Below, piece by piece: positions 1 through 64,000 of a stretch of DNA of 64,000 bases. This DNA comes from Blepharisma stoltei ATCC 30299 (lineage: Eukaryota; Protista; Ciliophora). A program made the position numbers and the translations under genes. Every line of letters starts with the position of its first letter. Position 1 is the stretch's first letter. Location of the stretch: NCBI GenBank assembly GCA_965603825.1, contig CBFDEM010000057.1, positions 124,001 to 188,000 of the forward strand, given 5' to 3'. Under the pieces are notes generated by a model. That model had not been told where the DNA came from. It saw only the letters and a program-made list of their open reading frames with translations, and did no database searches.

Positions 1-1206
1 CATCTCTAAATAAGGCACTGACGATTTTTCCATCAAAAAACTGAATAGCCTTTTATTTTGAGGGTCACTAGCTGACGTCATACATCTATAAATTTCATTA
101 AGCATAGCTCCTCCTTTTAGGTTTTCAGCCTCATTTACAAATTTAGTCAAACTTTCCATAGTCCTCAAGCACGGCTGCAAATAAAACCACAGTTTCTGGA
201 TCGTCATGTCCCCTTTTATATATTCTGCATCAATTTGAGTGATTTTTAAGCTGTATTCTTTTAATAATGAAGAAATTGCTTCGCAGAGGGCGTGGCTTAC
301 TAAGCCAAAGGCATAATTTGAGTGGATATTTAAAAAAGTAGAGACTTGGTCATGGTATGCACAGAGGGGAAGGATTTTGCTGATAAGATATAAAAGAGAC
401 TCATCACAGGTTGGCTTATCTAAATAAGGCTCCACTGCAAATGTGAAGACTTTAGAATCATCATTTTCTTCTTGCTTCCTTTTTATATAGGTCCCTTCAA
501 TACTATGCAAAGAAAATAAAAGATCTTCAAGAAGAAGCTGCTCTTGGCCAGCAATAGGGAAATTCTCAAGGTTTTTGCCTTCTTCAGGGAATGTTCTTCT
601 TCTAAAGGACAAGCCTTTACTAGAAACTTCAGTATATGGACTTCTATTCAGGACTAAATCATTATGGTTTAAATTAGGCCTCGTATATACCCAGTCAGGA
701 ATAAAAGGCACATTTGCCCTCATAATTTTCCACGTGCTTTCTTGGCATGATCCTTGGCCATTTGCAGAAACCACCCCAGATGCGTCCACAATGAGCTCGC
801 CAAAAGGAGTTTTCAATACAATATCATCATAACAAGTCACAGGTCTTTTAATGCCTGGGTTATTTGCACTGAAAATGGTCCATTTCACAAGTTTATTGTT
901 GGCGGCTGACTCACTTTTTTCGATTTTTACCTCACGGTTAGCGTTGAAGGAGAGGTAGCCGCCATTTGGGGTTGTGAGAGATATGGCTGAGCCGAAAGTG
1001 ACTAGGCCTTTGTAGTCTTTGTTTTGAGAATTAATTATGATAAATTGTTGGGAAGATTCTGAATCAGAGTATGAAATTAAAGGGTGTAGACCTGTGGCTG
1101 TGACTAGGCCGTCAGCGTTGTTGGATTTGAGAAACTTGTGCTCTTTGACGTTTCTTAAGGTGACTGAGCTGGAAAATAGGATTTGAGTTGCGTCTGCTAA
1201 TTGCAT
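1..1206 (-). CDS. TUBGCP2: Gamma-tubulin complex component 2 (Spc97/GCP2), 3' part runs off window; extra N-terminal beta-trefoil-like region
   Basis: Open frame from ATG at 1206 to the window edge. GCP2 grip1-like motifs QEQLLLEDLLFSLHSIEGTYI, IQKLWFYLQP, KGGAMLNEI, SVPYLEM. Confidence 0.8.
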   Translation of the reverse strand, partial: MQLADATQILFSSSVTLRNVKEHKFLKSNNADGLVTATGLHPLISYSDSESSQQFIIINSQNKDYKGLVTFGSAISLTTPNGGYLSFNANREVKIEKSESAANNKLVKWTIFSANNPGIKRPVTCYDDIVLKTPFGELIVDASGVVSANGQGSCQESTWKIMRANVPFIPDWVYTRPNLNHNDLVLNRSPYTEVSSKGLSFRRRTFPEEGKNLENFPIAGQEQLLLEDLLFSLHSIEGTYIKRKQEENDDSKVFTFAVEPYLDKPTCDESLLYLISKILPLCAYHDQVSTFLNIHSNYAFGLVSHALCEAISSLLKEYSLKITQIDAEYIKGDMTIQKLWFYLQPCLRTMESLTKFVNEAENLKGGAMLNEIYRCMTSASDPQNKRLFSFLMEKSSVPYLEM

Positions 1207-1465
1207 TCAATGTGATATCTTTATAAATGTGTTTTAATAGAAGAAGGTGAGAGATGATAAGAATAGATAAATGCTAAAATAATTGCATTCAGCTGCTTTA
1301 AATCATATAGGAGCTAGTTTTATGATTATTTAGTTAATTTGGAATATATATCAGTTCTTGTTATCTGATATATTCTCGACTCATAAATATCTCAAAGGAA
1401 TAACCCATAAAATAAAAATTTATGCTTTAATTTAACAACATCAGTTAAAATATATGTGTTTTCTT

Positions 1466-1909
1466 TTAATCTCCAGATGCGCATCCTCTGCATCCACAAT
1501 GTCTACACTCAAATTTTCTTTCTTCATCCATTCTATCCTTCGGAACTCTGCAAACACAAGTGCTTCCCATTAATTGATTTGATTTCTGTATACACATCAA
1601 GCAGCACAATTTTTCATATCCCGGCTTCTTTCACTTAGCTATCAATACAGGATCTACGAATTTTTCTCTTATACAAAATTCATACAATTCCTTTGAAATT
1701 TCGCCTTTTTTATAGTACAAATCATAAATATACCTTGATCTCTGATGGTTTATTTGGTGGATTGGCCATAACATTTCTACTTTTCTGCGGGATTCGGTAG
1801 GTGCGACTTCAACTTCTCTCATCTGTCTTGTAAATTCGCTCATCATGGGTTCTATTAGATCCCAGCCTTCTGGAGGCTTTTTGGTTCTAAGAGTTCTTAT
1901 CTTAGGCAT
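1466..1909 (-). CDS. BUD31: Splicing factor BUD31/G10 (147 aa, one UGA=Trp)
   Basis: MPKIRT..PPEGWDLIEP; IAK[UGA=W]KKPGYEKLCCLMC...CVCRVP...CRHCGCRGCASGD-TAA gives the canonical G10 C-terminus. Confidence 0.97.
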
Positions 1910-1975
1910 TTTATTATTAAAATTGTTCGAGTAATCATTAGCGTAATATGGATCAATAATTTAACAGGTTATTGA

Positions 1976-2395
1976 TTATCTTAAAAGTAAATGATGCACC
2001 TGAAGCTTAGTAGATTCTTGGTACATTCTTCTTTCCAGACTAATACCTGGCAGGCTGGAAGCAGATTTTTCGTCTTCCAGCTTAAAAACTGGGTTGCTTT
2101 TTCCGTCTTTATTTTTTAGGCTAGCATGAGCGCGGCTTTTGTGGTAACTTAGTTGAGATGACTGACGATAAACTTTACCACATCCAGGAACTTTGCATTC
2201 AAAAGGTTTCACCCCTGTGTGGGTGAATAAATGCTCAGTTAGATTCTGCTTGCTAACTAATTTTTTCCCACACAGGCTACACTCGAAACGTTTGATGCCA
2301 AGATGAAGGGCATTTATATGCCTCTTCAAATTGTATTTGCTATTAAACGATTTATCACACCAGGTGTAATAACACTTATATGTTGCTTCTTCCAT
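1976..2395 (-). CDS. C2H2 zinc-finger protein (3 fingers)
   Basis: CYYTWC..HINALH, CSLC..HLFTH, TGVKPF linker, CKVPGC..HKSRAH. First ATG at 2395. Confidence 0.9.
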   Translation of the reverse strand: MEEATYKCYYTWCDKSFNSKYNLKRHINALHLGIKRFECSLCGKKLVSKQNLTEHLFTHTGVKPFECKVPGCGKVYRQSSQLSYHKSRAHASLKNKDGKSNPVFKLEDEKSASSLPGISLERRMYQESTKLQVHHLLLR

Positions 2396-3229
2396 GATAA
2401 ATTTGTGGGCAATAATTTTCGATTTATGAAATAATTTTGGTCGTATTGAAAATATAATTATGTTTAGGGTTTGAAGATAAAAATCATCCAAATTATCCAC
2501 AAAATGCTAGCTAAAATAAGGGAAAATAAAAATAAGCTGTTAGATTAATTATCAATTATATTAGAAAAAATAGCAGTTAAAATTTTATTTTCTCGTATAA
2601 GTGGATTGAATTTATTTTTAAATTGAAATCATCGATTAAGATATTTTTTATTTAAAATTATATCAAGCTCAATATAGTTCAGTAATAGTCAAGCAAAAAA
2701 TGGTGATAATTATATAAAGAAATGATAATAAACAAAATATTTGTAAAAAATGGATTATTTGCTTTTTATGCATGCAATCTAGCTTTATATAATAAACTTA
2801 ATTTTGTTGTATTTTTCCTTATTAAAATTAACAAAAATAAAAATATAGGATTTTTTGGAAAATCTATTCAAAATTAGTTCAAGGCTCTGAAAACGAGAGT
2901 AAAAGACTGAATTAGGTTTAATTTAATTTCTGTAAATAAAAAACCAAAATAGAAGTTTATATTAATTTTGGGAAAAGATTTTTTTGGAATATTGATAAAT
3001 ATTAAAACAAAAAATTTATAAACAATTATGCAAAAATAAATGAGCTCCTCCTTCATATTAAATAAGTGAAATTGCTTAACCAATATAAATAGCAAAATTA
3101 TTTATTCAATATATAACCCAAAAAAGCAAGCACATCAAATATTGAAAATGCATAAGTTTTAAATCTTTCCTTCAAAATTTTCTTCCAATTTACAAAATTA
3201 AAATCTAATAATTTATATAAAAAATATCA

Positions 3230-3856
3230 ATGAAGCTGAATTTCTCAAACAAAAAAGCAGGATGGTACTACTCAATGGGATTTTTTTGCTTCACATTTGG
3301 GATGACCTATCTAATGCCTTTATGGTACAAAACATTTTGTGAAAAAACTGGCTACACAGGCTTAGGTCTTAAAAGAAAAGATTTTGACTACGGAAAAATT
3401 CATGATCCCAAGAAGATTCATAGGAAGTTCAAAATTATTTTCCAAGGCAGCAGCGAGCCCGAATTAGGGTGAAGTTTCTTTCCTCTTCAAGATACAGTAG
3501 AAGTTAATGCAGGAGAAACAGTCCTTGCATTTTACAGAGCGTACAATGATAGCCCAAACCCTATTATTGGCATCTCAGCTTATGTGGTTCAGCCAGATGA
3601 AGCAGTCCAGTATTTTAACAAAATCCAATGCTTTTGTTTTGATGAGCAGATGCTTAACCCTAAAGAGCAGGTCGATATGCCCCTTTTCTTTTATTTAGAC
3701 CCAAAAATATGTGATGAGCCTCTAATGTTTGGCCAGGACGAAGTAAGACTTATGTACACATTCTATAAAGCCCAAGACCAAACTTTAGCAAATCTATTAA
3801 GAGATCACCCTAATTCACCTCTTAATAGACCTCCAGCGGCCAATCCAGCTATTTAA
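3230..3856 (+). CDS. COX11: Cytochrome c oxidase assembly protein COX11 (one UGA=Trp)
   Basis: PLWYKTFCEKTGY, LG[W]SFFPLQ..V.AGETVLAFYRA, YFNKIQCFCFDEQ copper-binding CFCF motif. The two track ORFs are in one frame. Confidence 0.96.
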
Positions 3857-3938
3857 TTTCTTAGTTTAGAATAAAACCATTTAAAAATTCATCTGTTAAC
3901 TTTTCATAGGCGGGGACATTTTCTGTTAGATATTTGAA

Positions 3939-5189
3939 ATGTCAAGCCAAGTGAATAATCAAGGAGGAAAGCAGCTGAGCAGAGCCAGTTCAGGGAAAAT
4001 CATAAAGAAATTAACAATCAGCACAAATGACGAAAAATCAAGCGACTTAGAGAATTTTATAGCTCTTGGCAAGAACTCCCCTCATGCTGTTAATCTTGGA
4101 AAAAGCAATGCTTTGGGAAGTCCAAGCAATGCTGCAAACTTAGTTTTTTCCTTTTCAAATCCATCTCAAAGCCAAATTGATATCAATAGTAAAATAAAAT
4201 CGCCTTCTCGGTATGTTTTTTCGACGCACAGCCATAGTAAGATTTTTGCCACTGGAACACCTAAAGCACATAGCTCCTCTAAGCAAAATTCTCATCAGAA
4301 AATCCTTACCCCGAGAGCAGCTAGTTCTTCAAGTTTTAACACTACCAAAAAAGAGCCAATGCAAGAAAAGAGTGTTAACTCTTTCCAAACACCAAAAAAG
4401 CCCAGCACAAATGAGTGCACTGTAAACAGCGTAGTCACACGAGTCCAGCAAAATAAAGTCAACGACACCCCTTACAAAGAGCATCTATTCCAAACTTTTC
4501 AGTCATTAAAATTTATCAAAAACTTAAGGCCTCCAACAAATGAAGAACTGGCAAGCAAAATCGTGAATTTGCCAAAAAGAAGGGGCTATGAGTACAAAAA
4601 AACAGTAGTTTTTGACCTGGACGAAACCCTTGTGCATTGTGTTGAAGATGCAAATAATGCTCATGTGCCTATCAGTATTGATTTTCCAACTGGAGAAACC
4701 ATAACTGCAGGAATAAACATAAGACCATATGCTAAAGAAGTCCTTATGGCTGCAAACAAAGATTATGAAGTCATTGTGTTCACAGCTTCTCATAAATGCT
4801 ATGCTGATAGAGTTTTAGATTTTCTTGACCCAACAGGGGTGCTTATTCACCACAGACTATATAGAGAAAATTGTTTATTTATTGATGGAGTCTATATAAA
4901 AGACTTGAGAATTCTTGCCAATAGGCAAATTAAAGACATTGTTATCGTGGATAATGCTGCTTATAGTTTTGCTTATCAATTGGATAATGGGATACCGATT
5001 ATTTCTTGGCATGACGACATGACGGATAGAGAGCTGTATAAACTTATTGAGTATCTGAAATCTTTATCAAGAATACATGATATTAGAATAGCTAATAGAC
5101 AGACTTTCCATTTGGATTCGTTCTATACAGACTATATTAGAGACTTTATGAGGCAGACAGATAAAGAAAACATGCCACCCTCTGAATAA
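3939..5189 (+). CDS. CTD small phosphatase-like protein (FCP1/SCP NIF domain)
   Basis: VVFDLDETLVH, IRPY, VFTAS..YAD, LYRENC, YIKDL, IVDN motifs after a low-complexity N-terminus. Confidence 0.93.
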   Translation: MSSQVNNQGGKQLSRASSGKIIKKLTISTNDEKSSDLENFIALGKNSPHAVNLGKSNALGSPSNAANLVFSFSNPSQSQIDINSKIKSPSRYVFSTHSHSKIFATGTPKAHSSSKQNSHQKILTPRAASSSSFNTTKKEPMQEKSVNSFQTPKKPSTNECTVNSVVTRVQQNKVNDTPYKEHLFQTFQSLKFIKNLRPPTNEELASKIVNLPKRRGYEYKKTVVFDLDETLVHCVEDANNAHVPISIDFPTGETITAGINIRPYAKEVLMAANKDYEVIVFTASHKCYADRVLDFLDPTGVLIHHRLYRENCLFIDGVYIKDLRILANRQIKDIVIVDNAAYSFAYQLDNGIPIISWHDDMTDRELYKLIEYLKSLSRIHDIRIANRQTFHLDSFYTDYIRDFMRQTDKENMPPSE

Positions 5190-5545
5190 ATTTAAATAAG
5201 AAGTAAATTCTTTTCCATGTACAAGATTTTTATTAAAATATATTAATAGTATAATTTAGAAATATAATAATTAAATGATAATAAAAAGTTATTTTAATTA
5301 TTTATAAGAAAATTATTATTATCTAAATAAGTAGGCTTAAATCAAAATGCAATAAGAAATTAATTTAATCAAATAATGAAATAAATTAAATGATAAGCTA
5401 GATTATGTGATAATGATATAATCAATCCACATGTAGACTTTTATAAAAACTTCAATACTTATGGCCAAATGCCAGTTAATTATAATATTCTCCCAAAAGT
5501 TAGAGAAAAATGAAGCATCAAATAATAATTAAATTGATAACTTAT

Positions 5546-6424
5546 ATGACTTTTAAAGCCTCTTTTGGAGAATCGCCTCACGAAAATATTTTTAAAGTCT
5601 CTGTCCAAACAGACTCCACAAGTTGCGATACTTATAACAACACTTATTTACCAGAATTCTCACAGCACCGATCCTCGAACTCTCTCTCCAAAGATCTTTC
5701 CGATTCCCAGCTAAACAATTCTCAAATACGCCCTGGCTCAGACACTTTAAATATAAAAAACAAAAAGTGCATTATCTGCAACAAAGGCATCGGGTTACGA
5801 AAAAGTAACTACACCTGTAAAGTCTGTCACAATTATGCATGCTCTGATCACTCCTTTAAAAAACTTCTCAATTCCTCCTCAAGCAAGCCTCAAAGAATTT
5901 GCCAAAATTGTGATTCAAAAGAAACAGAAGAAGCTGTAAAGCTTCATACCAAAAGCTTTACAGATGAAGCTGTCAGGATGGACAATGAGCTGCAGAACGC
6001 AAAAAATTATTATATAGATATAAATAAAGACAGAAAAGAGAAAAAGTTGCTGATAAAAAAACTAGAAATAGAAAGAGAAGGACTTGAGAGAATTCATATT
6101 CAAAAGAAAACTAGGCTGCATGAGCAGCTAGAGAAAGAAGTCCAAGAAGGACTGAAATTAAAAGAATCTGTTGAAAGCTTAGAAAAAGACCGGATTGATA
6201 GAGAAAACGATTATTTAGGGCTAAAAGAAAAATGTGAAGAAAAACAACAGTATATTCGTGCTATGCAAGAAAAATTGGAAATATTAAATAAAAGAAAAGA
6301 GCTAGTATTGATTCAAACCAAAACAATTGATAAAAAGATTGAAAAAGATGAAGAAATGCGAAAGAAACTTGAGAAACTGTGTAAGAAATGCTATAGTAGA
6401 ACAAGAAGCTTTAGAAATATCTAA
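5546..6424 (+). CDS. FYVE-like zinc finger plus coiled-coil protein
   Basis: CIIC...CKVC..ACSDHS...RICQNC, then an E/K heptad region. Lacks the RHHCR PI3P motif. Start could be 5510. Confidence 0.7.
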   Translation: MTFKASFGESPHENIFKVSVQTDSTSCDTYNNTYLPEFSQHRSSNSLSKDLSDSQLNNSQIRPGSDTLNIKNKKCIICNKGIGLRKSNYTCKVCHNYACSDHSFKKLLNSSSSKPQRICQNCDSKETEEAVKLHTKSFTDEAVRMDNELQNAKNYYIDINKDRKEKKLLIKKLEIEREGLERIHIQKKTRLHEQLEKEVQEGLKLKESVESLEKDRIDRENDYLGLKEKCEEKQQYIRAMQEKLEILNKRKELVLIQTKTIDKKIEKDEEMRKKLEKLCKKCYSRTRSFRNI

Positions 6425-6539
6425 AGATATCAAGTATAAAATATATTTGTTTTTTTATAATCCAAATAAAATTAAAATTATTTTTGACAGTTTATTTAAC
6501 ATTCGAAAAAATTCCAACATTTTATAAATTACTAATCAA

Positions 6540-7307
6540 ATGAGCAAACCTTTTCAAGCATTTTCCTTTAAGCCTAATAACTTATATCAACAAAACAGGC
6601 TATTACCCCCAACCTCATGCAGAACCCCAAGCACATGCTCACGATCTGAAAAGAATAGCAGCAAAGACAAGGGTTTAAAAGACTATGGTGAAGTAATTTT
6701 GCAAGCAAAATCATTTATAAACTTGGTATCTCATAGGCAAAAACTTCGAGATTTGCTTAAGAAAACTAAGAGAGACTCGAAATCTCCAAGTTTATTTTTA
6801 TTAAAGCCAAGTTCAGATATGAACGAATTCCCAGAAATTAAGAAGAGCAAAAGGAGCACAAAATCAATAAGTGTTTTAGCAAAAAATAAATGTAAATTGG
6901 TATATGAAAATAAAAGGAGCTCAGAAGAATACCAGAAAGGCGGGATTTCGTGAATTCACTATAAGCCAATTGTTATAAATGAAAGCCCAGCATTTAGAGC
7001 AAAAAGTTGCAATAATGAATCCCCAAAGAAAGAGGAAAAAATAAGAAACCTGATTTTATCTGAAGAAAATTCTACAAAAAATTCCTATATATTATCTAAA
7101 GTAAAAGCAATATCAGGAAATGAAAATAAAAAGCTAATCTCAAAAAATAAACGGCACAGAGAAAGAGTAAAAACAGAAGTTTCAGAGAATAATGATGCAG
7201 AAGAAAATGAATATATAAAATCTTTGCTGATTCCCACTTATTCCAAATATGAATGTGAGCCCGCTGAAGATGACAGCCCTACCTTGGAATTTCAGCCCAG
7301 GTATTAA
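6540..7307 (+). CDS. Hypothetical basic low-complexity protein (255 aa, one UGA=Trp)
   Basis: Frame stays open through TGA 6951 to TAA 7305-7307. Confidence 0.7.
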
Positions 7308-7360
7308 TTGTAAATATGTATTTTTCCATTATTACAATTAAATAATATTTTAAGAAATAT

Positions 7361-8377
7361 TTACATATTAAAAAGGAAAGTTATTGTCGTGATTTCTTCA
7401 AAAATCCTCTTGGCTTCTTCGAATTTTGCTCTCTGTATTGATGAGCCAACAGATTTAATTTTATTTTGCCATCTTTGCAAAACCCCTTCTTCTGATAAAA
7501 ATATATTTCTGTTAACTCCAGGCGCAAAAAAGAAGATTACACTCGCGTCATCTAAAATCTGTGTATTTTCTTCAATAATTTCAATAATATTTTCTTTATG
7601 CTTTTGCTCGTTTGCTCTTCTTATTTGAGAGCCTATTGATTTTATTCCTCCTTTAGTCTTATCAGCAGTGCTTTGCCTTTGTCCTTGTTTTCCTCTTACC
7701 ACATATTTTTTATCAGATTTATGGAAGGTGCATTTTCCATTTTCATCAAAATTTGCAATAGAAAATGACCCACCAAGGCAAAGAATTATTACAATATTTC
7801 CTTGATTCCTTAAGAATTTCAAAGAATTATCGTCAATTTTGAGCTCATGGCTGAGCTCATTATTTTTAATTTTTTGTAAGATATCTTGTTGCCGTTTTAA
7901 GAGAGCATTTTTGTCTGTGAAATCAATTGCATTAAATTCATCTGAAGATGAAAGCCAAGTTATAGGGTTTATTTCTTTGCCTTCTTCGTTAGATATTAAA
8001 GGATTTGCAATAGAAATTTCATCGTTGAAGTCATTTGTGAAGGTTTTCGTTCCACTGGTGGCATCAGAACTGTTAAAGGTGTAGTGGATTGAAAATAATT
8101 CTTTTGGAAAATTATAAATTTGCTGAGAAACTACGAGGAAATCTTTATTGTTTTTGTGAATAGTGGTTAATCGTGCTTTTTTCTTGTTGTTGAATTGGAG
8201 AGCTCGAAGAAAAGTGCTTCTTAAGCTACTGTATTTGATTTTTTTATCGTATTCAGGAATTAAAGTGGCTTTTATGGAGGCATAAAGGTGTTTTGAACTT
8301 ATAGCCAAATTAAATCTTTCCTGTCGGTTTATATAAGATGCGATGCACTCTATGGACGAATCTTTTAAGCTGTGCAT
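7361..8377 (-). CDS. Vms1/ANKZF1-type VLRF1 domain protein with a possible N-terminal F-box
   Basis: GGSFSIA, HKSDKKYVVRGKQGQRQSTAD..KSIGSQIRRANE, IFFFAPG match the VLRF1 catalytic-loop pattern. ATG 8377. Confidence 0.85.
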   Translation of the reverse strand: MHSLKDSSIECIASYINRQERFNLAISSKHLYASIKATLIPEYDKKIKYSSLRSTFLRALQFNNKKKARLTTIHKNNKDFLVVSQQIYNFPKELFSIHYTFNSSDATSGTKTFTNDFNDEISIANPLISNEEGKEINPITWLSSSDEFNAIDFTDKNALLKRQQDILQKIKNNELSHELKIDDNSLKFLRNQGNIVIILCLGGSFSIANFDENGKCTFHKSDKKYVVRGKQGQRQSTADKTKGGIKSIGSQIRRANEQKHKENIIEIIEENTQILDDASVIFFFAPGVNRNIFLSEEGVLQRWQNKIKSVGSSIQRAKFEEAKRIFEEITTITFLFNM

Positions 8378-8605
8378 CAGATAAAAATGGTATATTAAAT
8401 TAATTTTGTTAATGGAATAATTTAACATCAATTAAAATTTAAAAATATATTATTGGAGTCAAAAAGAAATACCTTTATTTTAATTAGTGAGGATTGATTT
8501 AAAAAAATAACTGTTTAGACAAATTTGATATTATAAATATTACTACTATTGATAATTACCAAATAAATTGTAAAATGCATTAAAAAAATTGAAAAATTAA
8601 TCATA

Positions 8606-10222
8606 TTACTGAGAAGTCCAATCTGCTTTGCTTCTATTTCTTCTTCTTTGGCTCGCAAAAGCTTTCATGCTTTCAATAATCCACGGGTGCTCCAGTGCTT
8701 CTGCTGGTGTAATTCTATCTTCAGGATCCCAACTTAAGCATTCTAAATTAATCTTACTGTCAACTAAATCCACAAATTGATTATCACTACACCTCATTTT
8801 TTCAACTAAATTCTTAGTTGCTGGATATCTTACTCTTCCCTTACTATTCGATGCTATTTTCGGCTTATCATCGTTATCAAAAAACAAGCTTTTCCTCGTC
8901 GAAATTTCCAATATTTTTGCAGGCGGCAATCCTCTTATTTCCATAATACACAAAAGCTGCTCAGCTTCACTTTCCCCAGGAAAAAGCGGGTATCCAAGAA
9001 AAAGCTCTGCAAGTACGCATCCAAAAGACCACATATCAATAGCCGTCGTATATTCAATCCCCAAAATAATTTCTGGAGCTCTGTAAAATCTGCTTTGTAT
9101 ATAAGTATATATTTTTTCATCTTCAAAACAAGCTGAGCCAAAATCAATGACTTTAAGGCCTGATTTATCGCTTTGCTTTAAAAGGATATTTTCTGGCTTT
9201 AAGTCACAGTGGACTATTTTGTGATCATAGGTAAATTTTAAACAATAGAGAAGCTGCAAGGCAAATCTTCGGATAAGACTTAGGGAAAATCCTTGAAATG
9301 AATTAGATTTCATCAATTCATAAAGGTTTATGCTTAGGAGCTCAAAAGAAATGCAGAGGTGTTTTCGGAAAATAAAGTGGTCTTTTAGATGAATGGCGTT
9401 AGAAAAGCCATCTGGGTCGTGCTCTTTTATGTGTTCGAGCACCCTAACTTCAACAATAGCTTGTCTATGAAATCTCCGTTTGTTTCTTATAATTTTTATA
9501 GCGATGTAGTCTTGAAGTTTGTGATCAAAACATTTGCAGACTTGCCCAAAACTGCCTTTGCCGAGAATATCTTTGATTTCATATCTATATGCAATATGGT
9601 CTCCTATAGTCAATTTATAATCACCTCTTTCATCATCCATCCCATTATTGGGAGCATTCAAAGCTGATTTCAGTTTTTTGGCTCCTAGCCCTAGAAATCA
9701 AATTGATTTGCATTCCAAAATTTCTCCTTGTTCATATAGACTCATATTCGCTGAAAATAACTGAAGTGCTGTAGCAGCTGTGATTGGAAGGTCCAAATTT
9801 TCAAATATTTGTATAGGATCAGTGCAAGGAGACCTAGATTTGATATTAGGAGTTAGTTTATCTATTGCTGGCATTTCAATATCAAGGCAGTCAGAATTGG
9901 GTAACGAAACCCTTCTTTTGCTAAAATTTAATTTTTTATTGCTTTGAAGCGACGCATTATTTGAATTGGCTGTTGTATCAATTAGCATAGGAAGAATAAG
10001 CTCTTTTTTGGGCGAAAACATAGAAGAATTTTTCTTATGAGCATGATGTATAAATGTCTTGTTTATCCTTTTCGTGTTAGAACTCGGAAGGTCAAATGAT
10101 TTTTGCTGCTTTGCTCTACGGCTAGATAAAGTTAAGACGCTGAGGTTAAGAGTTTGGTTTTTGGGGCTTTGCACAATCAGTTTTAGCTTAGCTATTTTGC
10201 TCCTGGGAGAAGCTCCATTCAT
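8606..10222 (-). CDS. DYRK-family (DYRK2/4-like) kinase; UGA=Trp at 9698; probable 15-nt intron 8743-8757
   Basis: DH box DDERGDY, GKGSFGQV, HCDLKPEN, YTYIQSRFYRAPE. The N-terminal ORF joins in frame through KSI[W]FLG. Confidence 0.95.
8743..8757 (-). other. 15-nt spliceosomal intron (GTAAGATTAATTTAG)
   Basis: GT..AG with A10. Removal restores FVDLVDKCLSWDP of kinase subdomain XI. Confidence 0.75.
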
Positions 10223-10489
10223 TAAGAATATTTAATGTTTAATTAAGAATATTTTAACAAGTGTTTCGAAATTATAGTGGAGCGGTTAAATAGCTGTTAT
10301 GTTTATAGATAATTTAGACCTACCATATTAATTAACTTATTTGCCTTAAAACTTTATATTAAATATATAAATATAAATTTCGAAAGATTATTTCCAAATA
10401 AAAAAACCCTCAAAAATATATTCAAATTTCGCAGTAAATATTACAATATATCAATTTAAATATTTAGTCTATCATATACAGAATTTAAA

Positions 10490-11227
10490 TTATGAAAAGA
10501 ATACTATGTTAGTAACCAATATTAAAATGCTTTCTCCTGCTAAATAAATTCCTGCTACTATATATCTGATATTATTTTCTATTGAAACCTCCTTAATCAA
10601 ATGCATATAAAATGATCCAAAGCACCACAACGACGACAAAATAGTTGCGACTATTCTTCACCACAGTGCTCCATATAAACAAAGTAAAAGTCCTACACAA
10701 TGTCCAATTGACGAATATCCATAAATCGACAAAATATTTAGATAAGGCATCAATATCCCAGAGTAATTAAAAAAACAATAAATTGCTATAGGAATTACTG
10801 CCAAAATACCATAAACTGTAATGCAGCCCGTAAGTATATAAGTAATGTGATATCCTACTTTATGAGTTTCAAAATAGGTCTCTATATACCCAAAAGCACA
10901 GAGCAAAAATATCAAAGTAGCTGCAATTCATACAGATCCATATAAATCAGGAGATTTGTCGTCAAAGAACGGGGCAGTGTTGAAAGGAAGCAGCGATTTC
11001 TTTACTCGGTCTACTACAAGTGCTGTATCCACATCAAAAAAAGGCCTGTAATACCCTATTTCCCATAATTTATAATTTTTGGTGCTTGGGGTCTTGCTGC
11101 TGTATTTTAGGTATTCTTCGAAATCGTGGATTCTTTCTTGTTCTGCATCTTCATTTAAAGACTCTGCTGGCTTATCGTCGCTTATATCTAGCTCAAGAAG
11201 ATTGGCACTATATCCTTTGTTTTCCAT
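10490..11227 (-). CDS. Yip1-domain Golgi protein (YIPF1/2-like), two UGA=Trp
   Basis: YYRPFFDVDT..V..R, PDLYGSV[W]IAATLIF, SIYGYS; several TM segments; TAA at 10490. Confidence 0.9.
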
Positions 11228-11317
11228 AATTAAATCAACTTATAAATGTGTCAGATAATTTTCAAGCTTAATGAAAAAATATATAAAAATTATGTATAAG
11301 CAGAACTTTAATTAGAA

Positions 11318-13198
11318 TTAGCTAGGAGTCATAAAAGACCAGCCATCAAGTCTTTGTGTAGGTATTTCATCTTCTTCTAATTTCCCAAACATTCTTTCTG
11401 TTGTGATATCTCTATACATCCTTTTAGATTGGTGTATTGGAGGAGCAGGTATAGATTTTTCAAGTAAAGCAGTCCAGTCTAAGCCTTCAAAGAAAGGATG
11501 CTCTTTTATTTCGTCAGCATCTCGCTTAGATGCACCTAATCGTTTACTTGGGTCACGGTTTAGAAGCTGCTTTATCAGTAATTTTGAATTTTCTGACATA
11601 GTTTTAGGCAGCCTCAGCTTTCCTCTTTGGATGTTGTTGAATAGCTCTTCTCGGTTGTGAGAATAATAAGGAGGAGACCCTGTAAGCATTTCATAAAGGA
11701 GAACTCCTAATAAATACCAATCTACTGAGCGTGTATGTCCAGCCCTTCTCAGCATTTCTGGCGCTAAATAAGCAACTGACCCACAAAATGATTTATTAAG
11801 CTGCCCGTCAGATACCCCTTCTTTGGAAAGCCCGAAATCAGTAAGTCTTGCGTGGCCATCCTTATCAAGCACAACATTTCCTGGCTTCAAATCCCGAAAA
11901 AGGATTTCATGCTTATGAAGCTCTTCAAGTGCTAACAAAATTTCTGCGATATAAAATCTAGCTTTATCCTCATTAAATTTCTTCTCCCTATTCAAATACA
12001 TCCCTAAATCCCCTCCTGGGCAGAAATCCATCACCAAGACCAATTTTTCAGGGGTTTGGAATGAGTAGTTCAGCTTCACAATAAACGGGTGGTTTAATTT
12101 TAGCAAAATATTTCTCTCGGTAAATGCATATCTCACAAGATTGCTTCCAAACACTTTTTCCTTCCTGAGAACTTTTAATGCGAAGACCTCTTGTGTGTCT
12201 TTTTTCTCAACTAAATATACTTCTCCAAAGCTACCTTTACCAAGCTGCATAAGTCCACGAAAATCATGAGGTCCAACCTTTGAAGGTGGCAGCACCAGTT
12301 TTGGAGGTGTCATAGAAATTTTTTTCTTTTCAGGCCTCACAAGCAGTTTAGGTCTTTCATTAAAAATATTTAAATCCCTAGCTCCTGGTTTTTTTGTGCA
12401 TTTTGCAAGCATTCTGTTGATTTGGTCATCTCTCGAGTTATGCAAAAGAACACTATAAAAAGGAGTCCTTGTATATTGTGAGCTGGGAATTGGGATCCCC
12501 AGTTTTTTACAATAAGCTGAAAATTCTGAATAAATTTCAATGCTGGGGGATACGTCAGCTGGGGTTCTATCTAAATAGTCTTTAATAGTTATATCTGGGT
12601 CTGACTTAAGCAGCCAAGAAACGATTTCGATATCTCCATGTATGGCAGCATAATGAATAGGGGTGCTGCTGTCACTGTCTTTTGCGTTTATATTAGCTCC
12701 TTTTTGAATTAATAGTTTGACAACACCAAGGTGACCATGAAGTGCTGCTAAATGTAAAGGGGTGCGATTCATACTTGTGAGGGCGTCTATATTGGTTTTG
12801 TTTCCAATTGAAATTAAAATTTCGGATGCTTCCAAGAAGCCGTAGGAGGAAGCAAGATGAAGAGAAGTTCATTCGTTTAAGCCTCTGGCATTTGGCTGAG
12901 CTACCATTTCTCCATATCGAGATTTATCAAGCAGCTCTTTGATCCTGATGATATCATTTCGTTCTACTGCTTCTCATAAGTCTATGTTTGCTTTAGGATT
13001 GACATTTCAGTTCTCGTCAATATCCATTGAGTTTTGAGAGCTTTTTGAATATTCTTTGGATTCTTCAGAAGGACTTGTTGCATCTTTAGTTGCTGGTGTT
13101 GAAGCTGTAGAATAAATCGAGGAGCCTACATTTTTGTTTCCTTCTTGATCTCCATAGTCTTCTTCATCAATTGTCTCTAGTAATTCTTTCCCTAACAT
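11318..13198 (-). CDS. Ankyrin-repeat AGC (RSK/AKT-like) Ser/Thr kinase, three UGA=Trp
   Basis: NE[W]TSLHLA, RTPLHLAA and STPIHYAA ankyrins; GKGSFGEV, FRDLKPGN, DFGLSKE, SFCGSVAYLAPE. Single frame 13198-11318. Confidence 0.93.
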
Positions 13199-13277
13199 TA
13201 TAAATGCATTAAATAATGAAATTATGCAATTTTTCAACAGATCCCTGTTTATTGCATATGGAGGTCTATTATTTAAT

Positions 13278-14282
13278 TTACGAATAATCTAAGTCTGCAC
13301 TTAGAAATTTGACTTTCACCATTTCTTCTTGTATTGCGATTGCTTCATTTAATCTTTCTTCGTTTCTCTTAATAAGTTCTTTTAGTTTTCTCCTGTCCCT
13401 TTCCATCCCAGAGTCATATTCGAGATCTTTTACTTTCTGTTTTAGTTCTGCTTGCTCTTTTTCTAAAGCAACAATCATATGGCTTATTTCTGATATATAT
13501 TTTTGTTTTCCATTTCCTCTTGAGCGTGATGGGCTTAAAGGTTGTGGTTTTAATATTTTTTTAACTGGCTTTTTTTTCTTAGGTTCTATTTTTAATTTAT
13601 CTTCGCTTTTAGCAGCTCTGATTCTCGGCTGCTGAGCTAATTCTTCAATTTGTTGTATCAATTTTTCTATTTTTTTGTCTTTTTCTCTGACGACCTCAAT
13701 AAACCTTTCTTCATCTTCTCTTATTCTATTTTTAAACGCTTCAGCTTGCTGCTCCTTTTTTGCTTTTAGCGTTCTAAAGCTAATCTGCATTTCTTGCAGT
13801 TGTCTATTAATATCAGAGGCTTCATCATTAAATTGTTTTCTTTCTTGTATAAGCCTTTCTTGTAGCTCTCTTAGGTCTCTTTCCCAATTTAATTTTTCTT
13901 TAGCATGTTGAGATACATGCAATTCTTTTTCTCTTTTGATTATATCTAACTGCGCATGGGCAAAATTTGACTCAGATTTAGATTTTGAAAGTTCTATCTC
14001 CAGCTCTCTAACTTGTTTTTCCAGAAGTTTTACCCTAATTTCAATATCTTTTTCACCAAATTCATTAGGAGATCCACTCGGAGACTCTTTATCGCTCTCT
14101 TCTTCAGATTCACCCAGTTCTGGGTATCACTTATTTGAAGATGTATCATGCAATAAATCTGAATAATCTCTCCCAGGCGATGGAGTTCTAGCTTTTAAAG
14201 CATCCTCATATATACTTTTTGCAGAAAAATGCGCTCCAGTCTTATTCATATTCGAATTTTGTGGTTCATTGATATATGACAT
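13278..14282 (-). CDS. Coiled-coil protein (334 aa, one UGA=Trp)
   Basis: Open frame from ATG 14282 through one TGA into the track ORF; E/K/Q heptads. Confidence 0.8.
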
Positions 14283-14343
14283 ATCCTCTATAATTCTTTA
14301 TGATTTTTTTCATTAAATAATTATGAAAGAAAAGTTATTAACA

Positions 14344-16512
14344 CTAATTAATAGACTTCAGAGGGGCATAGCTTTCGAGAGAGATCAGCTCAGAAGTGCT
14401 TGACCTTTCTATCTCGAAATCTTTTTGGTCTCGTGGGAATACAAAAAATACAAAAAATGGAGTCAGCATTACAAAAATGTGCCAGCAGGAATGAGTCTAA
14501 ATAAATTTTACGATGTAATAGTTGTCATTTAATTCAAGAAATCGGCTTGTCAAAGCAAGCGCAAAGCTCACAATAGCAGCCAGTGCCCATTTCAAATTAA
14601 TGAGCTTGCTTGTAACAAAAAACCACTTAACTTGACGCCAGCTCCAACATTTATTTTCTTTTCGCTTTGAAAGCATCATAATTATATAGATATATCTTGA
14701 TATTGGAATCAGACCAGCAATTAATGGTGGCTATATATTTTTTACCATAAATGTGACTAAGGTCCCACGAAAAGCTGTATTTAGTCCAATGTACAGTAAA
14801 ATCACAAATAAAAATACATAGGCTGCTGTTTTTACATTTGGGTTTTTTAGCCTTGAGACGTGAACCAAGCAGACCATAATGCTCATATAGCTTAATAAAA
14901 AATCTATCAATAGAAGTGTCATAGGATTGAAATCGAAACAATAATATTGCCAGTCACAGGCATGGTAGATCATGCTTGCGATCATATTTGAGCCATATAC
15001 AGCAACTTCTCCATAGTATAAATATATAACGCCAACAACCAATGCTGGTATCATTGCAAGATTTGAAGTGATTAGAAAAGTCAGCCCAAGGTCATAAATG
15101 GTATCGCTGAAAGCAGTTTTTTCGCAATATGGACCTGCAGTGTTTCTCATACAATAGCAGGTATAAACTATTTCGTTGTATAAATAATAGTATTCTGAGT
15201 GGCAGATATTGTCGCCGACTTTAGACCGAAACATGCCAAGTTGGTAATATATAGGAGAGCTTATAGTAGAGAGTGAATTTAATTTGAAAGAGGCATAATT
15301 TATACCTTTTTTCAAGTATCGAAATTCTATTACCATTGAAATTCCTGAGGATTCTTTTATAACTTTACAGTAAACGTCAGAGCTTTTGCAGTTAGCGAAT
15401 GATAGATATGAGCTTGTATTGGTTGGAGGACTTCCAAGCTGAATTTTGATTTCTAAATCTTCATTTAATAGATTGTAAATTGTATTTTCATCTAAAGTAC
15501 TGTTATATATTTTTAACTTAGTTCCAAATCTTTCATCAGTGTGATCAGGTAGCACCATAAATCTATGATACTGCACATCTGAATCTGAATTAAAACTCCC
15601 AGTACAGTCTATCTTAATGTCGCTATCCACAAGACTAGTATAGCTTTTTACTGAGTCTTGGTAAGCTACACTCTTCCCAATCACCATATTTCCATCTTTA
15701 TCCCACTCATAATCTAGTGTATCAATTTCATAGCCAAAAGATGTGTCATTCATAGAAAAGAACAGAAGATGCCAACGGCCAGGCCTAGGGCTTGGAACGA
15801 TAAATCGCCCTGGTTCAGTAAATGTCCATGAATAATTTTCATTCAAAGAATTTACAAATATAAAATTGTCTGGGCTTGCCGTCACATTCAAGTTACTGAC
15901 GACGCCCGAGACGCTTATTATTAAAGATTCAGCCCCAGATGGCACTTCATATATAACTGGCTGGGTAGGCTTACTAATAGTCCCGCTTTGAGTATTTAGA
16001 ACGTCAATATCACACTGTGGATCTTTCTCAGAATAAAACCCACTTAATAAATATTGAGACGATGTTGAAAACTGGGATTCACAGTAATAAGCCCACGTCT
16101 TTATTTTATAGCTCCATCCATAAACTGTATAAGCTGGCATTAGATGACTTTGATCTAATAAGCCTCCGTCTAATCTTAACACAAAATAATTAGCCTTTTT
16201 TGGGTATGGAATATCTATTTTAGATTTCCAATCTTCACTGTTTTTGAGCTCGAATTTGTAATCATAGAATTCTTCATCTGGAACTGCGTCAAACCTTATA
16301 TAAACAACTGGCTTAGGAGTTGGATACTCAGTTAAATCCTCATCTAGATCAGTCAATTTGATTTGAACTGAGAGCTGTAAGAGAGGCTGAGAAACAGCAA
16401 TAGGGATATTTTGATAGCAAATTTGCATTTTCTTGCAAAGGTCAGTCACACTTTCGTAAACATGAGTGGAATTTTCCAAAGCAAACGCTACTGATAATAG
16501 AAGCCAAAACAT
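14344..16512 (-). CDS. TMEM8/PGAP6-like CREST-family membrane protein with EGF-like domain; introns 14731-14745 and 14497-14511
   Basis: Signal peptide MFWLLLSVAFA; C-x-C..AGPYC EGF-like segment; LITSNLAMIPA, ASMIYHACD, DF, and after splicing YYITHSCWHIF. Confidence 0.88.
14497..14511 (-). other. 15-nt intron (GTAAAATTTATTTAG)
   Basis: Removal deletes an in-frame TAG and yields the HSCWH motif. Confidence 0.9.
14731..14745 (-). other. 15-nt intron (GTAAAAAATATATAG)
   Basis: Removal deletes an in-frame TAG and joins two TM-coding ORFs. Confidence 0.9.
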
Positions 16513-16883
16513 ATTATTTTGAATTATCTGGAAACGTATATCATACAATGTGGAGAAATTTTTTCGCCAAATAGAAAGAATATAGATAAATGATAAACTT
16601 TTATAGATTTGATAATTTTATAGAATTTTACTTGATTTTCTGAGCAAATTTCCATTTAAGAAAGGTTATGCCATATTATTTTAAGACTATCAATATTCAA
16701 ATTTCCCTATATGGCATTATTTATTTCTTCGCTATTGAAATATTCAAATAGCCTTCTTCCAATTCAATCTTTGAAAAAATTTTGAGTTTCTAAATAATTG
16801 TTTTAAAAGGAATTTTTTCATTTAAATTTATTGTAAAAAATGAAATTATAAGTTAAATAAGCGACTTTCATTTGTATAAAATC

Positions 16884-17912
16884 TTAGACTTGCTGATTAT
16901 ATCCTTGCTTTATATCTTGTATTTTAACAAAATAATGAAATCCAGTTCCTAAATGCTTCGGCGGTATATGAGGGTCTTTGGCAAAAAAAGGTGCAGAATG
17001 GTCTCTTTGATTCATCCTGCAGAATGTATTAACATTTGTTTCATCAATAGGAACCTTACAAAAATAGCAAAACAGCTGCATGTTCGAAAGCCTATCAAGA
17101 TATTTATCAGTTAGCCTCGATCACTGCAGAATTTCTCTCTTTGCAGTCCCTTCAGAATTTCTCATTTCCCCACTCATAATATCTCACAGAATTTCATTTT
17201 TCGCCTGATTCAAAGTTTCAAGCCTCTGAAGGGCCCTTGACCTATTTCTCCACTCCATTAACTCTGTAGGGATACTTGACACATCAAATTCGCTTTCAGG
17301 GGGTAATTGTTTATTCGCCAGCATCACCAAGTCATTAATCAATTTTTTGTAATTTTGTAAAAATAAAATCATATCATTGCCTTTGACTAATTCTAAAGCT
17401 TGCTCCATTGTTTCTACATCTGCATGGACTGAGGCTTGTTCTTTTGATAATTGGGAAACTACAGGAGCTGTATATAGTTCTAATCTTCTGAGCATGCTAG
17501 AATGTGTTTCATTTATCTCGTTTTCTAATAATCCACAAGCTTTGCTGAGTTCTCCGATGTTTCTGTTTCTTTCTTCTATGCGGAGTTCAAGCAGTTTCTT
17601 TTTTGAATATCCTCGTTGTGATAAAAGGGCTTGTAGTTGGCTGCTTTGGATTCGGTAGACATCAATAAGAGGTTTTAGCTGATGATAAGCAGAGTGATGA
17701 ATAGGGATACAGAGAGAGCAGAGCATTAGAGAGCAAGTTTCACAAAACATTGTAAATGGCTCTTCATGGTCTTTACATTTAATTTGGGATTGAGAGGGAA
17801 CGGTGGTATGTGTGGAAGGATGACGATTTGTTTCACATGATATGCAAAAATGCTTTTTACAGCCTAAACAGTATACAGAACTTGTTGCAGTTTGGCAAGC
17901 TTCACAATTCAT
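16884..17912 (-). CDS. Double B-box zinc finger/coiled-coil protein, two UGA=Trp
   Basis: CEAC..YCLGC..FCISC..H..H; CKDH..FCETC..LCSLC..H..H; single frame to TAA 16884. Confidence 0.88.
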
Positions 17913-18169
17913 TTATATTTAAATAATTCTTATATAGTTATTAGGTTTTTGCCTAGATGGTTTTTATAGAGTTCATAAAAGAATTAATCTTTTAATATCA
18001 AGAATTTAATAATTTTAAATTTAAATTATTGTAATTTTTTCCTAAAATGAGGTATAAAAAAGAACCCTAAACACTACTTGTCAAATGGTTTTAAATATTC
18101 TCACAGATAACGGTGTATAAGTCAATTAATACGAATAAAATTCAAAAAAATAAATAATTAATAAAAATA

Positions 18170-20194
18170 ATGTACACTAATAGAGGCTTTATGCAGCGAG
18201 AATACTCACATCCCTACAAATACTTATCTCCAAGCAATTCTACATCTCTAAGCCCAAAGCCTAAACACAGATGATTAGAGGAACCAAAAATCCAAATTTC
18301 CAATCCTTATCCTTCTTCCTATAGTCCAGTTTCTCACAAAAAAATTCTAAGAAATTCTAGCCAAAGCACTATAACTCCAGTTAATTTTTTTTCCTCATTA
18401 GAAGGTAAAAAAGACTTTCTTAAAGAAACCCGTGAAGATAAATACAATAATTCTGCATATACTTCTAATATAGAGCTTCATTTAGCTAAAAGCATGCCAC
18501 AGTTACCAGAGTTGTCACCTCCACAAGATACAGCAAGAAACTATTCCAGAACAATAAATTCCAATATTTATGATGAAGTTTCTATTAGAAAACCAGTCTA
18601 TGCAATTGATGCAGTCTTTGAAATATATGGCGTTGGTTATGCCTATGCTACAAAAACTGGCTATGGCCACCCATTAGGAATGGGATTTTTAATAACGAAA
18701 ACTTTAGCAATGACTGCTCATTCAGTCATTCCTGACGAAGAAGTGGCTACCCGATGTTTTGCGAGGTTCACCGACAATTTATACGAAGCTCACCATTTTG
18801 ACGCTGGCCGTTTCTTTTATACCAACCGAGGGCTGAATTTTACAATTGTCGGGTTTATGCTGAGTGAAGAGAGCATAAAGCCAAGACTTCCATTAGAAAT
18901 ACGGGAAGCTTTTCAGCTAAAAGATGGGGACGGGATTGCTTATTTGAACTCAGGAACAGTCCCAAGAATAGTCACTCATATAGACAATGACGTATTTAGC
19001 TACACTGCAGGAAATTACATATCTCCTGGCATGCCAATTTTTACAACAGATTGGAGAATCCAAGGAATCCATCACACTTGTACAAATTCTTACAGATTTA
19101 ATCAAGGGACAAGAATTGATGCTGTTATAAGGACACTTGTGAATATCAAAGAAATCGCGACCCATCCTGAACTGGATTTGCTGCTGTCTGATTATGCAAA
19201 AGCGTTTGGAGAAGGCTGGGATAATACCAAAGCGACGTTTGGGGATTCAAGATATATGTATTGGATCGAGTGATATAATAGAAATATTTACAGATATGAT
19301 ATACCTTTGGAAAGATGAACTTGTGTCAAAATCAGCAATTTAGAAGAATTTTTAAGAAATGAGCCGTCTTCATGAAATTTCAATTGAGGCTGCAGATTAG
19401 TTTATGTCCCTGATGGAAGTTTTTATATCCTCGGAGGAGTAGGTCACGAACTAAGCAGCACCAAAGCAGACGTATTTTATTTTGCCTCAGAAACAAGAGA
19501 ACTCTCTAGACGAGCTTCCATGCTTGAAAGAAGAGAAGGACCAGCAGTTATTTACAGGCAAAATTATTTATATGTAATGGGTGGAAAATACAGTTACAAC
19601 ACCTGTGAAAAATATTCAATCACAGATGACACTTGGACGCATTTTTCTCCTATGATTCATGGGCGATTTGAGCCAGTTGCTTCCCTTCTTCAAGGTGATG
19701 AGTACATGTACGTAATTGGTGGATATCCTCAAGAACTTGTAGGAAGATCAATAGAGCGCTACATTTTCAGAGAAGACCGATGAGAAGCTTTACAAATTCT
19801 GCTCCCAGTGCCTTGTCTCCATTCTGGGATATATCCTGTAAACTATCAAAAAATTGCTTTACTAGGTGGTCGTTTTTCAAGATCAGTCTTTATTTTTGAC
19901 ATCACAGAAACTCAGTTAGGGAATACCCTTTCACAAGCTCAAGACGAAATGTTCAGAATATATGAGATTGAAAGCTTCCCTGACCAATTAGAAACAGTTT
20001 ATCCTCTTGTTTACTATAAAGAGGACAACAAAGTTTACTTCATAAAATCAGTCCAAGGCGAATCCCCTACGGTGTTATTTTATCCATACCGCAGCTTTAT
20101 GAGAGGGCCAGCCCAAAATCCTATAGAATATCGTAGAACAGTAAAATTGCCACCAATAAATACGAATTCGTATATAACATTTAAACGTAAATAA
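18170..20194 (+). CDS. Trypsin-like (probably inactive) peptidase domain plus Kelch repeats, several UGA=Trp
   Basis: GMGFLI..AMTAHSVI; GIHH; Kelch units FYILGG, LYVMGG..CEKYS..W, MYVIGG..IERY..R[W]. One frame from ATG 18170 to TAA 20192-20194. Confidence 0.85.
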
Positions 20195-21873
20195 TGTCTA
20201 AAAAGAAAGATTATTTAGCTCAGGAGAAAGAGTCTGCTGCTTTTCTTGCAAAGGCAAATGTTATGTAGTTAAATACGGTTACTGTGCAGAGGAAAAAAGA
20301 ATCGTCGGTGAAGCATCATAAATTTGAGCTAATGCACCATATGCAGACTTTAAAGCAAAGAAGAGCTGCTTTAGAAGCTGATCTAGGGGTATTTATTGAA
20401 GAAAAAGGATTAAAAGCGATTATTGAAGAAGAAAAAGGACTGAGTGATGAAAGAGATGAGTTTTCAGATGGAATTCGGACTGAAATATCAGGGTGCAAAG
20501 AAATTCTTGAAAGTTTAAAAGTCCAATGAAATCATATATTTGCTTTGAAAAACCAAGGGAAAAGTGCAGAAGCAAGGAAAATTTGGAAAGATAGGATAGA
20601 AACTGTGAGGCAATTTTTAGAAGAAATTAATGCACATTTTAAAGAAAGAAGTGAATATCTAAAAGAATCGCAAAATGATATTGAGATGCCAAATCTGCAG
20701 ATAGATGAAGAATCACCAGAACCTGATCAATTTTTAGAAACTATTCCTATTGGAGTTCCAGGGTATCTTTTATATAGAATTAACACGGAATCAATCAAAT
20801 CTGAATACTCAAAAGCTTTAGCAATTGTTAATGAAACTTTTGAGCTCCAACTTCAACAAATAGAAGAAGCTGTACAAAATTGGCCTCAAGACTCTCATGA
20901 AAAATTTATGGCTGTTTATAAACAATATATAGAAAACGGCAAACCACGTGAAAGGTATATGGAAATGCTCAGGTTTCATTTCCCAACACTTTCGAGGCAG
21001 GAGCTTGAAAATCATGACAGAGTTGTAGAAAAAATTAGATGGAATAAAAAACATAGGAAAAATATTTTAAAGGATTGAATAAGACATAGGGTTGCTTTAA
21101 AAGAGGCTGCAGAAAATATGCTGGCAAGCATTATGGATGCAGCTATAGAAAGATTTAATAAAGAATTAGAATTTGTGAAGCAGCAAAAACAGCTTGATAG
21201 GCTTGGAAAAGAAATTGATGAAAAAAGACCTGAATACTTGCAGAAACTTGAAGAAAAGCAGAGAAAAGAGCAAGAATTAAAGCAGAAAGAGCTTGAAGAA
21301 AATCAAAAGAAAATAGAAAGTAGCAAAATTCATCAAGAAATAATAAAAAAGCAAGCTGGTGAATACAAAGAAAAAAAGCTAAAAATTGCAAGCCAAGAAA
21401 AAACGCTCAAAGTTCAAAAAGAAATCCAAGAAAATTCAAAACAAAAAGAATTAATTATTAAAAACAAGCCAAAAGTAAATGAAAGACAAGTTAAAGCCAA
21501 AATAAAGCAGCAAGAAATACAAGATAAAAAAGAACAGAAAAGGATTGAGCAGATTATTGATAACCAAAGAATTGAGGCTGCAGTGCAAGCTTATTCACAT
21601 ATACCGCAGGTTGAGTTAGATAGAGAAAGAGTACAGCAGAATACGAAATCAAAAGAAGCCAAGTTTGTAAAATATGATAAAGCTGACCAGGTCAAATTAT
21701 TCCCACAAACTGGATTTACCGCAGAAAATTTGATGAAAGATATGAGATATAGGATTTCAAGCATGCTTAATGATGCTGGGCTTGCCTCTACTGAATACGG
21801 CAAACGTATCATAAATGCTGCACCACCGATGAGAGAACCAAGAAGGGATACTGTTGGAACATTAAAATTTTAA
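20194..21873 (+). CDS. CCDC112-like coiled-coil protein; putative GC-AG intron 20254-20268; two UGA=Trp
   Basis: W..DSHEKF.., HFPTLSRQELENHD, KD[W], and C-terminal GFTAENLMKDMRYRISSMLNDAGL..EYG resemble CCDC112/CCDC148 family hallmarks. Confidence 0.7.
20254..20268 (+). other. Putative 15-nt GC-AG intron (GCAAATGTTATGTAG)
   Basis: 15 nt, A10, ends in AG; removes the only in-frame TAG between ATG 20194 and the downstream ORF. Confidence 0.6.
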
Positions 21874-22204
21874 TTAATGCTTTTCTATAGAAAACAATAA
21901 GAGATTTTAAAAAAATGGGTAAATTCAAGAAACAGAAGATTTTTCTACGGTTTTTGACACTCCTGGAAAGCGTGAATTAACAGTTTTCTTATAGAAAAAG
22001 CTTTATAAAAACTATGTAGATATGCAGATAGATTAAAGAAAAGAAATCAGAAATTTGTCTATAAACTCTAGCAAAAATATGGATTTATTAGAGCTGAATT
22101 TAGCCTTAAAAGATATTGAAATAAACTAAGCAAGTTTGTAGATATACATAAGCAAATCATTCAAATAAACTATAAATTAACATTTTGAACTAATCTAATT
22201 AAAT

Positions 22205-25200
22205 ATGGATTTGCCTGAACATCTTTACAATTGACTTCAAACACTTGGAATTATACCTTATAGCGATAACGCTGAATCTGACCGTTATTCCCTTCCTGAA
22301 GAAATTGTAGAAAGCTTGGAGTCCGGAGACTGTGTAACACTTCTCGTTAAACACTTAAATCAAATAAAAGTAACTGCAACATAGAATAACTTTGAAAGGC
22401 TCACAACGCCTATCCCTGAATTAAATACACTCAAGCCAGTAACAAACCTTTCAGCCAAACTCTACAACTGAAATATCATTGTTCAAGCTCTGCAACTTTT
22501 AGGTGTTACTATTGATCCTGACACAAAAAGCTTAATTGTTGCTGGAGACCGAGAAATGATCACTGAAGTCCTTGAACAAATTTATCAAGCCGCCAAGCCA
22601 CAAGCTGAAAATCCTCCTCCGCAGCCTACACAAGTATATAAAAAAGCTATCACAACTTCAGAAGGAGGCGTAATAATTGACTCAATTGACTCAAGTAAGC
22701 CATTATTTGAAGCTGACACTTGTTTGGAGTTTTTTATTCTCTCATTTTGTCACAATTTTAATATCACTCCTAAGCAAGCAGCTGGACTACTTACCCAAGG
22801 CTATAAATACCTAGCTCATATTGTAGCAAAAGGGCTAAAAGGCGACTTTGAGCCTGTAATTATATGACTTCAAGACATATATTCAAATACTGAAAGATTG
22901 CATGGACTTATCCAAAACGAAATTTCTGGAGGCTCAATGAATTTTGTGTTATCTGCTTTTAAACCAGGGCTGATTTCTAAAGAAATGGAAGCCTCCCAAT
23001 GGACTTATAGAGTATATTCCAAGCTATGTTTAGAGCTCGCTGAAAATGACTCTCTAAAAGAAGCCTGGAATTGGTTCATTAATGGTACCTCCTGCATTGA
23101 ATTGTGCCTTAAAAGCTTAAAAAGGCATGGGAACGCAATTTTTCCAAATTTAGTTGAATTTTTATTGCAGATTGGCCAGCAGAACTACGTGGAATTATTT
23201 ACTTTGCACTTAAGAAATGCAATCCCAGACTCAAAAGAGTATTTAAATTTAATGAATGATTTTTTACCTCTGCTTTCAGAAAGCCAAACTGCATATGATG
23301 ATATTGCAGATTCTGGGGTTGTAGGATATTGGCTAGAACTCGGGATGAGAGAAGCAGAGTCAGGGCAAAATCACGACCCAGGGACAAGAAGCTGTGCATT
23401 GTATTTTTTATTGCATTTATTAACAGAATTTTTTCCTAAAATATCAAGTAATGAAATTCTAGTCAATGCAGTGCTATCATTGTTAAACAGAACATGCAGG
23501 GACGAAAGCAAGGCTCTTCAAAACATGGCAGTCGGCATGCTGTTTCTTTTACTTGAATTTTTTGCTGGAGAAAAAAGTAATTACGCCCCAATTGTGTATA
23601 GAACCCTCACGTTTTTGCTTGTAGAAAATTACTCCCATAACGAAATGAGAGAATATTTAGAATGCAATTTCAGGATGACTTATAAAACAATTGGGTCAAT
23701 ACCAGTAGGAGTTTTATTGGAGCCACTAGTCAAAAGACTCCAGCTGAGCGAGGTCCATTTAGACGTTTTTGATTTTGATTTTCTAGTCGCACTCTCACAG
23801 CATCCAAGTTTGACTGTAAAACATGCAATCCAGCTTATTGATATTGTAGGGAAAACTTATCTAAATGACTTAATACGATCCCGAGCTTGTGGGGTGCCGT
23901 TTACCTACTTAGCTGACCGCTTTGTGGAAACTGAAGCTATGCAGGACTATTTATATATGTTTTCTCGATATTCGTTAAATTTGGTATTAACATGTGAACA
24001 GCAGAATTATCAAGTAAAACAAGGAAACCCAAAAAATAAGCACTCAATTTCTGAGGCACAAATGGACGAGCTCAGGCAGCAGAGAAATTTGATTTTAGAT
24101 ATGATAAGTTGAATTGTTCAGCAATGGCAAGAAAGCTTAAATGAAAAGCTTAAAAATCTTATACTGCAGACAAATTATGCATTTTTCCAAGTCCTTGGGT
24201 TGAACTGCAAAAGTATTCTTGAAGTTTTAAGCCTTTTTGGAGAGCCTGAGCAGTTAGTTAAATCTTTTGAACAGGAAAATGCAGAACTGATTGTCCCACA
24301 TGAAGAAGAAGGTGAAGACGAAGATGCCAAAGGCTCTGAAAACTATCAAATTGTGCCTGTAGAAGAAGGAAACTCTGAAAATCAAGGAAATAAAGAAAAA
24401 AAGGGTCAGTTTCCATGAGACAGGGCTTTTTCTGATATAGAAAAAGCAAAGAAAAAAAGGCTGGAAAAAGAACTTAAGGCTAAAGAAGAAGAGGAAAAAA
24501 AGCAAAAAGCGTTAGAACAGAATAAGAAAAAACTACAAAAACAGCTTGAAATAAGAAAAGTTGAGCAAGGGAGGCATCGAGATGCTAATGATATTTCGAT
24601 GTATGAAGAAGGAGTGGCGACTAAATATATAGCGCCTCCAGATGAAATTACATTAAAAGAATTCAGCTCTGCTGAGTCAGATGAGCAGGAAGCTATAGAT
24701 TTACTATTGAAAAAGTATTCTAGAGTATTTAAAATACTTTTCGTTAAATATTCTGGAACTGGGCATGCAAGAAAAAATGGAGCTGTTTCTTCCTTTGATT
24801 ATTTAGCAGATAGAAAATCGAAATTAACTGAAGCAGAAATGATTAAAGTTTTAATTGATCATAGTGTCATTCCAAAGTTGCTTACAAAAGAAGAGCTAAA
24901 AACTATCATGAAAACTTATCTTTTGAAAATAGTCAAACAAAATGACTTATCAAACGTTGACTATGATGGATTTAAAGGATTATTTTGCCAAATCGCTTGG
25001 TTTATCTATTCAAGGAATCCTCATGATTTTAGCCACTTGCCAGCAATAATCCCAATTCAAACATTGCTAGATTTTATGAGAGACGATATGAAAGAAAAAG
25101 GATTTTCAACAGAAATGTATGATGACCCTGATCCTGGAACTGGCGATAAAGATGTTGTTAAAAAATTAAATAAGCTGCTTAGATCAAACCCAGATACACC

Positions 25201-26923
25201 TTTGCCTGAAGGCTACAAAAAAATACAAGACAAAGAAATAGACATCGCATATGTGATCCCAAGCATGCTTAAACTGCCTGAAGCTAAATTGATTTCTTTA
25301 GAAATATTAGATGGAGTTTTAGACAAAACTTTTGGAGTCCACATAATAGAACCTCTTGTAAAATTCCGAACTTATTATCGTGCCAAAGGAATCGCCCCAA
25401 AACCCCCAGAAGTAACCTTATCAGCTCCTTCAGAAAATATAAAATCCAAAGATAAGCTGCCAACTATCCAAGCTCAGCCTTCAATAATTCCAAAACAAGC
25501 CAAATTATCCCCTCTTTTGAAATTCGAAATAGCCAAAGCTCCACCCGGCCAAAAAGACACATACGAACAATGTGCAATAGTCCTCGAAAACATTTTACAT
25601 ACCCTCCACATGAAATCCAGGAAATTTTTAAATAGGGTAGAAGTCACCCCTAATAAACTTGAAGAGAAATTCGAGCTGAAAAAAGAACGGGAAAAAGAAG
25701 CTGAAGAAAAAAAGAAACAAGAGATGGAAAAGAAAAGAAAAATGAGGCAACAAATGCTGCTAGAAGAAATCGCAAGAGCCAAAGCAGAAAGGCAGGAAAA
25801 ACTGAAAATTGATGAAGAAAAAAGGAAAATAGAGAAGGCAAAGGAAGAAGAAAAAAAGAGGAAAAAAATGGAAAGGGAAAGAAAAGAAAGAGAAGAAAGG
25901 TTTAGTGTGGCTAAAGAAGTTGTAGAAGTAAAAAAAGAAAAAGAAGTTAAACTGCCTGATCCAGAAGAAATAATAAAAAAACAAAAAGAAGAAGAAAAAA
26001 ATAGGAAAAAATTTGAAGAAGCAAAGAGAAGGAATGCAGAAAGATTGCAACAAGCAATTAAAGAGAAAGAATCAAAAGGGAGAGAGATAAAAATGGCAGA
26101 TATAACTAAAGAGCTGAAAGAGCAGCAGGAAAAAATTATAAAACAAAAAACAACAGCCAAGATATTAAAAAACGCAAAACAGAGCACAGAAAAAAGTAAT
26201 CAAACTAAGCAAGAAATCAGTACTTTGTTGCATGATAAAGATTATAATGAAATAATTGATAGGTTTTCGCAGCAGATTGACACAGTTTATTCGTTTTACT
26301 GTAAACAAGGATCAGCTAAAATAGAACAAGATGCTACGTCAATGTTCAATTCTATGACTTTCCAAGTCTTCAATAAATTTTGTCTTCAATTTAGAATATT
26401 CCCAGGCCTCGTCACCGGTGATGAGCATCAAATAATCTTCAAACATTTGACTAAACAGAAAACATTTCCACCTGGAATCCCTCCAATAATTACAGTTGAT
26501 GAATTTAAGCAAGCATTAGCTCATATAGCTTCACACGCAAGGACTAAACTAAATCAGCAAGCTGCTCAAGGTCCAAATATGCTTAGTGCGAAAACTTTTT
26601 TTTCATTAATAAAATACCTTGAGCTTGATATACCAGTCAAAACTTTAAAAGCAAAACTAAAAAAGCTTGCGGAAGAAAAGCCATCAAGAATTAACTCAAT
26701 AATGGGTTCTGCAGAAGCCACTGTAATGGAAGAAATCAAAGAGGCAGTTTTAGAACCAATGATTAATTATGAAAAAATATACAATGAAGATGAGAAAAAA
26801 GCGAAAATTTTAGAAGAAGAAGAAGAAGAAGCAATTCTCCAAAAAATTTTTGAGTCTAAGAACTTATCCCCAACCGAAGAAGGTGCTTTGCAAGATATAA
26901 GCTATCCTGAATATAATGATTAA
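22205..26923 (+). CDS. Large (~1567 aa) protein: N-terminal calponin-homology-like domain, helical repeat region, charged coiled-coil; intron 22370-22384; several UGA=Trp
   Basis: Four track ORFs share one frame when TGA=W. LYN[W]L...KLYN[W]NIIVQAL..LGV.ID..LIVAGD is CH-like. Confidence 0.82.
22370..22384 (+). other. 15-nt intron (GTAACTGCAACATAG)
   Basis: GT-AG, A10, removes an in-frame TAG. Confidence 0.88.
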
Positions 26924-26943
26924 TAAAAATTCAAATAATTTAA

Positions 26944-27474
26944 ATGAAAAGTGTAAGAGTCAGAACTGCTTCTGCTAGAAAACCGGCAAAGAAAAAAGCA
27001 AGCAGGCGTGAAGAGCTTAGTCATGAGCATACTAAGGATATAAAAGAAGCTTTTGATTTATTCGATATTTCAGGTGCTGGCACAATTGAAGGAAAAGAGC
27101 TTAGAGTTGCTTTACGGGCTTTAGGATTTGACCCATCTAAAGAAGAAATAGAGCAGCTAGTAGGAACTGCAACGCAAACTGGAAGGATTGATTTTCATGA
27201 GTTTCTTGACATTATAATCAATAAAGTAAGCGAGCCAGATACCCCAGAAGACATTGAGCGAGCTTTTGCAATGCTTGATTTAGACAGCAATGGAGTCATT
27301 ACAAAAGAAAGTTTACAAAAAGTTATAAGTGAGCTTGGAGAAGACATGAGTGAAGAAGAAATCGAAAAAATGATAAGAGTAGCCCAGAAAGGATCAAAAG
27401 GATCCAAAGAAAAACGCAAGCTTGAAGTGACTTTTAATGAATTTTTGGGAATTATGAATAAAGCTGATAATTAA
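26944..27474 (+). CDS. Centrin/caltractin-like EF-hand protein (divergent)
   Basis: [26 protein letters not shown]; IDFHEF; AF..LDLDSNG.I; [15 protein letters not shown]. Confidence 0.9.
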
Positions 27475-27481
27475 TTAAAAT

Positions 27482-28624
27482 ATGTCAAAAACATTTAAAT
27501 CATTCAATCAAGAAGAAAATCAGCAAAGTGATTATAAAAATCTTGACAAACCTTTGACAAGGACCACTCAATTGAGCCCAATAACTGATCTGCAAACCAA
27601 ATTAAATGTCTTGAACCGGGAAAATCAACAATTAAAATCAGAAATATGTGATAAAGTTGTAGAAGCCCAAGAATTGCAAGCAGAATTAACTGCAATTCGA
27701 GAGCTAAACGACATTAAAGACCAAAACTTAAGCAAACTTAAAGAAGAGCTAAAACAGGCTACAACTGCTAATAGTAAAGCAGCAGGCGAACAGCGTTTTC
27801 TTCAAGAACAAATGCTGCTATTTCAGCAAGAGCAAGAACAGCTATTAGATGACTATGAACAAGCCTTAGCTAAAATTGAAGTTTTATCAAAAGAAAAAAA
27901 TCAAGCTTTATTCCAATTAGAAGAATTAAATACTCGATGCCATTTTTTGGAACGGCAAAATGAAGACTTGACTAATAGCAAAAACCAGGACAGTTCAGAA
28001 ATTTATCAGCTCAGGACACAACTAAAAGAAAAAAATGAGGAGGTTTTTGCATCAAAGCAACAATTGGAAAATTTAAGGAATGAGGCGAAAGGGTATATTG
28101 ATGAACTTCATCATATGCATCAAATTAATGAAAGATCAGAAGAAACTGCCAAAGGGCTAAGGGAGGAAATTAGAAGGCTGCAGAGTCAGATGGATGAACA
28201 GTTTTTAAAGACTCAAAATACTGAAAGAGAAATGATGAAAGCTAGAGAAATGAGCGGAGAGTTAAAAAACATTGAAAGAGATAACAGGAGGTTAGAGGAG
28301 CAACTGAGAGAGTCAAACTTAATGCTAAGCCAAAAAGATGCAGATTTAGAAGGAAGATACACAGAAATATCAAAACTCCAAAAATCAAATAAAGAGTTAA
28401 GGGATGACAATTATACGTTATCAAGCAAACTTGTAGAATTTGAAAATGAAAATGAAAGACTGAGAAGGTCAAATGATGAATTCAGAATTAGGGTTGATTA
28501 TTTAAGTGAAAACGATAAAGAAATCAGAGGATATTTGAGTAGAAAAGAAAAAATGCTGAGAATTAGAGAACAAGCAGAAAGAGAGCTGCAGGACGCTCTT
28601 GATTCTTTCAGCTCAACTAAGTAA
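27482..28624 (+). CDS. Long coiled-coil protein
   Basis: 380-aa uninterrupted ORF with continuous heptads. Confidence 0.85.
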   Translation: MSKTFKSFNQEENQQSDYKNLDKPLTRTTQLSPITDLQTKLNVLNRENQQLKSEICDKVVEAQELQAELTAIRELNDIKDQNLSKLKEELKQATTANSKAAGEQRFLQEQMLLFQQEQEQLLDDYEQALAKIEVLSKEKNQALFQLEELNTRCHFLERQNEDLTNSKNQDSSEIYQLRTQLKEKNEEVFASKQQLENLRNEAKGYIDELHHMHQINERSEETAKGLREEIRRLQSQMDEQFLKTQNTEREMMKAREMSGELKNIERDNRRLEEQLRESNLMLSQKDADLEGRYTEISKLQKSNKELRDDNYTLSSKLVEFENENERLRRSNDEFRIRVDYLSENDKEIRGYLSRKEKMLRIREQAERELQDALDSFSSTK

Positions 28625-28978
28625 TAAACATATATTATTATAGAAATGATTTTCGATGTTGATATAAAGCAAAAGCAATTAAAACCCAAAATGGTTAATT
28701 ACTGGCTTTTTGCTTCAAATTTAAAAAATAAAGCTAGATTTCTGTTTAAGATTATATTTTGTATATATAGCTCTAATTAAATCTAGCACCTCGCAAATCT
28801 ATTTTCTCTACATACCCATAAAGATTCCATTTTACCCCTATTCATTCAAAATTAAAACACCCGATCCACCCTTCAAACAATAATAAAAAAATCAATTATT
28901 TTAATCTATAGTCAATTAAAGTTAGCTTTACCTTGTGTCTGTGCAGTAGTTTAAATTTTATTTAAAATGAGGACTTTA

Positions 28979-29569
28979 TTAAAACAAGAAATCATCAGGA
29001 TCCAAATCAGCTAAAGTCGTAGGCAATTTTAATGAATCTTGTTTTCCAATCATATCGGCAAAATTAAATGGTACCGTAGTTAATTCAGTCGATTCAGATA
29101 GCTCTAAATTAGTATTAGTAGGGCTACCTTTAATTCGAGACAGTTTCGGCAGAGTCTCATTTGTGCTCAAGGTGCTTGCATCAGAATCCAGTCCTTTCCT
29201 GACTTTATCAGTAGGTTCGGAAAACTGTGACTCGTCAGTTGCTTGCTTAAGGCGCTTCGTAGGAGGCGGGGAAGTACTCGTCTCTTTAGCGTCAGTCTTC
29301 AGAAGAGCTTTGATTTTGTCATTGTGAAAAGTCTCGACCTTGTCCATGTGTTCTTTGGCAGCTTGTAGGCCAAAGAAGAGTTGTCCAGCATCCTTAGATG
29401 AATATTCAATCCAAGATTTTGTGTCTGGGGAATATACAACAAGTAGCAAGTCAACTTCATGCTGCATAGCTAACTCTACAGCCTTTTTGACAAGTGTCTC
29501 GATTCTCCTAGATCTAAGCTTTACGTCAATGTTTCTCTTGCGCCCTTCACGATTTTTATTGTGATTCAT
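28979..29569 (-). CDS. Divergent MADS-box (SRF-type) transcription factor
   Basis: RRIETLVKKAVELAMQHEVDLLLVVYSP parallels the MADS consensus KRRxGLxKKAxELSxLCxxxVxLIIFS; S/T-rich tail. Confidence 0.7.
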   Translation of the reverse strand: MNHNKNREGRKRNIDVKLRSRRIETLVKKAVELAMQHEVDLLLVVYSPDTKSWIEYSSKDAGQLFFGLQAAKEHMDKVETFHNDKIKALLKTDAKETSTSPPPTKRLKQATDESQFSEPTDKVRKGLDSDASTLSTNETLPKLSRIKGSPTNTNLELSESTELTTVPFNFADMIGKQDSLKLPTTLADLDPDDFLF

Positions 29570-30084
29570 TTATATATGTGGTATACTGAGAAGTTAAATT
29601 CTTTCTTATAATTATAAAACATATTGATATTGAATAAATATGAATTTCGCTTGCATTTATACGTGGTGAAAGATAATTTGTTATTCAGTGATGCTCCATT
29701 ATGAAATTTAGATTAAAATAATTGATTTTTGGATTAAAATAATTATAATTAAGTGGTAATTAATGTACAAGTTATTTGATTTTGTATGCTTCTATAATTT
29801 ATTATTTATTTTTAAGCATTTATAACGATAATAATCTAATTATTGGCTGTATAGATTTCATAAGGATTTTATGAATACTCTATGACAGAATGGATCAGAT
29901 TTGTATTTTGAAGTAAATAGTGCTTATAAAATGTTTTGATTATAAAAATAAGTGGCCAAATAGACATGATTGGGTAGATCACTAAAGATTCCATATTTGG
30001 CGCAACAATTTAACCAGTGGAGATTTTATGTTGAAAACAGCCAAGGCATGTGAATTAAAAATATAAGCGCAATCTATATGAAGA

Positions 30085-30100
30085 TTATAGACACAAAGTC
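30085..30100. repeat. Target-site duplication, left copy TTATAGACACAAAGTC
   Basis: Identical to 31708-31723. Confidence 0.92.
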
Positions 30101-30261
30101 TATTCTATTCTATTAAATATAACAGTGCATGCACTGTTGAAGCTCTTATGAGCTTTTAAACAATCAATCTGTAATTTTAGTTTGCTTTGGTCGTTGCTTC
30201 AGGTTTCTGGTTGTATTCCTTTCGCTTTAATTCCTTGTATGTTGACATGGCTAGTAGTTTT

Positions 30262-31691
30262 TAGTCTGCTACGCTCCTCATTTCTAGTTTTCTTTTCTTG
30301 AATAACCTGCTTCAGTCATCATTCTCTTCTTCGGAATCGATAATGGTGACAACTTGACTTGTTGTGATGACGACTCCTGTGTTGGTGGCATGACTTAAAG
30401 TGCTGATGCAATTTTCATTGATAATATAACTTGCGGTGGTGGTTCAGTTTGTATTGGTGGCGCGACTTGTAGCGGAAGCGTGTCTTGTATTGTCGGTGCG
30501 TCCTGTAATGATGACATGACTTGTAGCGATGGCTTAACTTGCAACGATGGCATTACTTGTAGCGGCGGTGTGTTTGGTGTTGATGTCATGACTTGTAGTC
30601 GCGTCATGTCTTGTTGTGATGACGAACCTTGTATTGTTGACATAACTTGCAGTGTTGGTTCAATCCGTGATGATGCCATGACTTGTGATGGTGTCATGAC
30701 TTGTGATGACGATGAATCTTGCAGCGGTTGCTTGATTTGCAGAGTCGGTACATCTTGCAATGACGACACGACTTGTGGTGGTGGTTTAACCTGCACGTAC
30801 GCTAAACTACTTAGCTTATCCTGTTCGTCAGTCTGCATTTTGTCTTTTTTTATCCCTTCCCTTGCTAGCTTGCTGATCCTTTTTTCTTCCTCCTTCTTTT
30901 CCCTATTGGCTCGGCTTTTTTCCTGCATTCTTCTCTCTTTGCTTTCAGTTTTGCGTGCCCTTTCTCGTTATGTCCTATTTCCCCGCATGTAGCACAAAAA
31001 AGAGTTGCTGTATGATTGAGTCACACTTTTCTGTTCCTGATTATTATCTCATCCGTCAGATCCAAGGCTTTTTCTAATGTCTCGAATTCCAAATAAAAGG
31101 CGTACCTAGAGTTTGTGCTGAAATGTGCGTTGTAACTTTTCCCTTCTGAGCTTATCACGTCGTCTACTGCTACTTCTACAACCTTGCCTACCTTATTTAG
31201 TTCCTGAATAATTTCTTCCACAGCAATCCCAGTCGGCACTACTACTTGCACCCTGTAGCTAACGTAGTTAATTTCTCCCTCCTTTAATGCAGGACCCAGT
31301 GGAACCATTATTCTTTTCCCTTCATGCTGTACCGTTAGCTTTCCTCTCCTCTTTAGTTCTTTTAGCGCATCTTCGTCCGCAATGTTACTACTGCATCCCC
31401 TGAGGGTAATTTAATGCCCCTAATTAGGTCTCCATCTCTAGTGGCTGCCTCCAGTGCTACAACAAATGAGCAGTATAAGTTCCGCTTCTTCTCTTCATCT
31501 CCCTTTCTTAGATATTTCGATAAATAAAATTTCAATGTTCATTCTAGGCATGCCGAGTCTTCCAGTTGTGGCAAAGTGTTGATGGGAGCACTGAAGCTAT
31601 AACAGAATCCATCCCTACCAAATCCCAGGACTTGGAGTTCCTCGTCCTTTGCGGCTCTGAGAGTTGTCTGTTTTTGCTTGTCACTCCACAT
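30262..31691 (-). pseudogene. Disrupted LINE ORF1-like gene (RRM-like region, CX2CX4HX4H knuckle, hexapeptide repeats)
   Basis: ATG 31691 MWSDKQ...; frameshift ~31381; CATCGEIGHNEKGH at 30995-30955; frameshift ~30930; apparent CAA>TAA at 30395 inside the LQVM repeat. The original stop position is uncertain. Confidence 0.75.
30383..30796 (-). repeat. Degenerate 18-bp tandem repeat encoding xxLQVM-type hexapeptides
   Basis: Gln recurs about every 6 residues (PPLQVM PSLQVK PSLQVM SSLQDA PTIQDT ...). Confidence 0.85.
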
Positions 31692-31707
31692 CCGAATAAA
31701 TAAAACG

Positions 31708-31723
31708 TTATAGACACAAAGTC
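31708..31723. repeat. Target-site duplication, right copy TTATAGACACAAAGTC
   Basis: Identical to 30085-30100. Confidence 0.92.
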
Positions 31724-32440
31724 AGTTATTTTGTTTTAATATCTAATACTTTTTTATCATTCACTTATATAAAAAAGGAGTCAATGAAATTGCAGCTGAT
31801 ATCAGGCTAATCGCCGAAACTGTATTTAATGCAAAAAATAAAGCTCATATCTCTGAAACATTGACTTAATATCTGAAGAAAAGAAATATAAAATTCTCCA
31901 AATTTACAATCTTTAATTCCATAATTGATATTAAGAAATACTTAGAAGTATGAAAATTAGTTAATTATCATGTTGCTGGAGATTTAGGCCAAAGAATATC
32001 CCAATCTTTGCATTCAATAAGCGTCATCAATCCAATCAATCTATTACTATAAAACATATATTTATACAATAAATAAATCTCGAATTCCCTTTTATCATAA
32101 GCCTTCAGAAAAAAAAATCTAATATAGAGTACGAAATTGCGTTATGAGCAGTTAAAATATATGTCTAATAGCTCCATAACTTCTGATTAAAAGAAATAAT
32201 ATTCCTATTAATATTTATTGCATGTTCTAATTCCTAGTGAGAAACAATTTAGCTATACGCACTTTATTATTTTATTAGTTTATAATATAAACGAAATCTG
32301 TTCAGCCTAAATTATATTTTAAAGACATTGTATAATTTATAATTCATCGATTATTCTATTTAATCAATCCTGTTAGCTTATGATTTCAATCTGATCACCA
32401 TTTTATATCGTAATAAAATAATTATAAACATAAAATAGTG

Positions 32441-32908
32441 ATGGATATGCTACCACAAATTACCAATGGCACTTCTCCAAAATCCCTGGACCAGTTTTCA
32501 GGATTAAGTCTATTGGAAATCCCTGAAGAGACTTCCAAAGGAAAAAGCAAAAAAAGATCGAAAAAAGCCAATGATTTCTCAATCAGATTTAAAACTGAGA
32601 TATGCCGGAATTGGGAGAACGGATTCTGCGAATTTGGCGAAAAATGTACATTTGCCCATGGCCAAGATGAGCTGAGGTCTAAGGAAGGTCTCCCTATCAA
32701 ACAATCCAAAGCCTGCAAGCAGTATTTTGAACTAGGGTACTGTCTTTTGGGTTCAAAATGTGCTTCAGAGCATGCTGACGACTCTGACAAAACCGCTTCA
32801 AGCTCGCCTTCTAATAGTACAGTAGCCAGCAGAAAATCATCTGTAGATAGCTCGTGCCAATGCATGCCTTTATTTATTGACCTCGAATGCAGAGGAATGT
32901 ATATATAA
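32441..32908 (+). CDS. Tandem CCCH zinc-finger protein (TIS11/TTP-like)
   Basis: RFKTEICRNW..GFCEFGEKCTFAHG; KACKQY..GYCLLGSKCASEH. Confidence 0.92.
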   Translation: MDMLPQITNGTSPKSLDQFSGLSLLEIPEETSKGKSKKRSKKANDFSIRFKTEICRNWENGFCEFGEKCTFAHGQDELRSKEGLPIKQSKACKQYFELGYCLLGSKCASEHADDSDKTASSSPSNSTVASRKSSVDSSCQCMPLFIDLECRGMYI

Positions 32909-33067
32909 ATATACATAGAATACTTAATGTAATTAACTTAATTTATAGATAACCGGAATTTTTAAGTATTTTGAGGGCTCAAAGCATTTATCAGTATAGA
33001 CAGGCAAAATCGGGGATATGAAAATGGCGTTTATATATAAAAAGGCTTAACTGACAATTATAAATTT

Positions 33068-33397
33068 ATGAACAAAATTGAGTCAGAAAATCAAAAAAAG
33101 AAAATTTATATTGAAAATCAAGAGAGTGAGTTCCCAATAAGCACCCTTAAGAGTTACAGGCAACAAACGCTCTTTGAAGAAGAATCAAGCAGAGTATTAT
33201 GTGAAAATAATTGTAAAATAGTCAAAGAAATCGCATTGCATAAAATAGAATCCACACAAAGTATCATGACTGACAGCACACTGTCCTCTGCAGACGACAG
33301 AAGTAAACGCAACAATTTTCGGAGAAAAAAATTATCAGTGGATTTCCCAAAAAGAATTAACGGGAAATGTATATATGAAATTCTATGCGGCAAATAA
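33068..33397 (+). CDS. Hypothetical protein
   Basis: 109-aa ATG-TAA ORF with host-like composition; no motif recognised. Confidence 0.55.
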   Translation: MNKIESENQKKKIYIENQESEFPISTLKSYRQQTLFEEESSRVLCENNCKIVKEIALHKIESTQSIMTDSTLSSADDRSKRNNFRRKKLSVDFPKRINGKCIYEILCGK

Positions 33398-33434
33398 TGA
33401 TAATCTATTAATTTTCAATTATTTAATTACTAAA

Positions 33435-36400
33435 ATGTGGAAATATTTCCTTTTAGTTTGCTGCTCAGCTTTACGATTGTTCATAATACCTCATTCTCAT
33501 TGTGATCCTGGCTGGCTAGAGCCAGTGGACTGATACTATGAAAACAAAGTAAGAAATATTTTCAACAATTTAATAGAATTGCTTCAAGAAAACAATCAAA
33601 GGAAATTCGCATGATCTGAAATTTCATTTTTAAAGATGTGAATGGATGAACAAAATATTTTGAAGAAAAATGCTTTAAGATCGCTCATACAGTCTGGTAG
33701 AATAGAAATTGTTGGAGGCGGGTTTGTGCAGAATGATGAAGCGAATACTGATTTTGATATGATCATAAGGCAGTTTGATAGTGGAAGAGACTATTTATAT
33801 CAAGAGTTTGGGATAGAAAATGTGAAAGTGGGATGGCAAATTGACCCGTTTGGGCATTCAGCGCTTACACCTTCTTTGTGAGCAAAATTAGGGTTCGAGT
33901 ATCTTGTAATTAATAGGATCAGCAAACCTTTGAAAGTAGATTATATATAGAAAATATGAAGAAGGAAAAATAACTTAGAATTCTTATGGGAAGGGTCTGA
34001 TCTTGGGTCAAATAATACAATTTTTACGCATATTTTGTATGATCATTATGATTTCCCTGATATTTTGCATCCTTTAAAAAAAGAATTATGCTTGAGCACA
34101 ATTGATATAGCAAATGTGTCAGAGTGGTAATTTTAACTTAGTGCTAGCAAGCTTTACAATCTTGTAAATAAACAAAAACATGCATACAGCACAGAAAATA
34201 TTATGATGCTATATGGTGACGATTTTTATTATCACGATCTCGCTGAGTCAAAACTTTTATATCAAAGAATAGAGCTCCTAAGAGACTATATCAACCATTA
34301 CTATTGAAATTTCACCATAAAAATTGCTACACCATCCGAATACTTTGAAGCTGTTAAAGCAGAAAGCCCAGAATTGCCTTATTTTACATCTGATTTTTTC
34401 CCATACATGAACTACTTCAATATGAAAAATAACTACTGGACTGGATACTATACCACAAGACCTCGTCTAAAAAATGAGGTCTATTTTGGACACAGACTTG
34501 CAAGAGCTGCTGAAATCGCTATGGCTTTTACTTCAAAATCAAGTCTTAATTCTCCTCAAGCAAGTATTTCCCTTCATCATGATGCAATTACAGGAACTTG
34601 TAGAGACCATGTAGCTGCTGACTATATGTACAGGCTGAAAAAAGATATAGTAAATTCTATCCATGCAATCGAATTTGTGCTAAAAAATGTTTTGACTGAA
34701 GCTAAAAATGAATTCGCTTTAGCAGTTTCTTATAGAGTTTTGATTGCTTATAATCCTTTAAATTGAGAAAAAGATGAATTATTTTCAATTAAAGCTGAAA
34801 CAAATGATATTGAAATTATAAATTGAAAAGGAAAAGTCGTAAAATCTCAAGCTGTAAAAAATGTGATAGATGGGGGATATATTATTTATTTTAAAGCAAA
34901 ATTGCCTTCTCTTTCATTTTTTACTATTTTTGTGAGATATTGTTTTGCTTGCACTGATTTATCAGCTGAATACGAAGGATATAGTTTGGCTGATAAAATA
35001 TATAAATTGCATTTTGATCAAAACGGGATGCTGGATTTTATATTTAGCAAAAAACTTGAAATTATCCCAAAAACCAATAATTCACATCAGAAAATAAAAA
35101 ATAAAATGCACGAATTCCGCCTTAGACAGCAAATTTTTGCATATAAAGGAGAAAGCAGTGGAGCTTATATTTTTCATCCTACTGTAATTTTAATCTAGGG
35201 ATATGCTGAAAACTTAGAGCTTAGCCTTGAACAAATTATGATTTCAAGTGGCAAAGTTGTACAAACTGCACAAATTATTTGGTACCGCAAAGATGATAAA
35301 TCAAAATATTTTTACCAGAAATTTATATTATATGACTCAGAAAAGTTTATATGAAAAATAGGTGTAAGTGCTGTACAAAATGAAGAAATAACGGTTAGAT
35401 TTGAAAGTCAAGATGAAAACGTGATTGATATTTTTACATTTAATTCAGCAGATTTAAGGCAAAGAGAGCACATAGAAGAAATTTATGCGTCTAGAGTAGG
35501 AAAAAATATGTATCCAGTTCCTGCAGGGGCAGTTGCAAAATCTAAAAATTCTTATTTAAAGTTTTACCCGAAATTTCCATTAGGAATCGGCGTGGTCTCT
35601 CCTAAGAGTTTTGAGTTCTTATTACAAAGAAATCTCTCAAATGATGACTTATGCGGATTAGGAGTTGGAGTTACAGATATCACAATAGCTGAGCATACAA
35701 TGCACGTAGAGCTTGGCAATTTAATCCATGAAGAATTTTGGAGAAATTATTTAAATGCAAAAACTGAGTCTTATTTATTTCCATTAAAAGATGCAGGAAA
35801 ATATGCATTAAGTCTTGAAGATTGAGAAGAAGCAGAAGTTTTAAATGAGCCTTGGAAAAAGAAAACTGAATTTTATATGGGATTTGAGGATAATAGGGTT
35901 TATCTGTCAAGTGCTGTAATAAAGGATTCAGAAATTTTTATGAGAGTATTGAATTTTAATTCGGTTGGGATTGGATTTGATGTGATTGGAGGAAAAGTTT
36001 CAAATAAAACGAATCTAGCAGGATATCAAGCTTTAAATGAAACGCATAATTGGAAAAATTCTGGTGAAATGTTTGATGAATTTAAAAACATCAGTCAGCC
36101 TGCAATAAAGATGCAAACTAAGCAGATTATGACGCTTGACAGTGGGCAAGCTTTAAAACCAATGGAGCTAGCAGCGTTTTATATTGATATCAATAAATTC
36201 CCATATGAAAGAAAAATTCATGAAAAATCGAATAAAGAGTTTTCGGCAAGACCAAATGATATAACAAAGCCTTATAGAGAGCTTCTTGAGCATGAAATAG
36301 TATATATTGAAACCTCTAATAAACCTCAATACAATATACTCCACCTATCCTTTATATTTCTTATCTTTTTTGCCCCTGCATACACTGTCTTATTCTATCA

Positions 36401-36449
36401 TTTCAAAACAGCTCTCTCCAAAAGAAAAATTAATCTTTACACAATTTAA
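33435..36449 (+). CDS. Alpha-mannosidase, glycoside hydrolase family 38; three 15-nt introns; many UGA=Trp
   Basis: Signal peptide; PHSHCDPGWL, GGFVQNDEA, GWQIDPFGHS, LEFLW, YGDDF, YWTGYYTTRP, HHDAITGT, SGAYIF; C-terminal TM. Confidence 0.94.
33936..33950 (+). other. 15-nt intron (GTAGATTATATATAG)
   Basis: Removes an in-frame TAG before NNLEFLW. Confidence 0.9.
34127..34141 (+). other. 15-nt intron (GTAATTTTAACTTAG)
   Basis: Removes an in-frame TAA before the YGDDF region. Confidence 0.9.
35184..35198 (+). other. 15-nt intron (GTAATTTTAATCTAG)
   Basis: Removes an in-frame TAG after SGAYIFHPT. Confidence 0.9.
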
Positions 36450-36469
36450 TAAAATTGCAATCGATATAG

Positions 36470-36979
36470 TTAAGTAGTAGATAACACAATAAGACTTACA
36501 ACAATTCCAACAATCATCGCTACTGACAGTCCTAAAATGAATACTTGAGTATTTATTCCACAACATTTATCATCCACCCTCGGCAAGCATCCATCTGTGC
36601 TGCTTGATGCTGGCCTTGCTTCTGGTTGCTGGCTTTGTTGCCTTCTATTATTTCCTGGAGGTGGATAATTTGCATGAGGAGGCTGATATGGCTGAGGGTT
36701 TGGCGGAGGATAATATTGAGGGGGCTGTGCTGGATAAGCTTGATAAGGACTCTGTGACTGCATAGGAGGGGGAACATATGGCTGTGGGTTTTGAGGGGGA
36801 GGAGAATTATATTGATTTTGCAGTTTCCTTGCGATTTCTTCATCTTCTAATAATCTTTGTCTAGCCCTTGCATTTTCTTCTTCTTGGTATTTTTTAGCCA
36901 CTTCTTCGTCATTAGTTGTATTATGTCCTGTATACCTCTGTTGCATACGCTTTCTGTATTCCTCTAGTTGATCTGCCAT
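36470..36979 (-). CDS. Pro/Gln-rich tail-anchored membrane protein
   Basis: DEEIARKLQ (UIM/MIU-like) motifs, PQY-rich middle, CC, then a C-terminal TM helix. Confidence 0.8.
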   Translation of the reverse strand: MADQLEEYRKRMQQRYTGHNTTNDEEVAKKYQEEENARARQRLLEDEEIARKLQNQYNSPPPQNPQPYVPPPMQSQSPYQAYPAQPPQYYPPPNPQPYQPPHANYPPPGNNRRQQSQQPEARPASSSTDGCLPRVDDKCCGINTQVFILGLSVAMIVGIVVSLIVLSTT

Positions 36980-37007
36980 TATTTATACAACATGCATGAA
37001 ATTTTAT

Positions 37008-37475
37008 CTAGAAAACTAAGCAGAATTTTTTACAGCATAAAAATCTAACCTCTTCTGACTCTGGCATTATTTCTTCTTCAGGGCTTGTTGGCAAATTATG
37101 GCCGATTTCATCTGCTATATTTCTTTTTACTTCTTCTGTTTCAGCACATTCTTTACTGGAATCAGAGGGGAAAATGTCTTTCATTTCTAAGTCTCTTAAT
37201 TTTTGTTCAGATTTTCTCAGTAGGATTTCTTGGTGCAGTTTTGATAAATTTGCAGGGGTTTTATTACCGAAGCCTTTAGATTTATATTCAACTCCGACAG
37301 AAATTGAGCTAATATCCATTTCACCAATTGAGTCGTTATCTGCATATTTTTCATTATGTCTAAAAGGAGACTTTTGAAGCGAGTCAGCATTTTTATGGTT
37401 CCCTAAGCTTTTACGGCTGATGATTTCTTGTCTTCCTTTTATGATCCATTTATCAAAATTTTGATTTAAATACAT
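37008..37475 (-). CDS. Hypothetical protein with Cys-rich/CaaX-like C-terminus
   Basis: 155-aa ORF ending CCKKFCLVF-TAG. Confidence 0.65.
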   Translation of the reverse strand: MYLNQNFDKWIIKGRQEIISRKSLGNHKNADSLQKSPFRHNEKYADNDSIGEMDISSISVGVEYKSKGFGNKTPANLSKLHQEILLRKSEQKLRDLEMKDIFPSDSSKECAETEEVKRNIADEIGHNLPTSPEEEIMPESEEVRFLCCKKFCLVF

Positions 37476-37490
37476 TTATTAGTTAACCAG

Positions 37491-38339
37491 TTAAAAATAA
37501 TCACTTGCAAGACCTTCTAAATTTCTCTGAATCTCAAAATCAATTGAGCAAGAGCGCCTTTCTCTTGAAACTACCTTATATGCTGCATTATAATTTAATT
37601 TGTATTTTGATATTAAATATCCTATAACAGCTGCACAAGACTCTGAGCTGCCCGTAGGGCAGCAGATCAAAATATTGCCTTTAGGCAGCCTGAAATCAAT
37701 ATAGTTTGTTATTTCTTTCAAAACTTTTTTTGTGTTGCTCCCATTTTTATCAAGAGTGATATTTAGCATATCACCTTTAAAAAATTTCCAATAAAATCCG
37801 GATGCTCTATATGTGTCTATTGATACAATTGATTTTATTTTATTTCTCAACAGGAGAGTATAATCGTTTGCAGACCTTATGCTTGATATAAAAATATCAT
37901 AAGAATTTCGCTCAACGTACAAGTAATCTTGAATAGGGACTTGAAAAAGGCCTTTCTTTTCTTCTTTTAGCTCAAGGTTAATTAGTGGTTTCTGCATATT
38001 TTGGAAGCTTTTTTTGTTTAATTTCTTAGTTTTTTCAGATAAATTAACTTTTACTTGCTCATTTGTGCCAACACGATTATTTTCTAAAAAAGAATTTTTT
38101 AATGCATTTGAGCTGCTCTTTTGTTTAAAACCTTTGCAATACCCATTAGAGTCAAAGAATCCGATAGTATCTGAATTAGCTTCTTTTAGTATTTTTTTTG
38201 ATTTTGGATTATTAATTAAGCAATTTTTAGTTGTATGATTGGATGAGTAGTCTTTTTCTAAGCAATCGAGCAGATTGAGCATTTTATTTGGACTGGAAAT
38301 GCTCACTTCATTGTCTAACGGAAGATTTTCTAATTCCAT
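37491..38339 (-). CDS. Dual-specificity phosphatase-like protein (probable pseudophosphatase)
   Basis: NILICCPTGSSESCAAVIGYLI..Y.L.Y..AY.VV..ER matches the DSP C-terminal fold; CX5R is CX5E. Confidence 0.8.
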   Translation of the reverse strand: MELENLPLDNEVSISSPNKMLNLLDCLEKDYSSNHTTKNCLINNPKSKKILKEANSDTIGFFDSNGYCKGFKQKSSSNALKNSFLENNRVGTNEQVKVNLSEKTKKLNKKSFQNMQKPLINLELKEEKKGLFQVPIQDYLYVERNSYDIFISSIRSANDYTLLLRNKIKSIVSIDTYRASGFYWKFFKGDMLNITLDKNGSNTKKVLKEITNYIDFRLPKGNILICCPTGSSESCAAVIGYLISKYKLNYNAAYKVVSRERRSCSIDFEIQRNLEGLASDYF

Positions 38340-38426
38340 ATTTTGTCTAATTATCAAGATTCCATTTTAGTTTAAATATTAGTCATATAGGGCACTTTAA
38401 TATTTTTAGCCATTTAATACAATTTT

Positions 38427-40178
38427 TTAAATACTAAATTCCACAGGTTTTTTGTCTTTTTCTTTTGGCTGTCCATCTAATACAGAATATGACCCAATCT
38501 CAATATTTTTCTTGACTTCTTTTACAACTTTCTGTTTAAACATTTTCATCTCATTTGTTTTTCTGCTTTTATAATTGTCAAGCCACCCTTTAAGCCTTCT
38601 TGATTTTTCAGAAGTGTCTCTTCCTTTTACGGAAGAATAATCAATTTTTAAAGCATCTAATAGAGCTTTTTCCTAAATAATATATACATTTTGGTGCCTG
38701 TCGTTTATTTCTTTCAGGATTTTTTCCTGTAATTTTTCATTAGAGGGAATATAAATTCCTCCCATTTCTGTAAAATGCTCGATGTCTTTTAGAGAAAAAA
38801 CCTCGAAAAATTCGGTTCGGTTGATAATTAAACATGAAGTAGGTTCTTTTGCTATTGCGCGAGTTTGCCTTGGATAATCTTCAATTAGTTCAGCTTCTCC
38901 AAAGAACTGCCCATAAGTAAGTGTGTTCAGAGTCACTATATATTTTCTTTTTATCTGCCTTATTTTCCACTTTTGAGACCCTGTTGGCCAGCAATTTTTC
39001 TGCTCAACATCTATAAAAGCTTGAATTTCTACTTTTCCCTCTTTTATGATATAGAGAATATTGCTTGGGTCTCCTCTATCATAAAGCAATTCATCAGTCT
39101 CATAATGCTTCAATATCAAAAAATTACTTAGCCTTTGAGCTTTTAAAAAGCTCCAATTTTCAAAATATCTGATGCTTAATAAAAATTTTGTATTATCATG
39201 TTTTTCTAGTTTTTTAATCCCAAGAATCACGCTGTCATAATCAGTTTTCTTTAATTTGAAAATTACTGTTGGCTCTTCTGCTTTAACACCAGCTGACCTT
39301 GGCATCTCTGTATCTAGCGCAGTTTCGCCTATTGCATCTTTTGTGCTTTTTATGCCAATATTGCTTCCATCTTCCAAATAAATCCCTACTTTTCCAGAAA
39401 AAATGATAAACATGGAATCAGCTTCGTCTCCTTTATGAAAAATTCATTCCCCTTCTTGATAATTTTCTTTAAATAATTTATCACAAGTTTCATATACCAC
39501 AGATTTTGGCAATTTCCCGAAAAATTTAGTTGAGCTTATCCATGCCTGCAATGCAGCTTTTTCATCATCAGCCCTTTGGCTTGGATGAAGTGAAACAATA
39601 TGTTCCAAATCAGAGTTTTTATAATCACTCATTTTCCTATAAGCGCTCTGGAAGTCATTTCTCGCTACGAGTCAGTTTGGGTAGCAGCTATTTTGGGTAT
39701 TCTGTGCAGCTTTAGATGTTTTTGGTCGATACTGCGATTCAAACAGAATTGCTTGACAATTTACCAAATTTGATTCAGAAAACGAATTGCAATGGGTATG
39801 GGTTTTTGCGATCTCTCTGGACAGAGGAGGACCAAAAATTTTTGACCTGTCAGTCGAAATAGATGGCACTTTTGAATGATTGACAGATTTTGTTTCAAAA
39901 TCTTTCCTTGCTTTTTCTATATAAAAAGAAGGATGCTTCGGCTTGTCTATTGTGATATTTTCTATTAGAATTTTCGGCCGAGCGATTTCTTTTAATAATC
40001 GATCTTGGGTCGCTCTTTTTAATTCTTGAGAGATTTTTCGGTTTCTCTGCTCGGCACTAAAAGGCTTGATTCTTTTATTTCTGGTTTCTGTATGACTGGT
40101 ATAAGCTCTTGAAGGGATATTATCAGACGTTTTATAAAGAGACATCTGAGAAAGGAACATTGGAGGGATGCTTTCCAT
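38427..40178 (-). CDS. Cyclic-nucleotide-binding domain protein (2 cNMP domains); intron 38673-38687; two UGA=Trp
   Basis: [W]IFHKGDEADSMFIIFSGKV..IGETAL..PRSA; GDPSNILYIIKEGKV..FFGEAEL..PRQT. Confidence 0.9.
38673..38687 (-). other. 15-nt intron (GTATATATTATTTAG)
   Basis: Removes an in-frame TAG; frame then continues ~80 codons to TAA 38427. Confidence 0.85.
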
Positions 40179-40269
40179 TTGACAAATTAGTTAAATTACT
40201 AACTATTAATCATAATCAATTTTATTACTTTTTGTATATGGCTTGTCGAATTAAAAATAAAAATTCACC

Positions 40270-41127
40270 ATGGACTTGATCATCAGAAAGTTGGGCTTGG
40301 TCTCTGATCGTCTTCCTAAATCTGTGGCTATTGCTTTAACAATAATAGGTGCAATAAAAGTTGCTTGCATTTTGAAGACTGCTATATCAAATGCTTTTTA
40401 TAAGAAGCTCTGTTGGCCTCTTAACCTGTCCTCATTATACGGTTCATATTCAAGAGTTCTAATTACAGAAGCATCTACAGCTATAGGTCAAGCTTGGGCA
40501 GAAAAATTTGCTAGCAAAAATTTCAATCTTCTGCTTGTGGGCTCTAATGAAAATAGCTTGACTAAGCTCAAAGTTTCTCTTCAGCTTAAATACAAAGTTA
40601 ATATTGAAACTTTAGTTATTGATTTATGTGAAAGAGACGCAAGCGAACTAGTCTGCAGCTTTATCGAAGAAAAGAAGCTTGAAATCTCTGTCATTGTGAA
40701 TATAATGAAAAACGTTCAAATTGGAAAATTCAGAACTTTATTCAATAGTGATGGGAAAATAGAGCCAGGTGCATTTAAAGAAATGGTAAATGAAAATGCT
40801 TTGAATATAATCCAATCAAACATTGTGTTTTCTACTTTAGTTGTGAGAAGCCTTTTGCCGAAGTTAGCTACAAGAAAATATAAATCCGCAGTTATTAACT
40901 GCAATTTGAACATTGACTCGCCTTATAGCTCAGTTTATGATGCTACTAAAGACTATTTGAAAACTTTTACGTTAAGGATTGCAAAGGAGACAAAAAAGAG
41001 GGTGGATGTTTTTAGTACTTCATATAAAGAAGGCTCAGAAAAAAGGTGTGTAGATGAAGCTATGGGAAGTATTGGAAGAAATTTTGAAGCTCCAAAGGGG
41101 CTAAAAGAAATATTCTTTAGTCATTAA
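40270..41127 (+). CDS. Short-chain dehydrogenase, HSD17B12/KAR-like, degenerate
   Basis: N-terminal TM, LSSLYG..VLITEASTAIG..A..FNLLLV, YDATK (YxxxK). Confidence 0.8.
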   Translation: MDLIIRKLGLVSDRLPKSVAIALTIIGAIKVACILKTAISNAFYKKLCWPLNLSSLYGSYSRVLITEASTAIGQAWAEKFASKNFNLLLVGSNENSLTKLKVSLQLKYKVNIETLVIDLCERDASELVCSFIEEKKLEISVIVNIMKNVQIGKFRTLFNSDGKIEPGAFKEMVNENALNIIQSNIVFSTLVVRSLLPKLATRKYKSAVINCNLNIDSPYSSVYDATKDYLKTFTLRIAKETKKRVDVFSTSYKEGSEKRCVDEAMGSIGRNFEAPKGLKEIFFSH

Positions 41128-41426
41128 TTAGCTTTAAAGATAAATTGGGTTACAAAATTGAAGTGGATTTGATATTGATTTTTTAAGCATTTATATTATA
41201 AATATTATACAGTTAATAGCTGGTGTTTATTAAATGCTATAGTAATAATCATTTATCTTTTCTTAATATATTTTAAGAAATTCTTTGCAATTTTTTAAAA
41301 ATGAGTAGAATATTGATTAACTAATACTGTCTTCAGATCATATTAAAAACTTTGAATTTAATCTGAAGGAATTCCTCCATAATATATATTAGATTACTGA
41401 TTTTCATCTTGACTCTACAATTAAAA

Positions 41427-42260
41427 ATGGATCCCAATAGTTATCAATCTTATATTTTTGATTGTGACGGAGTTCTGTGGAAAGGCCTCTTAGAGGTTCC
41501 TGGAAGCATTCAAGCATTAAACTACCTTCAAAGCCTTGGCAAAAAAGTCTTTTTCCTCACAAATTCAGCACGCACTAAGCCTGATATTGCAAGCCAGCTA
41601 TCATCATACGGCTTTGCAGCCTCTTATGACCAAATTCACAGTGCAGGTACAATGCTTCCTTTATATATAAATAAATTCCATCCTGGACTAAAAAACGTAT
41701 TTTTCATAGGGCTGCGTGGAAAAGAGCTTCTTACAGACGCAGGCTTCAATGCTTTAGAATCCCATGAAATCCCTAACAATAGAATCACAAGTTTACAAGA
41801 TTTAAAAGACTTCAGACTTCAAGAAGTCCCAGATGCTGTCGTTGTCTGCCACGATATTGATTTCGACTATTTTACAGGACTATATGCATCTGCCTGCATC
41901 CAAGAAGGGGCAAAATTCATTTCTGCCAATTATGACGATTACTTTATATTAGGAGACTGAAAAATGGCCAGCTGTGGGACCCTATGCAAATATATAGAAG
42001 GCGCAACAGGCCAAAAAGCAGAAGTTGTTGGGAAACCTAATAGTTTTATTATAGAAGAAATTATTGAAGAGCATAACCTGGATAGAAGCACATGCATCAT
42101 GGTAGGCGATACAATTGATTCTGACGTGCTGCTTGCCCACAACGCACATATAGACTCTATGCTAGTTCTCACTGGAGTATCTAAAAGAGAAGACATAGAG
42201 AAATATGAGTATAAACCAACTTTTGTATTTGAGAGTTTAGGAAGCGCTTTTAATTTATAG
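41427..42260 (+). CDS. HAD IIA phosphoglycolate/4-nitrophenyl phosphatase (one UGA=Trp)
   Basis: FDCDGVLW, FLTN, VVGKP, MVGDTIDSD, LVLTGV. Confidence 0.92.
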
Positions 42261-42266
42261 CATAAA

Positions 42267-43931
42267 TTAGCTTTTATCTTTTAACATTTTCAGATCTCTG
42301 ATAAGTTTATCTCTATCACGAAGCTTGAGACCGTGAGTTGCTGCAAAATGTTGCCCTACTCTTAATAGGTCGTCATTGGGTCCTACAGTGACATTTTCAT
42401 ATTTGCCAGGGCCAACATTGACTCGGAGAGTGAAGCTTTTTGGGGTACTTTGCTGAGAATTAGTTATACTTGATCTATGCTTTGCTGGAGAAGTTTTGGC
42501 TGAATTTGATTTCCATAATGGCTCTTTTGGAACTGAGGAAATCACTTTTATTGCAGAGTTTACACTGTATTTGCCTGCTGGAGTGGTTGATTTTACAGAA
42601 GCGTTAGTTATGATTGGTTTTATTGGTGCCCATTGAGTGCTGCTGCGAGGTTTCGGTTGAATTGAGCCAAAGTCTATATCCATATCAGAGCTTTCTATTG
42701 AAGGAGTAGCCATTGACATTCTAGGATTATAGAATGGGATATCTAATGAATTTCTATGGGACCCATAAGTGATATCTTGGCTTGAAGGAGGTCTTAAAGT
42801 ATCAAAATGGTGACTGCTATTAATATAATTTCTTTGGGGTAGCTCTATAGTTTCTTCTTTTTCTAGCTCTCTTTTACTATAAGAAGGATGCAAATTGAAT
42901 TTGTCTTCATATTTTAGAAACTCATCTTTGGCTTCCTCTGAGTGTGGAAGTGATGCTGATGAGCTTTCGCTCAATGAGCAATCAGACGAGCCACTTGAAA
43001 AAACAACAACTTTTAACTCAGATGTCTTGCTTTTATTAGACACTATAATATTATTTTCATGCTCAAATTGGCAAATTGATATTATCGGCTTAGCTTGACA
43101 TATAAAGGTGCTTTTTTCGCGATTTTTTTTATTGACTTCATTTTCAGTATTTTCTATAAAATTTAATTTCTGAGCAGTGTCTTTTAGATGACTTTTATCT
43201 AGTTTACTCTTTACTGCATTTTTTTCTAGATTATTTTCATTGATTTTATGTCCCAGCTTTGAAGGCTCAATATGCTGATACATCATGTCATGCAGTAAAA
43301 TTCTGACCTTGCTAGCATTCATTATAGGACTAAAATATTTGTCTTGGCAAAGTTTTTCACAAAATTCTGCCTCTCTAACTTTGTTATGACCTTTCATTAA
43401 CTCGTTAGAAATCTTGTTAATTAATTCACTTTTTTCTTTTTTGATAAATTCCAGATATTCGCTTACGTTTATTAGCGGTGAAATTTTATCTTTTATAAAA
43501 TGTGGGATATTTTCTGTAGCTATTTCAATTAAATTCTCTAAAGAATTTCTAAGCTGTTCATTATTTATGAACTCTAAGGCGTCTTCATCTATAAGATGAT
43601 ATAAGATTTTCATTTTCTCATAATTGTTTCCACTGCCTAAAAGGATAATTGCTATACATATTTTTAAAGAATTGTATTGCTTTTCTTTTATGTGAAATTC
43701 CTCACAAAGCTGCATTATCTCAGATTTTAAACCTGCAGGGGCTTGAGATAATGATCTTTCTAATTGAGATCTTTTAATTAGTTTATGGCTTGAATTAAGC
43801 TTGATTTCTTTGTAGAAGTCAAGGAATGGCGTTCGGGAGATCAAAAGGGAGTTTTCTGCGTGTATAAGAGCTTGCTCTTGTTTTGGCATTTTAAGATCAT
43901 TTGAAATTGTCTGGGATTTTGCACAGCCCAT
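42267..43931 (-). CDS. Putatively myristoylated EF-hand-like protein with Ser-rich tail
   Basis: MGCAKS N-terminus; KMKILYHLIDEDALEFINNEQL recoverin/CNB-like degenerate EF hand. Confidence 0.7.
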   Translation of the reverse strand: MGCAKSQTISNDLKMPKQEQALIHAENSLLISRTPFLDFYKEIKLNSSHKLIKRSQLERSLSQAPAGLKSEIMQLCEEFHIKEKQYNSLKICIAIILLGSGNNYEKMKILYHLIDEDALEFINNEQLRNSLENLIEIATENIPHFIKDKISPLINVSEYLEFIKKEKSELINKISNELMKGHNKVREAEFCEKLCQDKYFSPIMNASKVRILLHDMMYQHIEPSKLGHKINENNLEKNAVKSKLDKSHLKDTAQKLNFIENTENEVNKKNREKSTFICQAKPIISICQFEHENNIIVSNKSKTSELKVVVFSSGSSDCSLSESSSASLPHSEEAKDEFLKYEDKFNLHPSYSKRELEKEETIELPQRNYINSSHHFDTLRPPSSQDITYGSHRNSLDIPFYNPRMSMATPSIESSDMDIDFGSIQPKPRSSTQWAPIKPIITNASVKSTTPAGKYSVNSAIKVISSVPKEPLWKSNSAKTSPAKHRSSITNSQQSTPKSFTLRVNVGPGKYENVTVGPNDDLLRVGQHFAATHGLKLRDRDKLIRDLKMLKDKS

Positions 43932-44111
43932 TTTTTTATGTAATCTCTCTATAAGGAACTATTATAGAAAACACACAGAGACAGAAAACTGAAAATTTTG
44001 GATTGCTCAAGAAATCAGCATATCAATCTAAGGATAATCCTAATGTATGAAAAAATTATTATTTTATCTTGCGAATGCAAACTATGACGCAAGTGGCTTC
44101 AAATTAATAAA

Positions 44112-44630
44112 ATGTCGAACCCTAAAATTCAGCAAGCTATAAACTTCGTGAATAAAATGACTCGTAAGTTCTAGACAGCCGACACATCTATTGAAAAAAA
44201 ACTTGAATTTTTGAAGAAGAAATTGTCTGCATCTGAACTAGAAGAAGTGAAAAAAATTATCATGAAAGACGATATTTCTAAATACTTTGAGCCAGCCTCT
44301 ATAAAAGAACAAAAAGAAGCAGGAAAATCTAATATAAAATATTTTATATTAACTGCTTCATCAATTATTTCTGGGATATTTGCCGCTGTTGTTACTACCA
44401 ATTACAAAGATATCATTAAGCGTAATAAAGATCCTGAACTAGAAGAAGATAAGGAAGAAGATTTTATGGTCGAAATAGACATTGATAAAAGGAATTATAT
44501 AGAGAAGCTTATAAAATCACAAAATGAAGGGTTCAAAAAACTATCAGGACAGTTAAATGATATTAATATGTCATTAAATTCAATGAATGTGAGAAAAAAT
44601 AGCTTAAAACCAGGGCTTGATTTGGATTAA
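44112..44630 (+). CDS. PEX14-like peroxisomal membrane protein; intron 44164-44178
   Basis: Spliced N-terminus IQQAINFVNKMTPDTSIEKKLEFLKKKLSASELEEV resembles Pex14_N, followed by a TM and a coiled-coil. Confidence 0.68.
44164..44178 (+). other. 15-nt intron (GTAAGTTCTAGACAG)
   Basis: GT-AG, A10, removes an in-frame TAG. Confidence 0.85.
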
Positions 44631-44826
44631 TAATTGCTATTAATATCTTTTTTATGATTTGTTTGATAAATATAAGAATTTTAATAAATTTTTATTAAAT
44701 TAAATAGCTGGCATATCAGGCTATCTCGTAATAATTGTTTTCAATATGAAACTATTCATTTTTAGTAAGTTTACATCAAATAAAAATTATTGACACATTT
44801 ATATACCTTCAATAAATGTCTAATAA

Positions 44827-46158
44827 ATGTGGATTTCTTTTGTATTGATAGGAATTGCATTTTCTGCGCCACTCTCAGATCTTGTTAAGAACCAGCCAGG
44901 TCTTCCTGAGCCAGCAAATTTTGATACATATTCAGGATACTTAGACATCCCAAACTCAAATGGGAAGTCATTGCATTATGTTTTAGTCGAAAGCCAGTCA
45001 AATCCTGCAACTGATCCCTTAGTTCTCTGACTTAACGGCGGTCCAGGGTGTTCTTCCTTAGATGGCTTTATATATGAGCATGGCCCATTTGTTTTTCCAG
45101 ACTCAGGAACAACTCTTTTTAAAAATCAATATTCATGGAATACCAATGCAAGTGTTATTTATCTAGAGTCTCCTGCAGGAGTAGGGTTTTCTATTCTAGG
45201 CGACATATCTAATAATAGCACAGACGATGAAATTACAGCCCACGATAGTTTGCAAGCGATTTTACAATTTTTCCAAAAATTCCCTGAGTATAGATATCAT
45301 GATTTTTATATCACTGGGGAAAGTTATGCTGGAATTTATGTCCCAACATTGGCTTATAATGTACTTATGTACAATTCTTATAGCCATCATAACAGTATCA
45401 ATTTGAAAGGTATTGCAGTTGGAAATGGAGCTTGCGATTGGAATGTTGACACAACGCCTGCATATATGAAAATGGTCTGGAATCATGCTCTAATAGGATA
45501 CGACTGGTATAATAAGTTAGTAAATGACTGCGATAATTTCAATGAATGGACTAGTGAAGCATGCCAAAACGACACAAACTATATACAAAACGTGTTGTTA
45601 AATAATGTGAATATTTATGATATATATGGAGAGTGCATTTATCATGGAAATGAGCAAGCTTATGAAGACAACCAGCGAAGGCTCAGGTTCTTAAAAGACC
45701 TCAACACAGGACTTGAAGTCATTCCTCCTTGCTGTGCATGGGAAGGGGCTTATCAATATTTCAGAAGTACTGCGTTCAAAACTGCATTTAATATCCCTCC
45801 AGAGGCTCAGGTGTGGGAATTTTGTGCTAATCTTGATTATAGTTCTGATTATTTGCATGGATCTTATTATACTTATCCATTTTTGATAAGGGCAGGACTG
45901 AGGATTTTGATTTATTCAGGAGATGTTGACGGAGCTGTATCTTTTATTGGGACGAGAGAGTGGATAAATAATTTGCAGCTAGATGTGAAGACTCCTTATT
46001 CGTCTTGGTATGTGGATGAACAAGTAGCTGGGTATTTTATTGAATATGAAGGATTAACGTTTGTGACGGTTAAAGGGGCTGGACATATGGTGCCGCAGTG
46101 GAAAAGACCACAAGCATGGCATATGATTAATTCGTTTTTAAGTGGAGTTAATCCATAA
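44827..46158 (+). CDS. Serine carboxypeptidase (peptidase S10), one UGA=Trp
   Basis: Signal peptide; PLVL[W]LNGGPGCSS; GESYAG; YSGDVD; VKGAGHMVP. Confidence 0.97.
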
Positions 46159-46668
46159 GTATAACATTAATTCTTCTTATAATTAGAGTTTTTTGGAAAC
46201 CTTTTTAATCTATAGATACTTTATTACTGACCATATTTAACCTAGACCACTATCTATTATGAAAATTGATTTTTGATAAACATATATTTCTTTATAAATT
46301 AACTACAAATTGCTTATTGTTGAAAATTTATATATAAAATTCTAGATATTTTAATTATTATCCTGTATATATAAAACTTTGATAAATTAGTTTTAGTAAA
46401 GCTGATTTTTTTCTTTTTAGATTTTACATGCTTAAGGTTGGAGATATTTTTTTAATTTTGATTATAGTTCAAATATTCTTTATGCTAATTTTTCTCAACA
46501 TTTATGTCCAAACCAATATTTTGATATCTCATAATTAAAATTAAGATGTTTTAATAGCCAGTAATTACTAAATAATCTGATCTGCTCTGATTAACTTAAC
46601 AAACTCATCGTCATCATAGGAAAGACATTGAATTTCAAATCTTCCAAAAATCATTTATAGTAATTAAA

Positions 46669-47586
46669 ATGACAAACAAAAGCACACTTGATGACTACAC
46701 TATCTTAGAAAAGATAGGATCTGGTCTCACAGCCAAAGTCAAAGTTGTGAGAGATTCTGAAAGTGGGGAGGTCTACGCTGCTAAGATTTACAGATCTAAA
46801 AGCTGCGAAGCTTCTTCTAGAAATATAATCAGAACTGCAGACAATGAGATCGCGAATTTACAACAGATTTCTCATCCGAATGTAATTAAGCTGATTTGCT
46901 CAAATAAATCAGGAGAATATGTTAAGAAAAGCGGAGAAAGGTACTCGTGTGCTTACATTGTGATGGAATTCTGCCCTAATGGCAATTTCTACGAAACTAT
47001 AAGAAATATTGGAAGATTTAATGAAAATATTTCTAGATTTTACTTCCATCAATTGATAAACGCAATAGATGCAGCCCACCAAAGACACATAGTGCACAGA
47101 GACTTAAAGCTCGAAAATTTGCTGCTTGACGGCGATTACAATTTAAAAGTGACTGACTTCGGGTTCAGTGCTTCAGTTTTTGACAAGGATGGGTCAAGAA
47201 TGCTGAGAACCCACTTGGGAACTGAAGGATATATGGCGCCTGAGCTGTACATGAACATCAACTACTATGGAGAATCCGTTGATGTGTTTGCAGCTGGCGT
47301 TATTTTATTCATTTTTAGGTCTGTAAACCCTCCATTTAGCAGAGCAAACATGAGTGATAGAATATATGAAATTTTAGTAAAAAATCCAAAGAAATTTTGG
47401 GGTCTCTACTCAAGGAACAAGCCTCAAAACTACTATAGTGAGGAATTCAAAAGTTTAATAATGGGAATGCTTCATCCAAATCCTGAAAGAAGATTCACTA
47501 TTTATGATATAAAAAATCATCCTTGGTATAATGGTCCGATAGCGTCTTTGGAAGAAGTCCAAAGCATTTTTAGAAGAAATGCTTAA
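46669..47586 (+). CDS. CAMK-group Ser/Thr protein kinase
   Basis: IGSGLTAKV, AAK, HRDLKLEN, DFG, GTEGYMAPE. Confidence 0.95.
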   Translation: MTNKSTLDDYTILEKIGSGLTAKVKVVRDSESGEVYAAKIYRSKSCEASSRNIIRTADNEIANLQQISHPNVIKLICSNKSGEYVKKSGERYSCAYIVMEFCPNGNFYETIRNIGRFNENISRFYFHQLINAIDAAHQRHIVHRDLKLENLLLDGDYNLKVTDFGFSASVFDKDGSRMLRTHLGTEGYMAPELYMNINYYGESVDVFAAGVILFIFRSVNPPFSRANMSDRIYEILVKNPKKFWGLYSRNKPQNYYSEEFKSLIMGMLHPNPERRFTIYDIKNHPWYNGPIASLEEVQSIFRRNA

Positions 47587-47752
47587 ATTAAATAATTGAT
47601 GTAATAAAAAATATATAATTTGCTTATTTATATATGTAAATTACAAGAAATATAGCTTTACCTAAATTAAATTGATATATTAAGGAAGCTTAGAAAATAA
47701 AGCAGTTTTATAGTATTGATTTATACTGATTTCAGCAATAAAATTTAGACAA

Positions 47753-48565
47753 ATGGAAGATCGAGCTTTTAACCAAGAAGATTTACCTGATTCAACTCAT
47801 GAGAGCAGTAGAGCAAGAACTGTGCCGGTTATGAACCCTCCTTTTGCTCACCACCCTTATCGAATCCATCAGCCAGAAAGTATGGAAATCACTGGGGCAG
47901 ATTCGAATGATAGAGCACAACCAGTCCCATATCTAAACCCTAACTTGAGCTTGAGCAATCCAAGATATGAAGACCCAGTGCTCCCTGAACAAATTGACCG
48001 TGCTCAACAAATTCCTTCATTTCCTCCCCACACTGTCAATGCAATCCCACATGCATCTCGAATGCCAGAACCACCTAAACGGAATGTTCAAATGAGTCAA
48101 AATGTTTCAATAAACAAAGCCCCTGCACTTATTCAGCCTACATTTAATACTCCCAAAATGCATGAAGATTTTATAGAAAGTTTGACTTGCTTGATCTGTA
48201 AAGATATATTCTTAGACCCCGTTGTATCAACTTGCTCATGTGCAATTACTATATGCAGAGATTGCTCAGTGAAAAATAAAAGCAAATGTCCCACATGCAG
48301 ACAAAGGACAACTTACCAGCCAAACAGAGTAGTAAAAGAACTTGTCGGGAAGATCCCTTACAATTGTGCCTGTGGAACATCATATAAGCGCGATGATAAA
48401 GAAAAGCATGAAAAACAATGCCCTCAGATAATCAGAAATTGTGGATTATGTGTATTTAGTGGAAACCGTCGACAATTAGAGGACCATTTATACGACAAGC
48501 ATTATTTGAATATTTTTTACTATTTCGCAGAGCCAGTTCAGGATCGAGTTGTTTCTCGGAATTAA
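47753..48565 (+). CDS. RING finger plus TRAF/SINA-type zinc finger protein (putative E3 ligase)
   Basis: CLIC..DPV..C.C..ICRDC..CPTCR; C.CG..H..CP..C..C..H..H. Confidence 0.85.
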   Translation: MEDRAFNQEDLPDSTHESSRARTVPVMNPPFAHHPYRIHQPESMEITGADSNDRAQPVPYLNPNLSLSNPRYEDPVLPEQIDRAQQIPSFPPHTVNAIPHASRMPEPPKRNVQMSQNVSINKAPALIQPTFNTPKMHEDFIESLTCLICKDIFLDPVVSTCSCAITICRDCSVKNKSKCPTCRQRTTYQPNRVVKELVGKIPYNCACGTSYKRDDKEKHEKQCPQIIRNCGLCVFSGNRRQLEDHLYDKHYLNIFYYFAEPVQDRVVSRN

Positions 48566-48609
48566 TTTAAAATGTCTTAGTTAAGTTTTTTATAAGAATT
48601 TCTTAAAAT

Positions 48610-50448
48610 ATGGCATGCTGCAACTCAAATTGTCCTAACCCTGCAGAAGACTCACAGGCATGCCCACTGTGTGACACTTATAAATATTGCTCCGAGGACT
48701 GTAGAAGACGAGATTGAATTTTTTCCCATCAGTTTACTTGCAGCCATAATCAAAGCTATTCTCTTGAGGACTTTAAAGAGGTTCAAGACCCAAACCTTAA
48801 AATCCTTGGAAAAGGGTCGTATGGAGAAGTAAAACTTGTTACTCATATTAAAACTGGGAATTATTTTGCATTGAAGCAGGTTAAAAAAGAAATACTCAAA
48901 AGACATTCATCATTATCCGTTTTGCTAAGAGAAATTAATATTCAGAAATCAATAAGGCATCCTTATATTATACAGCTTTATCAGCATTTTGAAAGCAATG
49001 ATAGTGTTTATATTTTGCTTGAACATGCTGCACAAGGTAATTTATTTAGATTAATTAGAAGAAGCAGAGGATTATCTGAAGGAAGAGCTTGGCATTATTA
49101 TTCTCAGACTTGCATTGGGCTAAAATATTTGCATGATAAGCAAATAATTCATAGAGATTTGAAACCTGAAAATATTTTGTTAGATAGAGACGACAACGTA
49201 AAAATTTGTGATTTTGGCTGATGTGTACAAAGTAATGAGATGCGGACAACGTTTTGTGGAACATTAGATTATATGGCCCCTGAAATGGTTCTTGGTAAAG
49301 GCCATTCATTTCAGTTAGATTTATGGGCTATAGGTGTTTTATTATATGAATTAATTCATGGATATGCTCCTTTTAGAGCTGTTGCAGACTCAGAGAAATG
49401 CAAGCAAATTTTAGCTTCAGAAGTTACCTATGCGTCTCATGTAAGTTCTGCCGCCAAAGATCTTATTTCCAAGCTAATCCGGGTAAATCCAGAAGAACGG
49501 CTCTCGCTTAATAGCGTTCTTTCTCATCCTTGGATGCGCAAATATGCTCCTAATCCAGGGTATAAAGTTAATCAACTTGTATTGCACAAAGAAAATGGCC
49601 GAGGATTTATCAGTGAAATTGCAGGACTGTTATGTACAATCCATTATCCATCAAAAAATATAGACCAATATGTCTCAATAACTGATATTCATTTATTAGT
49701 AGATGTTTTACCGGATGGGTATGAGGATGAAGAAATTAACGAAGCCCCACGAGTTACAATTGGCACAAAAGAAAAGTCTCTTTTTGATAAATTACAAAGC
49801 TGGATTGATAAGCCGACCAGGGGTAAAAAGAGTAAAGCAAATGGTAGAGCAAAAGGAAATAAAGAGACAGAAGATATCAAAATTGATGAAATTAGGAAAG
49901 AAAGAAGATCTTCGATTCAGTGCTTTGAAGATGTAGTTGAAAGATACAGCTTAAAAAAGCATGATGGGCTTGAAAATTTACCAAAAAATATAGAAGTAAG
50001 CCAAGAAAGGCTGAGTATAAGTGAAGAACCAGCTCCAAAAATTAAAAATAGTGAAGAAGAAAGCAATCCTGTAAATTATTGTGTTTCAGATATTGATTGT
50101 TTTGCGTCTGGACTCTTTGACTCAGAAGCTGAAAAAATTGATATAATTCAATCTCAAAAAGCAAAACTCAAACAAGCTAAAACAACAAATTCCAAATATA
50201 AGACAACAAAGCGCCGAACTAGCCTAAAATATACTATTGATAGCATAAATTCTCAAAATCATGCCTCTTTGCGATCAACAATAGATACTAGTGATACAGC
50301 ACTACAAGAAAAAGAAGATGAACTTAAGCGCCTTACAAACGGCCCCGGATTTCGGCCGAGCCAGCCATTTAAGAAGCCTGAGAAGCCTCCTGAAAAAGCC
50401 CAAGACTTACCATGGTATGCAAGATTATTTGGCTGTACAGACCGATAA
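48610..50448 (+). CDS. Aurora-like Ser/Thr kinase with N-terminal MYND finger, two UGA=Trp
   Basis: [14 protein letters not shown][W]..H..C; [19 protein letters not shown][W], [15 protein letters not shown]. Confidence 0.92.
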
Positions 50449-50479
50449 TATCTAGTCTACTTATTTTTATGCGACTTAC

Positions 50480-51694
50480 TTAAACTAACTCAATTGCCAT
50501 TGAAGTAGCTCCACCGCCTCCATTGCAAATTCCCATAACTCCAATTGATTTGTTTTTTTCTTTCAATGCATATATTAGTGTTGATATAAGTCTAGCACCT
50601 GACATGCCAAGTGGATGTCCAAGAGAAACTGCTCCACCATTGACATTTACCTTAGAATGGTCAAGTTCTAATAATTTCATATTCGCCACAACTACAGCAC
50701 TAAACGCTTCATTTATTTCAAACAAATCAACTCTCTCTTTAGTCAGCCCAGCTCTTTCTATTGTTTTCTTGATAGCTTCTGCTGGAGCAATTCCAAAGTG
50801 AGTTGGCTCAGTTTCAGAGTCAGCAAATGACAAGATCTTTGCAAGAGGTTTATATCCAAGCTTCTTAGCTTTATCTGCACTCATTACAACTAATGCACAA
50901 GCTCCATCATTAATAGACGAAGCATTTGCAGCTGTAATAGACCCATTTTTATCAAAAACTGGTTTCAATGATGGGATTTTTTCGAATTTTACTTTTCTGA
51001 ACTCTTCATCTTCATCAACGAATACCACTCCTTTTTTGCCTTCAACTTCTACAGGAGTCACTTCAGTTTTAAAGAATCCTCTTGCCCAGGCATCTGCAGC
51101 TCTTTTATATGAGTCAATGCAGAATTTGTCTTGCTCTTCTCTTGTGAGTCCGTATTTTATGATCGTTTTTTCTGTGCAAGCTCCCATTAGCACTTTATTG
51201 AAAGGGCAGTTGAGGCCGTCATAAGTGATTGAGTCATAGAGGACTCCATCTCCCATTAATTGGCCTGATCTGTAGTTAGGAAGCAAGAATGGGGCTAAGC
51301 TCATGCTTTCCATACCTCCAGCCACAATTACGTCAGAAACACCAAGGGCGATGCTTTGGGCTGCATATACGACAGCTTTGATACCTGATGAGCAGACTTT
51401 GTTGACTCCAGTGCAAATTGTTTCCTGAGGAAGTCCTGCATAGAGAGTTGCTTGACGGGTAGGAGCTTGACCACAGCCAGCTTGAAGGACGTGACCCATG
51501 ATGACTTCATTAACTTCCTTTGGATCAAGGTTGATTTTCTGAAGAGCTGCTCTTATAGCGTTGGCTCCAAGTTTGGTTGCAGGGACTGTACTGAGAGATC
51601 CCATAAAGCTTCCAATAGGAGTGCGCTGAGCTGATACGATGACAACATCTTTAGGGAGAAATCCAAAACTTCGGGTCGCCAATCTTCTAAGCAT
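50480..51694 (-). CDS. ACAT1: Mitochondrial acetyl-CoA acetyltransferase (thiolase)
   Basis: Transit-like MLRRLATRSF; NKVCSSG, NEAF, GHPLGMSG, ICNGGGGA. Confidence 0.95.
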   Translation of the reverse strand: MLRRLATRSFGFLPKDVVIVSAQRTPIGSFMGSLSTVPATKLGANAIRAALQKINLDPKEVNEVIMGHVLQAGCGQAPTRQATLYAGLPQETICTGVNKVCSSGIKAVVYAAQSIALGVSDVIVAGGMESMSLAPFLLPNYRSGQLMGDGVLYDSITYDGLNCPFNKVLMGACTEKTIIKYGLTREEQDKFCIDSYKRAADAWARGFFKTEVTPVEVEGKKGVVFVDEDEEFRKVKFEKIPSLKPVFDKNGSITAANASSINDGACALVVMSADKAKKLGYKPLAKILSFADSETEPTHFGIAPAEAIKKTIERAGLTKERVDLFEINEAFSAVVVANMKLLELDHSKVNVNGGAVSLGHPLGMSGARLISTLIYALKEKNKSIGVMGICNGGGGATSMAIELV

Positions 51695-51961
51695 TATTTA
51701 TATCCATGCATGAAATAATTCACCTTTTATATGAGTCATAATAATTAAACCACTAATAAATTAAGGTTATATATACACTGCAATTAAGTAAATATACACA
51801 ATATTATAAAGTGGGAAAATCTAGCTCCAGAACCTGAATTAAAAATGATTTTAATGTTTCTCCTTGATAAAGCTTAAGCAATAATATATTTAATATTTAG
51901 AATTATTCGCAAAATAAAATTAATTTAAAATAAAAATTTAATATAATAATATATATATCGG

Positions 51962-54900
51962 CTAACTCGAATCAATAATTTCATAAATCCTCAATAATTC
52001 TGCTTTGTATATCTTCCAAGCTAGCATAGCTTCTGCCGGGTTTCTATTCTTCACGCTTTCTTGGCAATTTTCAAGTTTTCTTGTTCATTCCTCTTCATCT
52101 AGCGACATCCACTTTTTTTCATGAATTTCTTTCATTTTCTCAATAATATCCATCATTGTTTCTTTTCCTGCATTCATCTCATTTAGCACCGCTTCAGTGG
52201 TTAAATCTTCTTTAGGTGTATAAAAATTATGTACATCTCCAATACACAGTAGATTTTTTTCTACACATTTTCCAAAAATTTCTTCAAGTTGGCTTGTTTC
52301 TTCATCATCTTTAAAATTTTCGATCCATTTTCTGATATCGTCTCTTGCTAAATAATATTTTTGAGGAGAAATAGTTCTTGCATAAATCAAGAATTCTTCA
52401 AATGGCAGATGTGCTTTATCTTCATTATACCGAGTTGCTTCAACTAAAAGATATAGCCCTTGATTTATCCTTTTCTGATAATCTTCATGTGCTTCAATAA
52501 ATATCTCTAATACAGCTTCTGTCTCAACTAACCCTGAAATATTAATTTTTTTGGGATCTGGCACAGATAGATACTCAATTGTGGCTGAAATCCTTGAATG
52601 GCTTTGTTTATCAATAATATGCTCTAACTTTGTATTTAAAAATTCTATTGCTCTTATTTTAGGTATCATTGCTTTTTCGACTGTATCATCATAAGCTACT
52701 GATATTCCTTTATTTGAAGTGACTATTGAATGATAAGCTTGCAGGTAAAAGATAAAGCTGAATTTCGAAAAATTTTGCATGCTGATTCTTTTGGCTGTGC
52801 CTATAAATCTCATGAAGTTTACAGCTCTTTTGCTATCAATAGTGCTGAATAATGAAGATATAAACTCTATGAATTTTTTTTCTGACGATTTTTTATTTCC
52901 GTATCTCTGTGTAAACTCGTCATAAGTAGACTCAACTAGCCCTTCTATAATTTGCCCAGACATCAGCTTGGTTAAGCATGAAGAATATATAGAACTTATC
53001 AATCTATGGACCATTTTTCTTGTCATTGTTGATTTTTTTCGAATCCAATCCATTTTTTTGTTAAGAAATCTTGCTAGGAGGCCAATTGCAGGGTGAATGA
53101 TTTTTTTTGAAATGATGGTTTCTTTTTTTTGGAAATGAAAAGTTTTGAATTTTGTGCTTGTTAGTCTCCTTTCTTTTCTCCTTTGGAAACCTTGCTTTGG
53201 GTTTGAGCTTCTGGAGGCTTTGGTGTCTTGACGAAATAGCTGCATTTCAGTGCTTGATTTTTGGATTTCGGCGATATGCCTTTCTGTGTTAGTCTTTTGG
53301 ACGATTTTTTCTTCATCTTCGGTTGGTTTTGGAGATTGGTTTAAAAACATAGTGTTGCCTCGTTTAGAAAGTCTTCGCATTGGGATGTCTAAGCCATTAA
53401 TTTGGGTATTGGCTATAGGAGTATATTTTTTATCAGTAGAATGAAGCTCGATTTCTCTATGATCGTCTATCATTATAGGGTCATTAATATGAACAGGAGA
53501 GATATCATAGGCTTTGCCGGATTTAGGTGTTTCAGTTTCGTTTGTGTCTAGTGGAACATAATGCTTATCCCTTACTTTCTCTTTAGAATAATTGACATTC
53601 GTCTTTTTTCTTCTTTTTTTCCTATATTTGACAATCTTATTATCTCCAGTTTTTAATGGCTTCAGTGTCTCACTCTCCCTTGATGACTTACTGGTTGGTA
53701 CCATTTCATGTTTAACATCATTTTGCAGCCTAATTTCTAAAATTTCATCAGTTTTATCTTCTTCTAACGTATCATTATCATTAATTAGCTCAGAATCTTC
53801 ACTATTTTCTGATAAGTCACTGCCTTGTTCACTTCCAGAAGCTAAATCAGACGAAAGATCTGAAGAAGTTAAATTATCTCTGGACTGCTGAAAAAAGGAT
53901 TGAAGCTCTGATGCATTTTCTTCATTAGGTAGCACCATGGAGATCTGATCTGTAGAGCTTGAATATTGCATATTTTCTTTTTTCTCCGCGATTTCTTTGT
54001 TTAAGTTCTTTAGTATTATCATTTTCTTCTTGATTAAAAATGTGATGAAATTCAGCTTTGACTGGTTTTTTTGGATAATTTTTGATAAACTGTCTTCTCC
54101 GCCATTATTTGGAGAGCTCTCGTCTGGATTTTTATACTCATTCTGGGACATTTGTGAGAATGATTTGTTTTTTTCTTCATCTTCCTCAGCTTTTTTAAGC
54201 TTTATGATTTTTTCTGATGAATTTTGGTCAGGCAAATGCCTTTCTTCAATATTGATTTCGCTTAATTCTTCAATGTTACTGTTTTCTTTCATTAAATCTT
54301 GTTCAGTTAATCCAATTTGAAGAAACTTTTCTTCCTCCTCATTTATATCTATCTCTGCTTCTTCATTTTCTTCAATAATTTCTAAATTTTCAATTGATTT
54401 TTGTTGATTTTCATTACTAAAATTTACTTTTGATTTTTCACCATTTGGAGATTCAGAACCTTGGGTGCTAATCTGCTCTAAATCATTTAAATCCCATTGG
54501 GTTGAAACTTCTGCATTTTGCTTTATTTCTTGAGGCAAACTAGGCAATAATAGTGAATTTTGTGCAGTTTTTTTCTCAGGACTGGGTTCTTGGCTAACTT
54601 GTATTTGTACATCTGAAATATCTGGCTGATTGCTAATAGGGCTCATATTGCCATTTTCAAAATCATACATTGCGCCTCTTGCTTCTTCCTCTAAAGGTGG
54701 GTTACACATTGATGAAGCTCTAAAGCTTGATCTTCTTTGTCTCGAATTGTTATTTCCCCCTAGCGATTTATTTGACACTGGCGTTAATGATCTAAATCCA
54801 TAAAAAGTGTTTCTTCTGTTTAATTCCATCTCATCCAAAGTTTGTTTCCTCAACAATTCAGTCTGTTTCAATGCAGAATTCAGCTTAGCTTTCAACCTCA

Positions 54901-55846
54901 GCTTTGAGTTTGACTTTCTCGCCACATTTTCATTTAATTCTGCTATTTTCCCTTCAAGCTCCTCTCTAACCTTTCTTTTCTCCTCAATTTCTCCCTCAAT
55001 TTCTTTTTTCCACTTCTCCTCAAAGCTCCTAAATTTTTCTTTTAGTCTATTTATTTTCAAAAATTTAATTTTCATCAGAGCTTCAATCACTTCTTTCAAA
55101 ATCTCTCCTCTTTCAATACAATGCACAGAAACCTGCCTAATTATTTCCTTTGCACAAATTGTGTATATCAGCAAAATCTCTTTTTGCAGTGATTTGCTAA
55201 CGTCTTCTATATTTTTATTCGGACCAATGATTTTTTCTATCATAAGTTGCAGTCATTTCTTGAGGTTCTCCACATCTTGTCTTCCTGTTGGATTCCCTAG
55301 GTCTAGTTTTTCATGATCATGAAGCTCAGGAATGGTACAAGAGCTGTTTCTTAATATTCTTCTTGATCCTTGTGTTTTTAATCTAAATTCATTGCATTCT
55401 TCTTTCATACATGGAAAAGTAGGAACCAAAAATGTCGGACTGGACGGGTTGCTACACCCAAATGGTTCCTCATTGGACAAAAGTTTATGCAAATGTTTTA
55501 TATCTGTAGGCAGAATATTTTGTGTATTTTTTAAATCAATAGGCGGAAACATAATTTTGTCTTTCAGATGTGAAATATCTCTGGTTTTGGCTTCTATTGA
55601 CATAAAAGCAAGGTTTTTTTCTTTATCATACTTTAAAAAATCATTTATTTCGACAGGAATGGGTTTCAAGCTCATCTTTTTGTGTAATTTCGGGCTTGGT
55701 GATGTAATCCTGAAATTCTTTGTTTCGTTTTTTGGGGATTTTGTAAACAAAAAATCCAAGACGTGTTCTTCTTCTTTTACTTTAACTAAAGGTGGAGACT
55801 TAACGCCATCATCAACTCTGGAAATTCCATGATACAAGTGTCTCAT
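51962..55846 (-). CDS. Axonemal dynein light-chain (p28-type) domain-containing large protein, two UGA=Trp
   Basis: NPTGRQDVENLKK[W]L...IYTICAKEIIRQVSVHCIERGEIL is the Ax_dynein_light signature; single frame to TAG 51962. Confidence 0.8.
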
Positions 55847-55881
55847 AACAAATATTAGGACCTATTTATGTGTTAATATTT

Positions 55882-58812
55882 TTAAAGATATAATGAAGCA
55901 GCGAATACTATCCCTCTTTGGATCAAACGGATACCTTCAGCGAATTTCTCAGAAAGCTCGTGGCTTTGGATAGATCTTGCTGCGTCGTGTAACTGTCTAA
56001 GGAGCTCGTGAAGCCTACGAATGCATCGGATGATGGTGCCTTCATATACGTCTGTAAGCTGGCAGACTTCAGAAAATTTAGCACCGTGAGCCCAAGAAAA
56101 GACTGCTTCCATTAGGGAAGGTTTGCAGGAATTTATGTATGATTCTTGGTCAATATTTAGCTTGCTTTGTACAAAGACGTCAGCGAAGCGGGTTGCGATA
56201 TCAACCAAAAGCTTGTAGGCTGAAGCCAACTCTGGGTGTGAAGGCTTTTTGGACTCTGCTGAATTTTCTTCATGGACAAGACAGCTGAGAAGTGCGACCA
56301 TTATGTCGATTGGAAGATCATTAAAAATACCTCCAAGCATCATTTCTGTTGTTAAGAGCTCGTCACTTGTGGAGATTTCACAGGCGACTCTGCCTTTAAG
56401 CTCCACGTGATTTTCACTGCAAAATCCAAGCCTTCTTAAAATTCTTCTCATGGCTTTCCAGTCATCTTTTAAGATCATTGTTTTGCTGGCCTTAAGTTGT
56501 TTGCTTAACAATTCTATTGCTTGACTAATACTCTTTTTCTCTTCATATTTCGCTTTAATTTCCAGAAAATCAGGTCTTTTGACTACCGGCAACGCTTTTT
56601 CCATTTCATCTAGCTCCGTAATTTTAGACAGTGCAGCAATAAAATCAGGGTCACTTATTTTTAGATCATTTATAGGATCCAACAAGGGAATATTTCCATT
56701 AAGCTGTTTATAAGCTTTCCTTAAGTCAGACACAGTCCCAGGAAGAAATTCTTTGCTTTTCAAGTCAGGCTTAATATAAAGCCTCAGCTGGCTTACTTTA
56801 TCAATTGAGTCTAACTGAAACCGCATTGAATAGGCTTCTCCTTCATCTGAATTCATATCAAGAAGAGGAAGTGGCACATCTTTCATAAGGACATAAATAG
56901 CTACATCAATTATAAACTTTACTTGAACTTCTTCTTCAAGATCTTTTAGCTTCTTTTTATCAACTCTTTTCTTTGTGCAACAAGTTATCACTCCCCAGCC
57001 CCATTCAATCCCTTTATGGTCAATTATATATACAATTCTTCCTGGGTTCATAAATCTCGCAATAACTTCAGGATTTTGAATATATTTTTTAATTGTTTTT
57101 TTAAATGACTGTTTTGCGACTTCTATATTGTCGTATTCTTCCATTTCATTTTCATGCTCAAAAGTGATTTCATTTAGCTTGTTTTGCAGTTCGATTTTCT
57201 TTTTCATTACTTCAGGGCATGATCTATCATTTTGGAACTGGTGAAAAGACTTTTTGATCATTTGTTCAGGATGCGAATCTTCGATTCGCATTAAATTCAG
57301 AAGCATATTGTAGCTTAAGTGGAACATTGAATTTAAAGGATCGCTATGCCCTTTTACCATTCCTTTAGCTATTTCTGGCTCCATTTTTTGATCAACCATT
57401 AAGATGCAGATCCCTTTGTCGTCAATTCCTCTTCTCCCAGCCCTTCCAGACATTTGTATGTATTCTCCTCCAGAAATCCATCTGAAGCTTTCTCCATCAA
57501 ACTTCCTAACATTAGTAAAAACAACAGTTCTTGCAGGCATATTTAGTCCCATGCTGAAAGTTTCAGTACTAAATAGACATTTGACAAAGCCTTCTTGGAA
57601 GAGAATTTCTGTGACTTCTTTTATAATAGGCAATAACCCTCCATGATGGATTCCTACCCCTTTTTTCAACAATGGGAGGACATTTTGGATCATAGGGAGA
57701 CTTTTGTCTTCTTCTGCCAATGTATCAATCGCGTTTACAAAAATCTGTTCAATTGCAGCTTTTTCTTCATCTGAGGTAAAATCATGCTTATTTAAAGAAA
57801 TTGCATAAGCTTCGCATTCTCTTTTGCTGAAGCTAAACACAATGGCAGGCTTCATATCTTTTTCCATAATCAACTGGACAATTTTGGTGACTTCTGAGTT
57901 ATTCCCTGGGCCAACTTTTCTGTTTTGTTTTCCATCTTGGAGATCAGTCAAGCATGAAATGGCTTTTTTGAAGCTTTTTTCTTTAAATTTCCCAAACTCA
58001 TCAACTACTAAATAAAGTCCTTCTCCGCCTGAAGGGAATATATAATGCTGCAATGGTGTTGGACGATATTCAGTATACACCACATGGCAAGGCTGCTTTT
58101 TAAGCTTGCATACCCATTCAGCGAACTCTAATGCATTAGGAATAGTTGCTGATAAAAATATCAGTTTTATAGCTTCAGGCAGCAAAATAATGGTTTCTTC
58201 CCATACGACGCCTCTTTCTTTGTCTCTCATGTAATGGATTTCATCAAAAATGACCCATTTCATTTCGCGGACAACTTCACTGCCTTTGTATAGCATTGAT
58301 CGGAGAATTTCTGTGGTCATTACGAGACAGCTTGCACTTTCATTGATGGTGACATCGCCTGTCATTAGTCCAACATCTTTAAATTCGTCGTGGAATTCTC
58401 GATATTTCTGGTTACTTAGAGCTTTAATTGGGGATGTATATATAACTCTTTGGTTGTTTTTTAATGCGGATGCAATCGCATACTCAGCTACAGCTGTTTT
58501 GCCAGCTGAAGTGTGAGCGGCTACGAGGACACTTTCGTTGTTTTCGATACATTTTATAGCGCATTTTTGGAAAGGGTCTAGCTCGAATTTATAAGTTTTT
58601 GCTGGTTCTGTTTGGCTAATTTCATTTTCAACATAATCAATAGGGTATGCACATTCATGTGTGCAGCCATCAATATCTTCAGTTTTCACATAATATTCTT
58701 CTTTGAATTCTTCCAGCTCTTCCTCTTCTCTCATTCTCTTTTTCGGTAGCTGAACTTTTGATTTTGCCCCTTCCTGGAAGACATCAAATAAACCTGTTCC
58801 GAAGTCTTCCAT
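55882..58812 (-). CDS. MTR4: Exosome RNA helicase MTR4
   Basis: AHTSAGKT, SPIKALSNQ, DEIH, SATIPN, QMSGRAGRRG, C-terminal RGIVFAASLYL. Confidence 0.96.
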   Translation of the reverse strand: MEDFGTGLFDVFQEGAKSKVQLPKKRMREEEELEEFKEEYYVKTEDIDGCTHECAYPIDYVENEISQTEPAKTYKFELDPFQKCAIKCIENNESVLVAAHTSAGKTAVAEYAIASALKNNQRVIYTSPIKALSNQKYREFHDEFKDVGLMTGDVTINESASCLVMTTEILRSMLYKGSEVVREMKWVIFDEIHYMRDKERGVVWEETIILLPEAIKLIFLSATIPNALEFAEWVCKLKKQPCHVVYTEYRPTPLQHYIFPSGGEGLYLVVDEFGKFKEKSFKKAISCLTDLQDGKQNRKVGPGNNSEVTKIVQLIMEKDMKPAIVFSFSKRECEAYAISLNKHDFTSDEEKAAIEQIFVNAIDTLAEEDKSLPMIQNVLPLLKKGVGIHHGGLLPIIKEVTEILFQEGFVKCLFSTETFSMGLNMPARTVVFTNVRKFDGESFRWISGGEYIQMSGRAGRRGIDDKGICILMVDQKMEPEIAKGMVKGHSDPLNSMFHLSYNMLLNLMRIEDSHPEQMIKKSFHQFQNDRSCPEVMKKKIELQNKLNEITFEHENEMEEYDNIEVAKQSFKKTIKKYIQNPEVIARFMNPGRIVYIIDHKGIEWGWGVITCCTKKRVDKKKLKDLEEEVQVKFIIDVAIYVLMKDVPLPLLDMNSDEGEAYSMRFQLDSIDKVSQLRLYIKPDLKSKEFLPGTVSDLRKAYKQLNGNIPLLDPINDLKISDPDFIAALSKITELDEMEKALPVVKRPDFLEIKAKYEEKKSISQAIELLSKQLKASKTMILKDDWKAMRRILRRLGFCSENHVELKGRVACEISTSDELLTTEMMLGGIFNDLPIDIMVALLSCLVHEENSAESKKPSHPELASAYKLLVDIATRFADVFVQSKLNIDQESYINSCKPSLMEAVFSWAHGAKFSEVCQLTDVYEGTIIRCIRRLHELLRQLHDAARSIQSHELSEKFAEGIRLIQRGIVFAASLYL

Positions 58813-58837
58813 TTATCTAAATATGTGATAATTATAA

Positions 58838-59452
58838 ATGGAAGCAGAAGAAGCCAATAAGCTTTACAGGATTTGGAGGACCCTCATGCAAATGCTGCAA
58901 GACAGAGAATACCACGTGCCTAACGATCAAGCAAACTATACTCTTGCCGCTTTCAAAGATAAATACTGTGAGTCCAAAACAAGGGAAGCCTTAAACTTCC
59001 AGTTCTCAAAAGTAGACGACGACAACAAAAAGATCTTTGTTTGTTTCCCTGACGACCAAAGAATCGCTGTCCCCATCATTGCATCAGTTGCCCAAAGAAT
59101 GCACAAAGAAGGATTCGAACGAGCAATAATTATTGGCAAAGGGATCATAACCCCTTCAGCTAAAACTGCCATTGTGGAGCTGCAAAATCATTTTATAATA
59201 GAATATTTCGAAGAAAAAGAGCTCTTGGTCAACATCACTGAGCATGAACTTGTACCAAAGCACATTGTGATGACTTCAGAAGAAAAGGGAGCCTTGCTAA
59301 AAAGATATAGAGTCAAGGAAAGCCAGCTCCCAAAAATCCAAACTACTGATCCTGTAGCAAGATATCTAGGCCTGCAGAGAGGACAAGTTGTGAAAATTAT
59401 AAGGAATAGCGAAACAGCTGGAAAATATATTACATACCGCTTAGCAGTTTAA
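58838..59452 (+). CDS. RPB5: RNA polymerase I/II/III common subunit RPB5
   Basis: ELLVNITEHELVPKH, QLPKIQTTDPVARY.GL..GQVVKIIR.SETAG.YITYR. Confidence 0.98.
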   Translation: MEAEEANKLYRIWRTLMQMLQDREYHVPNDQANYTLAAFKDKYCESKTREALNFQFSKVDDDNKKIFVCFPDDQRIAVPIIASVAQRMHKEGFERAIIIGKGIITPSAKTAIVELQNHFIIEYFEEKELLVNITEHELVPKHIVMTSEEKGALLKRYRVKESQLPKIQTTDPVARYLGLQRGQVVKIIRNSETAGKYITYRLAV

Positions 59453-59539
59453 ATAACCTTTAATTTGATTTGAAAATATGAGGAGGTTTTGGGCTTGGTG
59501 GATATAATAAGAAATTAAGATATTTTTAAAGCTGTAAAT

Positions 59540-59779
59540 ATGGGATGCAAATGTTCTAATACAGTTGTAAAAGGCACTGTGCAGGCTAAAGATCATAAAT
59601 CGACAGCAGATGATATTAAAAGCAATAAGGACTCGACTGTCAGTAAGAAAGAAACTACAGATATAAAAGAAGAAACAAATGTAATGGTTTCTGTTCTACA
59701 TGAGTTTTTGGATGATATATACTCTAGGGCTCTAGAAAATGTTGCGAAAAAAACGAAATTGACAGAAAAAAGAATATAG
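59540..59779 (+). CDS. Small protein with myristoylation/palmitoylation-type N-terminus
   Basis: MGCKCS start; 79-aa ORF ending TAG. Confidence 0.6.
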   Translation: MGCKCSNTVVKGTVQAKDHKSTADDIKSNKDSTVSKKETTDIKEETNVMVSVLHEFLDDIYSRALENVAKKTKLTEKRI

Positions 59780-60046
59780 TTATGCTTTAGGAGTTTTAAA
59801 TGCATGATAAGTCTATTTTATATTTAAAATTATGTGAGTTTGATTTTGAGTAATCTGAATTTTTTTAGAAATGATATACTTTCTTGGTAAATATAGGAGG
59901 CCTCTAGCATATGGAGTCATCTTACACGTGTGGAAATTTTTCTGGCAATTGGAGAATAACTCCAAATGTCAAAATTCATGCGAAGTATAATATAATTTTC
60001 CTGAAAATTATTAAATCTCGGAATTATATAAAATTACGTTAGCTTT

Positions 60047-61162
60047 TTACGCTTCTTCTTCTATAATTGTTTCAAAATATTGCTCTTTCAAAAATGAGCT
60101 TCTTGGCTGCCTTCGTCGATTACTTTTAACTTTTCTCTCAATTCATCTTTCTGGATTTTTTAAAGCTTGGCTTACCCATGTACTCCAATTTTCAATTGGA
60201 ATATTATGATTTACCGCTTCATTATAAAGTTTCTGTATATCAATATTTTGTATTTGACTGCTGCTTGCTGATTTCATTTTAATTCCTAGACAAATCGAAT
60301 AAAAAAACCTTTGTAAATTATCTCCACCATTCATTCTTTCAGTCAAATCTTCAAATTCTTCCACCTTTGTCATATCTTCTTCTACTGCAGCAGAGCTCAC
60401 AACAGAAGAATTCACACTTTTAAAGCTAGATATTTCACTTGAAATTTCTTCAAGTTTTCTATTTATATCAGTTTCCTTCATTCCAGGATGCTTCAGAAGT
60501 GTCCTCTGCAAAATGGTTGCCCTTGATTTATATTTTTCGACGTCATCTCTTAATTTGTTAACTTCGAGCTTTTTTTGCTCAATTTCGTATTCCTGAATTG
60601 CTAATTTTTGGTCTTGGGCGAGTGATTGTAATCGGTCAGCATATATTCTAATAGACAAAGAGCCTCGAAATGTGACTAGTAGGGAACTTAACGAAGTAAG
60701 TACTTCTGCATTGTCTTTGAATGCAGGAGGGGTAATATTTGAAATCTTATTACACATTCGTGATAAGATAGCTATATAATTTTTATCCCCTGGGCGAAGC
60801 CCAGGAGTAGTGGCTATGTCAGCTAAGCACTTTTCAAGTTTTTGAAGTTTAAAGTTAGTTTGCGACAAAAACGACTCTGATTCGACTTCTAAGACGTTTT
60901 CAGAGACCCTAACACAATGTGAAGAATGCTCTTCAATAATATTAACATTTATCAGATTTTGGCAATTAATGCACAGAATATTTAATTCAGTCTCACTATC
61001 TTCTTCAATAGGCTTTTTTTCAATTCTCCGAGATGTGCTGAGTTTTTCATAAATAGGGCTTGCACCAATCATAGAAGGTCTTGAAAAAATTGGCAGAGAA
61101 TGGATTTTTTGAGAAGAGCTGGATGATCGATCTGTATATGGTTTTGGGTATGAATTTCTCAT
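60047..61162 (-). CDS. Hypothetical protein with C2HC zinc-binding motif and coiled-coil (one UGA=Trp)
   Basis: CINC...EEHSSHC; frame continues through TGA 60143 to TAA 60047. Confidence 0.8.
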
Positions 61163-61388
61163 TATTTTTTTAAATTATATTATATGGAGCACAATAAATG
61201 CAAATAAAAGCTAATTTAGTGATAAAGTGGAAGAAAAAATTAGCTTATATATAAAAGTGAAAATGAATATTTTGTTTAATATAAAAAAATAATTGAATTA
61301 ATTATATTAAGAGAATCAGGTCTTATAAAATATAAAATTTTATGTATGCATAGTTTATACAGACTTCCTACAAGAAATTTATAAAAAG

Positions 61389-61461
61389 TGCGGCTTGTGA
61401 GGATTGAACTCACGACCTCGAGATTATGAGACTCGCGCTCTACCGACTGAGCCAAAGCCGC
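61389..61461 (-). tRNA. tRNA-Met(CAU), elongator type
   Basis: GCGGCTT..GCTCAGTCGGTAGAGC..CT CAT AA..GTTCAAT..AAGCCGCA. 73 nt, G1:C72, followed by a T5 Pol III terminator. Confidence 0.97.
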
Positions 61462-61774
61462 ATGAAAGCTTTGTTTTAATTTGGTATTTATAATATTTTC
61501 AATTATCTCCTTTATTTCTTGCTATTTATTCTAACTAACTTATGAGGGCTATCATCACATTTATATTTTAAATTATATCAACCAATCACAAATAATGGCA
61601 CACTTAGTTAATTAAAATATACTTATAAATGCTTTAATAGGAAGAATATTTTTAAAAAAATAAATCTAAATTTATGTTAATTTACAGAAAAGTTGCTTAA
61701 ATATTATACGCATTCTTTTTGCATATATTTTAAAAAAAGTTCGATTGGCATTTTTTAATTAAATATATCTATAA

Positions 61775-62557
61775 TTACTCCAGTGCTGAATACCCATGGC
61801 TTCCCCAAATACTCAATATTTCGTATATCAACAATCCAATTTCTAACAGGAATAAAGGAATCATCGCGACCGACGGAGGAATTTCTGATATCTCAACACA
61901 CATCGTTATTAAAACTGTAAATGCAATCAAAAACGATAAAATCGCCAGCTCAGTTTTATTACTTAAACCTTGGTTTTTATTAAAATACGCTACCAAGTGC
62001 ACTCCACACACCACCCAAATCGGAATGAAAACAAAATAGAAGTTTTCATAATCCCATTCATCAGCATATAATAAGAATAAAACCGCCGACCCAAAAGCCC
62101 CGCAAAAATATCCAAATAATAAGAATGCTTCTACTTTCATATTCACATCTTTATGAGTTAGACCTGGACAAATATAAATACAAAAGGCTAAATAGATAAA
62201 TAATAAATATCATAATGGTATGAAAACAACTGTTCAGAGAGTATCAACAAATTCATCTAGTAAAAATGCTGATAAAATAATAAAGACTGCACACGAAGCT
62301 GTTCCATTATAGACTAGAAGCATGATTATCCATTCAGAAGTTGGGTTCATAAGTGGAGAAGCATAAGCAAAGCTGAGACTCAGGCAGATAGGCAAGAGTA
62401 TGAGAGGAATCAGCAAAGGGAGTATTATGATACTCCATCATATTGAAATGACTTCTTCTAAGCATAGAGCAGCTAGAACTGTTGTAATAGCAATACCAGT
62501 TCATCCAATAATCTTTAAAATCAGAAGTCATTTTTCAACTTGAGCTGCTGAATGCAT
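61775..62557 (-). CDS. TMEM185/TMEM60-like multi-pass membrane protein, several UGA=Trp
   Basis: Repeated [W]TVVFIPL[W], FVFIPIW and AMIPLF motifs; one frame from ATG 62557. Confidence 0.82.
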
Positions 62558-63003
62558 TTTATTTTTTATATTGGAAAACAGCTAGTTTTATTTATGTTAG
62601 AGTATATTCGTACCATGAAGACTATAGATTATCATTAGAATCTCTGGAAGATCCAGCATTTTTGTTGTAATTAAAGTTAATGAACTTCAGAAAGATAATT
62701 AAGTTTGAAGAAAATTTTAAAATTAATTGAATTTTAATGAAATACCATTAATCTGATAATAATATTCATTCATGAAGTTAATTTTCAAAGGTAAACAGCT
62801 TCTTTTACAATAATCATTTATCTTTTCGTTCTAAATTCTGAATATTTTATGGCCAAAAAGAATCTAAATATTTATTAGTAATGATTATCAAAATTTAATA
62901 GGAATTATGCTCATCAATAAAGAGAATTTATATTAACTTGATTCTCCATCTTTTCAACTAAATGATTACAAATTGATAGCTTGCACTAATTAATAACAAA
63001 CAA

Positions 63004-64000
63004 ATGTCCTTATCTGACTTCGAAGTTTTGAAAAAATTAGGAGACGGCGCATATAGCACAGTTTACCAAGTTAAAAGAAAAACCGACAATCAAATTTATG
63101 CCCTCAAAAAAGTCAGAATGGCATCCTTAAAACCCAAAGAAAAAAGAAACGCTCTTAACGAAGTCCGGATTATGGCAAGCATCAAGCATCCCAACGTGAT
63201 TTCTTACAAAGAAGCTTTTTTCGACGACGAAAGCGGAAGCTTATGTTTAATTATGGAATATGCAGACTCAGGAGATTTATATCAAAAAATTTTAGCATAT
63301 CAGAAGAAAGGCTGCTACCTCAGTGAAAATTACATTTGAAATATTTTTATTCAACTTCTAAGAGGCTTAAAAGCTTTGCATGATTTAAGCATCTTGCATA
63401 GAGACTTGAAATCAGCCAATGTATTTTTAAATAAAGACGGGACTGTAAAGCTAGGGGATATGAATGTGTCAAAAGTTGCAAAGGACGGACTTTTGTATAC
63501 ACAGACAGGGACTCCTTATTATGCAAGTCCTGAAGTGTGAAGAGACCAGCCATATGATGCAAAAAGTGATATGTGGTCTTTAGGATGTGTACTATATGAA
63601 GCGATAACTCTGAAGCCTCCTTTTAGAGCTGAAGATATGAATGGATTGTTTCAGAAAGTCGTTAAAGGGGAATATCCACCTATTCCGAGAACATTTTCAA
63701 AAGATTTAGCAAACACTTTAAGCCAGCTTTTACAAATTGAAGCGTCTAGAAGGCCAAGCTGTGAAGTTATGCTCAGAAGCTCTTTATTACAGAGACATAT
63801 TGCTGAAAAATATACAGAGACAGACTCTCTGCATGAAAACTCTTTACTTGGCTCTATAAAACTTCCGAAAAATATAAAATTAATCACAGATTTTCTGCCA
63901 AAGCCAAACTACAGAGATTTGCGCGCAAACTTTTCTGAGCCAATCCCTAGCAGTGAAAAAACACCATCTAAATCTCCATCAAAATCAAAATTCTCCACAA
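63004..64000 (+). CDS. NIMA-related (NEK) kinase, 3' end off window; two UGA=Trp
   Basis: GDGAYSTV, ALNEVRI, HRDLKSAN, LGDMNVSK, TQTGTPYYASPEV[W]. Confidence 0.95.

What the first reader, a model, noticed from the sequence alone, without database searches (positions are those of the whole stretch)
30085..31723. ORF1-only non-LTR retroelement with a perfect 16-bp target-site duplication
Seen: 1607 bp flanked by two identical TTATAGACACAAAGTC copies, visibly richer in GC/CpG than its flanks, oriented on the minus strand. It has a 16-nt leader, one long disrupted ORF, hairpins and a microsatellite tail. No RT (YxDD), APE endonuclease or transposase is visible, and there are no TIRs or LTRs. Known: long TSDs with a 3' simple-repeat tail are the signature of target-primed reverse transcription; ordinary 5' truncation removes ORF1 first and keeps the ORF2 end; ORF1-only derivatives (HAL1, 'half-L1') are described in other eukaryotes. 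Inference: this is a complete non-autonomous element that keeps its own ORF1 and borrows RT in trans, sitting in a ciliate somatic genome that normally purges transposons. I know of no description of such an element in ciliates, but cannot check that here.
Basis: partly seen in the sequence, partly recalled or inferred. Interest (0 to 1): 0.88.

Follow-up and report, generated by a model that had tools for sequence, protein, structure and literature searches.

The report
Endonuclease/RT-less LINE derivative in Blepharisma
This is a real but decayed 1.6-kb copy of a resident Blepharisma stoltei LINE that keeps both ends and the N-terminal RNA-binding-like part and lacks the endonuclease and reverse transcriptase. 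It is a known kind of non-autonomous retroelement, in a genome whose somatic LINEs are already published.

Summary
A 1607-bp GC-richer element lies on the minus strand between two perfect 16-bp copies. It has a 16-nt leader, a broken reading frame, two 3' hairpins and an (AATAG)n tail, and no RT, APE, TIRs or LTRs.

The genome is Blepharisma stoltei (UGA = Trp). Its somatic non-LTR retrotransposons are already published (PMC9942856).

The "ORF1" is the N-terminal module of those LINEs. In full copies it sits in the same reading frame as APE-RT. Here it carries at least three frameshifts and a stop.

The junction joins about APE codon 19 to the last 23 codons of ORF2.

The public hybrid MAC+IES (germline-like) assembly of this locus has the same junction. 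So APE-RT was not removed as an IES. Only a 57-nt IES lies inside the element.

At least three further LINE derivatives keep both ends and lack APE-RT. Two have their own 15-16-bp duplications, and one of those lies inside an IES.

The breakpoints of the most similar one match ours only to within about 20-55 nt. A tree of the 5' parts neither supports nor clearly rejects common descent.

Verdict: a genuine TPRT-inserted, non-autonomous deletion derivative, like HAL1 or RIME. Trans-mobilisation as a family is plausible but unproven. Interest is moderate.

The parts
30085..30100 (.). Target-site duplication, copy next to the element's 3' tail
   Evidence: Exact 16-mer, only two copies in the window. 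Also present in the hybrid MAC+IES locus L070.
30101..30114 (-). Short microsatellite tail, (AATAG)n on the element strand
   Evidence: TRF period 5, 3.2 copies. Relatives carry (AATAG)4, (TAGA)n or (GTAA)n tails.
30122..30154 (-). 3' module: hairpin 2 (30122-30137) and hairpin 1 (30141-30154). The ORF2 stop codon (30146-30148) lies in the loop of hairpin 1.
   Evidence: Folding. On 8 elements, including APE/RT-bearing C60, C45 and C25: 94% of cells paired, 10 of 12 pairs with compensatory changes, 0 of 500 shuffles as good, slid controls 25-47%.
30101..30217 (-). Retained 3' end: last 23 codons of ORF2, the stop, the 3' UTR and the tail
   Evidence: 95% identical over 118 nt to a 542-bp 5'-truncated copy on contig C43. 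That copy carries the ORF2 C-terminal CCHC region and its own 13-15-bp duplication.
30218..30274 (-). Remnant of the first ~19 codons at the start of the APE endonuclease domain, ending at the deletion junction (30217/30218)
   Evidence: Aligns with the APE start of the C50:352k copy, where the Pfam endonuclease match follows directly. The junction is identical in the germline-like assembly.
30355..30793 (-). Linker with an 18-nt (hexapeptide) repeat array
   Evidence: the repeat finder family D1, 12+ copies at 18-nt spacing. A similar array lies upstream of APE in C50:352k and in L068.
30667..30682 (.). Somatic junction of a 57-nt germline-limited segment (IES) bounded by a 16-nt non-TA direct repeat
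   Evidence: Window compared with L070: the hybrid assembly has 57 extra nt here.
30955..30996 (-). Zinc-knuckle-like motif, CX2CX4HX4H (CCHH)
   Evidence: Translation. Weak Pfam zf-CCHC_4, E 0.056, below cut-off. The same CCHH spacing is seen in C50b, C21 and L069.
31024..31410 (-). RRM-like domain of the N-terminal module (annotated 147-aa product P0001 starts inside it)
   Evidence: 25 matches in the genome, in at least 9 loci 2.1-2.5 kb upstream of RVT_1 on the same strand. AF2 model of low confidence (pLDDT 58.7) with a beta-alpha-beta-beta-alpha-beta order. Foldseek top hits are nearly all RRMs, but E is 0.07 or worse. No Pfam family.
31380..31381 (-). 1-nt deletion that breaks the frame between the N-terminal domain and the RRM-like domain
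   Evidence: Nucleotide alignment with C2, C64 and C47, which keep the frame.
31381..31691 (-). N-terminal conserved domain, from the ATG at 31689-31691
   Evidence: tblastn: conserved in about 20 LINE loci, with a shared LPSGDA motif.
31692..31707 (-). 16-nt 5' leader, the true 5' end of the element
   Evidence: The 5' ends of C2, C64b and L068 align from nt 1-3, and their upstream flanks are unrelated.
31708..31723 (.). Target-site duplication, copy next to the element's 5' end

Best explanation
The element is a decayed, non-autonomous deletion derivative of a resident Blepharisma stoltei non-LTR retrotransposon (clade A of the N-terminal-module tree).

Full-length relatives encode one long frame, in this order:
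1. N-terminal domain
2. RRM-like domain
3. CCHH knuckle
4. hexapeptide linker
5. APE endonuclease
6. RT
7. CCHC region

This is followed by a two-hairpin 3' module and a short microsatellite tail.

This copy keeps the complete 5' end through about the 19th codon of the APE start. It then jumps to the last 23 codons of ORF2 plus the 3' module. About 3 kb (APE and RT) is missing.

**Shown**
- It was inserted by target-primed reverse transcription, which gave a 16-bp duplication.
- The deletion is present in the germline-like sequence as well.
- The frame is dead.

**Inferred**
- The element most likely arrived already short. One route is copying from a deleted RNA with APE/RT supplied in trans by an autonomous relative that recognises the shared 3' hairpins. 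The other is an RT template jump across a short microhomology during its own cDNA synthesis.

The identity of the element I hold at about 0.95. That it arrived already short I hold at about 0.6.
For: - **Insertion signature:** duplication, tail and ends.
- **Module belongs to the LINEs:** N-terminal-module homologues lie upstream of APE and RVT_1 on the same strand in at least 9 loci. A 1320-aa frame in C21 spans module to RT.
- **Junction:** mapped against the APE start of C50:352k and the ORF2 end of the C43 copy, with a microhomology zone of about 9 nt.
- **Germline status:** the hybrid MAC+IES locus L070 is identical across the junction and shows only a 57-nt IES inside the element.
- **Shared 3' hairpins:** they covary across APE/RT-less and APE/RT-bearing elements.
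- **More derivatives:** further end-complete, APE/RT-less elements exist.
  - C50:475297-476816 has a 15-bp duplication.
  - L068 5533-6992 has a 16-bp duplication, the same architecture and a nearby breakpoint.
  - L069 also lacks APE-RT.
Against: - Only one copy of this form exists in the somatic genome.
- The junction of the most similar element (L068) cannot be shown to be identical. Alignment is ambiguous within about 20 nt on the 5' side and about 55 nt on the 3' side.
- Holding ours and L068 as one clade costs 7 lnL, AU p = 0.064.
- Other copies carry internal deletions of many different extents (C2, C45, C47, L072). A later, random germline deletion therefore remains possible.
- No autonomous copy with a closely similar (over 85%) 3' end was found in the soma.
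- The C43 fragment could itself come from a short derivative.
Confidence: 0.6

Rival explanations
1. A full-length (~4.7 kb) LINE inserted here. Its APE-RT part was later lost through an ordinary germline deletion between short microhomologies. The element never moved in its short form.
For: - Internal deletions of varied extent are common among copies of this LINE group.
- The junction has a microhomology zone.
- The somatic genome holds a single copy of this form.
- The frame is heavily decayed, so the copy is not young.
Against: - At least four independent elements keep both exact ends while losing precisely APE-RT. Ascertainment favoured finding such elements, so this is weak.
- Two of them (ours and L068) break within a few codons of the same APE position.
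- The perfect 16/16 duplication argues against great age.
Confidence: 0.3
2. The germline copy is full length, and the APE-RT part is removed as an internal eliminated sequence (IES) each time the somatic nucleus develops.
For: - Six copies of another family carry a 173-182-bp IES inside the APE domain (PMC9942856 supplement).
- A TA dinucleotide lies in the junction zone.
- The locus is dense in IESs.
Against: - The hybrid MAC+IES assembly of this very locus is colinear and identical across the junction, while 14 other IESs are resolved within 15 kb. One of them is a 57-nt IES inside the element.
- The TA sits 3-4 nt inside the 3' homology rather than at its edge.
Confidence: 0.04
3. The stretch is a domesticated host gene derived from the LINE's N-terminal module and makes a functional RNA-binding protein.
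For: A 147-aa product (P0001) is annotated here in the public record.
Against: - The conserved module is split by a 1-nt deletion and further frameshifts. P0001 starts in the middle of the RRM-like domain.
- Intact retroelement termini, tail and duplication remain.
- The paper reports negligible expression of the RVT_1- and endonuclease-domain genes. This copy has neither domain, so that is indirect.
Confidence: 0.03

Closest known systems
Non-LTR retrotransposon families of the Blepharisma stoltei somatic and germline genomes (Seah et al. 2023, PMC9942856)
   Same: - Same organism.
- Same APE + RVT_1 elements as the relatives found here.
- Present in the soma.
- Some copies are edited by IES excision.
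   Different: - The paper's main text and its held supplement do not mention an ORF1, RRM or zinc-knuckle module, target-site duplications, the 3' hairpins, or end-complete APE/RT-less derivatives.
- This copy has no RT, so an RT-based survey would not list it.
HAL1 ('half-L1'), the non-autonomous L1 derivative encoding only ORF1p in mammals (PMC5753468)
   Same: - It keeps the 5' part with the nucleic-acid-binding protein module and the LINE 3' end, and lacks ORF2 enzymes.
- Such derivatives arose independently several times.
   Different: - HAL1 is a multi-copy family with an open ORF1. Here there is one somatic copy with a broken frame.
- The retained module is the N-terminal part of a single fused frame, not a separate ORF1.
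- There is no sequence relationship to L1 ORF1p.
RIME/ingi and NARTc/L1Tc pairs of trypanosomatids (PMC3820030)
   Same: Short derivatives that parasitise the machinery of the autonomous LINE. From my own knowledge, they consist of the 5' and 3' ends of the autonomous element.
   Different: [quoted passage not shown] This element keeps about 1.4 kb of former coding sequence and is rare.
HeT-A (gag only) relying on another element's RT at Drosophila telomeres (own knowledge, not checked here)
   Same: A non-LTR element that has the Gag/ORF1-like protein and no RT.
   Different: HeT-A is functional, telomere-specific and has an intact ORF. None of that is shown here.
LINE ORF1 proteins built from an RRM plus a CCHC knuckle (Khazina and Weichenrieder classification; own knowledge)
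   Same: Domain order is RRM-like then zinc knuckle, upstream of APE-RT.
   Different: - The knuckle is CCHH.
- No Pfam match.
- The RRM fold is only weakly supported.
- The module is fused in frame to ORF2 in this lineage.

Membership tests
Non-LTR (LINE-type) retroelement inserted by target-primed reverse transcription | Variable-length target-site duplication abutting both element ends | tested here: met
   16/16 bp here. Relatives have 13-15, 15 and 16 bp of different sequence.
Non-LTR (LINE-type) retroelement inserted by target-primed reverse transcription | 3' tail or simple repeat; no LTRs or TIRs | tested here: met
Non-LTR (LINE-type) retroelement inserted by target-primed reverse transcription | Homology to elements encoding APE and RT; 5'-truncated relatives | tested here: met
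   The C43 542-bp truncated copy.
Autonomous LINE | Encodes RT (and endonuclease) | tested here: not met
   [quoted passage not shown] Only ~19 codons at the APE start and 23 ORF2 codons remain.
HAL1-like ORF1-only non-autonomous family | Open reading frame for the ORF1-type protein | tested here: not met
   At least 3 frameshifts and at least 1 stop with UGA = Trp.
HAL1-like ORF1-only non-autonomous family | Several copies with the same internal junction and different target-site duplications | tested here: inconclusive
   - Single copy in the soma.
- One germline-limited element (L068) has the same architecture and a different duplication.
- Its junction matches only within about 20-55 nt, and its phylogeny is unresolved.
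- The full germline could not be searched.
HAL1-like ORF1-only non-autonomous family | 3' end shared with an RT-encoding partner | tested here: met
   - The two-hairpin module covaries with APE/RT-bearing C60, C45 and C25.
- No partner with a near-identical 3' sequence was found in the soma.
IES-excision product (somatic editing scar) | Extra germline sequence at the junction in MIC-derived data | tested here: not met
   The hybrid MAC+IES locus is identical across window 30180-30260. Raw reads could not be examined.
RRM-fold domain | beta-alpha-beta-beta-alpha-beta fold matching solved RRMs | tested here: inconclusive
   The model has pLDDT 58.7. Top Foldseek hits are nearly all RRMs but at E 0.07-0.3.

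The most novel reading that the evidence does not exclude
Blepharisma stoltei harbours a class of 'half-LINEs'. These are end-complete derivatives that have lost APE and RT but keep the N-terminal RNA-binding-like module and the structured 3' recognition hairpins. They are copied in trans by autonomous relatives, in at least two lineages, with some copies tolerated in the soma and others eliminated as IESs. This would be the first HAL1/RIME-type parasitic LINE system described in a ciliate.
Probability: 0.4. Interest if true: 0.5.

Novelty: new member of a known kind. Interest (0 to 1): 0.4.

Why it matters
- **Anatomy:** it adds detail that the published survey of Blepharisma retrotransposons does not give. 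This covers a fused N-terminal nucleic-acid-binding module, a covarying two-hairpin 3' module with the stop codon in a loop, TPRT duplications of 13-16 bp, and recurrent end-complete APE/RT-less derivatives.
- **Trans-mobilisation:** if the short forms are copied in trans, the ciliate has a LINE / non-autonomous-LINE pair comparable to L1/HAL1 or ingi/RIME.
- **Soma versus germline fate:** copies of one type meet different fates. This one stays in the soma apart from a 57-nt IES, while another is wholly inside an IES. That bears on how programmed DNA elimination treats retroelements.
- **This copy:** it is dead and of no evident function.

Tried and rejected
- **Programmed frameshift or 16-nt intron:** considered at the break after the LPSGDA motif. 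Rejected, because close relatives keep the frame and ours simply lacks 1 nt. C50b has a different 5-nt gap.
- **IES removal of APE-RT:** tested against the hybrid assembly and rejected.
- **Fetching larger flanks of related loci:** I worked with the loci already held. I also used loci that the look-up of encoding contigs returned for homologous or neighbouring proteins. These proved to come from the hybrid MAC+IES assembly GCA_914767885.1.
- **Look-ups left blank:** P0001 and the adjacent 196-aa gene returned nothing.
- **Protein searches:**
  - Pfam gave no family.
  - A full HMMER scan of 1.8 billion representatives gave only 9 hits.
  - Word-indexed searches gave almost nothing new.
- **Fold assignment:** stays weak.
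- **TSD hunting around older N-terminal-only fragments** (C58, C7, C14, C39, C25): nothing convincing.
- **Rfam on the unexplained GC-rich stretch next to the C43 copy:** no match.
- **Exotic idea, held at about 0.03-0.05:** the short forms could be retro-copies of soma-edited transcripts. The published six near-identical copies of another family still carry their IES in the germline. That argues that unedited RNA is the usual template.

Full report
**Observation**

The 1607 bp between the copies are GC-richer than the flanks, 0.41-0.47 against 0.21-0.29, and richer in CpG.

- On the minus strand a 16-nt leader precedes an ATG.
- The far end carries two hairpins and an (AATAG)3 tail.
- There are no TIRs or LTRs, only an 18-nt array at 30355-30793.
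- Whole-genome scans place no RVT_1 or endonuclease match in the element.

**Organism and code**

The assembly has 41.46 Mb in 64 contigs. A receiver-domain gene in a related locus reads TGA in frame. Homologous proteins are named Blepharisma stoltei by their source. UGA is therefore read as Trp. All translations below use that code.

Somatic non-LTR retrotransposons of this species are already published: three repeat families, with APE plus RVT_1 in the longest genes. Some copies are partly excised. Six copies carry a 173-182-bp IES inside the endonuclease domain (PMC9942856). The premise that this soma is free of transposons does not hold here.

**What the "ORF1" is**

The RRM-like piece (window 31024-31410, minus strand) has 25 matches in the genome. 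In at least nine loci it lies 2.1-2.5 kb upstream of an RVT_1 match on the same strand, with an endonuclease match in between.

- In C21 one 1320-aa frame runs from this module through APE and RT.
- In C40 and C64 the frame also continues from the module into APE.

The module is therefore the N-terminal part of a single long frame, not a separate ORF1. It consists of:

- an N-terminal domain conserved in about 20 loci;
- an RRM-like domain;
- a CX2CX4HX4H knuckle.

It has no Pfam family. A full HMMER scan of 1.8 billion representatives gave only nine hits. Those hits include two non-Blepharisma contigs, and in one of them the module precedes an endonuclease gene. A low-confidence model (pLDDT 58.7) gives mostly RRM proteins as top Foldseek hits, at non-significant E-values.

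**State of the copy**

The break after the LPSGDA motif is a plain 1-nt deletion relative to C2, C64 and C47. Further shifts follow the knuckle and precede the APE remnant, and there is at least one stop in the linker. The annotated 147-aa product P0001 starts in the middle of the RRM-like domain. The coding capacity is dead.

**The junction**

Upstream of window 30217/30218 the element matches the linker and the first ~19 codons at the APE start of the C50:352k copy. Downstream it matches, at 95% over 118 nt, the end of a 542-bp 5'-truncated copy on C43. That copy carries the ORF2 C-terminal CCHC region and its own 13-15-bp duplication. So about 3 kb is missing, and the last 23 ORF2 codons, the stop and the 3' UTR remain. 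A zone of about 9 nt at the junction is compatible with both sides.

**The 3' module**

The two hairpins recur in eight elements. Three of these still have APE and RT (C60, C45, C25).

| Measure | Result |
|---|---|
| Cells paired | 94% |
| Pairs with changes on both sides | 10 of 12 |
| Shuffles reaching the observed values | 0 of 500 |
| Cells paired in slid registers | 25-47% |

The ORF2 stop codon sits in the loop of hairpin 1. This is the likely handle for the reverse transcriptase. It makes mobilisation by a relative's enzyme mechanistically plausible, as an inference.

**Germline status**

However, a look-up of a neighbouring EF-hand protein returned the same locus from GCA_914767885.1 (L070).

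Compared with the window, that record has 14 extra segments bounded by TA or longer direct repeats. This fits the hybrid MAC+IES assembly described in the paper's methods. Across the APE/3'-end junction it is identical to the window. Inside the element it differs only by a 57-nt segment at 30667-30682, bounded by a 16-nt non-TA repeat.

The loss of APE-RT is therefore germline-encoded and is not an IES excision. The caveat is that IES calling could have missed a long insert.

**Relatives of the same build**

| Element | Length | Duplication | What is retained |
|---|---|---|---|
| C50:475297-476816 | 1520 bp | 15 bp | The module fused in frame to the last stretch of ORF2; (TAGA)n tail |
| L068 5533-6992 | 1460 bp | 16 bp | Same order of parts as ours, including the first APE codons; 69% identical over the 5' 700 nt |
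| L069 | not measured | not clear | The module joined to the ORF2 C-terminal ~190 aa |
| L072 | not measured | not checked | Only the first ~116 residues joined to the ORF2 end |

The L068 element is absent from the somatic assembly. It lies inside a 2140-bp segment that the soma lacks, so it is germline-limited.

Derivatives made of a 5' part plus a 3' part therefore recur, with varied breakpoints.

**Is it a replicating family?**

The L068 junction cannot be placed exactly. Its sequence after the shared APE codons aligns about equally well to the APE of C64b and to the ORF2 end. Its breakpoints therefore coincide with ours only within about 20 nt on the 5' side and about 55 nt on the 3' side.

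In a tree of the 5' 870 nt, ours, L068, C64b and C2+C47 form a well-supported but internally unresolved clade. Forcing ours and L068 together costs 7 lnL (AU p = 0.064). The somatic genome holds no second copy of our form. No somatic APE/RT-bearing copy has a closely similar 3' sequence.

I therefore cannot show a HAL1-like lineage. A shared deleted ancestor, recurrent template jumps at the same microhomology, and later deletions all remain possible.

**Comparison and verdict**

The element works like HAL1 (PMC5753468) and like RIME or NARTc (PMC3820030). It keeps the ends that matter for copying and lacks the enzymes.

It fails two defining features of a HAL1-type family as tested here: an open ORF, and several copies with one junction. 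The second test is inconclusive because the whole germline could not be searched.

It is a new member of a known kind in a genome whose LINEs are published. The useful additions are the anatomy of these LINEs and the existence of end-complete APE/RT-less derivatives in both the soma and the eliminated DNA.

Noticed in passing
window 30667-30682; L070 15476-15532: The germline-like assembly has 57 extra nt inside the element, bounded by a 16-nt non-TA direct repeat. The 41-nt core starts like the 5' leader plus ATG of these LINEs, on the opposite strand. It looks like a tiny TSD-flanked insertion that is excised exactly at its duplication.
   Followed up: partly
L070 10404-10962, 11043-11674, 12758-13221, 18623-20521 (window junctions 27325-27346, 27418-27428, 28410-28428, 33757-33772): Four IESs in neighbouring genes are GC-rich (0.36-0.50) and bounded by 11-22-nt direct repeats rather than a bare TA. 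Three start with a similar TATA..ATTAAAATGG motif. They may be retroelement-type insertions removed at their target-site duplications.
   Followed up: partly
L068 5400-7539 (G000:C35 about 140941-140943): A 2140-bp germline-limited segment contains a complete 1460-bp APE/RT-less LINE derivative with both copies of its 16-bp duplication, plus about 650 bp of other sequence.
   Followed up: partly
L003 2048-2430 (G000:C43:219540-219922): A GC-rich ~380-bp stretch of unknown nature lies next to the 542-bp truncated LINE copy, which appears to have inserted into it. No Rfam match and no similarity to the LINE loci held.
   Followed up: partly
L012/L044 (G000:C21:892181-896140): A 1320-aa UGA=Trp frame fuses the N-terminal RRM-like/knuckle module with APE and RT. 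This single-ORF LINE architecture is not mentioned in the published description.
   Followed up: partly
L015/L006 (G000:C50:349001-354069): A LINE copy with linker, APE and RT ends abruptly inside the ORF2 C-terminal region, next to what looks by eye like a SPRY-domain host gene (not checked). A missing 3' end is not what TPRT produces, so it points to a later deletion or somatic editing.
   Followed up: no
L066 (metagenome contig ERZ893784), L067 (GCA_013332795.1), P0007 and P0010 (MMETSP transcripts): The N-terminal module has rare relatives outside B. stoltei. One metagenomic contig has it upstream of an endonuclease gene with a canonical CCHC knuckle. Two transcriptome entries suggest that related elements are transcribed in another organism.
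   Followed up: no
L069 about 6270-8190: A ~1.9-kb element with G/C-run terminal inverted repeats and a TA duplication is nested inside another APE/RT-less LINE derivative in the germline-like assembly.
   Followed up: no
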